Source: Ignavibacteriota bacterium (GTDB taxonomy: Bacteria > Bacteroidota > Ignavibacteria > UBA10030 > CAVZMI01). From it: DNA of 64,000 nt. Below, in pieces: positions 1-64,000 of the stretch (position 1 is its first letter; each line of letters opens with the position of its first letter). A model generated the notes under the pieces. The model was given only the letters and a program-made list of their open reading frames with translations. It had not been told where the DNA came from and ran no database searches. Position numbers and translations under genes: made by a program. The stretch covers positions 160,001 through 224,000 of the forward strand of contig CAVZMI010000020.1 in the NCBI GenBank assembly GCA_963776275.1, in the 5' to 3' direction.

Positions 1-307
1 GTTCCGTGACATCGATTCTTTTATAGTGATTATAGACCGCCACAGCGAGTGTTTTCTTTGCATGTTCCTGTCCAATCACATACTCATCAAGCGCTTTTTT
101 TATTTCCTGCGGCTGAAGTCCGATACGTTTGACGCCTTTCTGTGCAGTAAAAGCGGCCGTACTGTTCTTGATAATATCTATGGAATGAGAGACGCAGACA
201 TCGCAGATGTACACACCCGGACCCGCGATGATACTTGTCGCCTCGTCGGGTTCGCGTCCGCAGAATGAACAGCGGATATTTTCCGGAGTTTTCGGTTTTT
301 CTGTCAT
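1..307 (-). CDS. clpX: ATP-dependent Clp protease ATPase ClpX, N-terminal part (runs off window edge)
   Basis: Manual translation from ATG at 307: [18 protein letters not shown]...[11 protein letters not shown]...[22 protein letters not shown] (C4 zinc finger); follows clpP. Confidence 0.95.
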
Positions 308-331
308 AATCGCTCTCTCCCGGCGATGTTT

Positions 332-952
332 TTATTTTTCTTTCTTCTCACCCTGTTTCTTCACCAGGATGTTGTCTATCAGTCCATATTCTTTTGCTTC
401 TTCTGAAGACATGTAATTGTCGCGATCGGTATCGATCTGAACTTGTTCAAATGATTTTCCGGTATGGAATGCGAGGATTTCATTCAAACGTGTCTTTGTC
501 TTCAATATTTCTTCCGCCTGGATTCTGATATCACTCGCAGTACCCTGTACTCCTCCCCACGGTTGATGTATCATGATGCGGGTGTTCGGAAGTGCTGCCC
601 GTTTCCCCTTCGTTCCACCCGCCAGCAGCACCGCACCCATACTGGCCGCCATACCGACGCATGTCGTGGCAACATCGGGTCGAACGAACTGCATCGTATC
701 ATAGATTGCCAGTCCGGCACTCACATTGCCTCCCGGAGAGTTGATGTATACCTGAACATCCTTCTCAGGATTTTCCGATGCAAGAAAGAGAAGCTGTGCG
801 ATGACCAGGCTGGCGACCACGTCGTCGATTTGTGTACCGATAAAAATAATACGCTCTTTCAGTAGACGCGAGTAAATATCGTAAGCCCGTTCACCGCGAC
901 CCGTTTGTTCAACAACGATGGGCACCAGTTGATTATAGATATCCGATTTCAT
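332..952 (-). CDS. clpP: ATP-dependent Clp protease proteolytic subunit
   Basis: [34 protein letters not shown] motifs. Confidence 0.98.
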
Positions 953-966
953 GTCTATCCCCTTGA

Positions 967-2241
967 TTAAAATGAATCTGAAGTTTCCCTGACCGTAATC
1001 TTGGTATTCGAGACCAGAAGCTCGTTCAGCTTTTTCGAAAGAATGCGATCGATCCCCGATTTCGATTCTTTGTAGTATGTAATTAATCGTTCCTTTTCAA
1101 TGCCGATCTTCTTCGCCTCCGCCTCGGCAATCTCTTCATAGTCGCTATCGGCAACCGTCAGTTGTTCCTGTTCGATCATCCGTTCGCGGATAATCTGCCA
1201 TCGGGCATGCCAGACAGCGTACTCCCGGTTTTGTTTCCTGAACTCTTCTTCATTAAAATCGGGTGGCAATTTCTTGCCGGGCTGACGGTTCTTGAGGTCT
1301 TCCACAAACGAATCCTGAAACCCTTTGATGATACTCTCCGGGACATCGAATTCATGTGTTTTCACAAGCTCGTTTGCGATGGCATCCATAACCTTATTGT
1401 CGGAACGCTCTTTCCAGTACGACTCAATATCCTCGCGCAGTTTCCGCATGAATTCATCTGTTTTTTTGATTTTCTCTTTTGTGATTTTCTGCACGAACTC
1501 ATCGTTGAATTCCGGGAGTTCTACTTTCTCGATTTTCTTAACGAGAATATGTGTGTGATGATCATGTCTCTGATCATCATGCTGTGTAACATATTTTACC
1601 CGATGCTCACTTCCGACAGTGGCATCAATCAATGAATTTTTAATTTCCTTGACAAGCTCTTCCTGGGCAAGATAGAGACGTGCATCGCTCTGTTTTTGAC
1701 CGATAATCGGCGTTCCAGCTTCATCGAGATCCTGCAGATCGGCCGTCACGACAAATTCTTCATCTTCCACTTTCTCGGCTTCATGTCTTGTACTGTTGAT
1801 GCGCCGCAGCCGGAGAACCTCTTCCTGCAGTTCTGCATCGGTCATTGGATGGACGAGTTTTTCAATCTTGAGTCCTTTGTACCCATGAACTGTAATCTCC
1901 GGGAGAACATCATGCTTGATTTTAAAACGAAATGATTCTCCTCGTTTGTAATTCATATCTACCATCGTCGGATCGCCGATGGGTTTCAGGTTCTTTTCCT
2001 CAATGGCTTTTCGATAAAGCTCCGTTGCGATTGTATCGAGCGACTCATACTCAATCGTTTCACCATAGAACTTTTTGACCATATTCATGGGGGCTTTCCC
2101 CTTGCGGAAGCCCTTGATTTCTACTTTAGGACGATAACGTTCGTACGCTTTTTCAATATGCGGTATAAGTTCTTCAGCCGTAGCAGTGATTTCAATCTCC
2201 TGCGCGCAGCCGGGTACCGGTGTGATGGTAATTTCCAACAT
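967..2241 (-). CDS. tig: Trigger factor
   Basis: GFRKGKAP ribosome-binding motif; tig-clpP-clpX order. Confidence 0.96.
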
Positions 2242-2498
2242 GTACTCCTACTATGGGTTATGAAAGGTACGAAAAAGCGTCTAAAACAGCAAACCGATAA
2301 AAGAGCGCAGATTTTGCTGGATTTATCAGAAAATCTAATCTTTATCATCGGTGGGATAACGTCGCATCAACAACAGGTTAGAAAATAAAGGATGAAAATG
2401 AGATCGACAACATTATGAACTACGAAAATAACATGTGTTGGATTGAGATATGGGGCCTCGGGAACGAATCGAAAGAATTCTGGATATATTAATCAACC

Positions 2499-3827
2499 TT
2501 ACACCAGAGGATGTACACCGGCGGTATCGACCATCGCACGAATCATCGGCACCTGCGATGGGCGCTGTGAGCTGAAAACAATGGCACGTGCAAGACGTGA
2601 TTTTGTACGGGGGAGTACATCCATACGATCGGTATACAGAGTACAGACACTATCACCGATATCCACGGCATCACCGACTTTCCGATGGAAAACAATACCC
2701 GCTTTTGGGTCGATCTCATCATCCACTTTCATACGACCCGCCCCCAGCTCGACGGCAGTGAATCCTGTTTCAAGCGCATCGATTTTTGCAATAAATCCTG
2801 TCATTCCACTTTTAATGTCGACACTATGCGAGGCAATTGGATATTTCTCCGGTTCTTCAATGAAGGATATATCGCCCCCCTGTTTTTCCACCATACGAAG
2901 AAATTTCTTGAATGCCTCGCCGGAGACAATTGCTTTCTGGCATAACTCTCGCCCTTCTTCTATCGAGCGTGCCTTTCCACCCAGCATCAGCATGGTTCCC
3001 GCAAGCTGGTAGGTCACCGCCATCAAATCCGGAACCTCTTCTCCCCTGAGGCATTGAACCGCCTCGACAACCTCAAGCCAATTTCCGACAGTCCTACCGA
3101 GCGGTTGATTCATCTCGGTGATATACCCGATTGTTCGTTTTCCTGCATAGCTCGCGGTATTAACCAGTGTTTGAGCAAGCTCGGCCGCTCGTTCATAGCT
3201 TGACATAAACGCACCCCGCCCTGTTTTTATGTCGAATACAAGAGCATCTATTCCTTCGGCCAGTTTTTTACTAATGATGCTCGCCGCGATGAGAGGAATG
3301 GAATCAATTGTCGCTGTCACATCGCGCAGAGAGTACATGCGTTTATCGGCGGGGACGATTGCAGAAGTGGGACCAGCCATAACCAGTCCGATATCACGGA
3401 TAGTCTCCCTGTATTCTTCGACCGAAAGATTCGTACGCAACCCCGGGATGGATTCGAGTTTATCGAGAGTGCCGCCCGTATGACTGAGACCCCGCCCGCT
3501 CAACATCGGTACCGGAATACCACAGGCGGCAACTATAGGTGCAAGAATCAGAGATACTTTATCGCCCACTCCGCCCGTGGAATGTTTATCAACCTTGATG
3601 CCGGGAATATCCGAGAGATCAATTACAGCACCGGAATGAATCATCTCGTCGGTCAGCCATGCAGTCTCTTCAACCGACAATCCTTGAAAATAGATTGCCA
3701 TCAGAAGCGGAGTCATCTGATAGTCTGGGAGTTCATTTCTCACGAACCCATCGATGATAAAATGGATTTCATCGCGGGTGAAATTTCCTCCATCGCGCTT
3801 CTTGCGAATGAGTTCTCCGGGATTCAT
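2499..3827 (-). CDS. pdp: Thymidine/pyrimidine-nucleoside phosphorylase
   Basis: DKHSTGGVGDK, SGRGLSHTGGTLDKLESIPG motifs. Confidence 0.95.
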   Translation of the reverse strand: MNPGELIRKKRDGGNFTRDEIHFIIDGFVRNELPDYQMTPLLMAIYFQGLSVEETAWLTDEMIHSGAVIDLSDIPGIKVDKHSTGGVGDKVSLILAPIVAACGIPVPMLSGRGLSHTGGTLDKLESIPGLRTNLSVEEYRETIRDIGLVMAGPTSAIVPADKRMYSLRDVTATIDSIPLIAASIISKKLAEGIDALVFDIKTGRGAFMSSYERAAELAQTLVNTASYAGKRTIGYITEMNQPLGRTVGNWLEVVEAVQCLRGEEVPDLMAVTYQLAGTMLMLGGKARSIEEGRELCQKAIVSGEAFKKFLRMVEKQGGDISFIEEPEKYPIASHSVDIKSGMTGFIAKIDALETGFTAVELGAGRMKVDDEIDPKAGIVFHRKVGDAVDIGDSVCTLYTDRMDVLPRTKSRLARAIVFSSQRPSQVPMIRAMVDTAGVHPLV

Positions 3828-3856
3828 GGTAATGGCAGTGTTGTGGTCAATTGAGA

Positions 3857-4414
3857 CTATTGCTTATGGAGTATTCGTTCCGTCAGAAAAATACCACAGA
3901 TTGTCTTGCTATCGGTAATTTCTCCCTGCTCTATCATTTCGATCGTCTTGTGCAAAGGAATCTGATGAACTGTGAGTGTTTGTTCTCCTTCTTCAAGTTT
4001 TTGACCTTCAATATTTTTTGTGAGTCCGGTTGCCATATAAATATGTAAGATTTCGGTACAGAAACCGGGGGTTGTATGAATTTGCGCCAGCTTACGAACA
4101 CTGCCTGCACTATATCCTGTTTCTTCCTGAAACTCCCGACGGGCTGCGTCCAGCGGATTCTCTCCGGGATCGAGTTTCCCGGCAGGCAGTTCCCACAACC
4201 ATGCATCAACGGCAAAACGAAATTGACGAACAAGGAGAATGGTTTCATCGGGGAAAAGTCCGATAACCACAGCACCACCGGGATGCTGTGCCACTTCGCG
4301 CACACCTTTTGCGCCTGAATCGTATTCAATATTGTCGACTATAACATTGAAAACTCTCCCGTGATAAATATCTTCATGAGAGAGTATTTTATAATTTTTC
4401 GGTTCGGTTTTCAT
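3857..4414 (-). CDS. nudF: NUDIX hydrolase, ADP-ribose pyrophosphatase-like
   Basis: Nudix box ELPAGKLDPGENPLDAARREFQEETG; HPGGAVV; TPGFCTE. Confidence 0.88.
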   Translation of the reverse strand: MKTEPKNYKILSHEDIYHGRVFNVIVDNIEYDSGAKGVREVAQHPGGAVVIGLFPDETILLVRQFRFAVDAWLWELPAGKLDPGENPLDAARREFQEETGYSAGSVRKLAQIHTTPGFCTEILHIYMATGLTKNIEGQKLEEGEQTLTVHQIPLHKTIEMIEQGEITDSKTICGIFLTERILHKQ

Positions 4415-4419
4415 ATCAA

Positions 4420-5007
4420 TTATGGCTGATTTCCCCTGCTTCCGGGTTTCATGATCGGCATTCCCTTTGCACAGAGCGGACAGTCCGCCGGTTGATAAGT
4501 GATGACATCCATCGTGAGAATAGAATATGATTTGCTCGAGAACTTCACTTTCCCGCCGCTCCTGTCCACAATATAACCTACCCCGATGACTTTCCCCTCT
4601 GCTTTCTGAACAATATCAATTGTCTCAAACACCGATCCACCTGTCGTGACAACATCTTCACATACCAGGACTCGTTCTCCGGGAGCAATCATGAAACCGC
4701 GACGGAGCTGGAGTACGCTGTCTTTCCGCTCTGCAAAGACCGTACGGCAGTCAAGCATACGACCGACCTCTGTCGCCACCACGATGCCCCCCATCGCCGG
4801 AGCAATGACCAGCTCGATTTCGCTGTACTCGAAATGCTTCACAATCTCACCGGCAAAAAGATGGAGATATCGGGGATACTGGAGAACTTTAGCGCATTGA
4901 AAATAATTCGGACTGTGAAGACCGGACGTGAGTTGAAAATGTCCTTCCAGAAACGCATCGGTATCCCGGAAGATTTGCAGTACTTCTTCTTGTGGAAGTT
5001 TTCCCAT
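4420..5007 (-). CDS. pyrE: Orotate phosphoribosyltransferase
   Basis: GHFQLTSGLHS, PRPP motif VLVCEDVVTTGGS, C-terminal CPLC. Confidence 0.95.
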   Translation of the reverse strand: MGKLPQEEVLQIFRDTDAFLEGHFQLTSGLHSPNYFQCAKVLQYPRYLHLFAGEIVKHFEYSEIELVIAPAMGGIVVATEVGRMLDCRTVFAERKDSVLQLRRGFMIAPGERVLVCEDVVTTGGSVFETIDIVQKAEGKVIGVGYIVDRSGGKVKFSSKSYSILTMDVITYQPADCPLCAKGMPIMKPGSRGNQP

Positions 5008-5052
5008 ACGATGTCGAGTTTAATAATTATTGGGAATATCGGATTAGCAGTA

Positions 5053-5328
5053 TTAAAGTTTCTCGATTTCACGCGCCAGAGTCAGGTCTTTTTCCGTCAC
5101 ACCGCCATCGCTGTGAGTCGAGAGTGTGATTGTTACCATGTTCCACCGAATATCGATGTCCGGATGGTGATTTGCCTTTTCGGCCAGCAGTGCGACCGAG
5201 GTGACGAATCCCATTGCCTCGATAAAGCCTTTGTGCTTAAACTCTTTCTGGATTTTTTTACCTATGAGTCTCCAGCCTTTGAGATTTTCCAGTTCGATTT
5301 TAATAGCTCTCTGCGACATCAATGCCAT
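5053..5328 (-). CDS. phhB: Pterin-4-alpha-carbinolamine dehydratase
   Basis: AEKANHHPDI...LSTHSDGGVTEKD signature. Confidence 0.93.
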   Translation of the reverse strand: MALMSQRAIKIELENLKGWRLIGKKIQKEFKHKGFIEAMGFVTSVALLAEKANHHPDIDIRWNMVTITLSTHSDGGVTEKDLTLAREIEKL

Positions 5329-6346
5329 GTTGATTCATTCTTTCAGAAATTTTCGATCGGCATCCCTTAAATGGTTTGACACGGTTGGTAAAATCCGGTC
5401 GGTAGTATTTATGACTATCGAAATCTTGTATCCAGCCGTTTGTGAAGTTATACTTTTCAAGATAATACAATACACGATTGTATTCACTCTCTCGAATGCG
5501 GCGATTTAGTAATTCCGTCGTTTGCGCTTCATGAGTGGGATAATATTGCGCCATAATGCTCATTGTCACTTCCGGGCTGAGCGCAGTGCCGATCCATTCA
5601 AGCGTCTCTTTACTGCGTGCAATATCATTGGGGAGGACGAGGTGACGGATAATCAATCCACGCCGGACAACTCCATCATCATCGACGGTCAATCCGTTAC
5701 CGACCTGACGATGCATTTCGGCAATCGCTGCGCGGGCATGCGGGACATACTCTTTTATTTTCGAATATTTGTAAGCATCCTCGTCAGCACCATATTTCAG
5801 ATCGGGCAGATAGATATCGATAATACCTTCAAGCAAACGGAGGACTTCGACGGAGTCGTAAGCGTTGGTGTTGTAGATAAGCGGGAGCATCAGTCCCATC
5901 GGAATCGCGAGCATCAACGCTTTTACAATCTGCGGTATGAAATGCGTCGGCGAGACAAAACCGATAGAATGTACCTGTTTTTCCTGAAGTTCGATCATGA
6001 TACGGGCGAGAAGATCGATGGGAACTTCATGATTCCGTTCTACACGCCAGTTCTGACTGATCAGGTGGTTTTGGCAATAGAGACAGCGCATGTTACAATT
6101 CCCGAAGAAAATATTCCCTACACCATTCCTACCACCAAGCGCAGGCTCTTCTCCAAAATGAAGACAATAGGAAGAGACGATAGGCAGAAAACCCGAGTGG
6201 CAGGCGGCAATTTCGTTTTTGATACGGTCGTTTCCGCAATTGCGGGGACAGAGCGTGCAGGGTGCAAGCATAGCTTCAAGCCGTTCGACCCGCCGCTGAA
6301 GTTCCCCTTCTTCATACAATCGTATATAGGATGGAATGAACGTCAC
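5300..6346 (-). CDS. Radical SAM protein, PflX-like
   Basis: CTLCPRNC, HFGEEP, CNMRCLYCQN (CxxxCxxC), DIYLPDLKY, RHLVLP. Confidence 0.88.
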   Translation of the reverse strand: MTFIPSYIRLYEEGELQRRVERLEAMLAPCTLCPRNCGNDRIKNEIAACHSGFLPIVSSYCLHFGEEPALGGRNGVGNIFFGNCNMRCLYCQNHLISQNWRVERNHEVPIDLLARIMIELQEKQVHSIGFVSPTHFIPQIVKALMLAIPMGLMLPLIYNTNAYDSVEVLRLLEGIIDIYLPDLKYGADEDAYKYSKIKEYVPHARAAIAEMHRQVGNGLTVDDDGVVRRGLIIRHLVLPNDIARSKETLEWIGTALSPEVTMSIMAQYYPTHEAQTTELLNRRIRESEYNRVLYYLEKYNFTNGWIQDFDSHKYYRPDFTNRVKPFKGCRSKISERMNQHGIDVAESY

Positions 6347-6494
6347 TGTTTATCGATAGATGATATATAACAATATACGAAAACGATACTTTGGATGCCA
6401 GAAGATGAGGTTTGATCTTACCCAAATATTTCTAGTTTATGAATATTAGGAGATTAAATTCGCGATTGTATGGAACGACATGCCATCAGAAAAC

Positions 6495-7311
6495 CTATCG
6501 CTCAAAGCCTCCAACCTTGTGAATCCGGCCGAGACGCTGACCAAGGAAACGTTCACCGACCTCAAGAAATTTATGGGGAATATCGCTTACGTGAAACTGG
6601 ATGTTCGGACGTTGTGTGCTCGGATTTTTAAGATCGCGTAAGGTAAGAATTTCTTCAACAATCCCGCCTGTCGCCTCTCCGGAATCTATCAGCGTTATCG
6701 CTCCGCGCAATACTTTTTCAATCGTATCCCGTAGGATCGGATAATGTGTGCATCCCAGAACAAGCGTATCGATGCTTTGTGTCGTCAGGGGGAAGAGATA
6801 TTCTTTTGCGATTAATTCCGTTGCTGCGTGGTGGGTCTGATCCTTCTTCAGCAAGCGGTACAAAAAGCGGACACGCCTGGCTGAAGACTTCTATGGTCGG
6901 ATCAATTTGATAAATAGCGCTTTTATAAATATTACTTGCAATAGTTCCCAGTGTGCCGATCACGCCGACCCGTTTTTTCTTGGTTTCTTTGACAGCGGCA
7001 GCCGCACCGGGAGCAATCACTCCGACGACAGGAATCGAGCCCGCACGTTTTTGAACAACATCAAGCGCCACGGCTGAGACCGTATTGCATGCAACCACAA
7101 TCATTTTCACATCGTTTGAGAGGATAAATTCTGTATCTTGCAGCGCGTACTCGCGCACAACCTGGGCCGATTTCGGGCCATACGGTACACGGGCGGTATC
7201 GCCGAAGTACACGATGTTTTCATTCGGAAACTGCCGCATAAGGGCGCGGACAACTGTCAATCCGCCGATACCCGAATCGAAAACACCGATGGGTTTTTCG
7301 TTCGCTGTCAT
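6495..7311 (-). CDS. murI: Glutamate racemase, split by one frameshift near 6835 (probable sequencing error)
   Basis: FDSGIGGL and ACNT in ORF 6718..7311; LGCTHYP in ORF 6495..6863. Confidence 0.93.
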
Positions 7312-9969
7312 TTTAATTCAACATTTTTAAATGTGAGGATTGTTTTGAGAATAGCCTCCCGGATTTCAGTTTTTCGTCCTTCCGCCACCGGCGCACCGGA
7401 TCTGTCGACAACATAAAATGAATCAACAATACCGTCGCCGCGCGTCGCAATTTTTGCAAAAGTAATATTGAGGTTTTGTTCAGAGATCGTCTGTGTCACC
7501 CGATACAGGAATCCCAGCGCATCGGCTGCAAACACATCGATAATCGTAAAGCGAGGATCATCCTCAAATTCTACATCAAAGCGTATTACAGGACTTAGAT
7601 ATCCCCTGGTGCGACGTTTCCATTTACGCCGGTGATGTTCAAAGAGATGTTCAATATCAATCCGGCCTTCGATAACGGCATTGAGTTCATCATGGATCTT
7701 CTGGCAGACATCTTCTGTAAGATGCTGCTTTGTCATTGCATCGGTGACGCGAAATTTATCGATAATGATAGCGTCGGTCCGCGTAAAAATGTTCGCATCA
7801 AAAATATTTGCATCGTTGGCCGAGAGAACGCCGCAGAACTTCGAGAGGGCAAACGGCGCGTCAGTGGAAATAATCGTGACTTCCGTATATCCTTCACGTG
7901 TGCGAAAAAGAGTAGAGACGGTTTCATTATCACCGATTTTTGATATATGGAAAGCTATTTCTTCTTCATCGAAGGTACCGACGTATTGTGGACTATCGAT
8001 TTTCTGAAAATGTTCCTCTACGATTTCACGAGAATGTATACCGTTGAGTTTTGTCACAACCACCTCGACGGCCTCCCGATACCGATCGAGGTGAAGTGCA
8101 CGAAACTCTTCCTGTTTCAAACCGGCGCCTATTATCTCCTTCGCCTGCAGATATAATTCCTGAAGAAGCACGGCCTTCCAATTTGTCCATGTCGTCGGAT
8201 TTACTGCAGAAAGATCGGCATAGGTAATAAGGTACAGGCGATCGAGCTGGAAGGTGAAGGTAAATATTTCGGCAAATTCAGCTACCGTCTCGACATCGTG
8301 TATATTCCGCCGAAAACTTACCTGCTCCATTAAAAGGTGATTCTTGATAAGGAAAGTAACATCTTCAATATAATCTTCTAATCGCAGCCGTGTAAGAATC
8401 GACACGGCCATCGTTGCACCGATCACTTCGTGGTCATCGATTTGAACAGGTTTTGCGATGTCGTGGAGCAATAGTGTCATGAATAAAATACCTCGCTTTT
8501 TTCGGGCACGATAGAGATCTCCCAAGACACTTTCATCTCCTTCCAGGGCCTCGAACCGTTGAAGTGTGATAAGCGTATGCTCATCGGCTGTGTAATAATG
8601 ATAGCGACTGTGCTGGTAAAACGCGACAAGCGCTTCGAATTCCGAAATGAATCGGCTGAGCACAGTGAGGTCGGCCATTTCATATAACACATTTGCCACA
8701 TGCGAAGCTGATTCGATGATCGAACGAAAGATAAGGAGCGGTTTTTCGGAAAAAACCTCGGTATCCGGAACACGCACGGCGTTTTTATGAATTGCCGTTC
8801 GCAGCCTCTGACTGAGCCTCGGGCACCTCATGGCTCTGCATAAGACTAAAAGCTTCCATGGATGTCTCTAATGAGAATCCGTTCTCAACAGCCGCTGAAG
8901 TAATATCTAGCATGTCGCCACGAATGAGAAACCGGTCATCTATGATTTTCTTTTCGTCCTTTTTAATGCCGGGGGGCAATCGAAGTCGATACTTCTCGCG
9001 GAGCTGCCCGGTGAGTATCTGATTTAACCGCAATAGTGTCTTCGCGCTCAGATAATATTCCTGCATGAATCGTTCGACAGCCTGCCGGCTGCCGGAAGAT
9101 TCGAAGCCGAGCCCGTCGGCAATGACGCTTTGCAGCGAGTAATCAAGCGAGTCATGAAGCGTCTTTCGAAGAAAATGAACTTCGTTCCGTGTACGAAGCA
9201 GAAAGTTGAGCGCTGTAATCGCAGTATCGGACTGTATGAAATCCAATTCACCTTCTCGGGTGAGGAGCTCGAGCATTTCAACACATGCCGAGCGATGTTG
9301 TCCGGGTGTTGTCTCGCAATATCGGACATCCGAAGATCGATAGAGCCAGAGAATTGCATGAACATCGCGGAGTCCGCCTGCGCTTTTCTTAATATTCGGT
9401 TCAAGGAGTTTTGCCGAATTGCCGTATTTTGCGTGACGTGCGGTAAGTTCCTCGAGCACACGGTCGATAAAAAAATTGTCGGCCAGCTGCGCAACGGTTT
9501 CCGAACGGCGCCGGAAAAAGTCCGAGGCGATATCGTGATTTCCGCAGAGAAAGCGCGCTTCGAGAATCGAAGCCCAGTTCTCGACTTCGGTGGTTGAAAA
9601 ATGCATGCATTCGTCAATCGACCGTACACTGTGCCCGACATCCAATCCGCAATCCCAGAATGAGTGAAGAAGCTCCTTTACGGCAGGTTTGAGTTTTTCT
9701 TCATGTTTATTCTCATCGTGAACGAGCATGATATCAACGTCCGATTTCGGGCAGAGCTCTGTTCGTCCATATCCCCCTAACGCAAAGAGCGCAATTCCGG
9801 AGAGCGCATCGTTCACCGAAGCGCCGGCTAACGATATGATGACCTCATCCATCATAACGGCGAGGGCGGTGCATACGGTAAATCCGTCGGCGCCATTACG
9901 ATGCAATTGATATACGGCATCGCGCCGGGATGCAAGAACCTGCCGCTGTTCCTGGATTATTGTTTTCAT
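7308..9969 (-). CDS. glnD: Bifunctional [protein-PII] uridylyltransferase/uridylyl-removing enzyme, split by a frameshift near 8824
   Basis: GGYGR..SDVD nucleotidyltransferase motif and LEPNIKKSAGGLRD in the upstream ORF; HD (LLHDIAK) and two ACT domains in ORF 7308..8831; start taken at MKTII (9969). Confidence 0.92.
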
Positions 9970-10059
9970 AAAGAAAATATATGAAAGCGGCAGACAAGTT
10001 ACAACTTTAATACTTTGAAGATAGCTAAAAAAATAATACGATATTATTGTCCGCACCAC

Positions 10060-10088
10060 TTGACAAGACGACAAAAATGTCGTATATT
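10060..10088 (+). promoter_or_regulatory. sigma70 promoter of the DUF72 gene with a palindromic operator in the spacer
   Basis: TTGACA(10060-65)-N17-TATATT(10083-88); ACGACA-AAAA-TGTCGT at 10068-10083. Confidence 0.75.
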
Positions 10089-10137
10089 CTATTGTAGGCC
10101 ATAGCCACACGAATTGCAGTATTTACCGGAGTCTATT

Positions 10138-11067
10138 ATGGGTTTACCGGCACGCATCAGCATCGGCATGGGGGCATGGGATATCGAGCCGTATAAATAT
10201 CTGTTTTATCCTGCCGCACGCGAGAAGCACTTCCGGCTGCTGGAGTTTTATAGCCGATTTTTCGACAGCGTCGAAGTAAATGCCACATTCTATAATGCGG
10301 CATTTACACCGTTCCACGCCAAGCAATGGCTTGACGATGTGGCCTGTCAGCCCGATTTTGTATTTCTCGTTAAGCTGTATCGCGGTCTGACACACACGTT
10401 CGATGCCACCGCGGCCGACATCCTCGGCATCAATGCATTTCTTGCGCCACTGGAAGAAGCCGGCAAGCTTGGTGGACTTCTTCTGCAATTCCCATTCCGG
10501 TTCACGAACCGGCTGGAACACCGGCGGTATATCGTTTTGCTTAGCCGTATATTTCGTCATCATCGAGTATTTATCGAATTGCGGCATGATTCATGGCACA
10601 ACCGCGCAATGGTGGAGTTTTTCGAAGAACACGGACTTTACCCGGTCAATGTCGATCTTCCGCAGCTACCGCATTTTATGCCGTTGACCGCGATTTCATA
10701 CAAGGGATACGCCTATTTCCGGATGATGGGCCGAAATGCCGCCGCATGGAATCACCCCGAACTGGAGAATCGATATACGTACAGCTACAGCCAGGAAGAA
10801 CTTGACGATCTTCTCCGGAAGATCAGCATAATATTAAAAACGGCACGCCGTGTCTATGTGGTATTTCATAATGATGCGAAAGGACATTCGTTGCTCAACG
10901 GCTTCACACTGCGTCATTTGCTCAATCGACACAACATTGTCGTCCCGGACCGCACCGCGCACACATTTCCGGAACTCACGGGAATCGGCTCTGTCGCCTC
11001 TGCGCCGGTGCCGCTGTTCGATGAAAAAGTTTCGCTTCACTTTCAATCAATCAATTCATCACCCTAA
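10138..11067 (+). CDS. DUF72 (YecE-like TIM-barrel) protein
   Basis: YSRFFDSVEVNATFY, LLQFP, ELRHDSW, YFRMMGRN, Y.YS.EEL motifs; GGAG 6 nt before ATG 10138. Confidence 0.9.
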   Translation: MGLPARISIGMGAWDIEPYKYLFYPAAREKHFRLLEFYSRFFDSVEVNATFYNAAFTPFHAKQWLDDVACQPDFVFLVKLYRGLTHTFDATAADILGINAFLAPLEEAGKLGGLLLQFPFRFTNRLEHRRYIVLLSRIFRHHRVFIELRHDSWHNRAMVEFFEEHGLYPVNVDLPQLPHFMPLTAISYKGYAYFRMMGRNAAAWNHPELENRYTYSYSQEELDDLLRKISIILKTARRVYVVFHNDAKGHSLLNGFTLRHLLNRHNIVVPDRTAHTFPELTGIGSVASAPVPLFDEKVSLHFQSINSSP

Positions 11068-11077
11068 TTCAGGAGAC

Positions 11078-11581
11078 ATGATGACACACTCACTCACAGA
11101 ATTTTTTACCGACTGGAAAAATGAAAGTTCCTCAACATTGAAAATCTTCAACGCCCTGACAGACGCATCGCTTACGCAGAAAGTAACGCCCGACGGGCGC
11201 TCGCTCGGATTCCTGGCATGGCATATTATCCTGACGCTCGGAGAAATGGCCGGACAGTGCGGCCTGACCATCGACGCACCTGCCGAATCGAAGGCTGTAC
11301 CAAATAAGGCATCCGAGCTTACAGCGGCATACGAAAAAGCTTCGGCGTCGCTGGTCAGTAAAGTGCAATCACAATGGACCGACGCGATGTTGAACGACGA
11401 ACTCGACATGTACGGCGAAAAATGGAAACGCGGCGCCGTGCTCGACAGCATTATCCGCCACGAAATTCATCATCGTGCACAAATGACGGTATTAATGCGT
11501 CAGGCGGGAGTGAAAGTCCCGGGCGTGTACGGTCCGGCCCGTGAGGAATGGGCAAAAATGGGCATGAAGCCGATGGCATGA
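11078..11581 (+). CDS. DinB/YfiT superfamily four-helix protein (not Pol IV)
   Basis: RSLGFLAWHII...HEIHHRAQMTVLMRQAGVKVPGVYGP; AGGAG RBS. Confidence 0.9.
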   Translation: MMTHSLTEFFTDWKNESSSTLKIFNALTDASLTQKVTPDGRSLGFLAWHIILTLGEMAGQCGLTIDAPAESKAVPNKASELTAAYEKASASLVSKVQSQWTDAMLNDELDMYGEKWKRGAVLDSIIRHEIHHRAQMTVLMRQAGVKVPGVYGPAREEWAKMGMKPMA

Positions 11582-11627
11582 GAAACATCGCGGAGAGGGC
11601 GAGGTGAAAAGCTTTTTTGCTTCATGA

Positions 11628-11728
11628 GATTTCGGATTTCGGATTGATGATTTCGGAATTGGAGGACAAGGCTACACGGGGACTTGGGTGTGAATACAGT
11701 TCGTTCCCATTCATAATTCACAATTCCG
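11628..11728. repeat. Degenerate heptamer repeats (GATTTCG-like) with inverted arm between convergent genes
   Basis: GATTTCG GATTTCG GATTGAT GATTTCG GAATTGG; CGGAATTG(11654-61) pairs with CAATTCCG(11721-28). Confidence 0.5.
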
Positions 11729-11771
11729 CCTTCATTTTATTCCGGCGGACGTGTCGTAATTCACAACTTAC

Positions 11772-12509
11772 TTATCGCCCTGAAAATTCATTCCCTGCGG
11801 GGGTGATGCACTTGGACGTGTCGTTCTGAGAATTGTTTACAAGTTTGGAGACCGGATAGGCTTTCATGTCACGGGCTGGATAAGGTGTAAGAGATTTCGC
11901 AAGCTCGGTCATGTTTCTGAACCCCCGGTCGAGCCACTGTTCAAAGCGTTCTTCAGGAAGGATGACCGGCATACGGCTGTGGAGTCTGGACATAAGCTCA
12001 TTGGGCGTGGTGGTAATGATTGTGAAGGTAGGAAATTCTTCGCCGGCCGGATTTTTCCAGATCGAGAAGAGACCGGCAAACATGAACGGCCGCTCGTCTT
12101 TCATGCGGATGCAGAAGGGAATTTTTTCCGTAATGTTTTTTTTCTTTCCCTGCTTTTCAACCTGCGTTATGGTTGCTTTCCACTCATAGAAAGCGTCGGC
12201 AGGGATAAGGCAGCGGCTCCCTTTGAAGTAGGGGGAATAGAGTCTGCTTTTTTCAAGTGTTTCTGCTTTTGCATTGAAGGTCGAAAAATTTACTTTGCCG
12301 TCTTTCGACCAGTGCGGAATAAGCCACCACTGCATTTTTTGTACAAGGGGCGTACCGTCACGGACAACCACAACCGGCATGTGCTGCATGGGTGAGACGT
12401 TATAGCGGGGAAGACCATCAAAGACGGTTCCGATATCCCGAATCTTATTGATCATTGCAAATGATGCAATAACTTTCTTACCGTCGATCAAAACATAACG
12501 GCCACACAT
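11772..12509 (-). CDS. yedK: SRAP/HMCES abasic-site-crosslinking protein
   Basis: N-terminal MCGRY (catalytic Cys2), RYNVSP, FYEW, HSRMPVIL, VSKLVNN. Confidence 0.95.
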   Translation of the reverse strand: MCGRYVLIDGKKVIASFAMINKIRDIGTVFDGLPRYNVSPMQHMPVVVVRDGTPLVQKMQWWLIPHWSKDGKVNFSTFNAKAETLEKSRLYSPYFKGSRCLIPADAFYEWKATITQVEKQGKKKNITEKIPFCIRMKDERPFMFAGLFSIWKNPAGEEFPTFTIITTTPNELMSRLHSRMPVILPEERFEQWLDRGFRNMTELAKSLTPYPARDMKAYPVSKLVNNSQNDTSKCITPAGNEFSGR

Positions 12510-12626
12510 ACACGTCTCCTGTGCTCTGTGCAGAATAATGTAATGAAATTCTTATCGAAAACACAATATCTCTTTCGGCAATCTGCCTGTACTAACGTTT
12601 CCGCCAATACCATTGAGGAGCGTGGA

Positions 12627-13457
12627 ATGAAGAAACCTCAAATCCCATCGGACCGGTCGGAAATCGGTCTTGACGACCCGTCCGCCTCTGTCGTACCACG
12701 CGTTGTCCAGCGGGATCGGCAGAACGTCGGGGTTTGTTCTCCAGAGCTTCGCATCACCTACGATGTGTTATCACGACGCTTTACCGCGGCACCGCCGGGA
12801 AAGCTGTATCTACTATACGGCGATGCTGTGGTATTCCGGTTTGCCCTAGCTCTGGCATCACACGCCCTTTCGCATCAAGCCGCCATTGCCGTTGTCGATG
12901 GCTGCAACAAATTTGATGCGCATTCCATTGCCCGATTCGCGCGGGAACACGGATATTCGCCCGACGATTTTCTCAACCACATTTTTATTTCCCGCGGATT
13001 CACCTGTTATCAAATGGAAGCGGTTGTTAACGACCGCTTACTGCCGTTTATTCAACGCATCGGCGGAAACACTGCAATAATTTTCGGACTCCTCGACACG
13101 CTTTACGACGAGCAGGCACCGCTGAACGAGGTACGCAACATTCTCCGGCGTATAGTCATACGGCTTCACGACATGAAGGCGGTAGGAATTTCAGTCCTCC
13201 TCGCCTCGCGGCAATGGAACGTCCCGGACCAGAGAAGAAATGCGCTGTTTACAACACTACAATCGGGCATGGATATCGTCTGCCGCGTTGAAATGAACGA
13301 AGAGATGAAACCAAAGTTATATCTTGAGCAACCGGGAAAGGCGCTTCATCATGGGACGGACAGTACCAACATTCACCAATATCATCGATGCGGAAATCGC
13401 CAGCTGGTCGAAATACCGCCGCGGACTGCGCAAAGAAGACCAGGAGGCGTTCGATAA
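12627..13457 (+). CDS. Inactivated RecA/RadA-fold protein (ImuA-like partner of PolB2)
   Basis: VVDGCNKFD...IFISRGFTCYQM RadA-like segment with no GxxxxGKT; GAGGAG RBS before ATG 12627; directly upstream of the PolB2 genes. Confidence 0.75.
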   Translation: MKKPQIPSDRSEIGLDDPSASVVPRVVQRDRQNVGVCSPELRITYDVLSRRFTAAPPGKLYLLYGDAVVFRFALALASHALSHQAAIAVVDGCNKFDAHSIARFAREHGYSPDDFLNHIFISRGFTCYQMEAVVNDRLLPFIQRIGGNTAIIFGLLDTLYDEQAPLNEVRNILRRIVIRLHDMKAVGISVLLASRQWNVPDQRRNALFTTLQSGMDIVCRVEMNEEMKPKLYLEQPGKALHHGTDSTNIHQYHRCGNRQLVEIPPRTAQRRPGGVR

Positions 13458-13614
13458 CCTCTTCCGTGCGGCACAGATTCATCTTGCGGAAAATTTTTAT
13501 GCCATGCGGACGATCCCGTTCGAAAGCATCGTCATATCGATGCTCGTCGAACAACAGAAACAGATTATACAGCTTCACGAGCAGGTGAACCACCTGAAGC
13601 GCGATACACAATGA
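13351..13614 (+). CDS. Small helical PolB2-associated protein (arCOG07300-like)
   Basis: MGRTVPTF...W..YRRGLRKEDQEAFD...PFESIVISMLVEQ; ATGA overlap with the polymerase gene. Confidence 0.8.
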   Translation: MGRTVPTFTNIIDAEIASWSKYRRGLRKEDQEAFDNLFRAAQIHLAENFYAMRTIPFESIVISMLVEQQKQIIQLHEQVNHLKRDTQ

Positions 13615-15881
13615 TAACGACTGTCAGAGGATGGCTGTTCGATCTCTATCCATCGGCTCAGGGAATGACTCTCTGGATTATCGATGAAGATGGAAACACA
13701 CACCGGTGCCGGGATACATTCACTCCAACATTCTATCTGCACCTCCCGCCGCCTGAGATGGCACGTGCAGAAAGGATGGCAGAAGCGTGTCCGGTTCCCG
13801 TGGCACATTGCCGGACACAGCGGATGGAACTCTATTCCGGCACCATGATAGATGTTGTCGCCTGCACCGTTTACGACGCCATGCGCGCCCGCGAGGCGGT
13901 ATGGTTCTTCGAAAAAGAATTTCCGCATTTTACATTTTTCAACACCGATATTCCGATTGCACAGTTGTATCTCTACCACACCCAACTTTTCCCTCTGGCA
14001 TTCGGCGACTACGGTATTGACGAAACCGGTCGGCTTGTGGATACTACTCTCCACGACACTGTCGGGTCAACGGAGTATCGCCTCCCCCCTCTCTCGATCA
14101 TGGCGCTCAGGAATACAGATTCATTTGTTCCGCTCAAACATCAGCGTTCGATACAACTGGAAATCAGTTACGACAACACTGACTACGTGCTTGAACAGGA
14201 GAATCCCGCGGATCTTCTCGAAGGACTCAACCGCCACCTCGCACGATACGATCCGGATATCCTTCTTACCGAATACGGCGATGCCACGCTGATGCCGATG
14301 CTTTACTCTCTTTCCCGGCATACCCGTGTTCCGCTGCTTCTGAACCGCGACCGTACCGCCGATTACCGGATTACCAAAGGATCAAGTTATTTCCAATATG
14401 GAAAAATCATCCATAAGGACGGCGCATTCGAACTTGCCGGACGATGGCACATCGATACCGAGAATTCTTTCACTGTCGTAGAATCGGATCTCGACGGTCT
14501 TTTCGAGCTCTCGCGCATCACGCAGATTCCGGTGCAGCATCAGTCGCGTGCCAGCATCGGTAACGGACTTTCATCGATGCAATTCTCGTGGGCATACCGT
14601 AATAATATTTTGATCCCGTCGAAAAAACGTGAGCCCGAAGAATTTAAAAGTGCGGCAACGCTGATACTCGCCGACCGTGGCGGACTGACCTTCCAGCCGC
14701 CGATCGGTTACCACGAAGATGTCGGAGAGCTGGACTTTGTCTCGATGTACCCGACAATCATGGTCCGGCATAATGTCTCGCCCGAAACGGTCAACTGCCG
14801 TTGCTGTCCAGATGCGCCGCCCGCGGTGCCGGAACTTGATTACAGAATCTGCAAACGCCGTGAAGGAATTGTCCCAGCAACGCTCCGCCCGGTCGTTGCA
14901 CGCCGGTTGTACTACAAGAAAAAAAAGAAAGAACTCAAGACCCGAAACGATCCTCTCTGGATCCGCTACGATCGGCGCCAGACGGCGCTCAAGTGGATGC
15001 TCGTTACATGTTTCGGTTATCTTGGATATAAAAATGCCCGCTTTGGAAAAATCGAAGCGCATGAATCGGTTAACGCGTTCTCGCGCGATGCTTTGCTGAC
15101 CGCGAAAGAGATAGCCGAACGCAACGGCTTTCATCTACTCCATGCAATTGTCGATTCCATGTGGCTGAAGAAACCGGGGGCAACTGAACAGGACTATGAG
15201 CGGCTCTGCGATGAAATCTCGGCCGCGACATCCATCGATATTTCCCTTGAAGGTATTTACAAGTGGATTCTCTTTCCGGCATCCAGAATGGATTCTCTGC
15301 TGCCGACAGCGAACCGTTACATCGGGTGGTACCAACACGGCGAGTATAAAGTCCGCGGGATCGAGGTTCGTCGGCACGATACACCGAAGTTTATCAAGGA
15401 AATGCAGAAACAGCTCTTCGATATTCTCGCACATGCCGGGAATGTCGATGAAATCAAGCGTTATATTCCAAGCGTTCTCGAGTCGGCACAATCATCGCTT
15501 CAACTTCTTAGTTCGGGAAAGGCTAATCCGCTCGATCTTGTTATTCGAAAAAATATTTCACAGGAGGCCTCGGAATACAGCAACAACAGTGTGAATGCGG
15601 TCGTCGCGCGGATGCTCGAAGATGCAGGCGTTCATCTTGCGGCAGGCGAATCCATTTCCTATATTCTCATCGATGCAACAGGAAAAAAGAAGCCGGAAAA
15701 GGCGAAACCGGTTGCGCTTTATGCATTCGAGGATGGATACGATATTGAAAAATATATCGAATTGTGTCTGAAGGCCGTCGAGACGCTCCTTCTCCCTTTT
15801 GGGTGGAATATGGAAAAACTGGCAGAATATCTCGGCCTGAACAATAAAAACCATCGAGAAAAAGGGGCAATTTGTCCTTGA
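13611..15881 (+). CDS. polB2: Family B DNA polymerase, PolB2-type
   Basis: Motif A DFVSMYPTIM, motif B ALKWMLVTCFGYLGY, motif C HAIVDS (in place of YGDTDS), KVRGIEVRRHD; exonuclease motifs not recognisable. Confidence 0.9.
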   Translation: MITTVRGWLFDLYPSAQGMTLWIIDEDGNTHRCRDTFTPTFYLHLPPPEMARAERMAEACPVPVAHCRTQRMELYSGTMIDVVACTVYDAMRAREAVWFFEKEFPHFTFFNTDIPIAQLYLYHTQLFPLAFGDYGIDETGRLVDTTLHDTVGSTEYRLPPLSIMALRNTDSFVPLKHQRSIQLEISYDNTDYVLEQENPADLLEGLNRHLARYDPDILLTEYGDATLMPMLYSLSRHTRVPLLLNRDRTADYRITKGSSYFQYGKIIHKDGAFELAGRWHIDTENSFTVVESDLDGLFELSRITQIPVQHQSRASIGNGLSSMQFSWAYRNNILIPSKKREPEEFKSAATLILADRGGLTFQPPIGYHEDVGELDFVSMYPTIMVRHNVSPETVNCRCCPDAPPAVPELDYRICKRREGIVPATLRPVVARRLYYKKKKKELKTRNDPLWIRYDRRQTALKWMLVTCFGYLGYKNARFGKIEAHESVNAFSRDALLTAKEIAERNGFHLLHAIVDSMWLKKPGATEQDYERLCDEISAATSIDISLEGIYKWILFPASRMDSLLPTANRYIGWYQHGEYKVRGIEVRRHDTPKFIKEMQKQLFDILAHAGNVDEIKRYIPSVLESAQSSLQLLSSGKANPLDLVIRKNISQEASEYSNNSVNAVVARMLEDAGVHLAAGESISYILIDATGKKKPEKAKPVALYAFEDGYDIEKYIELCLKAVETLLLPFGWNMEKLAEYLGLNNKNHREKGAICP

Positions 15882-16059
15882 TGACCGAAAAAGGGGGGGG
15901 TGACTTTAAAAATTTCTGTACTTGATTTTGAATTAAGAAATGAATAACATATATTGTTTATAGTTGCATCTATTTTCATCTCAATTGCTATCGATTAGTG
16001 TTTAAATAGATACATATTGTTGATATTTTGTTACCATTCATTAATCAAGGAGAACATAT

Positions 16060-17547
16060 ATGAGAAAATTTTTATTACTTGGTATGTTTCTCTGTGTGGT
16101 TGCTGTCATTCCAAACAGCGTTGTAAAAGCACAGGGGATTGATTCTTATCCACGTCTTGGTGCTCAGCTCCTTATTGGAGATCCAGCCACAGAATTTTAT
16201 GAGAGTAATGGACTCAAGATGACATATCAAGCACGCGGTCTCTTACGTTATTCTCTGTCAAAGTATCTTAAGGGTGAGATTGGCGGCGGCTATGTAATGA
16301 TGTCCGGACTCGATTTCAGACATGCTTATTATCGGACAAATATTTATCCGCTCGATTTTCGCATTTTGTTATTCCCGATTCAGAGTAAATCCGTTAGACC
16401 ATTTATCTATGCCGGGGCAGGAGGACTTTATTATCGTGTTGTTAAACTTCCACAATGCGTCAATCCTCCACAACCGATTCCGCTTCTCATCACAGGTCAG
16501 GATGGATTAGCAGCATATGTACCGGTAGGAGTCGGAATTGAATTCGCTCTTTCGCAAGCAGTTTCACTGGAATTGGTATGCGGATATAACCATGTATTCA
16601 ACGACAATCTCAACTACTGTAAATTCCCATGGGATGGCGATTATAATACGGACGCATGGGCAACAGTCGGTCTCGGACTCACCTTTGCACTGGGCAGAGG
16701 AAATGCCGATGATGATAAGGATGGTTTAACGAATGCCGAAGAGGAAAAGCTCGGAACCGATCCGGACAATCCCGATACGGATGGCGACGGCCTAACCGAT
16801 GGCGACGAAGTAAAAATCTATCGCACCAATCCTCTCAAAGCCGACACCGATGGTGATGGACTGAAAGATGGTGATGAAGTAATGAAATATAAGACTGACC
16901 CGCTGAAGATTGATACCGATGGTGACGGATTGAATGACGGTGATGAAGTAATGAAATACAAGACCGATCCGCTGAAGGTTGATACCGATGGCGACGGATT
17001 AAGTGACGGTGATGAAGTAATGAAGTATAAGACGGATCCGTTGAATAAAGATACCGACGGCGATGGACTTACAGATGGTGATGAAGTACTGAAATATAAA
17101 ACCAATCCGTTGAACAAAGATACCGACGGTGGCACTGTGGACGACGGTACTGAAGTGAGACGCGGAACGGATCCTCTCAATCCGGCCGATGATGTAGTGA
17201 AAATGCAGGCTCCGATTATACTTGAAGGAATCGTATTCGCTTCAGGAAAAGCGGATATAGAACCCGCTTCAGCCGCTACACTTGAAAAAGCGCTGAAGAC
17301 CCTGAAGATCTATTCCGATATCGAGGTCGAGATCTCCGGCCATACCGACAAGCTCGGCTCACGTGCATTGAACATGAAACTATCGCAGCGTCGTGCCGAT
17401 GCAGTAAAACAATGGCTTGTAGACAAGGGCATCGATGCAAAACGGATAACAGCGAAAGGATATGGTCCTGACAAACCGATCGACTCAAACAAGACAAAGG
17501 AAGGCCGCCAGAAGAACCGGCGCATTGAATTTGTCAGAATCAAGTAA
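16060..17547 (+). CDS. OmpA-family outer membrane protein with Ca-binding DTDGDG repeats
   Basis: Signal peptide, barrel-like N-terminus, about 7 repeats of 23 aa, OmpA C-domain (GHTD...LSQRRA...GYG...NRRIE). Confidence 0.92.
   Translation: MRKFLLLGMFLCVVAVIPNSVVKAQGIDSYPRLGAQLLIGDPATEFYESNGLKMTYQARGLLRYSLSKYLKGEIGGGYVMMSGLDFRHAYYRTNIYPLDFRILLFPIQSKSVRPFIYAGAGGLYYRVVKLPQCVNPPQPIPLLITGQDGLAAYVPVGVGIEFALSQAVSLELVCGYNHVFNDNLNYCKFPWDGDYNTDAWATVGLGLTFALGRGNADDDKDGLTNAEEEKLGTDPDNPDTDGDGLTDGDEVKIYRTNPLKADTDGDGLKDGDEVMKYKTDPLKIDTDGDGLNDGDEVMKYKTDPLKVDTDGDGLSDGDEVMKYKTDPLNKDTDGDGLTDGDEVLKYKTNPLNKDTDGGTVDDGTEVRRGTDPLNPADDVVKMQAPIILEGIVFASGKADIEPASAATLEKALKTLKIYSDIEVEISGHTDKLGSRALNMKLSQRRADAVKQWLVDKGIDAKRITAKGYGPDKPIDSNKTKEGRQKNRRIEFVRIK
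16708..17193 (+). repeat. Coding tandem repeat, about 69-nt unit (DTDGDGLxDGDEVxKYKTDPLxx)
   Basis: Visible in both DNA and protein. Confidence 0.9.
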
Positions 17548-17561
17548 GTAGTTCGGAGGTT

Positions 17562-17598
17562 AAAAAAGGCGGGGACCGGAAACGGTCTCCGCTTTTTT
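17562..17598. terminator. Bidirectional intrinsic terminator between the OmpA-like gene and arfB
   Basis: AAAAAAGGCGGGGACCG-GAAA-CGGTCTCCGCTTTTTT. Confidence 0.88.
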
Positions 17599-18044
17599 TA
17601 TTCGTCGTCCCGAATACGGCGCAAACGTTTTTGCGCACTTCTGTGTTTTTTCGTCCGCAGACGTTCCTCGCGTGATGTCGATGTGGGGACAGACCGTATC
17701 CGTTTCTTTCGCGGAGCCAGAGCGTGCGCAACTACATTCCGAAACCGATCGAGCACTTTCTGACGATTCATCCACTGGCTCCGGGACTCTTGGGCCGAGA
17801 GGTGAAAAATACCGCGTCTATCGACCCTTCTTGCCAGCTGTTGCAGAAGCAGCACTCTCTGTTCTTCGCTGAATGAAGAAGAATGCTTTATATCGAAACG
17901 TAGTTCAACTTTCGTCGCAATTCTATTGACATTCTGTCCCCCCGGCCCCCCGCTCCGCGAAAATTGAAAATGAATTTCACTCAGCGGAATGGAAACATCA
18001 GATGTAATGATAATAGACACCATTGGCGAATCATCCTTATTCAA
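17598..18044 (-). CDS. arfB: Alternative ribosome-rescue peptidyl-tRNA hydrolase
   Basis: SRSGGPGGQNVN (GGQ motif); basic C-terminal tail. Confidence 0.93.
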   Translation of the reverse strand: MNKDDSPMVSIIITSDVSIPLSEIHFQFSRSGGPGGQNVNRIATKVELRFDIKHSSSFSEEQRVLLLQQLARRVDRRGIFHLSAQESRSQWMNRQKVLDRFRNVVAHALAPRKKRIRSVPTSTSREERLRTKKHRSAQKRLRRIRDDE

Positions 18045-18190
18045 AAAATACTCGGGTATTTTAGAATATACAATAAAATATTTTTTCCTGAAAGGACGCG
18101 GTAACCGGCCTCCATTATATAATATATCAATTGCCTTTCCGGAACATTTTCAATATATTGAACGGCATTTCTTCCAGGACCGGCTGCCGA

Positions 18191-18889
18191 ATGACAAACA
18201 ATCTTTCGAAAAAGGGTGTTGAACGGATGTTCGACGCTATCGCTCACCGATATGATTTCCTGAATCATTTTCTTAGTCTGGGCGTCGACTATTACTGGCG
18301 GTGGTTCACTGTTCGCAAGCTTTGCATCAACTCAAAAAGTCTAATTCTTGATTGTGCAACGGGCACCTGCGATTGTGCCATCGAAGCCATACGATATTCG
18401 CCGAAGAAAATTGTCGGCATCGATATCTCTCTGAAGATGCTGCAGCATGGAAAAGAGAAACTGGAAAAGAAATCTACCACAACAATCGATCTTATTAATT
18501 CCAGCATCGAAAATATTTCATTCCGAACAGGGTGCTTCGATGGGGCAATAGTTGCTTTCGGTGTGAGAAACTTTTTAGATCTCGAAAAAGGATTGAAACA
18601 GATTTACAGAGTATTAAAGTCCGACGGTCGCTTCGTCGTTCTCGAGTTCAGCAAACCTGGACATTTTCCGGTCAGACAACTCTACTTCTTCTATTTTTGC
18701 CATATCCTCCCGCTTGTCGGACGAATGATATCAAAGGATAAAAATGCTTATTCGTACCTTCCTGAATCCGTTATGGAATTTCCTGAAGGAGACGCGTTTG
18801 TCGAAAAACTAATCCAGGCGGGATTCCGAAATATATCCTTCCATAGATTAACGTTCGGCATCGTCACAGTTTATGATGCAATAAAATAA
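18191..18889 (+). CDS. ubiE: Demethylmenaquinone methyltransferase UbiE/MenG
   Basis: MFDAIAHRYDFLN..LSLG.D..WR, LDCATGT, AFGVRNF, AYSYLPES. Confidence 0.93.
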   Translation: MTNNLSKKGVERMFDAIAHRYDFLNHFLSLGVDYYWRWFTVRKLCINSKSLILDCATGTCDCAIEAIRYSPKKIVGIDISLKMLQHGKEKLEKKSTTTIDLINSSIENISFRTGCFDGAIVAFGVRNFLDLEKGLKQIYRVLKSDGRFVVLEFSKPGHFPVRQLYFFYFCHILPLVGRMISKDKNAYSYLPESVMEFPEGDAFVEKLIQAGFRNISFHRLTFGIVTVYDAIK

Positions 18890-18992
18890 AGCACGTAAAT
18901 CCAGGAGATTTCTGATTTTTGATTTCTGAATCTAAATGGCTTTCTATTTTCAAGATCATACTAACATATTCAAAAAGAATATCTGTCTTTTC

Positions 18993-20400
18993 TCAAACCT
19001 TGGTAAGTTTCACGACATTTTCAATATGATAGGTATGGGGAAACATGTCGAGGGGCTGTACCGCATCAATGCGATATCCTCCTTCAACTATTACCTTGAC
19101 ATCACGGGCCTGAGTAGTGGGATTGCAGCTTACATAGACTATTCTCCGTGATCCCAGTCTGATGACTTCCTGCACAACTTTCGGATGCATTCCACTGCGA
19201 GGTGGATCGATTACGAGGACATCAGGAATCGGATTCGAGCGCATCCATTGAGTGTCTTTTGTAAGCCGGTCTTTCAAATCACCAAGAACAAATTCACAAT
19301 TCGTAATATTATTGTACCGGGCATTCATCACTGCATTATCAACTGCACTGGGAATATTATCAATCCCGACAACAAGAGCGACTGAATCGGAAATGAACAA
19401 TGCAATCGTTCCTGTCCCGCAATACAGATCATACACGACATCGGCCGTCTGGAATTCTCCATATTCTTTTACAACCCGATATAGCCGTTCAGCCTGGAAG
19501 GTATTCGTTTGAAAAAAAGAATTTGCGGAAATAATAAATGTGAGATGTCCCAGTTTTTCTCGAATCGGCTCCTTCGCCGTAATAGATTTTCTGAATCTCA
19601 CCGTATGCAATTTGAGCCTTCTTCTCATTGATAGTATTCACAAATGTCGTGATCCCCGGAAATCTTTGAACCAGTAAATTCGATAATTCCCCTGCAGTAT
19701 CGGAAATATCTTTCCCCGTCACAAAGTTGACCATAACCTCCCCCGTCTGTCGTGCCTCGCGAACCACAAGGAACCGAAGGTAACCGTTACCTGTCGTCGT
19801 GTCATAGACCGGTAGTTTCCGTTCGATGCAATGCGAACGGACCGTATTAAGAAGATCTACGGTGAGCTGCGTTTGGAGATGGCATTCATTGATGTCCAGT
19901 ATCTTGTCGTATCTCTGCGGAACATGGAATCCGAGTGCAAAATTGCGCCGTGAAACATCCGGCTTCTCGAGCTCTTCAGCCGTAAGCCATTGTTTATCGC
20001 CGAAAGAAAATTCCATTTTATTGCGGTAATGATAAATTGGATCGGCCCCGATCACCGGATTGACCGCGATACCTCGGAATCCTCCGATTCGTTCGAAAGC
20101 ATCGATGACGTTCTGTCGTTTATATTCGCACTGCTTCGAATATTCAAGATGCTGCCAGCGGCATCCACCGCACACTCCGAAATACCTGCACCGCGGAGCG
20201 ACACGAAACGATGATGGTTGGAGAATTTCGATCGCTCGTGCTTCTGCAAAATTCTTTTTGACTTTGAAAACAACGACACGGGCCTCGTCCCCCGGAACAA
20301 CTCCCTCGACAAACACGACAAAATCTTCATGCCGGGCTACCGACTTTCCTTCGAAAGCAGCATCATCGATATGCAGAATAAATTCATCACCCTTTTTCAT
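18993..20400 (-). CDS. rlmD: 23S rRNA m5U methyltransferase with TRAM domain, split by a frameshift near 19569
   Basis: CRYFGVCGGC and YRNKMEF upstream; SFFQTN, DLYCGTG, DPPRSG, YVSCNP, DMFPHT downstream. Confidence 0.92.
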
Positions 20401-22369
20401 CTCTTACCTCGTTCTCAAATTCTGCATTTATTGCTTCAATCTGTGATTGAAGCTGCTCCCATTCTCGGTAATTCTTTTCAAGCTCCTTATTGATTTCTTT
20501 CATCTCGTTATTGACTTCTTTCACCCGTTCTCCGCATTTATAAAATTCCGGATTCACTATCAATGCTTCATTCTTGGTTTTCTTCATCTCAAGCCGCTCG
20601 ATTTCTTTTTCGACCAGTGTAATTGCATCTTTCAAAGGTTTTGTCCGCTCATACTTCCGTTGTCTGATTTCAGCCTCCCGTTGTTTCCTTTCTTTCATAG
20701 TAAAAACGGCCGTTTTTTCTGTTCTCCGGAAAACATCGGGAGGAACTGGAGATGCAACAATTTTTTCATGCGCTTTTTTTTCGAGGTATTCGCTCAGATT
20801 ACCGAGATACGTTTTGATGTTTTTATTTCCGACTTCAATCACTTTCGTGATGATTCCATCAAGAAAGGAGCGGTCGTGGGAGACAATGATATATGTACCG
20901 TTGAATTTCAACAATGCTTCACGGACAATATCTTTCGATCGCATGTCGAGATGATTCGTCGGCTCGTCCATGATCAGAAGATTTGCAGGTGTGAGCAGCA
21001 TCTTTGCGAGACTCAGCCGGCTTTTTTCACCCCCCGATAATACCTTGACCTGTTTAAAAACATCGTCACCGGTGAAGAGAAAACATCCCAACAGATTCCG
21101 CACGAACGTGCGGGTCTCACCCGAAGTGACAGATTCAACAGTTTCGAGAACTGTTTTTTGGGGATCAAGTTCCTCTGCCCGGTCCTGGGCAAAGTATGAG
21201 ATTGTTACATTGTAACCGATTTTCCGTTCACCTCCACTGAGCGGTTCAATTCCGGCAATGATTCGCGAGAGAGTCGATTTCCCGGCACCGTTGATACCGA
21301 CGAGGGCAATTCTGTCTCCCCGTTCAATTGTACAATCTACTTTTAGAAGAACTTCTTTTGTGCCGTAGCGTTTATCGATTCCGGAAAGATCAATGACCAC
21401 TTTCCCGCTGTGAATGGCTTCAGGAAATTGAAAATCTATCCCCTGTTCTTGATTTTCGATTTCGATCCTTTCAATTTTTTCAAGTTTCTTGATACGGCTT
21501 TGTACTTGCCGGGCTTTCGTCGCCTTGTAACGAAACCGTTCGATAAACCGTTCGGTCTGTTTTATTTTTACCTCCTGGTTTTTATATGCCGCTTCGCGCT
21601 GTTCTTTTCGAACGAGACGTTCATGTTGATAGTATGTGTAATTACCAGGATATTCGATCAGTTCACCAAGACTGATTTCAAGTGTCTTTGTAGTCATCGA
21701 GTCAAGAAAGGTCCGGTCGTGAGAAACAATAATCACCGATCCCTGATAGGCACGTAAATAATCCTCAAGCCATTGTAACGATTCAATATCAAGATGATTT
21801 GTCGGCTCATCGAGAAGGAGAATTGTAGGTTCCTGTAATAAGAGTTTTGCAAGGACGATACGCATTTGCCATCCGCCGCTGAATTCATCGGTCGACCGCC
21901 CCATATCCTCCGTGGTGAAACCGAGACCTGAAAGGACTTTCTCGATTTTCGTCTTCAACCGGAATGCATCACGATCCTCCAATTTGTGTTGGGTTTCGCC
22001 AAGAAGTTCCAGAGTATCGGAATATTCTTCAGATTCTTGATCTAGTTCCATGATTCGGCGGTGAAGTTCATCAAATTCTGTCTGGAGTCCAAGAATATCA
22101 CTGAATGCCGTTTCAGCTTCATGATAAAGAGTCCGTCCCGCCGATTCGACCCCCTCCTGCGGCAAATACCCTATCGCAGCAAATTTCGCTTTAACGACTG
22201 TTCCGTCTTCCGGTTGAATAAATCCCGCAATGATTTTTAATAGTGTAGTTTTCCCTGCCCCATTTGGGCCCACAAGGCCTATTCGGTCATGAGGTCCAAT
22301 TCGGAGCGACACATTACGGAAAAGGTACTCTCCGCCGAACTGCATTCCGATGTTATTGAGTTGCAACAT
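20387..22369 (-). CDS. ABC-F family ATPase with C-terminal coiled coil
   Basis: Two ABC cassettes (GPNGAGKT, FSGGWQMR, DEPTNHLD; GINGAGKS, LSGGEKSR), no transmembrane segments. Confidence 0.93.
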   Translation of the reverse strand: MLQLNNIGMQFGGEYLFRNVSLRIGPHDRIGLVGPNGAGKTTLLKIIAGFIQPEDGTVVKAKFAAIGYLPQEGVESAGRTLYHEAETAFSDILGLQTEFDELHRRIMELDQESEEYSDTLELLGETQHKLEDRDAFRLKTKIEKVLSGLGFTTEDMGRSTDEFSGGWQMRIVLAKLLLQEPTILLLDEPTNHLDIESLQWLEDYLRAYQGSVIIVSHDRTFLDSMTTKTLEISLGELIEYPGNYTYYQHERLVRKEQREAAYKNQEVKIKQTERFIERFRYKATKARQVQSRIKKLEKIERIEIENQEQGIDFQFPEAIHSGKVVIDLSGIDKRYGTKEVLLKVDCTIERGDRIALVGINGAGKSTLSRIIAGIEPLSGGERKIGYNVTISYFAQDRAEELDPQKTVLETVESVTSGETRTFVRNLLGCFLFTGDDVFKQVKVLSGGEKSRLSLAKMLLTPANLLIMDEPTNHLDMRSKDIVREALLKFNGTYIIVSHDRSFLDGIITKVIEVGNKNIKTYLGNLSEYLEKKAHEKIVASPVPPDVFRRTEKTAVFTMKERKQREAEIRQRKYERTKPLKDAITLVEKEIERLEMKKTKNEALIVNPEFYKCGERVKEVNNEMKEINKELEKNYREWEQLQSQIEAINAEFENEVRDEKG

Positions 22370-22513
22370 AAATCTTTTAAATATACGAAAAAGACTTTTG
22401 TTGAAAAAGGAATTATAGTGCAGGATGGAAAATTGGGTTTTTTAATAAAATTTTTATATTTTAATACCGGGTATTTATTTCCACCTATCCCTCTCACATC
22501 AAGGAGTCGATCT

Positions 22514-23269
22514 ATGGAACAACAACCTGAAGTTCCCCCCGCCGGAAATATACCAGCACCCTCGACACTCGGATCCCGATTGATCGATATTTTCGTCTCT
22601 CCGGGTGAGGTATTCGACGGAATGAAGAGCGCGTCAAAGAGCACCGGGAATTGGCTTGTACCTCTTATTCTGGCCATTTTGGTAGGTATCATCACAATTT
22701 TCGTTGTCTTCTCCCAACCGACCATCCAACAGCAGATGATCGATGTCCAACACAATCAGATGCAGAAGCAGGTGCAGGCCGGCAAGATGACGCAGGAACA
22801 AATGGCACATGCAGAATCGATGATCCCGAAACCGGGTTCACTGATCTGGAATATATTCGGTATTCTTGGAGTAATCATCGGCAATCTCATTATTATTCTT
22901 CTTGCTGCGCTCATCCTGTGGCTAATCGGAAAATATGCACTTAAAGCACCTTTGAAATATGGTACACTGCTTGAAATAACGGGCCTCTCGTATATGGTGA
23001 TGGTTCTAGGCTCAATCATCAGCATCCTGACGATTCTGGCCCTCGATTCACTATATGCAACTCCGAGTCTGGCGATTCTAATCAAAGAGTTTGACGCTGG
23101 AAACAGTATGCATAAACTTTTCTCGTATATGAATATTTTTTATATCTGGTTCGTTGCTTTGCTGGGCCTTGGAATTGCTAAAATCTGCAACTGTACCACA
23201 ATGAAAGGGATGATCTGGACTTTCGGAATATTCATAATATTCAGTCTTGTATTTGCATTTGTATTCTAA
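22514..23269 (+). CDS. YIP1-family membrane protein
   Basis: IFVSPGEVF N-terminal motif, multiple TM helices; AAGGAG RBS. Confidence 0.75.
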   Translation: MEQQPEVPPAGNIPAPSTLGSRLIDIFVSPGEVFDGMKSASKSTGNWLVPLILAILVGIITIFVVFSQPTIQQQMIDVQHNQMQKQVQAGKMTQEQMAHAESMIPKPGSLIWNIFGILGVIIGNLIIILLAALILWLIGKYALKAPLKYGTLLEITGLSYMVMVLGSIISILTILALDSLYATPSLAILIKEFDAGNSMHKLFSYMNIFYIWFVALLGLGIAKICNCTTMKGMIWTFGIFIIFSLVFAFVF

Positions 23270-23367
23270 TAATTTCTTTTCCTTTTCACGAGCATCCGGG
23301 ATTTTTACGGATGCTCTTTTCATTTTCATCTCTTCTTTTTCCCTTATCTATTTTGTATATTTTATTC

Positions 23368-25038
23368 ATGGCAGACAATAAGATAATCTTTTCCATGATC
23401 GGCGTTGGGAAAGTTCATAAACCCAACAAGCAGGTTTTAAAGGATATCTATCTTTCATTTTTCTACGGTGCAAAAATCGGCATTCTGGGTCTGAACGGCG
23501 CCGGAAAAAGCACGCTTCTTCGCATCGTAGCAGGCTTTGACAAGGATTATCTCGGTGAAATCACCTCTCAGAAAGGAATTACCTTCGGCTATCTTCCCCA
23601 GGAACCCGAGCTCGATCCGGTGAAAACGGTGAAAGAAATTATCGAAGAGGGTGCGGCGGAGGCTGTCGGTCTTTTGAAGGAATATGAAGCAATCAGCGCG
23701 CAGTTCTCCGAACCGGACGCTGATTACGATGCACTCCTTGAAAAACAAGGAAAACTACAGGAGCAGATCGACCATTTGCATGCATGGGATATAGACAGCA
23801 AACTCGAAATGGCAATGGATGCATTGCGCTGTCCCCCCGGAGATACCTCTGTCTCTGTGATTTCAGGTGGTGAACGACGCCGCATTGCATTATGCCGGCT
23901 TCTGCTGCAGGAACCCGATGTCCTTCTGCTTGACGAGCCGACCAATCATCTGGACGCTGAATCTGTTGCATGGCTCGAACAGTACCTTGGCAAATATCCC
24001 GGAACGGTACTGGCGGTAACGCACGACCGGTATTTCCTTGACAATGTTGCCGGATGGATACTCGAGCTCGACCGGGGCGAAGGCATTCCTTTCGAAGGCA
24101 ATTATTCTTCCTGGCTCGAGCAAAAACGACAGCGGCTTTCCATCGAAGAGAAACAGGAATCCAAGCGTCAAAAAGCTCTTGCCCACGAACTTGAATGGAT
24201 CAGATTAAATCCAAAAGGACGACATGCCAAAGGCAAGGCACGCATCACAGCATATGAGAAAATGCTCTCCGAAGATAGTGCAAATCGTGAAGAGGATGTC
24301 GAAATTTATATCCCGCCGGGACCGCGTCTGGGTAACATTGTTATCGAATCAAAAAAAGTCTCTAAAGGTTATGGCGAGCTTTTACTATTTGAAGATCTCA
24401 ATTTCTCCCTCCCGCCCGGTGGAATCATCGGTATAATCGGTCCGAACGGCGCCGGGAAGACTACATTGTTCCGCATGATTACCGGTCAGGAAAAGCCGGA
24501 CGGGGGTGAAATTGTCCTCGGCGATACAGTGAAGCTTGCATATATCGATCAAAACCGATCTCTCTCGCCGGAAAAAACATTGTGGGAAGAAATATCAGGG
24601 GGCGAAGAGACGCTCCGCCTCGGCAATCGGGATATTAATTCCCGGTCGTATGTCGCAAGGTTCAATTTTAGTGGAAGCGATCAACAGAAAAAAGTCGGTA
24701 CACTCTCGGGTGGTGAGCGTAATCGGGTACATCTCGCAAAAATATTGAAGGAAGAAGCGAATGTATTATTACTTGACGAACCGACAAACGATCTGGATGT
24801 GAATACGCTTCGCGCACTCGAAGAGGCTATATTAAATTTTGCCGGATGTGTCGTCGTGATCTCGCACGATCGATGGTTCCTTGACAGAATTGCAACTCAT
24901 ATTCTGGCATTTGAAGGGAACAGTAAAGCTGTTTGGTACGATGGAAATTATTCGGAATACGAAGAAGAGCGGAAGAAACGTCTGGGTATCGACGCCGACC
25001 GTCCACATAGGATAAAGTATAAACCGCTTAAGAGATAA
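23368..25038 (+). CDS. ettA: Energy-dependent translational throttle protein
   Basis: LSFFYGAKIG, AMDALRCPP, GEGIPFEGNYSSWLEQK, PHRIKYK. Confidence 0.96.
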   Translation: MADNKIIFSMIGVGKVHKPNKQVLKDIYLSFFYGAKIGILGLNGAGKSTLLRIVAGFDKDYLGEITSQKGITFGYLPQEPELDPVKTVKEIIEEGAAEAVGLLKEYEAISAQFSEPDADYDALLEKQGKLQEQIDHLHAWDIDSKLEMAMDALRCPPGDTSVSVISGGERRRIALCRLLLQEPDVLLLDEPTNHLDAESVAWLEQYLGKYPGTVLAVTHDRYFLDNVAGWILELDRGEGIPFEGNYSSWLEQKRQRLSIEEKQESKRQKALAHELEWIRLNPKGRHAKGKARITAYEKMLSEDSANREEDVEIYIPPGPRLGNIVIESKKVSKGYGELLLFEDLNFSLPPGGIIGIIGPNGAGKTTLFRMITGQEKPDGGEIVLGDTVKLAYIDQNRSLSPEKTLWEEISGGEETLRLGNRDINSRSYVARFNFSGSDQQKKVGTLSGGERNRVHLAKILKEEANVLLLDEPTNDLDVNTLRALEEAILNFAGCVVVISHDRWFLDRIATHILAFEGNSKAVWYDGNYSEYEEERKKRLGIDADRPHRIKYKPLKR

Positions 25039-25072
25039 CTTTTTGATTTAGAAAAAGGACTGGTATTACATA

Positions 25073-25189
25073 TAACCACGGAGGACACAAAGGACTGTTT
25101 CGGTGGTTTTTTGGAGGACACAGAGTATGAATTCTTCTCCGTGTCCTCGCAGACAGCTTTTCTAAAAAACTTTGTGGCCTCTGTGGTTA
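25073..25189. repeat. Nested inverted-repeat (MITE/REP-like) element
   Basis: Outer arms TAACCACGGAGGACACAAAG / CTTTGTGGCCTCTGTGGTTA (18/20); inner arms GAGGACACAGAG / CTCCGTGTCCTC (11/12). Confidence 0.8.
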
Positions 25190-25233
25190 CCTTTAAAGCC
25201 AACGACAAAAGTGAAACATATACAGGAACTAGA

Positions 25234-25557
25234 GTGAAGAAACGATATAAGAAAATGTTGAAAGGAATGCAGAAGAAGGAAGAGACAGGCGTCCATCCTT
25301 CACAAGGACAATGGTTTCTTTATATTCTTGAATGCAGCGACGGGACGCTGTATACTGGCATCACAAAGGATCTTGATCGTCGGATCGAGCAGCATAACGC
25401 CGGAAAAGCGTCGCGGTATACACGCGTGAGGAGACCGGTAAAACTTGTGTACGATGAAGTATGCAGCACACGCGCCGCCGCACTTGTACGCGAGTGCAAG
25501 GTGAAAGAGATGACACGAAAAAAGAAATTATCGCTCTTAAAACTAATTGATCCGTGA
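25234..25557 (+). CDS. GIY-YIG nuclease (YhbQ/UPF0213-like)
   Basis: WFLYILECSDGTLYTGITKDLDRRIEQHNAGKASRYTR; start uncertain (25234-25268). Confidence 0.9.
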   Translation: MKKRYKKMLKGMQKKEETGVHPSQGQWFLYILECSDGTLYTGITKDLDRRIEQHNAGKASRYTRVRRPVKLVYDEVCSTRAAALVRECKVKEMTRKKKLSLLKLIDP

Positions 25558-25797
25558 AACCTATCAACAGAGATTATTGATTTCGTAATGTGAAAGATTT
25601 ATTCTGTGTTACCGTGTTACTGTTTAGTCAATGAAACATCCATATCGTATAACGAAGAATAGGAGATATCCAGTGTCCCTGTTATCGTTTTCTTATCGGC
25701 ATTCATTTGAAGAAACCAAGAAGAGTACGCTACAACCAGGGCATACATATCAACTTGAAACCTTAAACTTAAAACCCGTGACTTCCACCTACTACAA

Positions 25798-26160
25798 CTA
25801 TACGTCACGGTGTACTATTTCCGGAGAGAATGCCGGCATACACACCGCCACATATTCGGCACCGCCCGCAAAGGGTGTACTGTACTGAACCCATTCCCCC
25901 TTTTCAACGACAATAGCCTGACCCTCCCTGACGTTGAATAATTTCTTCTTTGTCGTTACGCGGAGTGTTCCTTTTAATACAATTGTAAATTCATCGAATT
26001 CCGGAGTCTGACCGGGCTCAACCCACCCCACCGGACTTTTCATCCGGGCAATACTGAGCTGATCCGTATTTGAGTTCACTCGCCCGAAATATTCTTCGAT
26101 GATTTTCGGTTTATTTCCGGCGGCTTTGATTATAGAAGGTGATATAATTAACTTCGCCAT
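25798..26160 (-). CDS. Cupin-domain protein
   Basis: EPGQTPEFDEFTIVLKG...GEWVQYSTP...YVAVC.PAFSP..VHRD. Confidence 0.88.
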   Translation of the reverse strand: MAKLIISPSIIKAAGNKPKIIEEYFGRVNSNTDQLSIARMKSPVGWVEPGQTPEFDEFTIVLKGTLRVTTKKKLFNVREGQAIVVEKGEWVQYSTPFAGGAEYVAVCMPAFSPEIVHRDV

Positions 26161-26280
26161 GGTGGTTTTTTATTTGAGTTTATTTTTTCACGGATTAAAG
26201 CCCGTGGTCTTAATTGTAATTTCAAATTATGCATCATCAAGCATAAATCAATAAATAGAGTAGAGCCGTAGGCATCAATC

Positions 26281-27444
26281 TCATAACGATCTCCCTGCAG
26301 CCGCCCCTGATGCCCATGCCCACTGAAAATTGAAACCGCCGAGATGTCCGGTGACGTCGACCACTTCACCAATATAGTACAATCCCGGTATTTTTTTTGA
26401 TTCCATCGTTTTCGATGAAAGCTCTGCGGTGTCGACACCACCGACAGTCACTTCAGCTTTTGAGAATCCCTCCGTGCCGACAGGATGGAGAGTCCATTGA
26501 TGAAGTTGTTGTGAATTTTTTTTCAATTCAACTTTCGGTATGTGTTGAATCATATGCGGTAATGAATATTTTGAACACCATGCTTCGACAAACCTTTTAG
26601 GCAAAAATGTATTAAGTACCGTCTTGATCTCTTTCCTGCTTTGCCGGTAGAGTTCAAATTCTTTTTCAATATTAATATCTGGAAGGAGATCGATGATGAT
26701 TTCTTTGCCGGGATCCCAGTACGAGGATATCTGTAGTACTGCCGGACCGCTTATTCCAAGATGTGTGAATAAAAGGTTATCTACGAACACAGCATGACCG
26801 CATGTGACTTTTGCCTCGATTGATACTCCTGTGAGTGCCCTGCACAACCCGCGTTCTGAATCATCAAGAAGAAGGGGGACGAGACCCGGCCTTGGCGTGA
26901 TAATATTCATGCTGAATTTCTTCGCGGCACGATACCCAAAATCCGTGGCGCCAAGCGAGGGAATCGAAAGTCCGCCTGTTGCAATAACGAGTTTTTTCGA
27001 TCTATACTCACCCTGGTTTGTTGTCACACAAAAAAGATCGTTCTTCTCAATCTCATGTATACGGCAGCCGGTCTTGATCTCTACTCCGCGGGTCGTACAT
27101 TCATGATTAAGCATTTCGATGATCTGTTTCGCACTACCGTCGCAAAAAAGCTGTCCGTGTACTTTCTCGTGGTATGAAATCCTGTACTGCCCGATAAGCT
27201 TGATGAAATCATCCGGTGCGTAGCGGGCCAGTGCAGATGTACAGAAACGAGGATTTGATGAAAGAAAATTTTCCGGGGATGAATGCAGGTTGGTAAAATT
27301 ACACCGGCCGCCCCCCGAGATGCGGATTTTTTCTCCGATCGAAGTATTGCCTTCGAGAACGAGGGTCGATCGTCCGCGTTCGCCGGCTTCACGGGCACAC
27401 ATCAAACCGGCAGCGCCGGCACCAATGATAATCCCATCAATCAT
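26281..27444 (-). CDS. NAD(P)/FAD-dependent oxidoreductase, HI0933/YhiN/BaiN family
   Basis: IIGAGAAG, KIRISGGGRCNFTN, LFTH.G.SGP, GGFNFQWAWASG; start MIDG at 27444. Confidence 0.93.
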   Translation of the reverse strand: MIDGIIIGAGAAGLMCAREAGERGRSTLVLEGNTSIGEKIRISGGGRCNFTNLHSSPENFLSSNPRFCTSALARYAPDDFIKLIGQYRISYHEKVHGQLFCDGSAKQIIEMLNHECTTRGVEIKTGCRIHEIEKNDLFCVTTNQGEYRSKKLVIATGGLSIPSLGATDFGYRAAKKFSMNIITPRPGLVPLLLDDSERGLCRALTGVSIEAKVTCGHAVFVDNLLFTHLGISGPAVLQISSYWDPGKEIIIDLLPDINIEKEFELYRQSRKEIKTVLNTFLPKRFVEAWCSKYSLPHMIQHIPKVELKKNSQQLHQWTLHPVGTEGFSKAEVTVGGVDTAELSSKTMESKKIPGLYYIGEVVDVTGHLGGFNFQWAWASGAAAGRSL

Positions 27445-27533
27445 GAAAAAAGATAATGAGAAACCGCTGGAAAGGCAAAAGGTTTCCGCAGCTGTAAGAC
27501 TTGCCGGCAAACGGAACCCTTTTACACGGTCTT

Positions 27534-27679
27534 CTATTTTACCCACCCACCGGACTTTTCATCCGGGCAATACTGAGCTGATCTGTATTTGAGTTCACTC
27601 GCCCGAAATATTCTTCGATGATCTTCGGCTTATTACCGGCTGCTTTGATTATGGAAGGTGATAAAATTAATTTTGACAT
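27534..27679 (-). pseudogene. Truncated 5' copy of the cupin gene (about 46-47 codons)
   Basis: 27541-27679 aligns with 26021-26160 (10 substitutions, 1 indel); MSKLILSPSIIKAAGNKPKIIEEYFGRVNSNTDQLSIARMKSPVG then stop. Confidence 0.88.
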
Positions 27680-27724
27680 AATATTAAAAGAACATTGATT
27701 ATTCGCCTAAACGTTATAGTGCTC

Positions 27725-28522
27725 TCAAAAATGAATCGCCGCGCCAATTGTGATTTGAAATCCGCTGAAGTTGACAGGAACTGTCTTGTATCCTGCTTCT
27801 ACCTCCCTCGAAAACCGCAATCCGATGCTCCTTTCGTTCTGAGTCACGGTTTCCTTCCATTGCAGAATATCATCAGTGTCGTCCTTCAACTCCTCTACCC
27901 TGGCACTCCTGTAACATATGTCCCCATTCAGCGAAATGAACGGCGTGAGAAACACACCGGCTCCTCCGCCGACCACGAAACCAAGCCCGCTTCCATCGAA
28001 CTCTTTTGTTGGAGGCCCTTCCATCTCCAGTGAATTGAACATCATTCCTAAACCTGTACGACCATACACAAATCCTCCCTTGAAATCGCCGTAGAGCTTT
28101 CCACCAAAAAAAAGAACCGTCGAGTTTGATTTCCATTGCTCATTAAAAGTACTTTTTTCATCAATAATTGTGCGTTCTGAACTCAAACCAAATAGCGCCT
28201 CTCCCCATATTGAGAAACTCCCAAAAAGTCTAATATCAAACTCAATACATATTGGGATATTTTTGCTGGACTCCGAGTCACGTATCGTTGTCATTCCAGG
28301 AAAATTCTTGAAGGCATCAAAGAATTCATATGTATCGCTTGTACTGAAGGACGCATATCCTGTACGTATGCTAAGTGCGTTGCGCTTCGCCGCCGAGATT
28401 TGTTCTAAATTCTGTGTTGTATCAGAGGGAGGAACGCTTTGCGCAGGAGCAAAATAGACGAAGCAGAGTAATGCAATCGATAGATATGCCCAAAGTATGT
28501 GGGTGGACGCTTGAGTACTCAT
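27725..28522 (-). CDS. Outer-membrane beta-barrel protein
   Basis: Signal peptide, amphipathic strands, C-terminal GAAIHF; AAGGAG RBS before ATG 28522. Confidence 0.72.
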   Translation of the reverse strand: MSTQASTHILWAYLSIALLCFVYFAPAQSVPPSDTTQNLEQISAAKRNALSIRTGYASFSTSDTYEFFDAFKNFPGMTTIRDSESSKNIPICIEFDIRLFGSFSIWGEALFGLSSERTIIDEKSTFNEQWKSNSTVLFFGGKLYGDFKGGFVYGRTGLGMMFNSLEMEGPPTKEFDGSGLGFVVGGGAGVFLTPFISLNGDICYRSARVEELKDDTDDILQWKETVTQNERSIGLRFSREVEAGYKTVPVNFSGFQITIGAAIHF

Positions 28523-28698
28523 AGTAATCTCCTTTATTAGGTTAAAGATCCACTTGCATTTTATCGATCCAGAGCCGCCTGCATTGACAATAATAAAACC
28601 AAAAAATAAAAGCAAATGTTAAAAGGGTTGATTCCTCATTAATTTTCATCTATTTTTATACTCAGATTTTTCCCGGCCATTAATGAAGAAAGAATCGA

Positions 28699-29349
28699 AT
28701 GCGAAGAATTTTGCACACATTCAACGGACAATGGACGAAAGGGGAGCTGGCTTTTTTCCATAAATTGAAAAGTCCCATTGCTATCCAGGAATTTCTTGAC
28801 ACAATCCCCTACAGCACCGAATCGCGATATCGCTCTCCTCGAAGCGTTATTCGCGATCAACGGGCACATTGTTATGACGGCGCATTGTTTGCCGCTGCTG
28901 CATTACGGATGATCGGTTATCCGCCAGTTATAGTGGATATGCAGTCAGTACGCGATGATGATCATGTGATGGCAATTTTCCGCCGTCACGGCCGCATAGG
29001 TGCGCTAGCAAAGTCGAATTTTACCGGCCTTCGTTTTCGAGAACCGATATATCGCGATATCCGCGAGCTTGTGATGTCATATTTCGAGTCTTTTTATAAC
29101 ATGGATCGTGAAAAATCGTTACGGCAATATACCGATCCGGTCGATCTCACATCATTTGACAAGTACCAATGGATGTTTGAGGATGCGCCTCTTGACAGCA
29201 TCGTCGATCGGTTGAATACCATGAGGGTTCATAAGTTAATGACACCGGCGATGATCCGTTCACTTCTGCCGGTGGATTCACGGACATATAAAACCGGCCT
29301 CGTGGGCGCCAACAGGGCAGGGATATACTTTCCGAGGAAAAAATTATAG
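28699..29349 (+). CDS. Conserved hypothetical protein, possibly transglutaminase-like
   Basis: AHCYDGALFAA and DDDHV motifs; fits gene-dense + strand run. Confidence 0.65.
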   Translation: MRRILHTFNGQWTKGELAFFHKLKSPIAIQEFLDTIPYSTESRYRSPRSVIRDQRAHCYDGALFAAAALRMIGYPPVIVDMQSVRDDDHVMAIFRRHGRIGALAKSNFTGLRFREPIYRDIRELVMSYFESFYNMDREKSLRQYTDPVDLTSFDKYQWMFEDAPLDSIVDRLNTMRVHKLMTPAMIRSLLPVDSRTYKTGLVGANRAGIYFPRKKL

Positions 29350-29359
29350 TTTTACAACG

Positions 29360-30556
29360 ATGAAAAACAGTAATTTCATATTAAAACTTTTCATATTCAT
29401 ATTCTTTTTCGACCTATCATACAGTCAACCTTATCAACAATGGGGAGGATTGGATCCGGGACCGTATGCGATTGGTTACAAAGTTATACAAAGAGTTGAT
29501 CACTCACGGACATTCGGCGTACGAATCGATCAACCGAATAAAGTCAATCTCGATGATCATCCCCGTCCACTGCAGGTCAACATCTGGTATCCGGCACTCA
29601 AAACCGACAGCACTGAGCAGATGGGATACGAAGAATATATTGAATGGATCGGAACAATTGGAAAATACCATGCCTTGAATGACGAAACCAAAAAAGCAGG
29701 CAAGGATGAATTTTATAAATACTTCGTTGATCGTGGAGTTCCGAAAGAAAAACTGTATGAATTAATGAAGATGCACACGGCCGTCGTAAAAAACGGCCAG
29801 CAAGAGAAAGGTTCTTTTCCACTCATCCTCTTCGCGCCGGGAATTGGCGATTCACCGGCGATGCATACTATCATTTGCGAATACCTTGCGAGTTATGGGT
29901 ATATTATTGCAAGTTTGCCGTCCATGGGATGGATATCCCGCGAAATGGATCTCACAACCCTGGGTATTGAAACACAGGTGCGGGATCTCGAATGCACCAT
30001 CACGCTGATGTGTGAATATCCTTATGTCGATATGCACAGAATCGGAGTCGTAGGATTCAGTTTTGGGAGCTGCGCTGCATTGATACTCGCAATGCGCAAT
30101 ATCGATCTCGACGCTGTGGTAAGCCTTGATGGTTCCATTGGTTTCAAAGACAGGATTGCTCTGGTGAAGGAATCTCCTTTTTACTCTCCGGAAAATGTCC
30201 GCATCCCTTTTCTGCATATCAATGTCATGGAAAATAAAAGGAACAGCCTCAGCATTATCGATTCCCTGCGCTCTTCTCACCGGACCATCGTGAGCATCAA
30301 AGGGATCGGGCATATTAATTTTACTTCGATAGGCATGATTGCCGGGGTGATTCCCGGATTCTGGAAGTCCGTTGAGCCGAATGCAAAACTTGGATACGAG
30401 ACAATGTGTCGGTATACACTCCATTTTCTTAATGCGCATATTAAAGAAGAAAAGAAGGATCTCAAGTTCCTGCAGAACACACCACAGGAGAATAACCTTC
30501 CTGCTGGTTTTATAGTCATTCGAGTTGCTAAGCCGGATGTAGTGCAGAATCGCTGA
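29360..30556 (+). CDS. Secreted alpha/beta hydrolase
   Basis: Signal peptide, WYPA, FPLILFAPG, GFSFG nucleophile elbow, GIGHINF. Confidence 0.85.
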   Translation: MKNSNFILKLFIFIFFFDLSYSQPYQQWGGLDPGPYAIGYKVIQRVDHSRTFGVRIDQPNKVNLDDHPRPLQVNIWYPALKTDSTEQMGYEEYIEWIGTIGKYHALNDETKKAGKDEFYKYFVDRGVPKEKLYELMKMHTAVVKNGQQEKGSFPLILFAPGIGDSPAMHTIICEYLASYGYIIASLPSMGWISREMDLTTLGIETQVRDLECTITLMCEYPYVDMHRIGVVGFSFGSCAALILAMRNIDLDAVVSLDGSIGFKDRIALVKESPFYSPENVRIPFLHINVMENKRNSLSIIDSLRSSHRTIVSIKGIGHINFTSIGMIAGVIPGFWKSVEPNAKLGYETMCRYTLHFLNAHIKEEKKDLKFLQNTPQENNLPAGFIVIRVAKPDVVQNR

Positions 30557-30573
30557 TCCAAGAAATAATTCTT

Positions 30574-31908
30574 ATGAATGATATTCAATCACTCCATCGC
30601 GGTAAGAAAAATACACCGGCAATTAATTTTATTGTCCTGTTGATCATCTCGCAACTACTCTACTGTTCTCTATATATTCCCGTTCTTGCTCCAATCCAAA
30701 GGTTTGTCGCTGTTTCGATTCTGAACAGTGCCATCTATCTTGGCGTGTGTCTCATAATCTATCGTAACAGGATGCTTTTTACCGATTCATCTGTATGGTT
30801 GATAATTCTTATTGGAATTATATTGCGCACCTCGGTACTATTCCTTGAGCCGACAGCATCGGATGATATCTACCGGTATATCTGGGACGGGAAGGTGCAG
30901 TCACATGGGATCAATCCGTATCTATATACACCATCAGATGAAGCATTGCGGCATTTGCATTCCGAGATGCTTCCCGGACTGGTAAATTTTCCCACGATGA
31001 AAACTATCTATCCACCGGTTGCCGAATGGATATTTTGGATTACATACAAAATCTTTGGGGAAAGCATTCTGGGTTTTAAGATCCCGCTGATGATTGCTGA
31101 AATCGCGACTCTTTTTTTGTTTCGTTCACTTCTCCGGCAGTTAAAGCTCCCTGCTGGATGGAGCGCACTCTATGCCTTCTGTCCTCTTCCGATCATGCAG
31201 TTCATGATTGACGGCCACCTGGATGCTCTGGGCTTGCCCTTTGTACTGCTTTTTATTCTTCTTTGGATTCGTCAGAAAAACCTTCTGGCACTCATATCTC
31301 TCGGGATTGCATCGGCGATAAAACTCGTTCCGCTCATTCTCATTCCCTTTGCATTCAAAGAACTACGCGGATGGAAACGACTGCTGGCTGTCGTCGTGCC
31401 GCTTGGAATCCTGGGAATATTCTATTTTCCCTATGTATTCGGACAGGGTGCGCCATTCGAGATGCTCGGTGTTTTTTCCTCGCGATGGGAATTCAATGGT
31501 TCGATCTTCCATTTATTATACCCTATAGTACAGGACAATACCCCCGTGCATTATATCTGTACGGTATTGTTTCTTCTGTGGGTTGGATTTCTTTACTTTC
31601 GGAATCTTCAATTTCTCGATTCACTCCGGCTTACAGTTTTCGGTTTCTTCATTTTCGCTCCTACGGTACACCCTTGGTATCTTTCCTGGCTTGCGGTTTT
31701 ACTGCCGTTACAATTCCGATGGAGCACGGCAGTATTTGTTGCTGTTGTCTCACTTGCAAATATAGTTGTCATTAATTACAGATTAATCGGCGTGTGGCAG
31801 GAATCGACAATTTTACTTTTTATAGAATACGGAATACTGGCGGCTGTGATGATCCGGGAATATTATCATTTCAAAAAAGAGCGAAATTATACTCAACAAA
31901 TATCTTGA
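30574..31908 (+). CDS. GT-C (GT87-like) membrane glycosyltransferase
   Basis: SDDIYRYIWDG...GINPY, TIYPP, VHPWY; many TM helices. Confidence 0.8.
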   Translation: MNDIQSLHRGKKNTPAINFIVLLIISQLLYCSLYIPVLAPIQRFVAVSILNSAIYLGVCLIIYRNRMLFTDSSVWLIILIGIILRTSVLFLEPTASDDIYRYIWDGKVQSHGINPYLYTPSDEALRHLHSEMLPGLVNFPTMKTIYPPVAEWIFWITYKIFGESILGFKIPLMIAEIATLFLFRSLLRQLKLPAGWSALYAFCPLPIMQFMIDGHLDALGLPFVLLFILLWIRQKNLLALISLGIASAIKLVPLILIPFAFKELRGWKRLLAVVVPLGILGIFYFPYVFGQGAPFEMLGVFSSRWEFNGSIFHLLYPIVQDNTPVHYICTVLFLLWVGFLYFRNLQFLDSLRLTVFGFFIFAPTVHPWYLSWLAVLLPLQFRWSTAVFVAVVSLANIVVINYRLIGVWQESTILLFIEYGILAAVMIREYYHFKKERNYTQQIS

Positions 31909-31979
31909 TACGGGATGAATGAATCCTTACCTTAAAGAATCAATAGTCCAAATAATAACATTCAATCAGCATATATCCC

Positions 31980-32627
31980 ATGGAATATCTTAACGAAGCG
32001 CTCAACTTTGTCATCCATCTCGATAAACACCTTTATGAAATTGTAACGCAATACGGAACATGGACTTACGCGATTCTTTTTGTCGTTATTTTCTGTGAGA
32101 CAGGATTTGTCGTGACACCATTTCTACCCGGCGACTCGTTATTGTTTGCGGCAGGTGCACTTTCCGCGTTAGGGGCAATCGATTTGGGTTTGCTCATAAT
32201 TCTGCTCGCGACTGCAGCCGTTGCCGGCGACACGGCAAATTACTGGATCGGTCATTATGTGGGACCAAAGGTATTTCATGAAGAACATGCCCGTTTTTGG
32301 AACAAAGAGTATCTCAACCGCACACACCATTTCTATGAAAAACACGGCGGGAAGACAATCGTTATTGCCCGTTTTCTTCCAATCATTCGCACGTTCGCTC
32401 CTTTTGTCGCGGGTATTGGAAGCATGACATACAGCCGGTTTATTTTGTATAATGTAGTTGGCGGAGCTGGATGGGTTATCATTTTTCTTTTGGGAGGGTA
32501 TTACTTCGGTAATATCCCTGTCGTCAAGAATAATTTTTCCCTGGTCATTCTGGCCATGCTTATTATCCCCGGTATTCCGGCTGTCATTGAATTCCTCAGG
32601 CATTATCTGCAAAGAAGAAAGAGATGA
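31980..32627 (+). CDS. dedA: DedA family membrane protein
   Basis: FCETG..PFLPGDSLLF, ARFLPIIRTFAPFVAG. Confidence 0.95.
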   Translation: MEYLNEALNFVIHLDKHLYEIVTQYGTWTYAILFVVIFCETGFVVTPFLPGDSLLFAAGALSALGAIDLGLLIILLATAAVAGDTANYWIGHYVGPKVFHEEHARFWNKEYLNRTHHFYEKHGGKTIVIARFLPIIRTFAPFVAGIGSMTYSRFILYNVVGGAGWVIIFLLGGYYFGNIPVVKNNFSLVILAMLIIPGIPAVIEFLRHYLQRRKR

Positions 32628-32631
32628 TCCA

Positions 32632-33738
32632 ATGAAAAATACTACAAGATATCTCCGTACTCGATTTCTCCTAATGGGAATATTGTACTCTGTCATCGCC
32701 GTTCTCCCGATAGCTGCACAGGAAAAACGGAGCAACAATAAACAGGATAACGAGATAATCATCGAAAAGAAGTTCGAGGATCTTAATCATCGTCTCGACC
32801 AGCTCGAGAAAGCACTTGACGATATCCAGTGGTATAACAAAGTGGGGGATGTGGCTCTCATTGATAAAGTTTTCCATGTCGGCTCGCCCCCCGCAAAAAT
32901 AAAAAATCCGACGGCAATGGGGGCGAAAAATCCGGTGAAATTCTGGTCTTATATTTTCATTCCGCAAAAAATCGACAGGAATAAAAAGCATCCTCTGATT
33001 ATCCTTCCACACGGCGGTGTACATGCCGATTTTACGACATACCACACCCACATTGTCCGCGAAATGATTGCCCAGGGATATGTCGTGATCGCCCCTGATT
33101 ACCGCGGCAGCACGGGCTACGGAAGTAAGTTTTACGAGCAGATCGATTACGGCGGACTCGAAATCGAAGATGTTCATGCCTGTCGTGATTACATGATCGA
33201 AAACTACGATTTCATCGATGAAGACCGCATCGGCATTGTCGGTTGGAGTCATGGCGGTTTGATTGCCCTCATGAATATCTTCGAGTACCCGAAGGATTAC
33301 GCAGTCGCATTTGCCGGAGTTCCTGTAAGCGATTTAATTACACGACTCGGATATCAGGGTGATGATTATGCAAAGGAGTTTTCGGCCGATTACCACATTG
33401 GTAAAACGGTAAACGAGGATGTGGAAGAATACAAAAAGCGTTCTCCGGTATGGAATGTCCAAAAACTGAAGACGCCGCTTTTAATCCATACAAACACCAA
33501 CGATGATGATGTGTATTCACTCGAAGTCGAGAACCTCATCCATGCACTGAAAGCCGAAGGGAAAAAATTCGAGTACGAAATATTTAAGGATGCCCCGGGT
33601 GGACACAGCTTCGACCGCATCGATACGAAATTGGCGAAACAGATCAGGGTGAAGATTTATAAATTCCTGGATGAGTATCTCCATCCACCTCATCCAATTA
33701 CATCGGTTTCTGAACTGATGAAGGCCGGATATCGATAA
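32632..33738 (+). CDS. Secreted S9-family peptidase/hydrolase
   Basis: HGGVH, DYRGSTGYG, GWSHGG, NDDDV, GGHSF; signal peptide. Confidence 0.88.
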   Translation: MKNTTRYLRTRFLLMGILYSVIAVLPIAAQEKRSNNKQDNEIIIEKKFEDLNHRLDQLEKALDDIQWYNKVGDVALIDKVFHVGSPPAKIKNPTAMGAKNPVKFWSYIFIPQKIDRNKKHPLIILPHGGVHADFTTYHTHIVREMIAQGYVVIAPDYRGSTGYGSKFYEQIDYGGLEIEDVHACRDYMIENYDFIDEDRIGIVGWSHGGLIALMNIFEYPKDYAVAFAGVPVSDLITRLGYQGDDYAKEFSADYHIGKTVNEDVEEYKKRSPVWNVQKLKTPLLIHTNTNDDDVYSLEVENLIHALKAEGKKFEYEIFKDAPGGHSFDRIDTKLAKQIRVKIYKFLDEYLHPPHPITSVSELMKAGYR

Positions 33739-33765
33739 GAAATTTTCACTATCGCAATATATCCT

Positions 33766-34231
33766 ATGAGCATTCAAATTAGGGAAGCAGAATATAACGA
33801 CGCTCCCGTTATTGTCGAATTCAATTCGCTGTTGGCAAAGGAAACCGAGGGGAAATCCCTCGATCGACAGCGTCTGTTACGGGGAGTGCAGACTATCCTG
33901 AGAGATCCGAAAAAAGGGACATACTACCTTGCAGAGATCGACGGGACCATCGTCGGCCAACTCCTGATCACTTACGAATGGAGCGACTGGAGAAACGGGA
34001 ATTTCTGGTGGATCCAGAGCGTCTATGTACGAAACGAACCAGCGCATGCTGGGAGTATTCACATCGCTGTTCCATTACGTCGAGTCATTGGCCCGCAAAC
34101 GTTCCGATGTATGTGGACTCCGCCTCTACGCCGACCGAAATAATACACATGCTCAACAAACATACGAGCATCTTGGTATGAAACGTGCCCATTACGAGAT
34201 GTTTGAAATTGATTTTGTTTTACAGTCATGA
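33766..34231 (+). CDS. GNAT acetyltransferase, split by a frameshift near 34037
   Basis: EWSDWRNG.FWWIQSVYV in 33766..34143; CGLRLY....N..AQ.TY..LGM in 34025..34231. Confidence 0.85.
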
Positions 34232-35053
34232 AAAAGAGACCCATATTTAGTGTTCCTCAATATAGAAATGTCGTCCTGGTCACTGGAGCTTCCACGGGAA
34301 TTGGGTATGAATTGTGCAAACTCTTTGCGCATGACCGATACGATCTGGTCATCATTGCACGTGACAGGAAACGGCTGACTCAGGTTGCATCGGAGCTACG
34401 CCGGGAATATGGCATAGATGTCTACTCGATTCCATGCGATCTTTCTGAACCATCCTCTGCGGGAACTCTGCACAGAAAGATTGAACAAAAAAAGCTTACC
34501 GTCGATATTCTTGTCAACAATGCCGGATTCGGCCTCTCCGGTTCTTTCTCGAAGACATCGCTCAAAGATGAACTTGCAATGATCCAGGTAAATATTACTT
34601 CACTCACGCATTTAACAAAGCTCGTTCTTCCCGATATGATAGCTCGGAAATCCGGAAAAATTCTCAACGTCGCATCTACGGCGGCATTTCAACCGGGTGC
34701 CTTTGATGGCTGTATATTATGCTACAAAAGCCTATGTTCTTCTTTTTTCCGAGGCCTTGGCACGTGAAATACAGGGAACGGGTATCACGGTATCGGTACT
34801 TTGTCCCGGACCGACCCGGACACAATTTCAACAACGCGCACGGATCGGACCATCACGACTTATTGACACCAAACTCATCATGGATGCAACGACTGTTGCT
34901 GCCGCCGGCTATCGAGGATTGATGAAAGGAAAAACTATCATAATACCGGGACTCTCGAATAAGATTTCATCACAGGCACATCGTTTTCTACCGAGGAAGC
35001 TCATCTCGAAAATTGTTCTCACAATCCAGAAAGAGCGGAATATTCTCGAATGA
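34228..35053 (+). CDS. Short-chain dehydrogenase/reductase, split by a frameshift near 34699
   Basis: TGASTGIG and NNAG upstream; YYATK and LCPGPT downstream. Confidence 0.9.
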
Positions 35054-35733
35054 CCTCTCAAAAGATTCTTGAAAGACTTCATTCATTGTCCAATTCCGCA
35101 AATGTTGAAGGCATGGCGCGCTTTGGTATCAGCAGCAAAAACACGCTTGGTATCTCAATGAAAACATTACGGACGATGGCAAAAGAATTTGGAAAAAATC
35201 ATCCTATTGCCGGAGAGCTTTGGGCGTCGGGAATTCACGAGGCGCGAATCCTTGCCACATTAATTGACGAGCCCCAAAAAGTCACCAGACGGCAAATGGA
35301 AAAATGGGTGAAAGAGATCGATTCCTGGGATGTCTGTGATCAGTGCTGCAGTAATCTGTTCGATAAAACTCCGATTGCCTATGAGAAAGCAATTGAATGG
35401 AGCACACGGAAACAGGAGTTTGTGAAAAGAGCGGGGTTTGTTACGATGGCAGTCCTTGCAGTACACGATAAAAAAGCCCCGGATTCTCGCTTCTATCCAT
35501 TTCTTTCCAGGATTGAACTTGAAGCCACTGATGAGCGTAACTTTGTCAAGAAAGCCGTAAATTGGGCTCTCCGTCAGATCGGGAAACGTAATATGTCTCT
35601 TCAGCGCCGCGCCGTAACAATAGCAAATAATCTCATGGAGAGCGGATCGCCTGCCGCGCGCTGGATCGCATCCGATGCGCTGCGGGAACTGAAGAATTCA
35701 AAGACTCTGGAAAGAATTAAAACAAAAAAATAA
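35050..35733 (+). CDS. DNA alkylation repair protein, AlkD-like
   Basis: LWASGIHEAR, SWDVCDQ, DERNFVKKAVNWALRQIGKRN. Confidence 0.88.
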   Translation: MTSQKILERLHSLSNSANVEGMARFGISSKNTLGISMKTLRTMAKEFGKNHPIAGELWASGIHEARILATLIDEPQKVTRRQMEKWVKEIDSWDVCDQCCSNLFDKTPIAYEKAIEWSTRKQEFVKRAGFVTMAVLAVHDKKAPDSRFYPFLSRIELEATDERNFVKKAVNWALRQIGKRNMSLQRRAVTIANNLMESGSPAARWIASDALRELKNSKTLERIKTKK

Positions 35734-35760
35734 ATCGCTTCATCCGGGTGAGGGCTGTTT

Positions 35761-36828
35761 ATGAACCACCAACCGAACATTGATTTTACCGCAGGTTTTT
35801 CCTGCCCGATTCCCATCATCGATTATCCGTCTGTTCTTCTTGCTCACGGCGGCGGTGGAAAATTATCACAGCAATTAATTCGCTCGATGTTCTTTTCACA
35901 ATTCGACAATCCGGCATTGAGAGAAGAACACGACGGTGCGATGATTTCCCTCGGCGGGACACGGCTTGCATTTTCTACAGATTCTTATGTCGTCCATCCA
36001 ATTTTTTTCCCCGGCGGCAATATCGGTGAGCTGGCCGTTTACGGTACCGTCAACGATCTGGCAATGTGCGGGGCAACGCCGTATTTTCTGTCGGCCGCAT
36101 TCATAATTGAAGAAGGATTTCCCATGGAGCGGCTCTGGACGATTGTCCAGTCGATGCAGCAGGCAGCCGCACGGTCATCGGTTCAGCTTGTCACCGGTGA
36201 TACGAAAGTTGTTGATCGTGGGAAAGGAGACGGAATATTTATCACGACAGCCGGAATCGGTCTCATTGAAGAAGGAATTTCAATTGCACCCAGACGCGCA
36301 GCGGTGGGAGATACAATTATTCTCAGCGGGCATATTGCCGAGCATGGAATCGCAATCATGTCGGTACGGGAAGGAATTGCATTTGAAACACAGATACAAA
36401 GCGATTGCGCACCGCTCAATGGCCTCGTCGATATCATCCTGAAAAAATCCAAAAATATTCATGTCCTACGTGATCCGACGAGGGGTGGGCTCGCCAGTTC
36501 GCTGAATGAAATCGCAGATGCGGCACATATCGGCATTGTCATTGAAGAAACGAAAATACCGGTTACGGAAGAGGTTCAAGGTGCATGTGAGATTCTCGGT
36601 CTTGACCCGCTCTACATCGCGAATGAAGGAAAACTCATAGCAATCGTTCCCGATGATGAAGCGGAGAATGTTCTCTCGGTAATGCGATCGCACCCGAACG
36701 GGAGAGAGGCTACGGTGATCGGGAAAGTAGTCGATGCACATCCAGGAATAGTCGTCATGAAAACAACGGTCGGGGGAAGCCGGGTGGTCGATATGCTTTC
36801 GGGTGAACAACTTCCGAGGATTTGTTAA
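35761..36828 (+). CDS. hypE: Hydrogenase maturation carbamoyl dehydratase
   Basis: AHGGGG, TDSYVV.P.FFPGG, RDPTRGG, ANEGK, C-terminal LPRIC. Confidence 0.96.
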   Translation: MNHQPNIDFTAGFSCPIPIIDYPSVLLAHGGGGKLSQQLIRSMFFSQFDNPALREEHDGAMISLGGTRLAFSTDSYVVHPIFFPGGNIGELAVYGTVNDLAMCGATPYFLSAAFIIEEGFPMERLWTIVQSMQQAAARSSVQLVTGDTKVVDRGKGDGIFITTAGIGLIEEGISIAPRRAAVGDTIILSGHIAEHGIAIMSVREGIAFETQIQSDCAPLNGLVDIILKKSKNIHVLRDPTRGGLASSLNEIADAAHIGIVIEETKIPVTEEVQGACEILGLDPLYIANEGKLIAIVPDDEAENVLSVMRSHPNGREATVIGKVVDAHPGIVVMKTTVGGSRVVDMLSGEQLPRIC

Positions 36829-36879
36829 AAAGTCCTATCTGTTGTTAAATTTTTTCCCCTTGACATACTCATCCCGATT

Positions 36880-37053
36880 CCCTTCGACCGTTCGATCCGC
36901 CTTCGGCGGACTCGCGGCAAGCAAGCTCGTCCCGAGTAAATCGAGGGGCTCGTCCCGAGTAAAATCGAGGGGCTGGTCCCGAGTAAAATCGAGGGGCTGG
37001 CCCGAGTAAATCGAGGGGCCTGCTCAGAGCGTGCCGAGGGGCTCAGGGTAAAC
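36880..37053. repeat. Nested REP-like palindromic elements including four tandem 22-24 bp units
   Basis: Units like GCTCGTCCCGAGTAAATCGAGGG at 36925, 36948, 36972, 36996; hairpin TCCGCC-TTC-GGCGGA at 36896-36910. Confidence 0.9.
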
Positions 37054-37186
37054 TTTCATACGGAGCAAGCTTTTCAGTTTTATCTTTAGAGCGCCGCAAT
37101 TTGTCTATTCTTTCAATTTTCTCTGACAAACCGGCAAATCCTCTCTGCCGAAAAAGTACGAAAATAACTACAGAAGCGGCAGAAGC

Positions 37187-37215
37187 TTGCCTTTTAGAAT
37201 ATGGTATGGTATATT
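37187..37215 (+). promoter_or_regulatory. Putative sigma70 promoter upstream of the tilS leader
   Basis: TTGCCT-N17-TATATT. Confidence 0.55.
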
Positions 37216-37221
37216 AAATAA

Positions 37222-37321
37222 ATTAAAAGCATCGTGATGCCTCCCGGATGCTTTGCTATGCAAATGAGGTTAGGATGGCTTGCCCGGTGGGCTATTCATT
37301 GTTCACGAGGCAGGCTTTTTC
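37222..37321 (+). ncRNA. Candidate structured small RNA or attenuator leader upstream of tilS
   Basis: 8-bp stem AAAGCATC/GATGCTTT (37226-37254), then hairpin 37277-37316 followed by a T-tract, behind a promoter. Confidence 0.4.
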
Positions 37322-37334
37322 ATTCTTGAATCCT

Positions 37335-38792
37335 ATGGTCGTTCAACGAAAAGTCCCCAAACGGGGGGCACATACGTTTCTTAGGCAGTGCGAAGAATTT
37401 TTGCGGACTGAAGGGCTACTACGACATGGAGAGAGAGTGATAGTTGCCGTCAGCGGTGGCATTGATTCTATGGTACTTCTTGACGTTCTTGTTTCCCTCC
37501 GGGAAAAATTTCGTCTCGAGCTCATTGTCGGACATGTGAATCATAGCCTTAGGGGACGTGAATCGGACGGGGATCAGGAATTTGTTGAAGGATCGGCCAA
37601 ACAGTACGGAGTCCGGTGTATCGTTGCTCGTATCGCAACAAAAGAATATGCCGGGGCAATGAAAGTGTCGATTCAGGATGCTGCCCGTGAATTGCGGTAT
37701 GCATTTCTGAAAGAGCTCCACCACTCGGCAGGTGCGGACTGGATTGCAACCGCTCACCATGCCGATGACAATGCCGAGACATTACTTCTGCATTTTGTTC
37801 GAGGTACGGGACTTCAGGGATTACGCGGAATCCTTCCGAAGCGGGAAGACGAAAGTATTATTCGACCTCTTTTATTTGCGCGGAGGTCGGAAATTATAGA
37901 ATACGCAAGGGCAAAACGGATACATTACCGGGAAGATTCATCGAATACAAAAGACAAGTACTCCCGGAATGCGCTCCGCCATAAAGTTTTACCGGTGCTC
38001 GAACAATACATTAACCCGGGAATTGTTCATACTCTTAATTACAATGCACGGCTTTTCGAGCAATCCGGACGATTAATCGAACATGCGCACGATCTGGCAC
38101 TGTCGGAATGTGTTCGACCGTACGATAGTCATACGTTCGGTGTTAGGGTGAAAAAACTATTGGTTCACCCGATCGAAATGCAGCACGCACTTTTTCATCG
38201 ATTGTTTTCACGTCTTCCAGGTGCTCCTGTGAACTACAAATCGATCACACAGAGTATCCGATTATGCAGCGCGCAGGTGGGGAAACGTATCCAACTGAAT
38301 AAACGATGGAACATCATCCGTGATCGCGAAGAGCTTGTGTTATCGGATCTTCTCCACGATGAACCGGTTGATTACCAGCTGGAGTCCTACGGTACTCTCC
38401 GCGGCTCCGGTATTTCACTGACTATCGAGCAGGTTAATAAAAACGATGTCGGATTTAATCGTGTTCGACGGACACGGCACCCGCGATGGACAACAACGGA
38501 ATATGTTGATGCTGATACATTCCGATTCCCCTTGCGGCTCCGGAAATGGCAGAAAGGCGATTGGTTTATTCCTCTTGGGATGAAAGATAAAAAAAAGATC
38601 AGTAACTTTTTAACCGACGTTCACATTCCGTCGCAGCAGAAGAAAATGATTTGCGTATTATGTTCGGGTAATGACATTATATGGGTGTGCGGTGTACGAC
38701 TGGACAACCGTTTCAGAATTTTAGAACATACACGCAATATCGCCCGGCTTCATTTTCATAACAAGGATCTTCGGATGACATCTGATGGATAA
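37335..38792 (+). CDS. tilS: tRNA(Ile)-lysidine synthetase
   Basis: AVSGGIDS, HVNHSLRG, ATAHHADDNAET, IRPLL, DSSN; start uncertain. Confidence 0.95.
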   Translation: MVVQRKVPKRGAHTFLRQCEEFLRTEGLLRHGERVIVAVSGGIDSMVLLDVLVSLREKFRLELIVGHVNHSLRGRESDGDQEFVEGSAKQYGVRCIVARIATKEYAGAMKVSIQDAARELRYAFLKELHHSAGADWIATAHHADDNAETLLLHFVRGTGLQGLRGILPKREDESIIRPLLFARRSEIIEYARAKRIHYREDSSNTKDKYSRNALRHKVLPVLEQYINPGIVHTLNYNARLFEQSGRLIEHAHDLALSECVRPYDSHTFGVRVKKLLVHPIEMQHALFHRLFSRLPGAPVNYKSITQSIRLCSAQVGKRIQLNKRWNIIRDREELVLSDLLHDEPVDYQLESYGTLRGSGISLTIEQVNKNDVGFNRVRRTRHPRWTTTEYVDADTFRFPLRLRKWQKGDWFIPLGMKDKKKISNFLTDVHIPSQQKKMICVLCSGNDIIWVCGVRLDNRFRILEHTRNIARLHFHNKDLRMTSDG

Positions 38793-39327
38793 TACGATCA
38801 CGGTAAACGGCGACCCTTTTGTATTATACCTTTCCGAAAAACAAATAATGGAACGGGTGCAGGATCTGGGGCGCCGGCTTAACCATGATTATGCAGGTTC
38901 GGTGCCGATTTTTATCGGAGTACTCAATGGCTCATTCATCTTTCTTGCAGATCTGATCCGCGAGATTACAATCGATTGCGAAATAGATTTTATCAAGCTT
39001 TCAAGTTATGGTGATGCTAAAATTACTTCGGGCGACGTCCGCGTGCTGAAAAACCTGAACTGTCAGGTTAAGGACCGTGATATCGTCATTGTTGAAGATA
39101 TCGTTGATTCGGGGCTTTCAATCGATTTTTTTAAACGTCTGATTATTTCACAGAACCCGCGGTCGGTTAAAGTTGTTACGTTATTATATAAGAAAGGATC
39201 GACTAAGTATCCTGTCGAGATGGATTATGTTGGATTCGAGATCCCGAGTCTTTTTGTGATCGGGTATGGCCTTGACTATGCCCAGAAAGTGCGGAATCTC
39301 CGAAATATCTATATATTACAACAATAA
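38785..39327 (+). CDS. hpt: Hypoxanthine phosphoribosyltransferase
   Basis: IVEDIVDSG, FVIGYGLDY; tilS-hpt-ftsH order. Confidence 0.96.
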   Translation: MDNTITVNGDPFVLYLSEKQIMERVQDLGRRLNHDYAGSVPIFIGVLNGSFIFLADLIREITIDCEIDFIKLSSYGDAKITSGDVRVLKNLNCQVKDRDIVIVEDIVDSGLSIDFFKRLIISQNPRSVKVVTLLYKKGSTKYPVEMDYVGFEIPSLFVIGYGLDYAQKVRNLRNIYILQQ

Positions 39328-39336
39328 TGGTGTTCC

Positions 39337-41415
39337 ATGGGTGACGAAAAAAATACTCGTCAATCTGACGATAGCAATAATAAAGGTCAGAAAAAACGAC
39401 AGATGCCAAAGTCTTCGCGACAACGACAGCCTCTGCAACCCCGTAATGAAGATGAATTCAATTGGGGTAAAGTATTACGGGCAATAAGCTGGTTGGCAAT
39501 CTTCCTCGCGGCGTTTTTCATCATTACTTTGTTCAAAACGGGGGACGGACAGGAGATCGAAGTTTCCTACACAAATTATCAGCAATTAATCCAATCGGGG
39601 CAAATAGTTTCGGCGCTTATAAAGAAATCTGAGCTGAACAGTTTCGAATTCCACGGAACCCTCAAAGATAAGCAAACAGTAATTGATATCAACGGGAAGA
39701 CACATCGTGACGTCACACGCATTACATTGCCTCTTCCCTTTGTCGACGGCTCCGTTACCCAGCAATGGGCCGAACGAGGTGTCAGTGTCTCATTTGTCAA
39801 AGAAGATAACACCTGGTTGAACGCCCTTTTCCAAATGCTGCCGTGGGTCTTGCTCCTTGCAATCTGGTTTATTCTGATGCGCCGGATGCAGGGGACAGGA
39901 ACGAAGGGAATATTCTCGTTCGGGAAAGTCCGCACAAAGATGATGAGCGAAGCAAGTCCGCGTATCACCTTTGTTGATGTTGCAGGGGCGGATGAAGCAA
40001 AAATGGAGCTCCAGGAGATTATCGAGTTCCTGCGCGAACCGACGAAATTCCAGAAACTCGGCGGCAAAATTCCACGCGGTGTATTACTACTGGGCCCTCC
40101 GGGAACCGGCAAAACGCTTCTCGCACGTGCTGTTGCCGGTGAGGCGAGCGTACCGTTTTTTACAATCAGCGGAGCCGATTTTGTTGAAATGTTCGTCGGG
40201 GTTGGAGCAAGCCGTGTCCGTGATTTGTTTGAAACAGGAAAAAAGAGTGCACCGTGTATTATCTTCATCGATGAAATCGATGCCGTCGGACGTCACCGTG
40301 GTGCGGGACTTGGAGGCGGACATGACGAGCGTGAGCAGACATTGAATCAACTCCTCGTCGAAATGGATGGATTCGAACAGAACAGCGGTGTGATTATCAT
40401 CGCTGCAACCAACCGACCGGATGTTCTCGATCCGGCACTATTGCGTCCCGGCCGGTTCGATCGACAGGTCGTTGTCGATCGTCCCGACGTCAAGGGACGT
40501 GAAGGAATCCTGAAAGTCCATACCCGGCATATCCCTCTTGCCGATGATGTGAAGCTTGATACACTGGCCAAAGGAACTCCGGGACTTGCCGGAGCGGATC
40601 TTGCGAACCTTGTTAACGAAGCGGCGCTTCTCGCGGCAAGGAATAATGCAAAAGCTGTCAGCATGAACGACTTTGAGCAGGCAAAAGACAAAGTGATGAT
40701 GGGGATGGAGCGGAGAAGCCTTATTATCTCGGATCAGGAAAAAAAGGTCACTGCATATCACGAATCAGGACATGTGTTGGTTGCCCGGAAAGTCCCGGAA
40801 GCCGATCCTGTTCACAAAGTCACCATTATTCCGCGGGGTCGTGCGCTCGGTATCACGACGTATTTACCGATTGATGAGAAACATACATACTCGAAAGAAT
40901 ATCTTGAGGCGATGATCACTTATGCATTAGGCGGACGCGCAGCAGAAATGCTTGTTTTTAATCAATTAACTACGGGTGCTGGCAACGATATTGAACGGTC
41001 TACGCAGCTTGCGCGAAAAATGGTCTGCGAATGGGGCATGAGCGAGCGGCTTGGTCCGCTTGCCTACGGCGCAAAGGAAGAAGAAATCTTTCTAGGAAGA
41101 GAAATTACTCGTCACAAGGATTATAGCGAAAGCACGGCGATCGCTATCGATGATGAAGTGAAAAATATTGTGTCGAAATGCATGAACCGTGCAGAACGCA
41201 TCCTGAAAGAAAATGTGGATCAACTTCATCGTCTTTCAGCGGCTCTGCTCGAACGGGAAATTCTCGACGGCGAGGAGATCGACAAGATTATCGGTGGAGG
41301 ATCCCTCACACCGCTCGAAAAAAATAACGGCGACACAAACGGTCAAGCAATAGATAACAGACAACTCGAGGAGGCGGTCAAGGTAATTAAGGCTGCCCGT
41401 GATGGAAAGAAATAA
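39337..41415 (+). CDS. ftsH: ATP-dependent zinc metalloprotease FtsH
   Basis: [23 protein letters not shown], two N-terminal TM helices. Confidence 0.98.
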
Positions 41416-42103
41416 CACGGACACCATGACGCTCGACGAAGCTCAAACATCACCCGATATCGACTATTCGGCCGAACTTATTCGGAAAAGTATTCATCTC
41501 TGTTCACTCTCAATTCCGATAGTATACTACTTTCTATCGAAGAGCACAGCACTGAGTATTCTAATTCCGATGACAGCGGCATTTTTTATTGTTGATGTAC
41601 TTCGATATTTTCATCAACCGACAGCGGAACTTTTTTATCGGTGGTTCAGGAAACTTCTCCGGCATCATGAAGTCAACGGAAAAACTAGAACACTCAACGG
41701 CGCCACCTATGTACTGCTTTCGGCAACGCTCTGTGTTCTCATTTTCCCAAAGATCATCGTAATCACAAGTTTTGCTATTTTAATAATTTCCGATTCCGCT
41801 GCCGCTCTTATCGGAAGGCGGTTCGGAAAACATAAATTTTATCACAAATCACTTGAAGGAAGCGGTGCATTTCTCCTCAGTGCCATTATTGTCGTTCTCT
41901 TTACACCGAAAATCAATTATATGCCGATTGAATACCTAATCGGGATGATCGGAGGATTTGTCGGTATGCTAGCAGAAATTGCATCATTCGATCTGCTCGA
42001 CGATAATGTGGCGATTCCTCTAAGTATCGGTGGAACCATGTGGCTGTTATATTGGCTCCTTCTTCCTTCAGTCAACATTTACAGGCTCGATAATATACTA
42101 TGA
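41399..42103 (+). CDS. Dolichol/phytol/diacylglycerol kinase family membrane protein
   Basis: [30 protein letters not shown]. Confidence 0.85.
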
Positions 42104-42981
42104 CACAATACAAAAAACTCCGCCTCGGACTTCCTAAAGGGAGTCTTCAAGAAGCCACATTTAATCTGATGCATAAAGCCGGTTTTCATTTTTCGATCTC
42201 ATCGCGATCCTACTTTCCATCGATTGATGATGACGAACTTGAAGCCATGCTTATCCGCGCCCAGGAAATACCCCGTTACGTAGAAGACGGAGTATTTGAC
42301 TGCGGCCTGACCGGAAAAGACTGGATCATGGAGAACGGAGTTGATATCGTTGAAGTCTCCGATCTTGTCTATGCCAAACAGAGTATGCGCCCCGTCCGAT
42401 GGGTCCTGGCGGTTCACGAATCATCAACCGTAAAAACCGTGAAAGATCTTCAGGGAAAACGGATAGCAACCGAACTAGTCCGCGTCACGAAAAATTATCT
42501 CAAAAAAAATAAAGTCCGTGCCGAAGTCGAATTCTCCTGGGGAGCTACGGAAGTAAAGACTCCTGAACTTGTCGATGCAATCGTTGAAGTGACTGAAACC
42601 GGATCGTCGCTTCAGGCGAATAAGCTCCGGATCGTCGAAACGATTCTTGAATCGACGACCAAGCTCATTGCCAATAAAAAGAGCTGGAAGGATCCGTGGA
42701 AACGAGAGAAAATCGAGAATATGGCGATGCTTCTGCTTGGCGCAATTAATGCCGAGGGGAAGGTTGGTTTGAAGATGAACCTACGCCGCGCCGATCTTGA
42801 TAATATCATCGGATTAATCCCGGCTCTTCGCCGCCCCACAATATCTTCATTGGCCGATAACGACTGGGTTGCAATCGAGACAATCATCGATGAAAATATC
42901 GTCCGTAAAATTATTCCGCAACTCAAACGCGCGAATGCCGAAGGGATAATCGAATATCCGTTGAATAAGGTTATTTTTTAA
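42100..42981 (+). CDS. hisG: ATP phosphoribosyltransferase (long form)
   Basis: [29 protein letters not shown]. Confidence 0.96.
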
Positions 42982-43094
42982 TATTGCTGAAGGCGTTGGC
43001 GGAAGGCATATAGGCTGAAGATCGGTAATATCACAATTACGGAAGCCTGGAATCCGAGGCTTGTATAACATATTTTTTGAATCGATAATACAAC

Positions 43095-43991
43095 ATGGTT
43101 CATAGATACTTCTCCCGGATTATTTTTATAATTTCCTTTCTCTTTTTCCCCCGCTCTTCTTATCAACACCAGCAAACGCCTCAACTGCAGATAGTAATTG
43201 ACGACCTCGGTCGCACGGTTACAATTGTGCAACCACTTAAAAGAGTTGTTTCTTTGGCTCCAAATATCACAGAGATTCTGTATGCCGTCGGAGCCGATTC
43301 GATTCTTGCGGGTGTGACCGACTATTGCGATTATCCTCCACAGGCAAAGCAGAAACCGCACATGGGGGGAATGATAAATCCAAATATCGAAACGATTGTC
43401 GGAGCCAGTCCTGATCTTGTCCTTATGTCGGTCGAGGGAAATTCACGCCTGGATTATGAAAAGCTCGAAAAGCTCTCTATCCCGGTCTTTGCGATAAATC
43501 CACGGACTATTGAAGGTGTGTTGAAATCTATTCTGGATATAGGAAAACTGACAGGAACATCACCTGCTGCGGAACATCTTGTTGCAGAGCTTCGATCGCA
43601 GCGTGATTCGATTTCGAAAATTTATAAGCAGTGTCAACATCCACGTATATTGGTTATTTTTTCAATTACACCACTCATGGTTGCGGGGAACGGTTCATTT
43701 GTCAACGAACTGATTACCGATGCCGGCGGCATGAATCTTGGTGCTGTGGGGAAAGGGTCGTATCCCCTTTTCAGCCGAGAAGAAATTCTCCGTCTTCAGC
43801 CTGATGAAATTATATTGACATCAGATATTGCATTTTCTCCCGATCAGCTCATTCAGCAATTCCCGGAATGGCATACACTCCACGCTATCCAGCGCAATAC
43901 GGTTTCAATAATTGATGCAAGTCTTATCTCTCGTCCGGGCCCGCGTGTAATTAAGGCTCTTGCCCAATTATCGCAAATAATTCATAAATAG
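43095..43991 (+). CDS. btuF: Cobalamin/iron ABC substrate-binding protein
   Basis: RVVSLAPNITEILYAVG, GVTDYCDYP, RPGPR. Confidence 0.8.
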   Translation: MVHRYFSRIIFIISFLFFPRSSYQHQQTPQLQIVIDDLGRTVTIVQPLKRVVSLAPNITEILYAVGADSILAGVTDYCDYPPQAKQKPHMGGMINPNIETIVGASPDLVLMSVEGNSRLDYEKLEKLSIPVFAINPRTIEGVLKSILDIGKLTGTSPAAEHLVAELRSQRDSISKIYKQCQHPRILVIFSITPLMVAGNGSFVNELITDAGGMNLGAVGKGSYPLFSREEILRLQPDEIILTSDIAFSPDQLIQQFPEWHTLHAIQRNTVSIIDASLISRPGPRVIKALAQLSQIIHK

Positions 43992-44106
43992 AATAACACA
44001 CTGCACAACGGAAACCTTTTGCATATAGGTCGTGATTGCTATTTTCAGACATTCTCTTATATTGAAATTAATTTTTCATTCATGTCGATCTTCTCTCTGA
44101 TAATTC

Positions 44107-44730
44107 ATGGCAAAAAAATATTATGGGGTAATCGCCGGTAACATCGGTTCGGGGAAATCATCTCTGACGCAGCTCCTTAGCAAAGAATTTGGATGGACAC
44201 CGTATTACGAATCAGTGGACGATAATCCCTATCTGAAAGATTTTTATGCCGATATGAAGCGGTGGTCGTTTCATGTCCAGATCTACTTTCTTTCAAAAAG
44301 GTTTATTCATCAAAAGAATTTTCTCTCAAAGGAAGAATCAATCATCCAGGATCGATCGATATACGAAGACGCCGAAATATTTGCCCGGAATTTATATAAT
44401 ATCGGGATGATGGAAGAACGTGATTTCAGAAATTATCGTGAATTGTTCGCGGCGATGACAAGCTATTTACAACCTCCGGATCTTCTAATTTATTTGAGGT
44501 CTTCGGTCCCGGAACTTCAAAGAAAAATCTCTCAGCGGGGAAGGGAATTCGAAAAAGGGATTACGGCCGAGTATTTGGGACAGCTGAACAGTTTGTATGA
44601 ATCGTGGATCAGCCGATATACCGCTGGAAAGCTACTTATTATTGAGGTCGATGTCTTAGATTTCATCACACGCCGGGACGATCTTGAATACATTATTCAA
44701 GAAATTCACAAAATCCTTTCGCCAATATGA
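44107..44730 (+). CDS. Deoxynucleoside kinase
   Basis: GNIGSGKS, NPYLKDFY, QDRSIYED, RGREFE. Confidence 0.93.
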   Translation: MAKKYYGVIAGNIGSGKSSLTQLLSKEFGWTPYYESVDDNPYLKDFYADMKRWSFHVQIYFLSKRFIHQKNFLSKEESIIQDRSIYEDAEIFARNLYNIGMMEERDFRNYRELFAAMTSYLQPPDLLIYLRSSVPELQRKISQRGREFEKGITAEYLGQLNSLYESWISRYTAGKLLIIEVDVLDFITRRDDLEYIIQEIHKILSPI

Positions 44731-44737
44731 GAGTATT

Positions 44738-46408
44738 TTATTGAATACCGAGTTTCTTCTCATACAAGCGAGGATTTTTCAAAATCCCCACTGCAGTCAA
44801 CAGCACCTGATCGTCCGGGAACGACGCTTCAATTCTTCCATGCTCCCCCTTGAATCGGCCCATCAGTTCTATCTTTAATGCCGTTGAAATGACACGTCTA
44901 TTTTTCTCGAATGTTTTCGTTTTTTCAATTCCGATCATATTGGCAAGCTGATCCAGATGTGTCATGAATGTAGATGTATATTGTCCTTTTAATGCTAACC
45001 CGCGGAGCTCTTTCAATTTTACCTTGCATTCATCTTCATAATCGAACTTCTGTGCATCGAGATAATTCCGGAACTCGTCAACTATTGTCGAATCGAAAAT
45101 AAAATCACTTCCTGGATCCTTGTGACGAGCGATATAAGAATTCGCAAACAAGAAGAATTTCGCAGTGCGGAATAATGCAGCAATATAGCGGTTTGTTGTG
45201 TCGGCCTGCACGGTACTGTCGGGCTGTATTCCTCCTGCATCGAGAACGCGTCGATGATGGATCGTCTGATAGACTTTCCGGAGACTGTCCGGAATAGTGC
45301 TTACCACTCCTTCACGCTTATGTAGATAATCGATTTCCTGGATGCTCCGTCCGCTCGGCGTATAATATCGTGCCGTTGTCAGTTTAAGCTCGGCACCTTC
45401 CTGTGAAACAGGAACGACCGCCTGAACGAGGCCTTTCCCGAACGTACGCGTACCAATAATGAATCCACGATCCAGGTCTTGAAGTGCCCCGGCAACAATC
45501 TCACTCGCACTGGCACTGTTACGGTTCACAAGAATGGCAAGCGGAAGTGTGGTCATCGGATCCTCGGTAGCAATATATTTTCGCTCTGCCTCCGGATGTC
45601 GGCCGCGGGTTGAGACAATCAGACTCCCCTTCGGAACAAATTTCTCAACGACATCCACCGCCATATCAAGCAATCCTCCCGGATTATCCCTCAGATCAAG
45701 GATAATTCCCTGAAGCGAACCTGATGATTGAAGAGCATTGAGCGCCTGCCGCATTTCATCCCCTGCAGTGCGGGTAAAACGTTCTAGCCTGATATAACCG
45801 ATCCCCGGCTGCACTATATTATAATAAGTAACGTTTTTCAGCTGAATATCTTCCCGAACAAGCACAAATTCAAGGGGTTTTTGTTCTCCTTCCCGTTCAA
45901 TCGAAATTTGGACCTCGGTTCCAGCATCACCACGAACGAGAGCACGGACACTATCGAGTTTCATCCCTGTCACGGAAATATTATTAATCCGAAGGAATCT
46001 GTCGCCTTCCTTTATTCCTTGCCGCTGTGCCGAGTATCCGTCCATCAATCCAATGACAACGATTTTCCCATCACGGATACCGATCGAGACACCGATTCCG
46101 GCATATTTCCCTGTCGTGATCAAATCCATCTGTTCACGTTCATCCTCATCTAGATAGACGGTATAGGGATCGAGTGTCTCGAGCATTCCATCGATCCCGG
46201 CTCTCATAAATTTTTCGGGATCGACTTCATCCACATAATTTTGAGTGATTTCTTTATAAATGTTCCCGAACGTCTCGATACTTTTTGTAATTTTAAAATA
46301 GTGGTCGGTCTCTAAAGTCAGCGCAAAACCAGTAGTGATGACTATAAGTAAGAGAAGTCCTCCTCCGACACCGAGTCGGGACATGATATGTCGTGCTAGA
46401 GCTTTCAT
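44738..46408 (-). CDS. ctpA: S41 carboxy-terminal processing protease
   Basis: LDPYT, PDZ domain, DLRDNPGG, SASASEIVAGALQD, TFGKG, YYTPSGRSIQ. Confidence 0.92.
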   Translation of the reverse strand: MKALARHIMSRLGVGGGLLLLIVITTGFALTLETDHYFKITKSIETFGNIYKEITQNYVDEVDPEKFMRAGIDGMLETLDPYTVYLDEDEREQMDLITTGKYAGIGVSIGIRDGKIVVIGLMDGYSAQRQGIKEGDRFLRINNISVTGMKLDSVRALVRGDAGTEVQISIEREGEQKPLEFVLVREDIQLKNVTYYNIVQPGIGYIRLERFTRTAGDEMRQALNALQSSGSLQGIILDLRDNPGGLLDMAVDVVEKFVPKGSLIVSTRGRHPEAERKYIATEDPMTTLPLAILVNRNSASASEIVAGALQDLDRGFIIGTRTFGKGLVQAVVPVSQEGAELKLTTARYYTPSGRSIQEIDYLHKREGVVSTIPDSLRKVYQTIHHRRVLDAGGIQPDSTVQADTTNRYIAALFRTAKFFLFANSYIARHKDPGSDFIFDSTIVDEFRNYLDAQKFDYEDECKVKLKELRGLALKGQYTSTFMTHLDQLANMIGIEKTKTFEKNRRVISTALKIELMGRFKGEHGRIEASFPDDQVLLTAVGILKNPRLYEKKLGIQ

Positions 46409-46424
46409 AGAATTATCCTTTGCC

Positions 46425-47054
46425 TCACAATCCCTGAAGTTGTTGAACGAGATGCCATATTTCTTTGTGAATTTCTTCAATTGGTCGTAATCCGTTAATA
46501 AGAACGATGCGAGTTGGTTCTTCACGTGCGATTGCATGATACCCTTCACGTACTTTCTGATAAAACAAATTCCCTGCGTTTTCAATCCGGTCGGTTCCGT
46601 ACCCGGCAGCAATTTTACGTGTAAGAATTTCTTCAATCGAAATATCGAGAATAATTGTCCTATCGGGAACAAGTCCGCCGGTCGCTACTTGGTTGATCCG
46701 CTGGATTTCATTTAGACGCAGGCCTCTTCCCCATCCCTGATATGCGGTCGAGGAATCATAAAAACGATCACAAATCACGATTGTTCCCTCGTCGAGTGCA
46801 GGGCGAATTACGGATTCGACAAGCTGTGCACGGCTTGCTGAGAACATTAAAAATTCCGACATTGGAGTTATCGCAAGATGCTGTCTGTCGAGTAGGAGCG
46901 TCCGCAGATGTTCCGATAGAGGAGTCCCCCCGGGCTCACGGAGAAGAAGTGTCCTGTATCCGTTTTGGTTGAGTCGATCGACTAACAGTTGCGCCTGTGT
47001 TGATTTCCCTGAAGAATCGAGTCCTTCAAAAGTCAGTAACATTGATCCGTTCAC
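46425..47054 (-). CDS. tmk: Thymidylate kinase
   Basis: FEGLDSSGKSTQ, REPGGT, CDRFYDSSTAYQG. Confidence 0.96.
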   Translation of the reverse strand: MNGSMLLTFEGLDSSGKSTQAQLLVDRLNQNGYRTLLLREPGGTPLSEHLRTLLLDRQHLAITPMSEFLMFSASRAQLVESVIRPALDEGTIVICDRFYDSSTAYQGWGRGLRLNEIQRINQVATGGLVPDRTIILDISIEEILTRKIAAGYGTDRIENAGNLFYQKVREGYHAIAREEPTRIVLINGLRPIEEIHKEIWHLVQQLQGL

Positions 47055-47172
47055 TTTTTATTCTTCTATCAAAGTAATAAAAACCACGCTGAGTTGCAAC
47101 GGCAGTTGTCGCTCCTGAATATGTTTTTCCTTGATATTCGTTGGTTTTTCTGGTATGTTTCCAGCAGTATTG

Positions 47173-47811
47173 ATGAAAAAAACATCCGCACATACCAATC
47201 ACCAACCCGATGTTAAAGAACAACGGCGTCTCGAATCTCGTTCCGAAGATTCGAGACTTATCCATGCTGCCGTTCGCGGAAATCAGGAAGCATTCCAACG
47301 TCTCATGGATAAATACCACGATGCCATCTATCATCTCCTGAGACGAATGATTTCCTCCGGTGACGAGATCGAAGATTTAGTGCAGGAAACTTTCATTAAG
47401 GCATTTGCCTCGCTCAAAAGCTTTAACGAAGAATACGCATTCTCAACCTGGTTATATAAAATTGCGACCAACAATTGTATCGACTATATTCGAAAGAAGA
47501 AACTCCAGACCTATTCCATCGACAAACCTATTGAATCGGTCGAGAGCGATTTTTCGTTTGAACTTCCCGATACCACCTATGAACCGGACCGTGACATCAT
47601 TCGACGACAGCGGTCGACACTGATCGAGGAAGCAATCGCATCGTTACCCGAGAAATATCGTCGTGTCATTGTCCTTCGCCATACTGAAGAAAAAGAATAT
47701 ACCGAAATTGCAAAAATACTTCATCTCCCTATAGGGACGGTCAAGGCACACCTTTTTAGAGCCCGTGAAATGCTCAATAAATACCTGCGTGACAGGATCC
47801 GTAACTATTGA
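47173..47811 (+). CDS. ECF sigma factor (SigW/RpoE-like)
   Basis: EDLVQETFIKAF, FSTWLYKIATN, EIA.IL.LPIGTVKAHLFRAR. Confidence 0.93.
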   Translation: MKKTSAHTNHQPDVKEQRRLESRSEDSRLIHAAVRGNQEAFQRLMDKYHDAIYHLLRRMISSGDEIEDLVQETFIKAFASLKSFNEEYAFSTWLYKIATNNCIDYIRKKKLQTYSIDKPIESVESDFSFELPDTTYEPDRDIIRRQRSTLIEEAIASLPEKYRRVIVLRHTEEKEYTEIAKILHLPIGTVKAHLFRAREMLNKYLRDRIRNY

Positions 47812-47823
47812 AACCGGCAGAAA

Positions 47824-47850
47824 TGCAACAAACTCGGTCTCAATCCGTAT
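47824..47850 (+). promoter_or_regulatory. ECF-type promoter
   Basis: TGCAAC-N16-CGTA, close to the SigW consensus TGAAAC-N16-CGTA. Confidence 0.55.
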
Positions 47851-47862
47851 GGTAAGGGAGAG

Positions 47863-48780
47863 ATGTATCTATATCCCAGTGTTATGAAAAATTTCATCCG
47901 ACATAATGCAGGTGCGGTTCTTATCCCCGGCTTGCTTGCCCTTACAACAACCGTTGTCATTGCTGTGAATGCAGGAGTTCATCGGGAAATCCAACGTACA
48001 AACGAGCGCGAAGTTGTTATGAAAATTGAGTCGCTCTTTGGCAATATGTATGTCTCGCGTGGTGATCCCGGAAAAATTCTCTCGGCAGACATTCGTTTTG
48101 AAGGAAATGAACAAGCAAAAACCAATATCAACTATAACATCCGAAACTCTATCGGTTATCTGAACATCGATCTCAATAAGGGTGATCAATATCATGACGG
48201 AGATGATCATAACGTCAAGCTCGGCGATATTGAACCTGGTAAATGGTACCTTAGGTTCACCGATGCTATCCCGATTTGTGTTGATGCAGAACTAGGTTGT
48301 GGAAAGGGTGAGTTCGATCTTACCGGGCTGCAGATTAAAAAATTTAAGCTTTCAACAGGTGCAAGCTCTGTTATCCTCCGATGCGATGAACCCAATCGCG
48401 CCGAGATAGAGAATCTGCATATTGAATCCGGAGTAGGGAAGCTCGTAGCCACGAGACTCGGTAATACAAATTTTCACCGATTAAAATTCAGTGGCGGTGT
48501 CGGAAGTTACGATCTTGATTTCAGTGGCGATTTCCATTCCATGGCAGATGTCAAGATTGAAGTAGGCCTCGGTGCAATAACAGTCAATATCCCCGACAAT
48601 ATCGGTGCAAAGGTAATGTGCGAGGAAAGCTGGATCTCAAAAATTCATATCGATCCCGCTTTTGTCGAACATGAAGATAATATCTTTTACACCAACAATT
48701 ATTCCTCGGCTCCCGGGCGTTTGAACGTCACAGTCGAAGCCGGACTGGGAAGTGTTCGAATACGACGCGGAGCAAAATAA
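47863..48780 (+). CDS. Exported beta-solenoid (toast-rack/LiaF-like) envelope protein
   Basis: Signal/TM segment, repeating G(V/L)G beta motifs; follows the ECF sigma gene. Confidence 0.65.
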   Translation: MYLYPSVMKNFIRHNAGAVLIPGLLALTTTVVIAVNAGVHREIQRTNEREVVMKIESLFGNMYVSRGDPGKILSADIRFEGNEQAKTNINYNIRNSIGYLNIDLNKGDQYHDGDDHNVKLGDIEPGKWYLRFTDAIPICVDAELGCGKGEFDLTGLQIKKFKLSTGASSVILRCDEPNRAEIENLHIESGVGKLVATRLGNTNFHRLKFSGGVGSYDLDFSGDFHSMADVKIEVGLGAITVNIPDNIGAKVMCEESWISKIHIDPAFVEHEDNIFYTNNYSSAPGRLNVTVEAGLGSVRIRRGAK

Positions 48781-48825
48781 CTCCCTCCACATACGGCAAA
48801 CATCATATTTCACAACAGAAAAAAA

Positions 48826-51800
48826 TTATTGACCTATCGATAACCTAATATCAAACCCGAACTCACTCGTTTTCTGTCCGATTGTTCGTGATCCTTCATC
48901 AGGCTGTATACTCGTTCGTCGATAATACATCGAAGCTGAGACCCTATTGCTCAGGACATACTTGATTCGCGGCTCAAGTATAGTACGTGTTGATCCTTCA
49001 AACGGGGTACCGTCCGATGTGAGCTGGTCGGGAGTATATGTTTTTCGGGAATTCTTGGAATAGGTATATGAAAAACTCACGTCAATATCGTTGGAGAGTG
49101 AAAGCCCGAAGAGGGGGATCTCAAAACCGCGACGTGAATAGCCAAGCGTCACCGATAAATCCTGCTGTGAGCCTTCGACAATTTGTGTTGTTGAAATATT
49201 AAGATCATATGTCGTTTGGGTGGAATATTTAATGCTTCCATTCATATTTCCTTTCCAGAATTCCTTGAATTGGAGAGAAATACTTGCCAGCGGTTCAAAC
49301 CCGTAACTTATGCGTTCTGATTCGGTTGTTGTTCCTAGGGCCTCGGATCCCCCACGCCATCTCCGATTATAGGTCGATTGATATGCATGATCGAATGATA
49401 CACGCGACGCAACATCTCTCACATACGGCAGCTTCTCAAGTCCATCCCACCTTAAAGAATAATTCAGGCGTGGCAATAAACCTCCGAGTATCTTCGATAA
49501 AAAGGGTAAAGTCTCGAATCCTTGCTCAAACGCCTTTGCTAATTTCTCTCCGATTTCTCCTGAATCCGCGCGCATTTCTTCATATAACTTACCGACCTGT
49601 CCAATCCCGCTTTTGAACGGTTTGAAGAGGAAAAATGGAGGAAGAGTAAAAAACGAACGCTCGACATCTCCGGTGGTAGTGGTACTGAGAATTGTTGCCC
49701 GCCCGGTAGAGTCCGAACTCATGCTGACATTACGGTTGAACGACCATGATACATTCCATTTGAGATCGAGTCGTGCTCCCTTCCAGAGATCGCGTGAGGT
49801 TGTCAGACTAAACCGATTTGTCTGAGTGAAATTATCGACCATATTTGCTCCGGGAGCCCGTAATCCAGGTTCCACATCGAAACCGAAGAAAGGGAACTTA
49901 GGCCGGACTCTAAAATTCGTCAATCTATCGTTCGGGCCCGAGGTAAGACCCAGCTGGTAAATCTGTGATGGTCCGAGTTCCGGATTACTCGCCTGGAAAA
50001 AAGGTACCCGCCCCCAGAAATTCCCAAACCCTGTTCCTCCTCTCGTTCCGCTATTTTGTATATTATTGGATTGGCTATACGTTAATGAGATAGTTTCATA
50101 ATCGAGGAAAAGGGTTTTCACAAATGTCTGGAAAATCTGGGAATAATCGAATGCCGGTTTCATACTATCGGGTACGGTTACATCACTCGAAGGAAACCAC
50201 GGATCGGTGAACTGTTTTAGTCTGAATGACGTATTTATATTCAACGAAGTACCCACACCGGCAGATTTCCCAATCTCTTCCTGTTGGAAATTATACGACC
50301 AGCGATACCCGCTCGAGTAGGTTCCGCCTAACTCAAAACATTTATCGAGTTTAAACAGTGCGGGAATACGCGGCTTGAAAGAGAGACTTGTTCGCTGGTC
50401 ATACCCGTTATCAATGCCGAAATTGATTAGCCTGTCGCTAAAAAAAATATCCTTAAGAATTTGAGAAAACCGCCGCTGATTCCCTAGAGAATCCAGCTCA
50501 AGATGAACGAGGCTGCTCGTGATATTCAGGGAATAATCGAATGACGGATTGACAAGTCCGCCTTCAGTAAATTTCCAGAGAAATGATAGAGACCGGTTCG
50601 ATGTGAATGTTCGCTGAACCGGTTTTAATCCATTCGACCGCGTTGAAGCTCGTCTATTCGGCCCCGTTGAGCCGCCAGGCTGACAGTGAAGCTCTGTGGT
50701 GTGTAAAACAACCGCCATCCTTTGATGAAATCCAGTACCGGAACTTCATCAAAAAACGATTCGAATGGTGAGAGATAATTGTCAACCCCAAATGTGACAC
50801 TATACGACATACCTGTGCTCCAGGCACCATCGCTGACGGGCCTGGATAACGGGTGACCGCTCATTTGCTTTTGTATAGGTGAAACTGAATGAAAGCCTAT
50901 TTAGAAGGTACTGAACATACCATGCTCTCGATGGACTGTTAATTTTTATCGTTGGAAGAGCCCACGTGTCTGAAACTGATAGAATCTGAGTTGCACTCAC
51001 AATTGAGTCATGGACAGCTTTTGAGGTTTCTTCCGAGTTAGTATTCGATTGTACCACTTCAGCGGCCCGCCGGGCGGCCTCCTCTGCCAGCATATCGGTT
51101 CCGGGCATGTATAGTGGCGTACTCAGCTGCTCGTTATGAGTATATGAAACCATTATGCTACTGCCGGTCCAGGATGTGGGTAAAAAACGTTCCAGCATAA
51201 ATTTTGTATCGACAGACCAATTCATATTCAAGTTCCTGTTCCCGAAACGCTGATCAAGAGTATGGAAATACGGATCCACACGTGAAATTATTAGTGATGC
51301 TGTTGCGAGATCTGCAAGTTTCAGGGTCGATTCCAGACGTGCTGCCCAGCCAGGAGTTGCATCGACGTCGATGACTCGAAGTTCATCTATCCACACATCG
51401 CCGGTGATCGAAGTTGTAATATTGGTATCAGCAGGATTTCGCACTCCAATAGATATCTCTCTGATCTGCGTCAGCGTTGGCTGACCATATACTGTATAAT
51501 ATGAACCTGGCGAACCATTGCTGGTCGCTTCCGGAGGAATTGCCTTATTGAGTGAGTCACGCTTTTGCTTCAGAGCTGTAAGTTCTTTGAAAATAATTTC
51601 TACGTTATTCATCATCCATTGGCCGGCAGCATCTAATCCTTCGGGTGGACGCAGCGGTGCAGAATATTCATAATAATTCAGTGAATCGAGCCCGAAACGG
51701 AAGAAAAATTCTGCATCATAGTGCAAGGGATTCGCCTGATAATGGAAATTCGGATCGCTCCGCACAAACATTTTGAGGGCCCTATAATTGAAAAGATCGA

Positions 51801-54800
51801 GTGGTTTATATGAAGAGATTTTCTTTACCTGGCGGCTTTGTCCACTCTTCAATCCCCGAACCTTTAATACAAGAGATTGTTCATTGGCCTGAACGTTCTC
51901 ATTCGGCTTTGTTTTATCCTGCTCGCGAATTACTCCGGGCGGCGATACGTACCCCGGTGTTTCCTCGATACTCACCGTGGAGACGGTCATTGTACTGTCG
52001 TTTTTATCCACCTCGATCCACTGGCTTCCGACAAGCGAGATGTCGATGATATTAATCTCAACAGGTTTGGCCGTTCCTGTGAACCACAGCCGTACATATT
52101 GAACCGTTGTAAGACTCGGATCACCAATTTTTCGTGTCGGATTAATCAGCGGGATCCGGAACTGATACCAGCGTTTGTCGGTCAATCCTCCGCCTACGAT
52201 GTACGGATTTTTCTTTCCGGTTATGGTCCCGTTCATGCCGCCTGTTGTATCTAGTGGGACTTCATACTCAAAATAACTGTTTGCTAAATCAAGGTTTCCA
52301 TTCCGGTTGATGTCTTCGCCGTCAGGAAATAATCCGCTTTCGGTTTTTCCGTTTCCCTCGGTTCCATTAACTTTATCGTATGAACCCCCGCTATGGTATT
52401 CATAATCATCTCCACTCGGATCATCCCCTAGATTGGGCCACCTTGCTTTCTCTTCTTCATCAGTTAGACTATCCAGTCCTACATCTTCATCGGGCATGAG
52501 ACGATCGTTCGGGGGTTTTCCATGGATACCATCTTCCGTATTCAATATGCCATTTGGAATAACATCTTCACTAATTCTTCCGAGATCGATCAACAATTTC
52601 GTACTATCTAATTCTTTAGCATCGGTGATTTGCATCCAGAATTCGATATAATCGATATTCTCGTCAACCAAATTAGTCGAAGCACTGGAAATGACTTTCA
52701 TAAGTCCGCCCCAATTAGTGCGGGGATTTTTTGCTACAGAATCCGGCCAGTAATTGTACACTCCGCGTTGTGTCGGGTCATAGTGGATTGTCAGTGCCGT
52801 TGTCTGTTTTTGATCGATTGCAACTTTTCGCTCGGGCCAAATATCCTCGACATTTACGCCTGACGTGATGTTAAACCAATATGTCTTTCCTTTATAACGT
52901 ACTTTCGAGGCGTCCGATATGGCATTCATGATATCAATACTATCAGGCTTCACCGGTGGCGGGTCGTGGCCCATAAAATATTTTGGTGCGCTTGCATAAT
53001 GCCACATCGTATAACCTATCCCAAGAGGGATTGTGCGTTTTAACCCCTCAAAATCGTCGATATACGCTATTCCCATGCTGCCATCACTCTCGATCGTACT
53101 TTTCTTTGTATTCGGATCAGGAAGCATATACGCCGCTTCACCTTTGAACGTAAACTGCGAGACTTCTTTTGAATAGTAACTCGGAAGGATATTCAACGCA
53201 TCAGTTAAGAAATTCAAATCGAGTTTTGTCGATCCGTCGATACCAAGTATAGTGTTGCTCATCGGCTCTTCGCCGAGCCGGACTTTATCACTCAGCGTCT
53301 GCTGATTATAATTCATTACAGTAAAACCGAGATTCGACGTTTGCCCCAGCCGGAGATCCCCTCGTACCGCCATCAGCGTCTTTGATGCCATTTGAAAAAG
53401 ATCGTTCGATTCGTACTTAATCTGGAGGTTTTTCCCGGGTACCAGAGCATCATCTCTGCGGATTATCACTTCCCCAACGTTATAATCAACGGAGTAGTCA
53501 ACCCCGGCCTGCAGGGGAACTCCGTCGAGCAGTACCTGCACACTGTTCTGCACCACATTAAATCCGATTGAGTATCGTGATTTTATATCCGAAGAATATT
53601 TTCCGGAAATTAAAAAACGATCACGTATACTCTGCCGAGCAATTGTCGTCGTCGTATCGTAAATATCCGGAAATGTGAGACTGTCGGCAGGGACGTCGGA
53701 TTGTACATTGTGCGGTGGTCCCCACCAATCCGGAATCGCCGTACGAAATGGCTCAAGCATAGGAAAAATCAACTCGCCGTGTTCAGGATCGACTGTGATT
53801 CCAGGGGTAAAATCAAATTTATTATCCGGCGTTGTTTCACCTGCATCATTGATCTTGTCGAGATGGAATACCTGAAGCAAACTCTGTCCATACAGCTGAT
53901 CTACAGGTTGCTGACCCGGGATGTTATAATAGATATTTAGTTCGAACTTCTCCTTCTTCAACCCGAGACCACCAAGCTGATAACGGTTCTTTATAAGAAG
54001 ATTCCATGCCGCCTTATATGACGGTATTAAAATTGACGGTTTAACAAGTTTCAGTACTCTTATTTTTGCCGAATCTGCTTTTGCTGCAAATTCACCGTAG
54101 GTTATATCACCAACTGTGCGATAAGCAACGGCGATGATCTCACCCTCCTGAACATTGCTGTTAAGGGTTAATATACCTGTATACTTTTCAACCGTATAAG
54201 CCGAAGGGTCGAGTCTGACGAATTTACCACCCTCAACCTCACCGGGTATGACAGTTATTGAATCACGGAGTTTGTCGTCATATTTCCCTGATGGCGGTGC
54301 AGGCTCGAGATTGAGATACACATTAGCAGGTTTTTCTTCACCATTAGCAGCAGTTGAAAAATATCGGCTTTTATAGACTTCGATTTCGCTTATTGCCAAC
54401 TCCGGATTGGTTAGGTGCTTTGGAGTATCATAATACAATTCGTATTGACTACGATACACCTCATCGACGAAATAGTGGTTGGTGGAGAACTGATATGGAT
54501 GAATTTCAAATTTTTGCTCACTTGATCCGCCCGAAACGGTAAGCTCCTGCACCTGCCCTTTTTTCTGAGAAGCAAGGGTCGTGAGTGTTAGAGGACCGAA
54601 TTGCATGGTGGCCTTGATTCCAAACAACGCCTGACTACTCCCGATAAAGGATGACGGTGTTGAAAGTGAGACGTTTCCTGCCTCTACCTTTTTCACAATC
54701 TCATCATCATATCCTGTATAGACCAGACTTAGCCGGTTTTCATATTCGAACTGCGTCTGAGTGTCCCAGTTTGCACGTATCGCAAGCTTATCGCCAATAA

Positions 54801-55671
54801 GACCATCGACGTTTAAACGCACCACCTGAGCAAAATCGGGCTCGTTTCGCGTATTGCCAAAAGCGGAAATAGTGGCTTCATCCTGTGTTACCGAACGATA
54901 CGCGGCTTTGATATTCACATCACCGGATATGTTCAGACTTATACTTGGCTTACCAAAAATACTAAGAACCGGATTGGCCGGAACGGGAATTTCAATTTTC
55001 GTCACCGACCCGATCAGTGCACCGAAATCATCTTGTTTCCCTTCTTTTATGGCATACTGGTGAGCACGGTCTTCAAATGCCCGCCGCCAACCATCTGCAA
55101 GACTTAACCGCATATACTCATCCAACGGAACTTTTAAGGGTATCCTGACATCAAAATTACCCAGAGTTTCACGGATGATGACATTTGAACCTGCCGAATC
55201 AAGTTTCGCACTCCATTGGCTGCTCTGCGCCGGTGGTTTTAAGAAAAGCGGATGAAATTCCCGAGGACGGAAAAGCGATACTTGCGGCTGGTATTTAAGC
55301 TGATATGTAAAGTACTTCAACCGCGCACTGGAATCGCGCGGCGCGGCAAGCAAGCGCTGGTAGGAACCGGCACTTGTAGTATCCGGACCGGCTCCCGCCC
55401 CCGTTGTGAAATCCCAAATAAACGAAACGGCCCGATGTGCCCGTTCAAGGCGCTGTGACGTAGAAAATTCCAGGATGACAATAGAATCCGATCGTACTGT
55501 ATCTTGCAGGGCAGGAGTGGATTCAAATAACGAAAGATGAAGGTCACGCCCCCTGAGCGTCGAGGGAGATAATATGGTGAAAAGAATAACCATTGCCCAA
55601 ATCCACCCGTTTGAATATATTAATTCAATCCGGGCTGAAGTGAGCCTGGCCGTTCCATAGAAAGAAACCAC
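48826..55671 (-). CDS. sprA: Type IX secretion translocon SprA/Sov, split by two frameshifts (near 50825 and 50636)
   Basis: FEYEN..L.YTG.DDEIVKKVEAGNVSL, SQALFGIK..MQFG, YIDDFEG, DLG.ISEDV; three consecutive ORFs 50800..55671, 50625..50864, 48826..50718; start uncertain. Confidence 0.92.
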
Positions 55672-55879
55672 TTCAGTATACTAAGAAGTTGCTAGAATAC
55701 TGGGATATCCGGCCTTGCTGGTTCAAGGACATCCAAGGGAATTACGATTTTGAACCAATACCAATTAATCGATAGTACCTCCGTGGATTTCTTTCGTAGC
55801 ATGGAATTGACGAAATATACAACATAATTGTAACAATTTCTCGCATTAATTTCAAGGTTTTCTTATATTTCAATACCCT

Positions 55880-57268
55880 ATGAAAGTGTACCGATACATA
55901 CTGCGTGCCCATGCCGGCCCATTTATTTTCTCTTTTGGTACCCTGATGTTTATTTTTCTCCTTCAATTTTTAGTCAAGGGGCTTGATCAACTTGTCGGGA
56001 AAGGCCTTGGGGCCTGGGTAATTACAGAGTTGATCGTGTTGAATCTGGCCTGGATGGTGGTTCTTGCCGTGCCCATGTCAGTGCTTATCTCAACGTTGAT
56101 GGCCTTTGGCAGTTTATCTTCGACCCATGAGATCACGGCCATGAAAGCTGCAGGGGTTAGTATTTATAGAATGGCCTTTCCGGTTATGATCGCAGCTATC
56201 GTTATTACCATTCTATTGTTCGAATTCGACAATAAGATACTCCCCGAGGCAAACCATAGGGCCCGGGTTTTACGATCAGATATAGAGCGAAAAAAACCGA
56301 CATTCGGAATCACTCCCGGATTATTCACACAGTCCGTCCCCGGATATAGCATACTGGTAAAAAAGACATTCGAGCATTCCAATGATCTCGAAGGAATTAC
56401 AATTTATGATTATACACGGCCTAATTCGAATGTCGTTGTTACTGCAACAACCGGGATTCTTTCATTCTCGCCCGACTATCGGAAACTCATCATGGATTTG
56501 CGGGATGGAGAAATTCACGAGCTGGATCTGACCGATTATAAGCAGTACCGCCGTATATTATTTAACAAGCACCGGATTGTGATGAACGTCGAAGGATATA
56601 GTTTTACACGCACCAAAGCAGATGAAGAAAAAAATATCAGACGAGGCGACCGGGAACTCAGCGCCGGGGCCATGCGCGGCATAGCCGACAGTGTTCAGAG
56701 AATTGTCGATCAGTTGAATGATCATATCAAACAGGGAGTAGATCAACAGGTCGATCAGATGCTGGATAGTGCAACACATTCCAACGAACCATTTTTACCG
56801 GGAGACTCGCATGTACGCGCTTCGACAAAAATCCGGATACTTGAATCCACAGTTCAAAACAATACCTTCATCATCGAAAACAGTTATCGTCATATGATTG
56901 ATAGTTACTGGGTTGAAATTCATAAAAAATATTCGATTCCATTTGCATGCATTGTATTTGTTCTTATCGGCGTTCCCCTTGGAATCATGGTCAGGCGGGG
57001 CGGATTTGGAGTTGCTTGTGGATTAAGTTTGGGCTTTTTCGTTCTGTACTGGGTATGCCTCATCGGCGGAGAAAAACTTGCCGATCGCGATCTGGTATCT
57101 CCGATGGTCGGGATGTGGATTGCTAATGTTCTTATCGGGGTACTCGGAATTTTCCTTGTTTTTCGGTCGCTCCATGAAAACCAGCTTATCGATTGGAGTT
57201 TCTTTTCAAGATTTCTTCCTCGTCGATTCCGCATTGAATCCACTGAAACAAACCCGAGAAATGAATGA
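55880..57268 (+). CDS. lptF: LPS export permease, LptF-like
   Basis: LAVPMSVL..TLMAFG.L....EITAMKAAG, VEIHKKYSIP. Confidence 0.88.
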   Translation: MKVYRYILRAHAGPFIFSFGTLMFIFLLQFLVKGLDQLVGKGLGAWVITELIVLNLAWMVVLAVPMSVLISTLMAFGSLSSTHEITAMKAAGVSIYRMAFPVMIAAIVITILLFEFDNKILPEANHRARVLRSDIERKKPTFGITPGLFTQSVPGYSILVKKTFEHSNDLEGITIYDYTRPNSNVVVTATTGILSFSPDYRKLIMDLRDGEIHELDLTDYKQYRRILFNKHRIVMNVEGYSFTRTKADEEKNIRRGDRELSAGAMRGIADSVQRIVDQLNDHIKQGVDQQVDQMLDSATHSNEPFLPGDSHVRASTKIRILESTVQNNTFIIENSYRHMIDSYWVEIHKKYSIPFACIVFVLIGVPLGIMVRRGGFGVACGLSLGFFVLYWVCLIGGEKLADRDLVSPMVGMWIANVLIGVLGIFLVFRSLHENQLIDWSFFSRFLPRRFRIESTETNPRNE

Positions 57269-58350
57269 AACGAATCGATGGATATATCATACGGCAATTC
57301 ATTGGCACGGTGCTTTTCGCGCTTCTCGCCTTCATTATTCTTTTCATCATCATCGATTTGATGGAGCACCTCGATGATTTCCTCGACAGCAAAGTCCCTG
57401 AACCTGTCATTGTTGAATATTATATCTATTTCATGCCCGAGATTGTCAAGCTGGTTACTCCCATCGCAATGCTTCTTGCCTGTCTCTTTACAACCGGCCG
57501 GATGTCTACATCGAATGAAATTACTGTTCTCAAAGCCAGCGGGATGAGCCTTTATCGATTCATGCTCCCGTTTCTTATCGTAGCGTTTTTAATAAGTGCG
57601 GGATCGATTTATTTTAACGGATGGATTGTCCCAAATGTAAACAAGAAAAAAATTTTTATCGAGCGCGTTTATTTGGGATGGTACGGCGAGCGGTACGGCC
57701 GGGATAATATTTACTTTCAGGATTCACAAACACGCATCGTGAGTATCGAGACTTTCGACAATCAGCGAAAAATTGCATGGAAAATCAGTATCCAGGATTT
57801 CAGCGATACAAATGCTACCGTTCTTACCTCCCGGTACGACTCACGACAGATGAACTGGGACAGCACCCAGCGCGCATGGATTCTTTTTGAAGGGACATAT
57901 CGAACGTTTACGCCAGCGCATGAATCAATTTCTCCTTTTGGTTCGCTTGTATTCCGTTCGCTTCGATTCACTCCGGAAGACGTCACAAAAAAAATCGAAC
58001 GGCCGGATGAAATGGGATATCGCGAAATGGGGGACTTCATCCAGAAGCAGCAGGAAAGCGGGAATGACGTAGCCCGGTGGCAGGTCGATTTCTACTCGAA
58101 AATCTCATTTCCTTTTGCGAGCTTTATTGTCGTTCTTTTCGGAGTGCCTTTCGCGGCAACAAAACGCCGGTCAGGCCTTGCCGTTCAGTTCGGAATCAGT
58201 ATCGGTCTTTGTTTTGTCTATCTCGCATTCATGAAAATCAGCCAGGTCTTCGGCTACAACGGCTCACTAAATCCAATGCTGACCGCTTGGCTGGCAAATA
58301 TCATCTTTATCGCCGCCGCTGTGATGAATATCATCCGTGTAAGAAAATAG
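57265..58350 (+). CDS. lptG: LPS export permease, LptG-like
   Basis: P.AMLLA...NEITVLKASG, AWLANIIF; ATGA-coupled to lptF. Confidence 0.88.
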   Translation: MKRIDGYIIRQFIGTVLFALLAFIILFIIIDLMEHLDDFLDSKVPEPVIVEYYIYFMPEIVKLVTPIAMLLACLFTTGRMSTSNEITVLKASGMSLYRFMLPFLIVAFLISAGSIYFNGWIVPNVNKKKIFIERVYLGWYGERYGRDNIYFQDSQTRIVSIETFDNQRKIAWKISIQDFSDTNATVLTSRYDSRQMNWDSTQRAWILFEGTYRTFTPAHESISPFGSLVFRSLRFTPEDVTKKIERPDEMGYREMGDFIQKQQESGNDVARWQVDFYSKISFPFASFIVVLFGVPFAATKRRSGLAVQFGISIGLCFVYLAFMKISQVFGYNGSLNPMLTAWLANIIFIAAAVMNIIRVRK

Positions 58351-58360
58351 AAATCTATTT

Positions 58361-59287
58361 CTAAAAGCTTACGGAAATCTTCATGGTAGGCATATAAAGA
58401 ACCATTTGTGGTGTCGGCATTCTTTGCATGATCACCTCAGCGTGAATCGTGTTGTACGAATGCGCGCTCCATGCCGCATCGAGTGCACTCAGTACGTGAT
58501 TCAATACCACAATCGTCACTGCAGTACTGGCAATATTATAAAATTTGTTCGCCTCTCCCCGTTGGCCTGCGTACAATGTCAATTGTTGTGTTACCTGATC
58601 AAGGTATGTAGAAGTATTAAAATCGGTTTCATCCCATCCATGTACAAACTGCAAGTATTTCCCGATCATTTCATAATATTGCTGATCCCCATACGGCGCC
58701 AGTGAATGTGAAAAACCGCGGCCGGTACCCCGCTCCGGCTCTGTCAGGCCGATAGCCCGCTCTGTCCGGTTGAGTGCATCCCTGTCGATTCGTTCCCACG
58801 GGGGGAGAGATGTATTGGGATTAATCGAAATCGTATACATCGACGGATCAAGATCACCATTCAAAGATTTTAGATTAGCATTAATCCATTCTGCATAATA
58901 GACAGCGCTCCAGTGTTCGTCGGCGTAATTTTTAAAAAAATCCGTTTTCTCATCACCTTTATTGTTATAGATGATATTAACAGTCCAGAGTGTTGCTTCT
59001 ATCGCGATAAATAAAGCGCTTTTCCAATAGCTCTCCGAATAGAATTCACCCGCACCGGGGAGAACAGCCGAGAGTCCTGCAGCAAGGTATGGCGATTTCC
59101 GATGAATTTCTTCCTCTCCTTCTGCTGCAAGCATACCAAGTGGCCGACTGGAAATTGATAGAATGTCAGTCTGGATATCTCCACTTGTGATAAATGTATT
59201 CTCACCTCCCTGTGAATTTTTTTCCCCACCGGCGAGGAGTAATGGTGCTGCCATCACGATAAGCATGAATGCAATCGACAGTCGCAT
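58361..59287 (-). CDS. Exported/membrane hypothetical protein
   Basis: Signal peptide, KSP..A..LSAVLPGAGEFY, QQYYEMIGKY.QF..GW. Confidence 0.7.
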   Translation of the reverse strand: MRLSIAFMLIVMAAPLLLAGGEKNSQGGENTFITSGDIQTDILSISSRPLGMLAAEGEEEIHRKSPYLAAGLSAVLPGAGEFYSESYWKSALFIAIEATLWTVNIIYNNKGDEKTDFFKNYADEHWSAVYYAEWINANLKSLNGDLDPSMYTISINPNTSLPPWERIDRDALNRTERAIGLTEPERGTGRGFSHSLAPYGDQQYYEMIGKYLQFVHGWDETDFNTSTYLDQVTQQLTLYAGQRGEANKFYNIASTAVTIVVLNHVLSALDAAWSAHSYNTIHAEVIMQRMPTPQMVLYMPTMKISVSF

Positions 59288-59541
59288 TTGTACTCCTAAA
59301 AATATTATAAAACTGATGTTGCGCAGTTTACAAAAAATTGTGAATTAAAAATTATGCGCATTCTTGGGTTTTGACCCGACTTTCAACGATTTTGTCGGGC
59401 TAAATCTCACTTCATTTTTATTCATTCAGTTCCACGACCCTCCGCCTACTCCCCCAACTTTGTCGAGGTCGGGAGTAAGCGGACAAGAAAGGTCACGGCA
59501 ATTTTTCTTCACTATGTAATATCAATAATAAAAGATATTTT

Positions 59542-62500
59542 TCACAACTCAAATCCAAACAGCACAGTGAAATACAATCTCCATTCTTTTCCATATGTTA
59601 CAAATTTTCGCCCTTCAATTACATCCCGGCCTTCGAATATTCGGTTAAATTGATCGAGTCCGTAGGCGGCACTTAACGATATACGTGTCGGAAAAGCGTA
59701 GAATGAAAATGATTCAAGGCGGAGTTCTGCGCCGACATCTTTTTTAAAATCTCTTAAGACGGGCATCCCTTCATCCCATGCATCACCCCAGTCGGCAAAG
59801 ATTGCCCCATAAAGTTTATCAAAATAAATCTGAAGGAACCGTGTATCGAGTGACTCTGAAATCGGAAACCGATATGTGAGATTCATAGTAGCAATTGAAT
59901 TGCCTCCCATTGCAAAAAATGAATATCCTCTCATGCCGGTTATTCCACCGGCATAGAGGTCAAAAAATTTCGGTACCGGCGGTCCGAAAATCGTTCCCCC
60001 GCGCAATCCTACCGATAGCGTATGCTTCCACCCCGGAAGTGCAAAATGACGCTTAAATTGTATTTCCGTTTTGTGAAAATAGATTTTATCATATTTGGGT
60101 GTAAGGAACCCATTGTCCACTTCATATTCGCCACTGCTGTTAAATTTGCTGAATTCATACTCATACCGCACTTTCATAACGGTTCCGACGGGACGAATTT
60201 CAGATGTTCTCGCCGGGACAATTCCATTATATTCCCATTGCAGAAAAAGGGAGTTCCCTATATAATATAACTCACTCGAGCCGCTTATAAATTGTCCCGT
60301 GAAGACATTGGTAAACCCACTAATATCGGTACCGTATCGACTATGAATATATCCAAATTTAAGAAGATGCGCATCGCTATATATTGGCTGCCGGAACGTT
60401 GCATCAAATTCGAACAGTCCGTAGGTGACATTTACAGGAATTGTTTCAGTCCCTAATTCAATTGCTGCATCGGCCTTTCGCGTGATGTTATAGAGATCCA
60501 GCGCAAGAGTCGGTGCCATACCAAGCTGGTACAGCAATGGTATTTTATCGCGATATTCAAATGAGAGATAGAGATCGCGCTCAAACCGCGTATTGATTGC
60601 CGCGCTTCCAAAAAGGCCGAACCGGTCGAGAACATCGTTTGAAGCGATATAGACTCCCGGTTTCACAATATCGATACCGGCATTCTTCGTATTATAATTA
60701 TCGAACCGGAGTACAGGAAAAAATGAAAGACTTGTAAATGTATTTTTGTACGCTAGAGGTTCAACCGCCGGAAGATTGCTATCATCGAACTCACGAAGTG
60801 ACTTCCATGGAACTGAATTTACAGAAGGATGTTTTTCAAGTGATGCAAGGAAAATATCGTGCGTGAAATACGGAAGCGCATTATCGTAGTTCACAAAGAG
60901 AAGCGCATTTGAGCGCGGCTTCGCACCCCGAGAAAAAAGAAACAACTTGAAACCATCCGATGTATAGGAGCTGTAAGCAATATCACCCGACGCGTTAACA
61001 CTCGGCATAAATGCGCCACCGAGGACATTTGTAAGCTGGCGTTGTTGACAGGTTACTCTATCGACTCCATACAGATTAAAAATCCCCGAAGAATCGGACG
61101 AAAATATGATTTCCCGGCCATCACTCGAAAACACCGGATTCCGTGCATCGTACAAGCCGACCACAATCCCCGATACTATTTGCCGGTTGCAATCGTATAT
61201 CATAATATCTTGCTTTTCTCGCTTTGCCATGCTAAATACGATTTCACGACCGTCCGGCGACCAGCGCGGAGATGAAATCTGTTCCCCGTTCGCATAGGAA
61301 GTCACAACGGTTACATTCCCGCTCTGCACGTCAACGGTTGCGAGATTCTGCGTCCCGTCACGTTCAACGACACATATCAGCGTCTGGCCATCTGGCGAGA
61401 TATCGGGGCCGCCAGCGCGGGCGCCACGCGTAATCCGACGTTCATCGCCCGTTGCGAGTGTATATTCGAAGAGATCCGAAAGATTTGAAAAGAACGTGTT
61501 TTCGCGCGTGAGTTTTGCATAATAAATTTTCGATCCATCGTGCGACCATGAGAGTTGGGACCTAACTTTTTCAGGGATTTCATCTTCGCGTTTTGTCTCG
61601 CAATCATAGATAAAAAGTGATGACGAACCGAAGTAGTCGGCTTCTTTATTTGATATATAGGCGATCTTTTTCCCATCAGGTGAAAACGCGGGAGAGAGAT
61701 TTGCAAAACCGACATCACCAATAATTTCACCTTCGACTCGCGATGTACTAATCGCTTCGGTTCTTTCACGGTACGAACGTACAAGAAGATCGCGCCACTC
61801 ATTGTAGATTTCCCGCGCCGGTTTTCCCAACGCTCGCTCAATAGCACCGTCGATCGAGGCGGCATCAAGCCGTTGAAGATTATTGGAAATTTCCCGTATC
61901 TTTTCATCACCGTATCGCTGGCCGAGATATGTAGCAAAGGCAAAGCCGGCATTATACGACGATTCATTCCCGAGGCTGGTCTTTCCGAACACAGCCATTT
62001 CATTCCATGATAACATTTTTCCGTCGAGAGCATACATGCGGAGAATCATATCACGATGAGTATCCCAGGAGTCATATCCAAATTGCGGCCGATTGTATTG
62101 AGCGGTCCCTTCGGCAAACCATGCCGGAACAACGAAACTCGAATACGGATATGACACGATGACATTGGGATATCCATACAGCACATCCGGACGCCGTTCA
62201 GATTCATAACTCAGTATCTGCAGATAAATGGCGGGAATGCGTCTGGAGAATTTTAAACTTGTTTGAATTTGAATAATATGTGTGAATTCATGGGTGACAA
62301 CATTCCTGAGCCAATTGTGCGTACCGCGCAGTTCAAAATCGAGCGCAGGTGCCCAAAATTCTATTTTATTATCGAGAAAATATGCCGCCCCATTCGAATA
62401 ATCATCGTAATCTTTTATTACCATGTCGACTTTTTGGTCGGGTTCGTGTTGGTAAAATGATGTCACAGGTTCGTAAATCTCTTCGGCGATTTTTGCCACT

Positions 62501-62655
62501 GTCCGGCCTGTCCGCTCTGCACCTTCATGGTAATGCACACGGAAGTGAGGGGTTTCTATCGTCTTCCAGACTAATTCGGGATGATTGAAATATTCCTGAG
62601 CATTCATTGCCGCGGTATATACTATGAACACTATGACAAAGAATAGACGTCGCAT
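59542..62655 (-). CDS. Zincin peptidase + TolB-like propeller + Omp85-like barrel fusion
   Basis: HEFTH...WFAEG.A, repeated P.(F/W)SPDG, C-terminal MRGY and D.G.AW barrel motifs. Confidence 0.8.
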   Translation of the reverse strand: MRRLFFVIVFIVYTAAMNAQEYFNHPELVWKTIETPHFRVHYHEGAERTGRTVAKIAEEIYEPVTSFYQHEPDQKVDMVIKDYDDYSNGAAYFLDNKIEFWAPALDFELRGTHNWLRNVVTHEFTHIIQIQTSLKFSRRIPAIYLQILSYESERRPDVLYGYPNVIVSYPYSSFVVPAWFAEGTAQYNRPQFGYDSWDTHRDMILRMYALDGKMLSWNEMAVFGKTSLGNESSYNAGFAFATYLGQRYGDEKIREISNNLQRLDAASIDGAIERALGKPAREIYNEWRDLLVRSYRERTEAISTSRVEGEIIGDVGFANLSPAFSPDGKKIAYISNKEADYFGSSSLFIYDCETKREDEIPEKVRSQLSWSHDGSKIYYAKLTRENTFFSNLSDLFEYTLATGDERRITRGARAGGPDISPDGQTLICVVERDGTQNLATVDVQSGNVTVVTSYANGEQISSPRWSPDGREIVFSMAKREKQDIMIYDCNRQIVSGIVVGLYDARNPVFSSDGREIIFSSDSSGIFNLYGVDRVTCQQRQLTNVLGGAFMPSVNASGDIAYSSYTSDGFKLFLFSRGAKPRSNALLFVNYDNALPYFTHDIFLASLEKHPSVNSVPWKSLREFDDSNLPAVEPLAYKNTFTSLSFFPVLRFDNYNTKNAGIDIVKPGVYIASNDVLDRFGLFGSAAINTRFERDLYLSFEYRDKIPLLYQLGMAPTLALDLYNITRKADAAIELGTETIPVNVTYGLFEFDATFRQPIYSDAHLLKFGYIHSRYGTDISGFTNVFTGQFISGSSELYYIGNSLFLQWEYNGIVPARTSEIRPVGTVMKVRYEYEFSKFNSSGEYEVDNGFLTPKYDKIYFHKTEIQFKRHFALPGWKHTLSVGLRGGTIFGPPVPKFFDLYAGGITGMRGYSFFAMGGNSIATMNLTYRFPISESLDTRFLQIYFDKLYGAIFADWGDAWDEGMPVLRDFKKDVGAELRLESFSFYAFPTRISLSAAYGLDQFNRIFEGRDVIEGRKFVTYGKEWRLYFTVLFGFEL

Positions 62656-62671
62656 AAACTCCGCATATTAC

Positions 62672-63319
62672 TTATAATGTTTGTTTCAGCGTGACCACCT
62701 GGCTTTGATGGAGTGTAACCTCACGAACCACCCGGCGTGTATCCAATTCAAAAATTAAATTGATTGTGTCAAAAATTAAAAAATTCCCCTCAAATATCCC
62801 CTCCTTCGAAAATCTCGGTATTATCACACCAATCGGAAAGTGAACATCTTCGATGGCGAAGTAACCGTCATTTTCGGTGGATGTTGTCACAGCACTATCG
62901 ATGAGAATCGGGTAGGAGACCAATTCTTCTCCATCAAGAGAGAAGCTGTAAAAATACAATCCGCTTCCCACATATCTCCTCTGACTATCGCGATAATCCC
63001 ACGGATAATGGATTTCTCCCGGTCCAACATCCCCTGCAAATAGCTGCCGGATCATAGTGTTGGACATATCAAAAATTTTTATCTTCACCGTTCCAGCATG
63101 AGGAACTATCAATTGCCGTGATTCTGGCAAAACTGAGTCGATGAATATATATGTATAAGCCAGCCGAATGGACACATCGCCAATACCCCGATTAAGACTG
63201 TCGACAACAGATCCTTCGATCCTGTATCCGACAATTCTTGGAGAGCCTTCATCAACTGGGAGTTCTTCACGACATCCCACCAGAGCGAAAAAATAAAGTG
63301 GAATTAAAAGTTTTCGCAT
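62672..63319 (-). CDS. Lipoprotein with FlgD-like Ig domain
   Basis: LVGC lipobox; IFD....IRQL....WD.RD....V.SGLYFY. Confidence 0.7.
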   Translation of the reverse strand: MRKLLIPLYFFALVGCREELPVDEGSPRIVGYRIEGSVVDSLNRGIGDVSIRLAYTYIFIDSVLPESRQLIVPHAGTVKIKIFDMSNTMIRQLFAGDVGPGEIHYPWDYRDSQRRYVGSGLYFYSFSLDGEELVSYPILIDSAVTTSTENDGYFAIEDVHFPIGVIIPRFSKEGIFEGNFLIFDTINLIFELDTRRVVREVTLHQSQVVTLKQTL

Positions 63320-63331
63320 GACCTATTGATG

Positions 63332-64000
63332 TCATTTCACAACTGCAATCTTAATAAACACGTCTCCTGAACCCGCTGTTCCACGTGCTTCGATCTTTGC
63401 CAGATAAATGCCCGGTTGAAAAGAGGCTGTATTCCATTCAACTTCGTTATCAATACCGCCAATACCGGGTCCGGTAAATTCCGCTATCCTGTCGCCCGCA
63501 ATATCATAGATTTTGATTACAACCGATGCCGGCGCTCCGAGATAATAGCGGATATATGTCTTTCCATTATAAACCGGGTTTGGCCAGTTATAGGCACGCG
63601 ACTTCGGGAAAAATTCCGACACGGGAGGCCGGTAACTCACTGTTTCCTTCACAGCCGTTGTATTCGATTGCGTCGCATCATGGTGATAGCCGGGCCACGG
63701 CATGAGACTGTCAACATACTGAGTGTTGAACTGCCATGCATACAATGAACTGTCGCCACAGCTTACTGCCAATCCAACCTTTCCCAGAATATTAAAGAGA
63801 AATGGAGTGGTCACTACAGCGCCGCCTGCGGTAAGCGGAAATCCGGTCAGCATCTTTCCCCTTTTGTTCACCGCCGCTATTTCTCCATTTGATAATCCGA
63901 CGACAATGTCGACGCTTCCGTCTCCATCGATATCGCCGACCACCGGCGATGCGGTCATCGGTTCTCCCGATGGAAACTGCACGGGGAAATTATCGATTGC
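63332..64000 (-). CDS. FG-GAP repeat protein with T9SS C-terminal sorting domain (3' part; runs off window)
   Basis: GDIDGDG repeat; YNWPNP...IYDIAG...PGIYL...KIAVVK. Confidence 0.82.
   Translation of the reverse strand, partial: AIDNFPVQFPSGEPMTASPVVGDIDGDGSVDIVVGLSNGEIAAVNKRGKMLTGFPLTAGGAVVTTPFLFNILGKVGLAVSCGDSSLYAWQFNTQYVDSLMPWPGYHHDATQSNTTAVKETVSYRPPVSEFFPKSRAYNWPNPVYNGKTYIRYYLGAPASVVIKIYDIAGDRIAEFTGPGIGGIDNEVEWNTASFQPGIYLAKIEARGTAGSGDVFIKIAVVK

What the first reader, a model, noticed from the sequence alone, without database searches (positions are those of the whole stretch)
10060..15881. Candidate bacterial abasic-site/mutagenesis island built on an archaeal-type PolB2 instead of ImuB/DnaE2 or UmuDC
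Seen: six adjacent genes between glnD and an OmpA gene: DUF72, DinB/YfiT, SRAP (MCGRY), and a coupled trio of RecA-fold protein lacking Walker A, an 87-aa helical protein and a PolB with HAIVDS in motif C. Known: the trio matches the archaeal PolB2 operon (inactive RadA, arCOG07300, PolB2); Sulfolobus Dpo2 mediates damage-induced mutagenesis; SRAP/HMCES crosslinks AP sites in ssDNA; SRAP and DUF72 occur in SOS neighbourhoods. Inferred: this is one module in which SRAP shields AP sites, DUF72 processes lesions and a three-subunit B-family mutasome bypasses or extends past them, replacing ImuABC. I know of no experimental study of such a bacterial system.
Basis: partly seen in the sequence, partly recalled or inferred. 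Interest (0 to 1): 0.88.

Follow-up and report, generated by a model that had tools for sequence, protein, structure and literature searches.

The report
Bacterial PolB2 damage-tolerance gene cluster
This is a bacterial copy of the archaeal-type three-protein PolB2 "mutasome" operon, sitting beside DNA-lesion genes under a repressor-controlled promoter; the type of system is already described from computer analyses, but it has never been tested in a bacterium.

Summary
Between glnD and an OmpA gene lie DUF72, a DinB-family gene, SRAP (opposite strand), a Walker-A-less RadA homologue (iRadA), an 87-aa helical protein starting MGRT (PPB2), and a B-family polymerase with HAIVDS in motif C and no exonuclease site. 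The trio is a bacterial PolB2 operon. This kind is in print from computer analyses only: Makarova 2014, and Timinskas 2025, which also reports SRAP, DUF72 and lexA enrichment nearby. Novelty is therefore low.

New here:
- 66 of 68 related loci keep the trio. 10-15 of 52 keep DUF72/SRAP, on at least 6 tree branches.
- A palindrome, ACGACA-N4-TGTCGT, has two strong copies in this 3.7-Mb genome. One lies inside the DUF72 promoter. The other lies before an HTH-S24 LexA-like repressor gene. Orthologues of that repressor flank the operon in 25 of 80 loci.
- A model supports PolB2-iRadA binding through an FxxA motif (score 0.81, best control 0.00).
- The genome has Pol IV but no second DnaE, UmuC or canonical LexA.

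Function is inferred: a damage-induced extender polymerase. How the trio itself is transcribed remains open.

The parts
10060..10088 (+). Sigma-70-like promoter of DUF72 (TTGACA, 17 nt, TATATT)
   Evidence: It is the best promoter-like site in 9800-16200, with 11 of 12 matches. The sequence was read.
10068..10083 (.). Candidate operator, the palindrome ACGACAAAAATGTCGT, lying between the -35 and -10 elements
   Evidence: It is the only exact copy in the 3.7-Mb genome and scores 30.0 bits on the weight matrix. The next best site, 25.9 bits, lies before the HTH-S24 repressor gene on contig C3. The same dyad is exact in 16 of 65 regions upstream of iRadA in relatives, against 0 of 65 control regions.
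10138..11067 (+). DUF72 (TIM-barrel family); first gene behind the operator
   Evidence: PF01904, E 4e-44. PDB relatives are 1vpq (E 7.5e-29) and 1vpy/1ztv. It is the only DUF72 gene in the genome.
11078..11581 (+). DinB/YfiT-family protein, 10 nt downstream of DUF72
   Evidence: PF05163, E 3e-28. It is linked to PolB2 only in L006 and L013 among the loci.
11772..12509 (-). SRAP (HMCES/YedK family), divergent from iRadA
   Evidence: PF02586, E 1e-64. HMCES 6oe7 E 6e-27 and YedK about 1e-17. It starts MCGRY. It is the only SRAP gene in the genome.
12627..13457 (+). iRadA: RadA/Rad51 ATPase-core homologue without Walker A. Alternative starts are 12528 and 12543.
   Evidence: The profile of 28 homologues hits RadA at E 2.4e-7. 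In the AlphaFold2 model the core (residues 68-265) has pLDDT above 90. The top Foldseek hits are RadA/Rad51 ATPase domains at about E 5e-10. No GK[ST] occurs in the sequence.
13351..13614 (+). PPB2 (arCOG07300-like), 87 aa, with an N-terminal MGRT arm and three helices
   Evidence: It starts MGRTVPTFTN. That start is nearly unchanged in the loci listed, 67 rows counting the window; one starts with V. The model has mean pLDDT 82 with helices 8-24, 28-48 and 57-86.
13611..15881 (+). PolB2: B-family polymerase with motif C HAIVDS and a decayed exonuclease domain. It carries an FxxA motif (F345-A348) followed by D355-R356.
   Evidence: PF00136. Alignment to 5mdn. Invariant columns in alignment A1. 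The predicted interface with iRadA uses residues 338-355.

Best explanation
The region is a chromosomal DNA-damage-tolerance cluster built around a bacterial PolB2 mutasome.

Shown from sequence:
- iRadA, PPB2 and PolB2 are encoded as a translationally coupled trio with all the sequence hallmarks of the PolB2 operon.
- DUF72, followed by a DinB-family gene, sits behind a strong promoter. The spacer of that promoter holds a perfect 16-bp palindrome.
- The only other strong copy of the palindrome in the genome lies in the promoter of an HTH_3-Peptidase_S24 (LexA/CI-like) repressor gene.

Inferred mechanism:
- The repressor binds ACGACA-N4-TGTCGT and shuts both promoters. After DNA damage it cleaves itself, as LexA and CI do.
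- DUF72 (a relative of UV-damage endonuclease, according to the paper) and the DinB-family protein are then induced.
- PolB2 is held by iRadA through a Rad51-type FxxA contact. It probably carries a PPB2 trimer whose MGRT arm reaches the active site.
- By analogy with Sulfolobus Dpo2, PolB2 extends primer ends that Pol IV has placed opposite lesions.
- SRAP crosslinks abasic sites in single-stranded DNA.
- In this lineage the module fills the role that ImuA-ImuB-DnaE2 or UmuDC fills elsewhere.

It is open whether the trio is read from the DUF72 promoter, running antisense across SRAP, or from an unrecognised promoter of its own.
For: Identity of the trio:
- Gene order and overlaps.
- Motif C reads I-V-D, and the exonuclease domain is not detectable.
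- The MGRT start of PPB2 is the motif Timinskas 2025 calls conserved.
- iRadA matches RadA by profile at E 2.4e-7 and by fold.
- 66 of 68 loci keep both partner genes.

Binding: complex prediction with PolB2 and iRadA residues 73-283 scored 0.81, best of 3 controls 0.00. That mark was reached by 58 of 80 solved complexes and 2 of 110 mismatched pairs. The runs agree in at least 94% of contacts, and the partner's pLDDT is at least 79. The interface is the invariant KKREPEEFKSAATL stretch (FxxA) just before D355-R356. This matches the interaction mode the paper describes.

Regulation:
- The genome holds one exact palindrome. Weight-matrix scores are 30.0 and 25.9 bits for the two promoters, and the next site scores 18.8 bits and lies inside a gene.
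- Both sites lie between the -35 and -10 elements.
- Repressor orthologues at 50-58% identity sit next to the operon in 25 of 80 loci.
- A site of at least 20 bits lies upstream of PolB2 in 50 of 67 loci, against 1 of 70 downstream.
- The site always precedes the first gene of the unit: iRadA, Pol IV or DUF72.
- The repressor keeps the GQSM serine and the VKR lysine.

Module:
- In L012 the repressor gene lies divergent from the site, which is followed on one strand by DUF72, Pol IV, iRadA, PPB2, PolB2 and SRAP.
- In L062, L065 and L071, DUF72 leads the trio directly.
- SRAP linkage shows 6 changes and DUF72 linkage 8 changes on a 53-row PolB2 tree.

Gene content:
- The genome has one Pol III alpha, one Y-family polymerase that scores as Pol IV (316.7 bits, cut-off 256), and no LexA DNA-binding domain.
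- All 30 PolB2-positive genomes of 151 in the class have a single PF07733 match.

Activity precedent: Dpo2, which has IID in motif C, is an active, damage-induced extender polymerase (abstracts).
Against: - In the window no operator-like site lies upstream of iRadA or SRAP. The best score in 10100-13800 is 2.4 bits. No promoter-like site was found before iRadA. Damage control of the polymerase itself is therefore not shown here.
- In the five loci with the same DUF72(+)-SRAP(-)-iRadA(+) layout and this repressor type, the sites are likewise only upstream of DUF72.
- recA and the Pol IV gene have no site in this genome. This is not a broad SOS regulon.
- SRAP and DUF72 are absent from most related loci: 37 of 52 have neither upstream.
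- The weight matrix was built from the same loci whose upstream regions were then counted. Only the own-genome scan and the downstream control are independent of that.
- The loci are relatives, so the counts are not independent events.
- The '2 or more PF07733 matches' seen in 59 of 121 PolB2-negative genomes is an upper bound. Of 5 checked, 2 were one gene split across contig ends.
- The genome is a draft: 96.4% complete, 5.3% contamination.
- No strict clamp-binding motif was found.
- No expression or biochemical data exist for any bacterial member.
Confidence: 0.65

Rival explanations
1. The trio is a PolB2 mutasome, but DUF72, the DinB-family gene and SRAP are only neighbours. They share a damage-related neighbourhood or regulator without acting in one pathway with the polymerase.
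For: Only 15 of 52 loci have DUF72 upstream, 10 have SRAP, and 1 has the DinB-family gene. In the window the operator controls the DUF72 promoter, while SRAP is on the other strand with no site. SRAP and DUF72 genes occur in many genomes that lack PolB2: the control genomes ring for both families.
Against: The linkage recurs on at least 6 branches of the PolB2 tree and in two different layouts, SRAP divergent upstream or co-directional downstream. The single SRAP gene and the single DUF72 gene of this genome both sit here. L012 has everything on one strand behind one operator. Timinskas 2025 reports enrichment in archaea as well.
Confidence: 0.25
2. PolB2 here is catalytically dead, and the complex has a structural or regulatory role. 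This was the older view of PolB2.
For: The first Asp of motif C is Ile and the exonuclease site is gone. Makarova 2014 took such replacements to mean inactivation.
Against: Dpo2, which has IID at the same place, is a robust polymerase and is solely responsible for targeted mutagenesis (abstracts). Motif A Asp375, the second motif C Asp515 and long stretches of the palm and fingers are invariant in 11 homologues at 60-68% identity.
Confidence: 0.07
3. The cluster is a recently acquired mobile or phage-derived island, and the CI-like repressor is a prophage remnant.
For: The repressor has a phage-CI-type HTH domain. GC content is slightly higher (0.51-0.53) than in the flanks (0.41-0.47). PolB2 is patchy at class level, in 30 of 151 genomes.
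Against: There is no tRNA in 1-30000, and no flanking direct or inverted repeats worth noting. No integrase was seen among the neighbouring ORFs scanned. The layout from glnD to OmpA is the same in L006. PolB2 is present in whole families (f2 4/4, f3 7/7, f14 10/11, f16 5/5), which fits vertical inheritance.
Confidence: 0.03

Closest known systems
Bacterial PolB2 operons (iRadA-PPB2-PolB2), as described computationally by Makarova 2014 (Leptospirillum ferriphilum LFML04_0990-0993) and Timinskas, Timinskas and Venclovas 2025
   Same: The gene order is iRadA-PPB2-PolB2, the only order the paper reports in bacteria. PPB2 starts with MGRT. The DxD motif has lost its first Asp. The exonuclease domain is decayed. 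The PolB2-iRadA contact lies before the D(K/R) motif. lexA-type, SRAP and DUF72 genes are neighbours.
   Different: The repressor is encoded elsewhere in this genome and has an HTH_3/CI-type domain, not the LexA winged helix. The operator sits on DUF72, not on iRadA. No canonical beta-clamp motif was seen in this clade. I could not see the paper's supplements, so I cannot say whether this lineage is in its data set.
Sulfolobus islandicus Dpo2 (archaeal PolB2)
   Same: It is a B-family polymerase with I-x-D in motif C and no proofreading. It is encoded with an inactive RadA and an arCOG07300 protein. It is damage-induced, works as an extender, and is the source of targeted mutagenesis (abstracts).
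   Different: It is archaeal and controlled by Orc1-2, not by an S24 repressor. I did not align the two sequences directly. Activity of the bacterial protein is untested.
E. coli Pol V mutasome (UmuD'2C-RecA-ATP)
   Same: A damage-induced translesion polymerase bound to a RecA-family subunit through a filament-type contact. A small subunit inserts an N-terminal arm near the active site (paper Discussion).
   Different: The catalytic subunit here is B-family, not Y-family. The RecA-family partner is a dedicated, ATPase-dead paralogue. The small subunit is unrelated to UmuD.
ImuA-ImuB-DnaE2 mutagenesis cassette
   Same: A three-gene, SOS-controlled mutasome with a RecA-like inactive subunit (ImuA; recalled). 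The two appear mutually exclusive in this class: 0 of 30 PolB2-positive genomes have a second PF07733 match.
   Different: The polymerase families are unrelated (C-family DnaE2 and Y-family ImuB). None of its genes is present in this genome.
Non-canonical LexA of the Bacteroidetes (Sanchez-Osuna et al. 2021)
   Same: A CI-like HTH domain joined to an S24 peptidase. The repressor regulates itself through a fixed-spacer palindrome, and it controls translesion polymerases and, in some species, the SRAP gene (passages).
   Different: [quoted passage not shown] Here the motif is ACGACA-N4-TGTCGT. The predicted regulon in this genome has only two promoters and does not include recA. Homology to those regulators was not tested. 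The paper does not mention Ignavibacteria (0 occurrences).

Membership tests
PolB2 mutasome operon | Three adjacent co-directional genes in the order iRadA, PPB2, PolB2 | tested here: met
   Coordinates are 12627-13457, 13351-13614 and 13611-15881, all on the + strand and overlapping. The same order holds in 66 of 68 loci.
PolB2 mutasome operon | B-family polymerase whose motif C DxD has lost the first Asp | tested here: met
   HAIVDS aligns to YGDTDS of 5mdn. I513 and D515 are invariant in 11 homologues.
PolB2 mutasome operon | Proofreading exonuclease active site missing | tested here: met
   There is no DNA_pol_B_exo1 hit. Residues 1-283 show no significant similarity to solved PolBs. A weak alignment places MALRN opposite FDIEV (i-Evalue 18, so the position is approximate).
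PolB2 mutasome operon | PPB2: a three-helix protein of about 90 aa with the conserved N-terminal MGRT arm | tested here: met
   The protein starts MGRTVPTFTN. M1, G2, R3 and T4 are invariant in 29 sequences. The model has three helices after an arm of 7 residues.
PolB2 mutasome operon | iRadA: RadA/Rad51 ATPase core without the N-terminal domain and without Walker A | tested here: met
   Profile E 2.4e-7 to RadA. Foldseek top hits are RadA/Rad51 ATPase domains. The N-terminal 64 residues are predicted disordered. YGDAVVFRF stands where the P-loop would be.
PolB2 mutasome operon | PolB2 binds iRadA through a Rad51-oligomerisation-like motif that precedes the D(K/R) motif | tested here: met
   This is a model only. 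Score 0.81, best control 0.00. The mark was reached by 58 of 80 solved complexes and 2 of 110 mismatched pairs. The runs agree in at least 94% of contacts and the partner's pLDDT is at least 79. The interface is residues 338-355, which include F345-K-S-A348 and D355.
PolB2 mutasome operon | PPB2 trimer and a heteropentameric holoenzyme | not tested
PolB2 mutasome operon | Clamp-binding motif in the iRadA or PolB2 C-terminus (present in a fraction of members) | tested here: inconclusive
   No strict QLxL[FLIVM] occurs in the tails of 65 loci or the window. Weaker motifs were not modelled.
PolB2 mutasome operon | Damage-inducible expression and translesion extender activity | not testable with these tools
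   No RNA run holds the region. The only evidence is indirect: the operator on the DUF72 promoter.
SRAP (HMCES/YedK) | N-terminal Cys2 with the conserved Glu and His of the active site | tested here: met
   The protein starts MCGRY. FYEW and HSRMP align to HMCES. PF02586, E 1e-64.
DUF72 | Full-length match to PF01904 and to the solved DUF72 TIM barrels | tested here: met
   151.6 bits against a cut-off of 25.3. 1vpq E 7.5e-29. Nuclease activity was not tested, and the link to UV-damage endonuclease comes from the paper.
ImuA-ImuB-DnaE2 or UmuDC mutasomes | A second DnaE (DnaE2), an ImuB or UmuC Y-family protein, or a UmuD in the genome | tested here: not met
   There is one PF07733 match. The one IMS match scores as Pol IV, above that model's cut-off, and scores 107 bits against a cut-off of 431 for UmuC. 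The one S24 protein carries an HTH domain. The genome is 96.4% complete.
Canonical LexA SOS regulon | LexA with the PF01726 winged-helix domain, controlling recA and repair genes | tested here: not met
   PF01726 has 0 matches. No operator-like site lies near recA at C23:189748.
Non-canonical (CI-like HTH plus S24) SOS repressors | HTH and S24 domains with the catalytic Ser and Lys, self-regulation through a fixed-spacer palindrome, and control of a translesion polymerase locus | tested here: met
   HTH_3 plus Peptidase_S24, with GQSM and VKR. A 25.9-bit site lies in its own promoter and a 30.0-bit site in the DUF72 promoter. The gene is adjacent to PolB2 operons in 25 of 80 loci. Binding and cleavage were not tested. 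Orthology to the published Bacteroidetes regulators was not tested.

The most novel reading that the evidence does not exclude
In this bacterial lineage the PolB2 cluster is a self-contained, two-promoter mini-SOS circuit. A phage-CI-like S24 repressor runs it through an operator that I did not find in print (ACGACA-N4-TGTCGT). In the window's layout, induction fires one long transcript from the DUF72 promoter. That transcript runs antisense through the constitutively expressed SRAP gene into iRadA-PPB2-PolB2. The cell would thereby switch from error-free shielding of abasic sites to mutagenic extension.
Probability: 0.15. Interest if true: 0.65.

Novelty: new member of a known kind. Interest (0 to 1): 0.4.

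Why it matters
PolB2 is the only known multi-subunit B-family translesion polymerase of prokaryotes. Every experiment so far has been done in Sulfolobus. The bacterial branch is widespread: at least 4972 proteins match at E 1e-20 or better, 163 of the species genomes scanned encode a relative, and whole families of this class carry it. No bacterial member has been studied at the bench.

This report does not change what the system is thought to be. It adds three handles that can be tested:
- a defined operator and its likely repressor;
- a predicted FxxA contact between the polymerase and its RadA-like subunit;
- natural layouts that place Pol IV, DUF72 and SRAP in one unit with the polymerase.

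It also adds an apparent either/or pattern with a second DnaE. That pattern bears on how bacteria without UmuDC or ImuABC generate damage-induced mutations.

Tried and rejected
- Expression: no RNA holder is listed for window 10000-16000.
- Naming the NCBIfam model NF004416 as 'PolB2': the window protein scores 407 bits, below the cut-off of 516. None of the 14 control genomes passes the cut-off. The model therefore says nothing about subgroup.
- PPB2 fold: Foldseek against PDB gave no match at E 0.001 or better. The sigma-factor likeness reported in the paper was not reproduced, and I did not pursue it.
- Clamp-binding motif: no strict QLxL[FLIVM] was found.
- Dual coding of the iRadA/PPB2 overlap: synonymous third-position diversity in the overlap is 0.446 against 0.514 downstream (ratio 0.87). 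Loci without the overlap give a ratio of 1.00. The effect is weak. The apparent conservation of the iRadA tail is largely forced by the conserved PPB2 frame, and the tail is predicted disordered.
- Own promoter for iRadA: none was found by the consensus scan. No terminator-like site lies between the DinB-family gene and SRAP, but the scan is crude.
- Mobile island: there is no tRNA and no bounding repeats.
- Recurrent 268-aa ORF upstream of iRadA in L007-L009: this is a membrane protein with no Pfam family. It is not linked elsewhere, and its homologue in this genome lies far away.
- Second DnaE as a marker of ImuABC: the count of 59 of 121 is inflated by genes split across contigs. Of 5 genomes checked, 2 were such splits, and only 1 of the 3 true second copies lies beside a Y-family gene.
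- Supplements of PMC11791011 (enrichment table, operon list) could not be seen. They may already list this lineage, or numbers that overlap mine.
- String searches for the operator in the held library found only two unrelated papers, on Cop and GraSR.

Full report
**What is in the sequence.** ORF listing and Pfam scans confirm six genes between glnD and an OmpA/TSP3 gene.
- DUF72: 10138-11067 +, PF01904, E 4e-44.
- A DinB-family protein: 11078-11581 +, PF05163, E 3e-28.
- SRAP: 11772-12509 -, PF02586, E 1e-64.
- A protein with no Pfam hit: ORF 12528-13457 +.
- An 87-aa protein with no hit: 13351-13614 +.
- A B-family polymerase: 13611-15881 +, PF00136, E 2e-31.

SRAP starts MCGRY and aligns to HMCES (E 6e-27) and YedK, keeping FYEW and HSRMP. 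DUF72 matches the solved DUF72 barrels 1vpq and 1vpy. The polymerase ATG overlaps the stop of the small gene. The unnamed ORF overlaps the small gene by 106 nt in another frame.

**The trio is a PolB2 operon.**
- Aligned to Pyrobaculum PolB (5mdn), the polymerase keeps motif A (LDFVSMYPT, D375). It has HAIVDS where the reference has GDTDS.
- Only residues 283-737 resemble solved PolBs, and no exonuclease-domain family is detected.
- A profile of 28 homologues of the unnamed protein hits RadA at E 2.4e-7, and every hit with E at or below 0.021 is RadA, Rad51 or DMC1.
- Its AlphaFold2 model has a confident core (residues 68-265, pLDDT above 90) flanked by disordered ends. The best PDB matches are RadA/Rad51 ATPase domains.
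- Where the P-loop would be, it reads YGDAVVFRF.
- The small protein starts MGRTVPTFTN and is modelled as a short arm plus three helices.

These are the features that Makarova et al. 2014 (passages) and Timinskas et al. 2025 (abstract, sections 3.1-3.3 part 1 and the Discussion) give for PolB2, iRadA and PPB2. The conserved MGRT arm and the bacterial gene order iRadA-PPB2-PolB2 are among them.

**It is already in print, from computer analyses only.**
- Makarova 2014 states that the same three families are linked in several bacteria, sometimes with lexA.
- Timinskas 2025 infers a single transfer from archaea to bacteria. It models 40 archaeal and bacterial pentamers and reports lexA, SRAP and DUF72 as enriched neighbours.
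- Experimental work concerns Sulfolobus Dpo2. It is damage-induced, solely responsible for targeted mutagenesis, lacks proofreading, and is an efficient extender (abstracts).
- My searches found no bacterial experiment in the held library. I could not see the supplements of the 2025 paper.

**Relatives.**
- At least 4972 proteins match the polymerase at E 1e-20 or better. The best-named ones come from Ignavibacteria/Bacteroidota metagenome genomes.
- A scan of species genomes found 163 that encode a relative. I examined the best 80 loci.
- Of 68 loci with at least 1.5 kb upstream, 66 have both iRadA and PPB2 in place. The two exceptions are L010 and L060.
- Of 52 loci with at least 4.5 kb upstream (leaving out L006, which is 98% identical to the window):
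  - 15 have DUF72 upstream;
  - 10 have SRAP upstream, and all 10 also have DUF72;
  - 1 more has SRAP downstream;
  - 1 has the DinB-family gene.
- On a FastTree of 53 PolB2 proteins, SRAP linkage (12 rows) needs at least 6 changes and DUF72 linkage (16 rows) needs at least 8. I dropped loci with short flanks, PolB2 hits under 700 residues, or an internal stop such as L013.
- The linkage is therefore a recurrent minority state, not one inherited accident. The rows are relatives, however, and the tree is a quick one.
- A Pol IV gene lies directly upstream of iRadA in 5 loci.
- In L012 one strand carries DUF72, Pol IV, iRadA, PPB2, PolB2 and SRAP in that order.

**A repressor and its operator.**
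- The genome has no LexA winged-helix domain. It has one HTH_3 plus Peptidase_S24 protein on another contig that keeps GQSM and VKR.
- Orthologues of this protein at 50-58% identity lie beside the PolB2 operon in 25 of 80 loci. Seven more loci have a distant paralogue.
- In a Pfam scan of the two ORFs upstream of iRadA in 52 loci (103 ORFs), S24 (17) and DUF72 (16) are the commonest families. The ORF calls were crude, and SRAP is undercounted.
- A dyad search of the 410-nt stretches around the iRadA start (350 nt upstream to 60 nt inside) found ACGACA-N4-TGTCGT exact in 16 of 65, against 0 of 65 coding controls.
- In the window's genome there is one exact copy. It lies in the spacer of the best promoter of the region (TTGACA, 17 nt, TATATT at 10060-10088), in front of DUF72.
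- A weight matrix built from 72 sites of the other loci scores that copy at 30.0 bits. A site in the promoter spacer of the repressor gene scores 25.9 bits. The next site scores 18.8 bits and lies inside a gene.
- Across loci, a site of at least 20 bits lies within 4.5 kb upstream of PolB2 in 50 of 67, and downstream in 1 of 70. The upstream count is partly circular, because the matrix came from those loci.
- The site always precedes the first gene of the unit, whether iRadA, Pol IV or DUF72.
- The published Bacteroidetes non-canonical LexA proteins use other motifs, and that paper does not mention Ignavibacteria. String searches for this palindrome found nothing relevant.

**The open point.**
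- In the window, and in the five loci with the same DUF72(+)-SRAP(-)-iRadA(+) layout and this repressor type, operators lie only before DUF72.
- No promoter-like site precedes iRadA. No terminator-like site separates the DinB-family gene from SRAP.
- Either the trio is read through from the DUF72 promoter, antisense to SRAP, or it has a promoter the scan cannot see.
- recA and the Pol IV gene carry no site here. The predicted regulon is two promoters.

**Binding.** A model of PolB2 with iRadA residues 73-283 scored 0.81, with the best of three controls at 0.00.
- That mark was reached by 58 of 80 solved complexes and 2 of 110 mismatched pairs.
- The runs agree in at least 94% of contacts, and the partner's pLDDT is at least 79.
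- The polymerase side of the interface is residues 338-355, the invariant KKREPEEFKSAATLILAD. It contains an FxxA motif (F345, A348) followed by D355-R356.
- This is the Rad51-oligomerisation-like contact before the D(K/R) motif that the 2025 paper describes. The model supports binding but does not show it.
- PPB2 was not included because of the size limit.

**Instead of ImuABC or UmuDC.**
- The genome is 96.4% complete with 5.3% contamination. It has one Pol III alpha and one Y-family polymerase that passes the Pol IV cut-off.
- In 151 genomes of the class, 30 have PolB2: 13 of 17 others in the same order, and whole families elsewhere. All 30 show a single PF07733 match.
- By my count from the table, 59 of the 121 genomes without PolB2 show two or more matches.
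- That figure is an upper bound. Of five checked, two were one gene split across contigs, three were true second copies, and one of those lay beside a Y-family gene.

**Verdict.** This is a well-formed bacterial member of the PolB2 mutasome kind. Here it is joined to DUF72, a DinB-family gene and SRAP. At least its first two genes are wired to a CI-like S24 repressor through a palindrome that I did not find in print. The functional scheme remains inference.

Noticed in passing
window 7308-10110 (-): glnD is split into two overlapping ORFs. Relative to L006, where it is one 886-aa ORF, the window has one extra base near 8820. This is either a real frameshift or an assembly error.
   Followed up: partly
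own genome C37, L004:216-2562: The genome holds a second B-family polymerase with a recognisable exonuclease domain (PF03104 plus PF00136). It is only about 25% identical to PolB2 and is split into two overlapping ORFs of 437 and 382 aa. It lies about 10 kb from dnaE.
   Followed up: partly
window 13351-13457: The iRadA ORF runs 106 nt into the PPB2 gene in another reading frame. Overlaps of 103 or 106 nt occur in 27 of 66 loci, and shorter ones in about 14. The iRadA tail is predicted disordered, and synonymous constraint in the overlap is only slightly raised (ratio 0.87 against 1.00).
   Followed up: partly
L012, L042, L078, L081, L085: A Pol IV gene (46-50% identical to this genome's Pol IV) lies directly upstream of iRadA, with the palindrome in front of it. 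This is a natural inserter-plus-extender operon.
   Followed up: partly
L019, L034, L040, L045, L050, L067, L080, L083: This subgroup of loci has a different S24 paralogue (29-35% identity) upstream and no ACGACA-N4-TGTCGT site. It presumably uses another operator.
   Followed up: no
window 12510-12626: The SRAP-iRadA spacer holds a stretch (AATAATGTAATGAAATTC) that recurs as GAAAAATATGAAATT in L015, L022, L023 and L025. It may be part of the SRAP promoter or an upstream start of iRadA.
   Followed up: no
window 16060-17547 (+): The downstream gene encodes an outer-membrane beta-barrel with five thrombospondin-type-3 repeats and an OmpA domain. It follows PolB2 in L006 and L013 as well.
   Followed up: no
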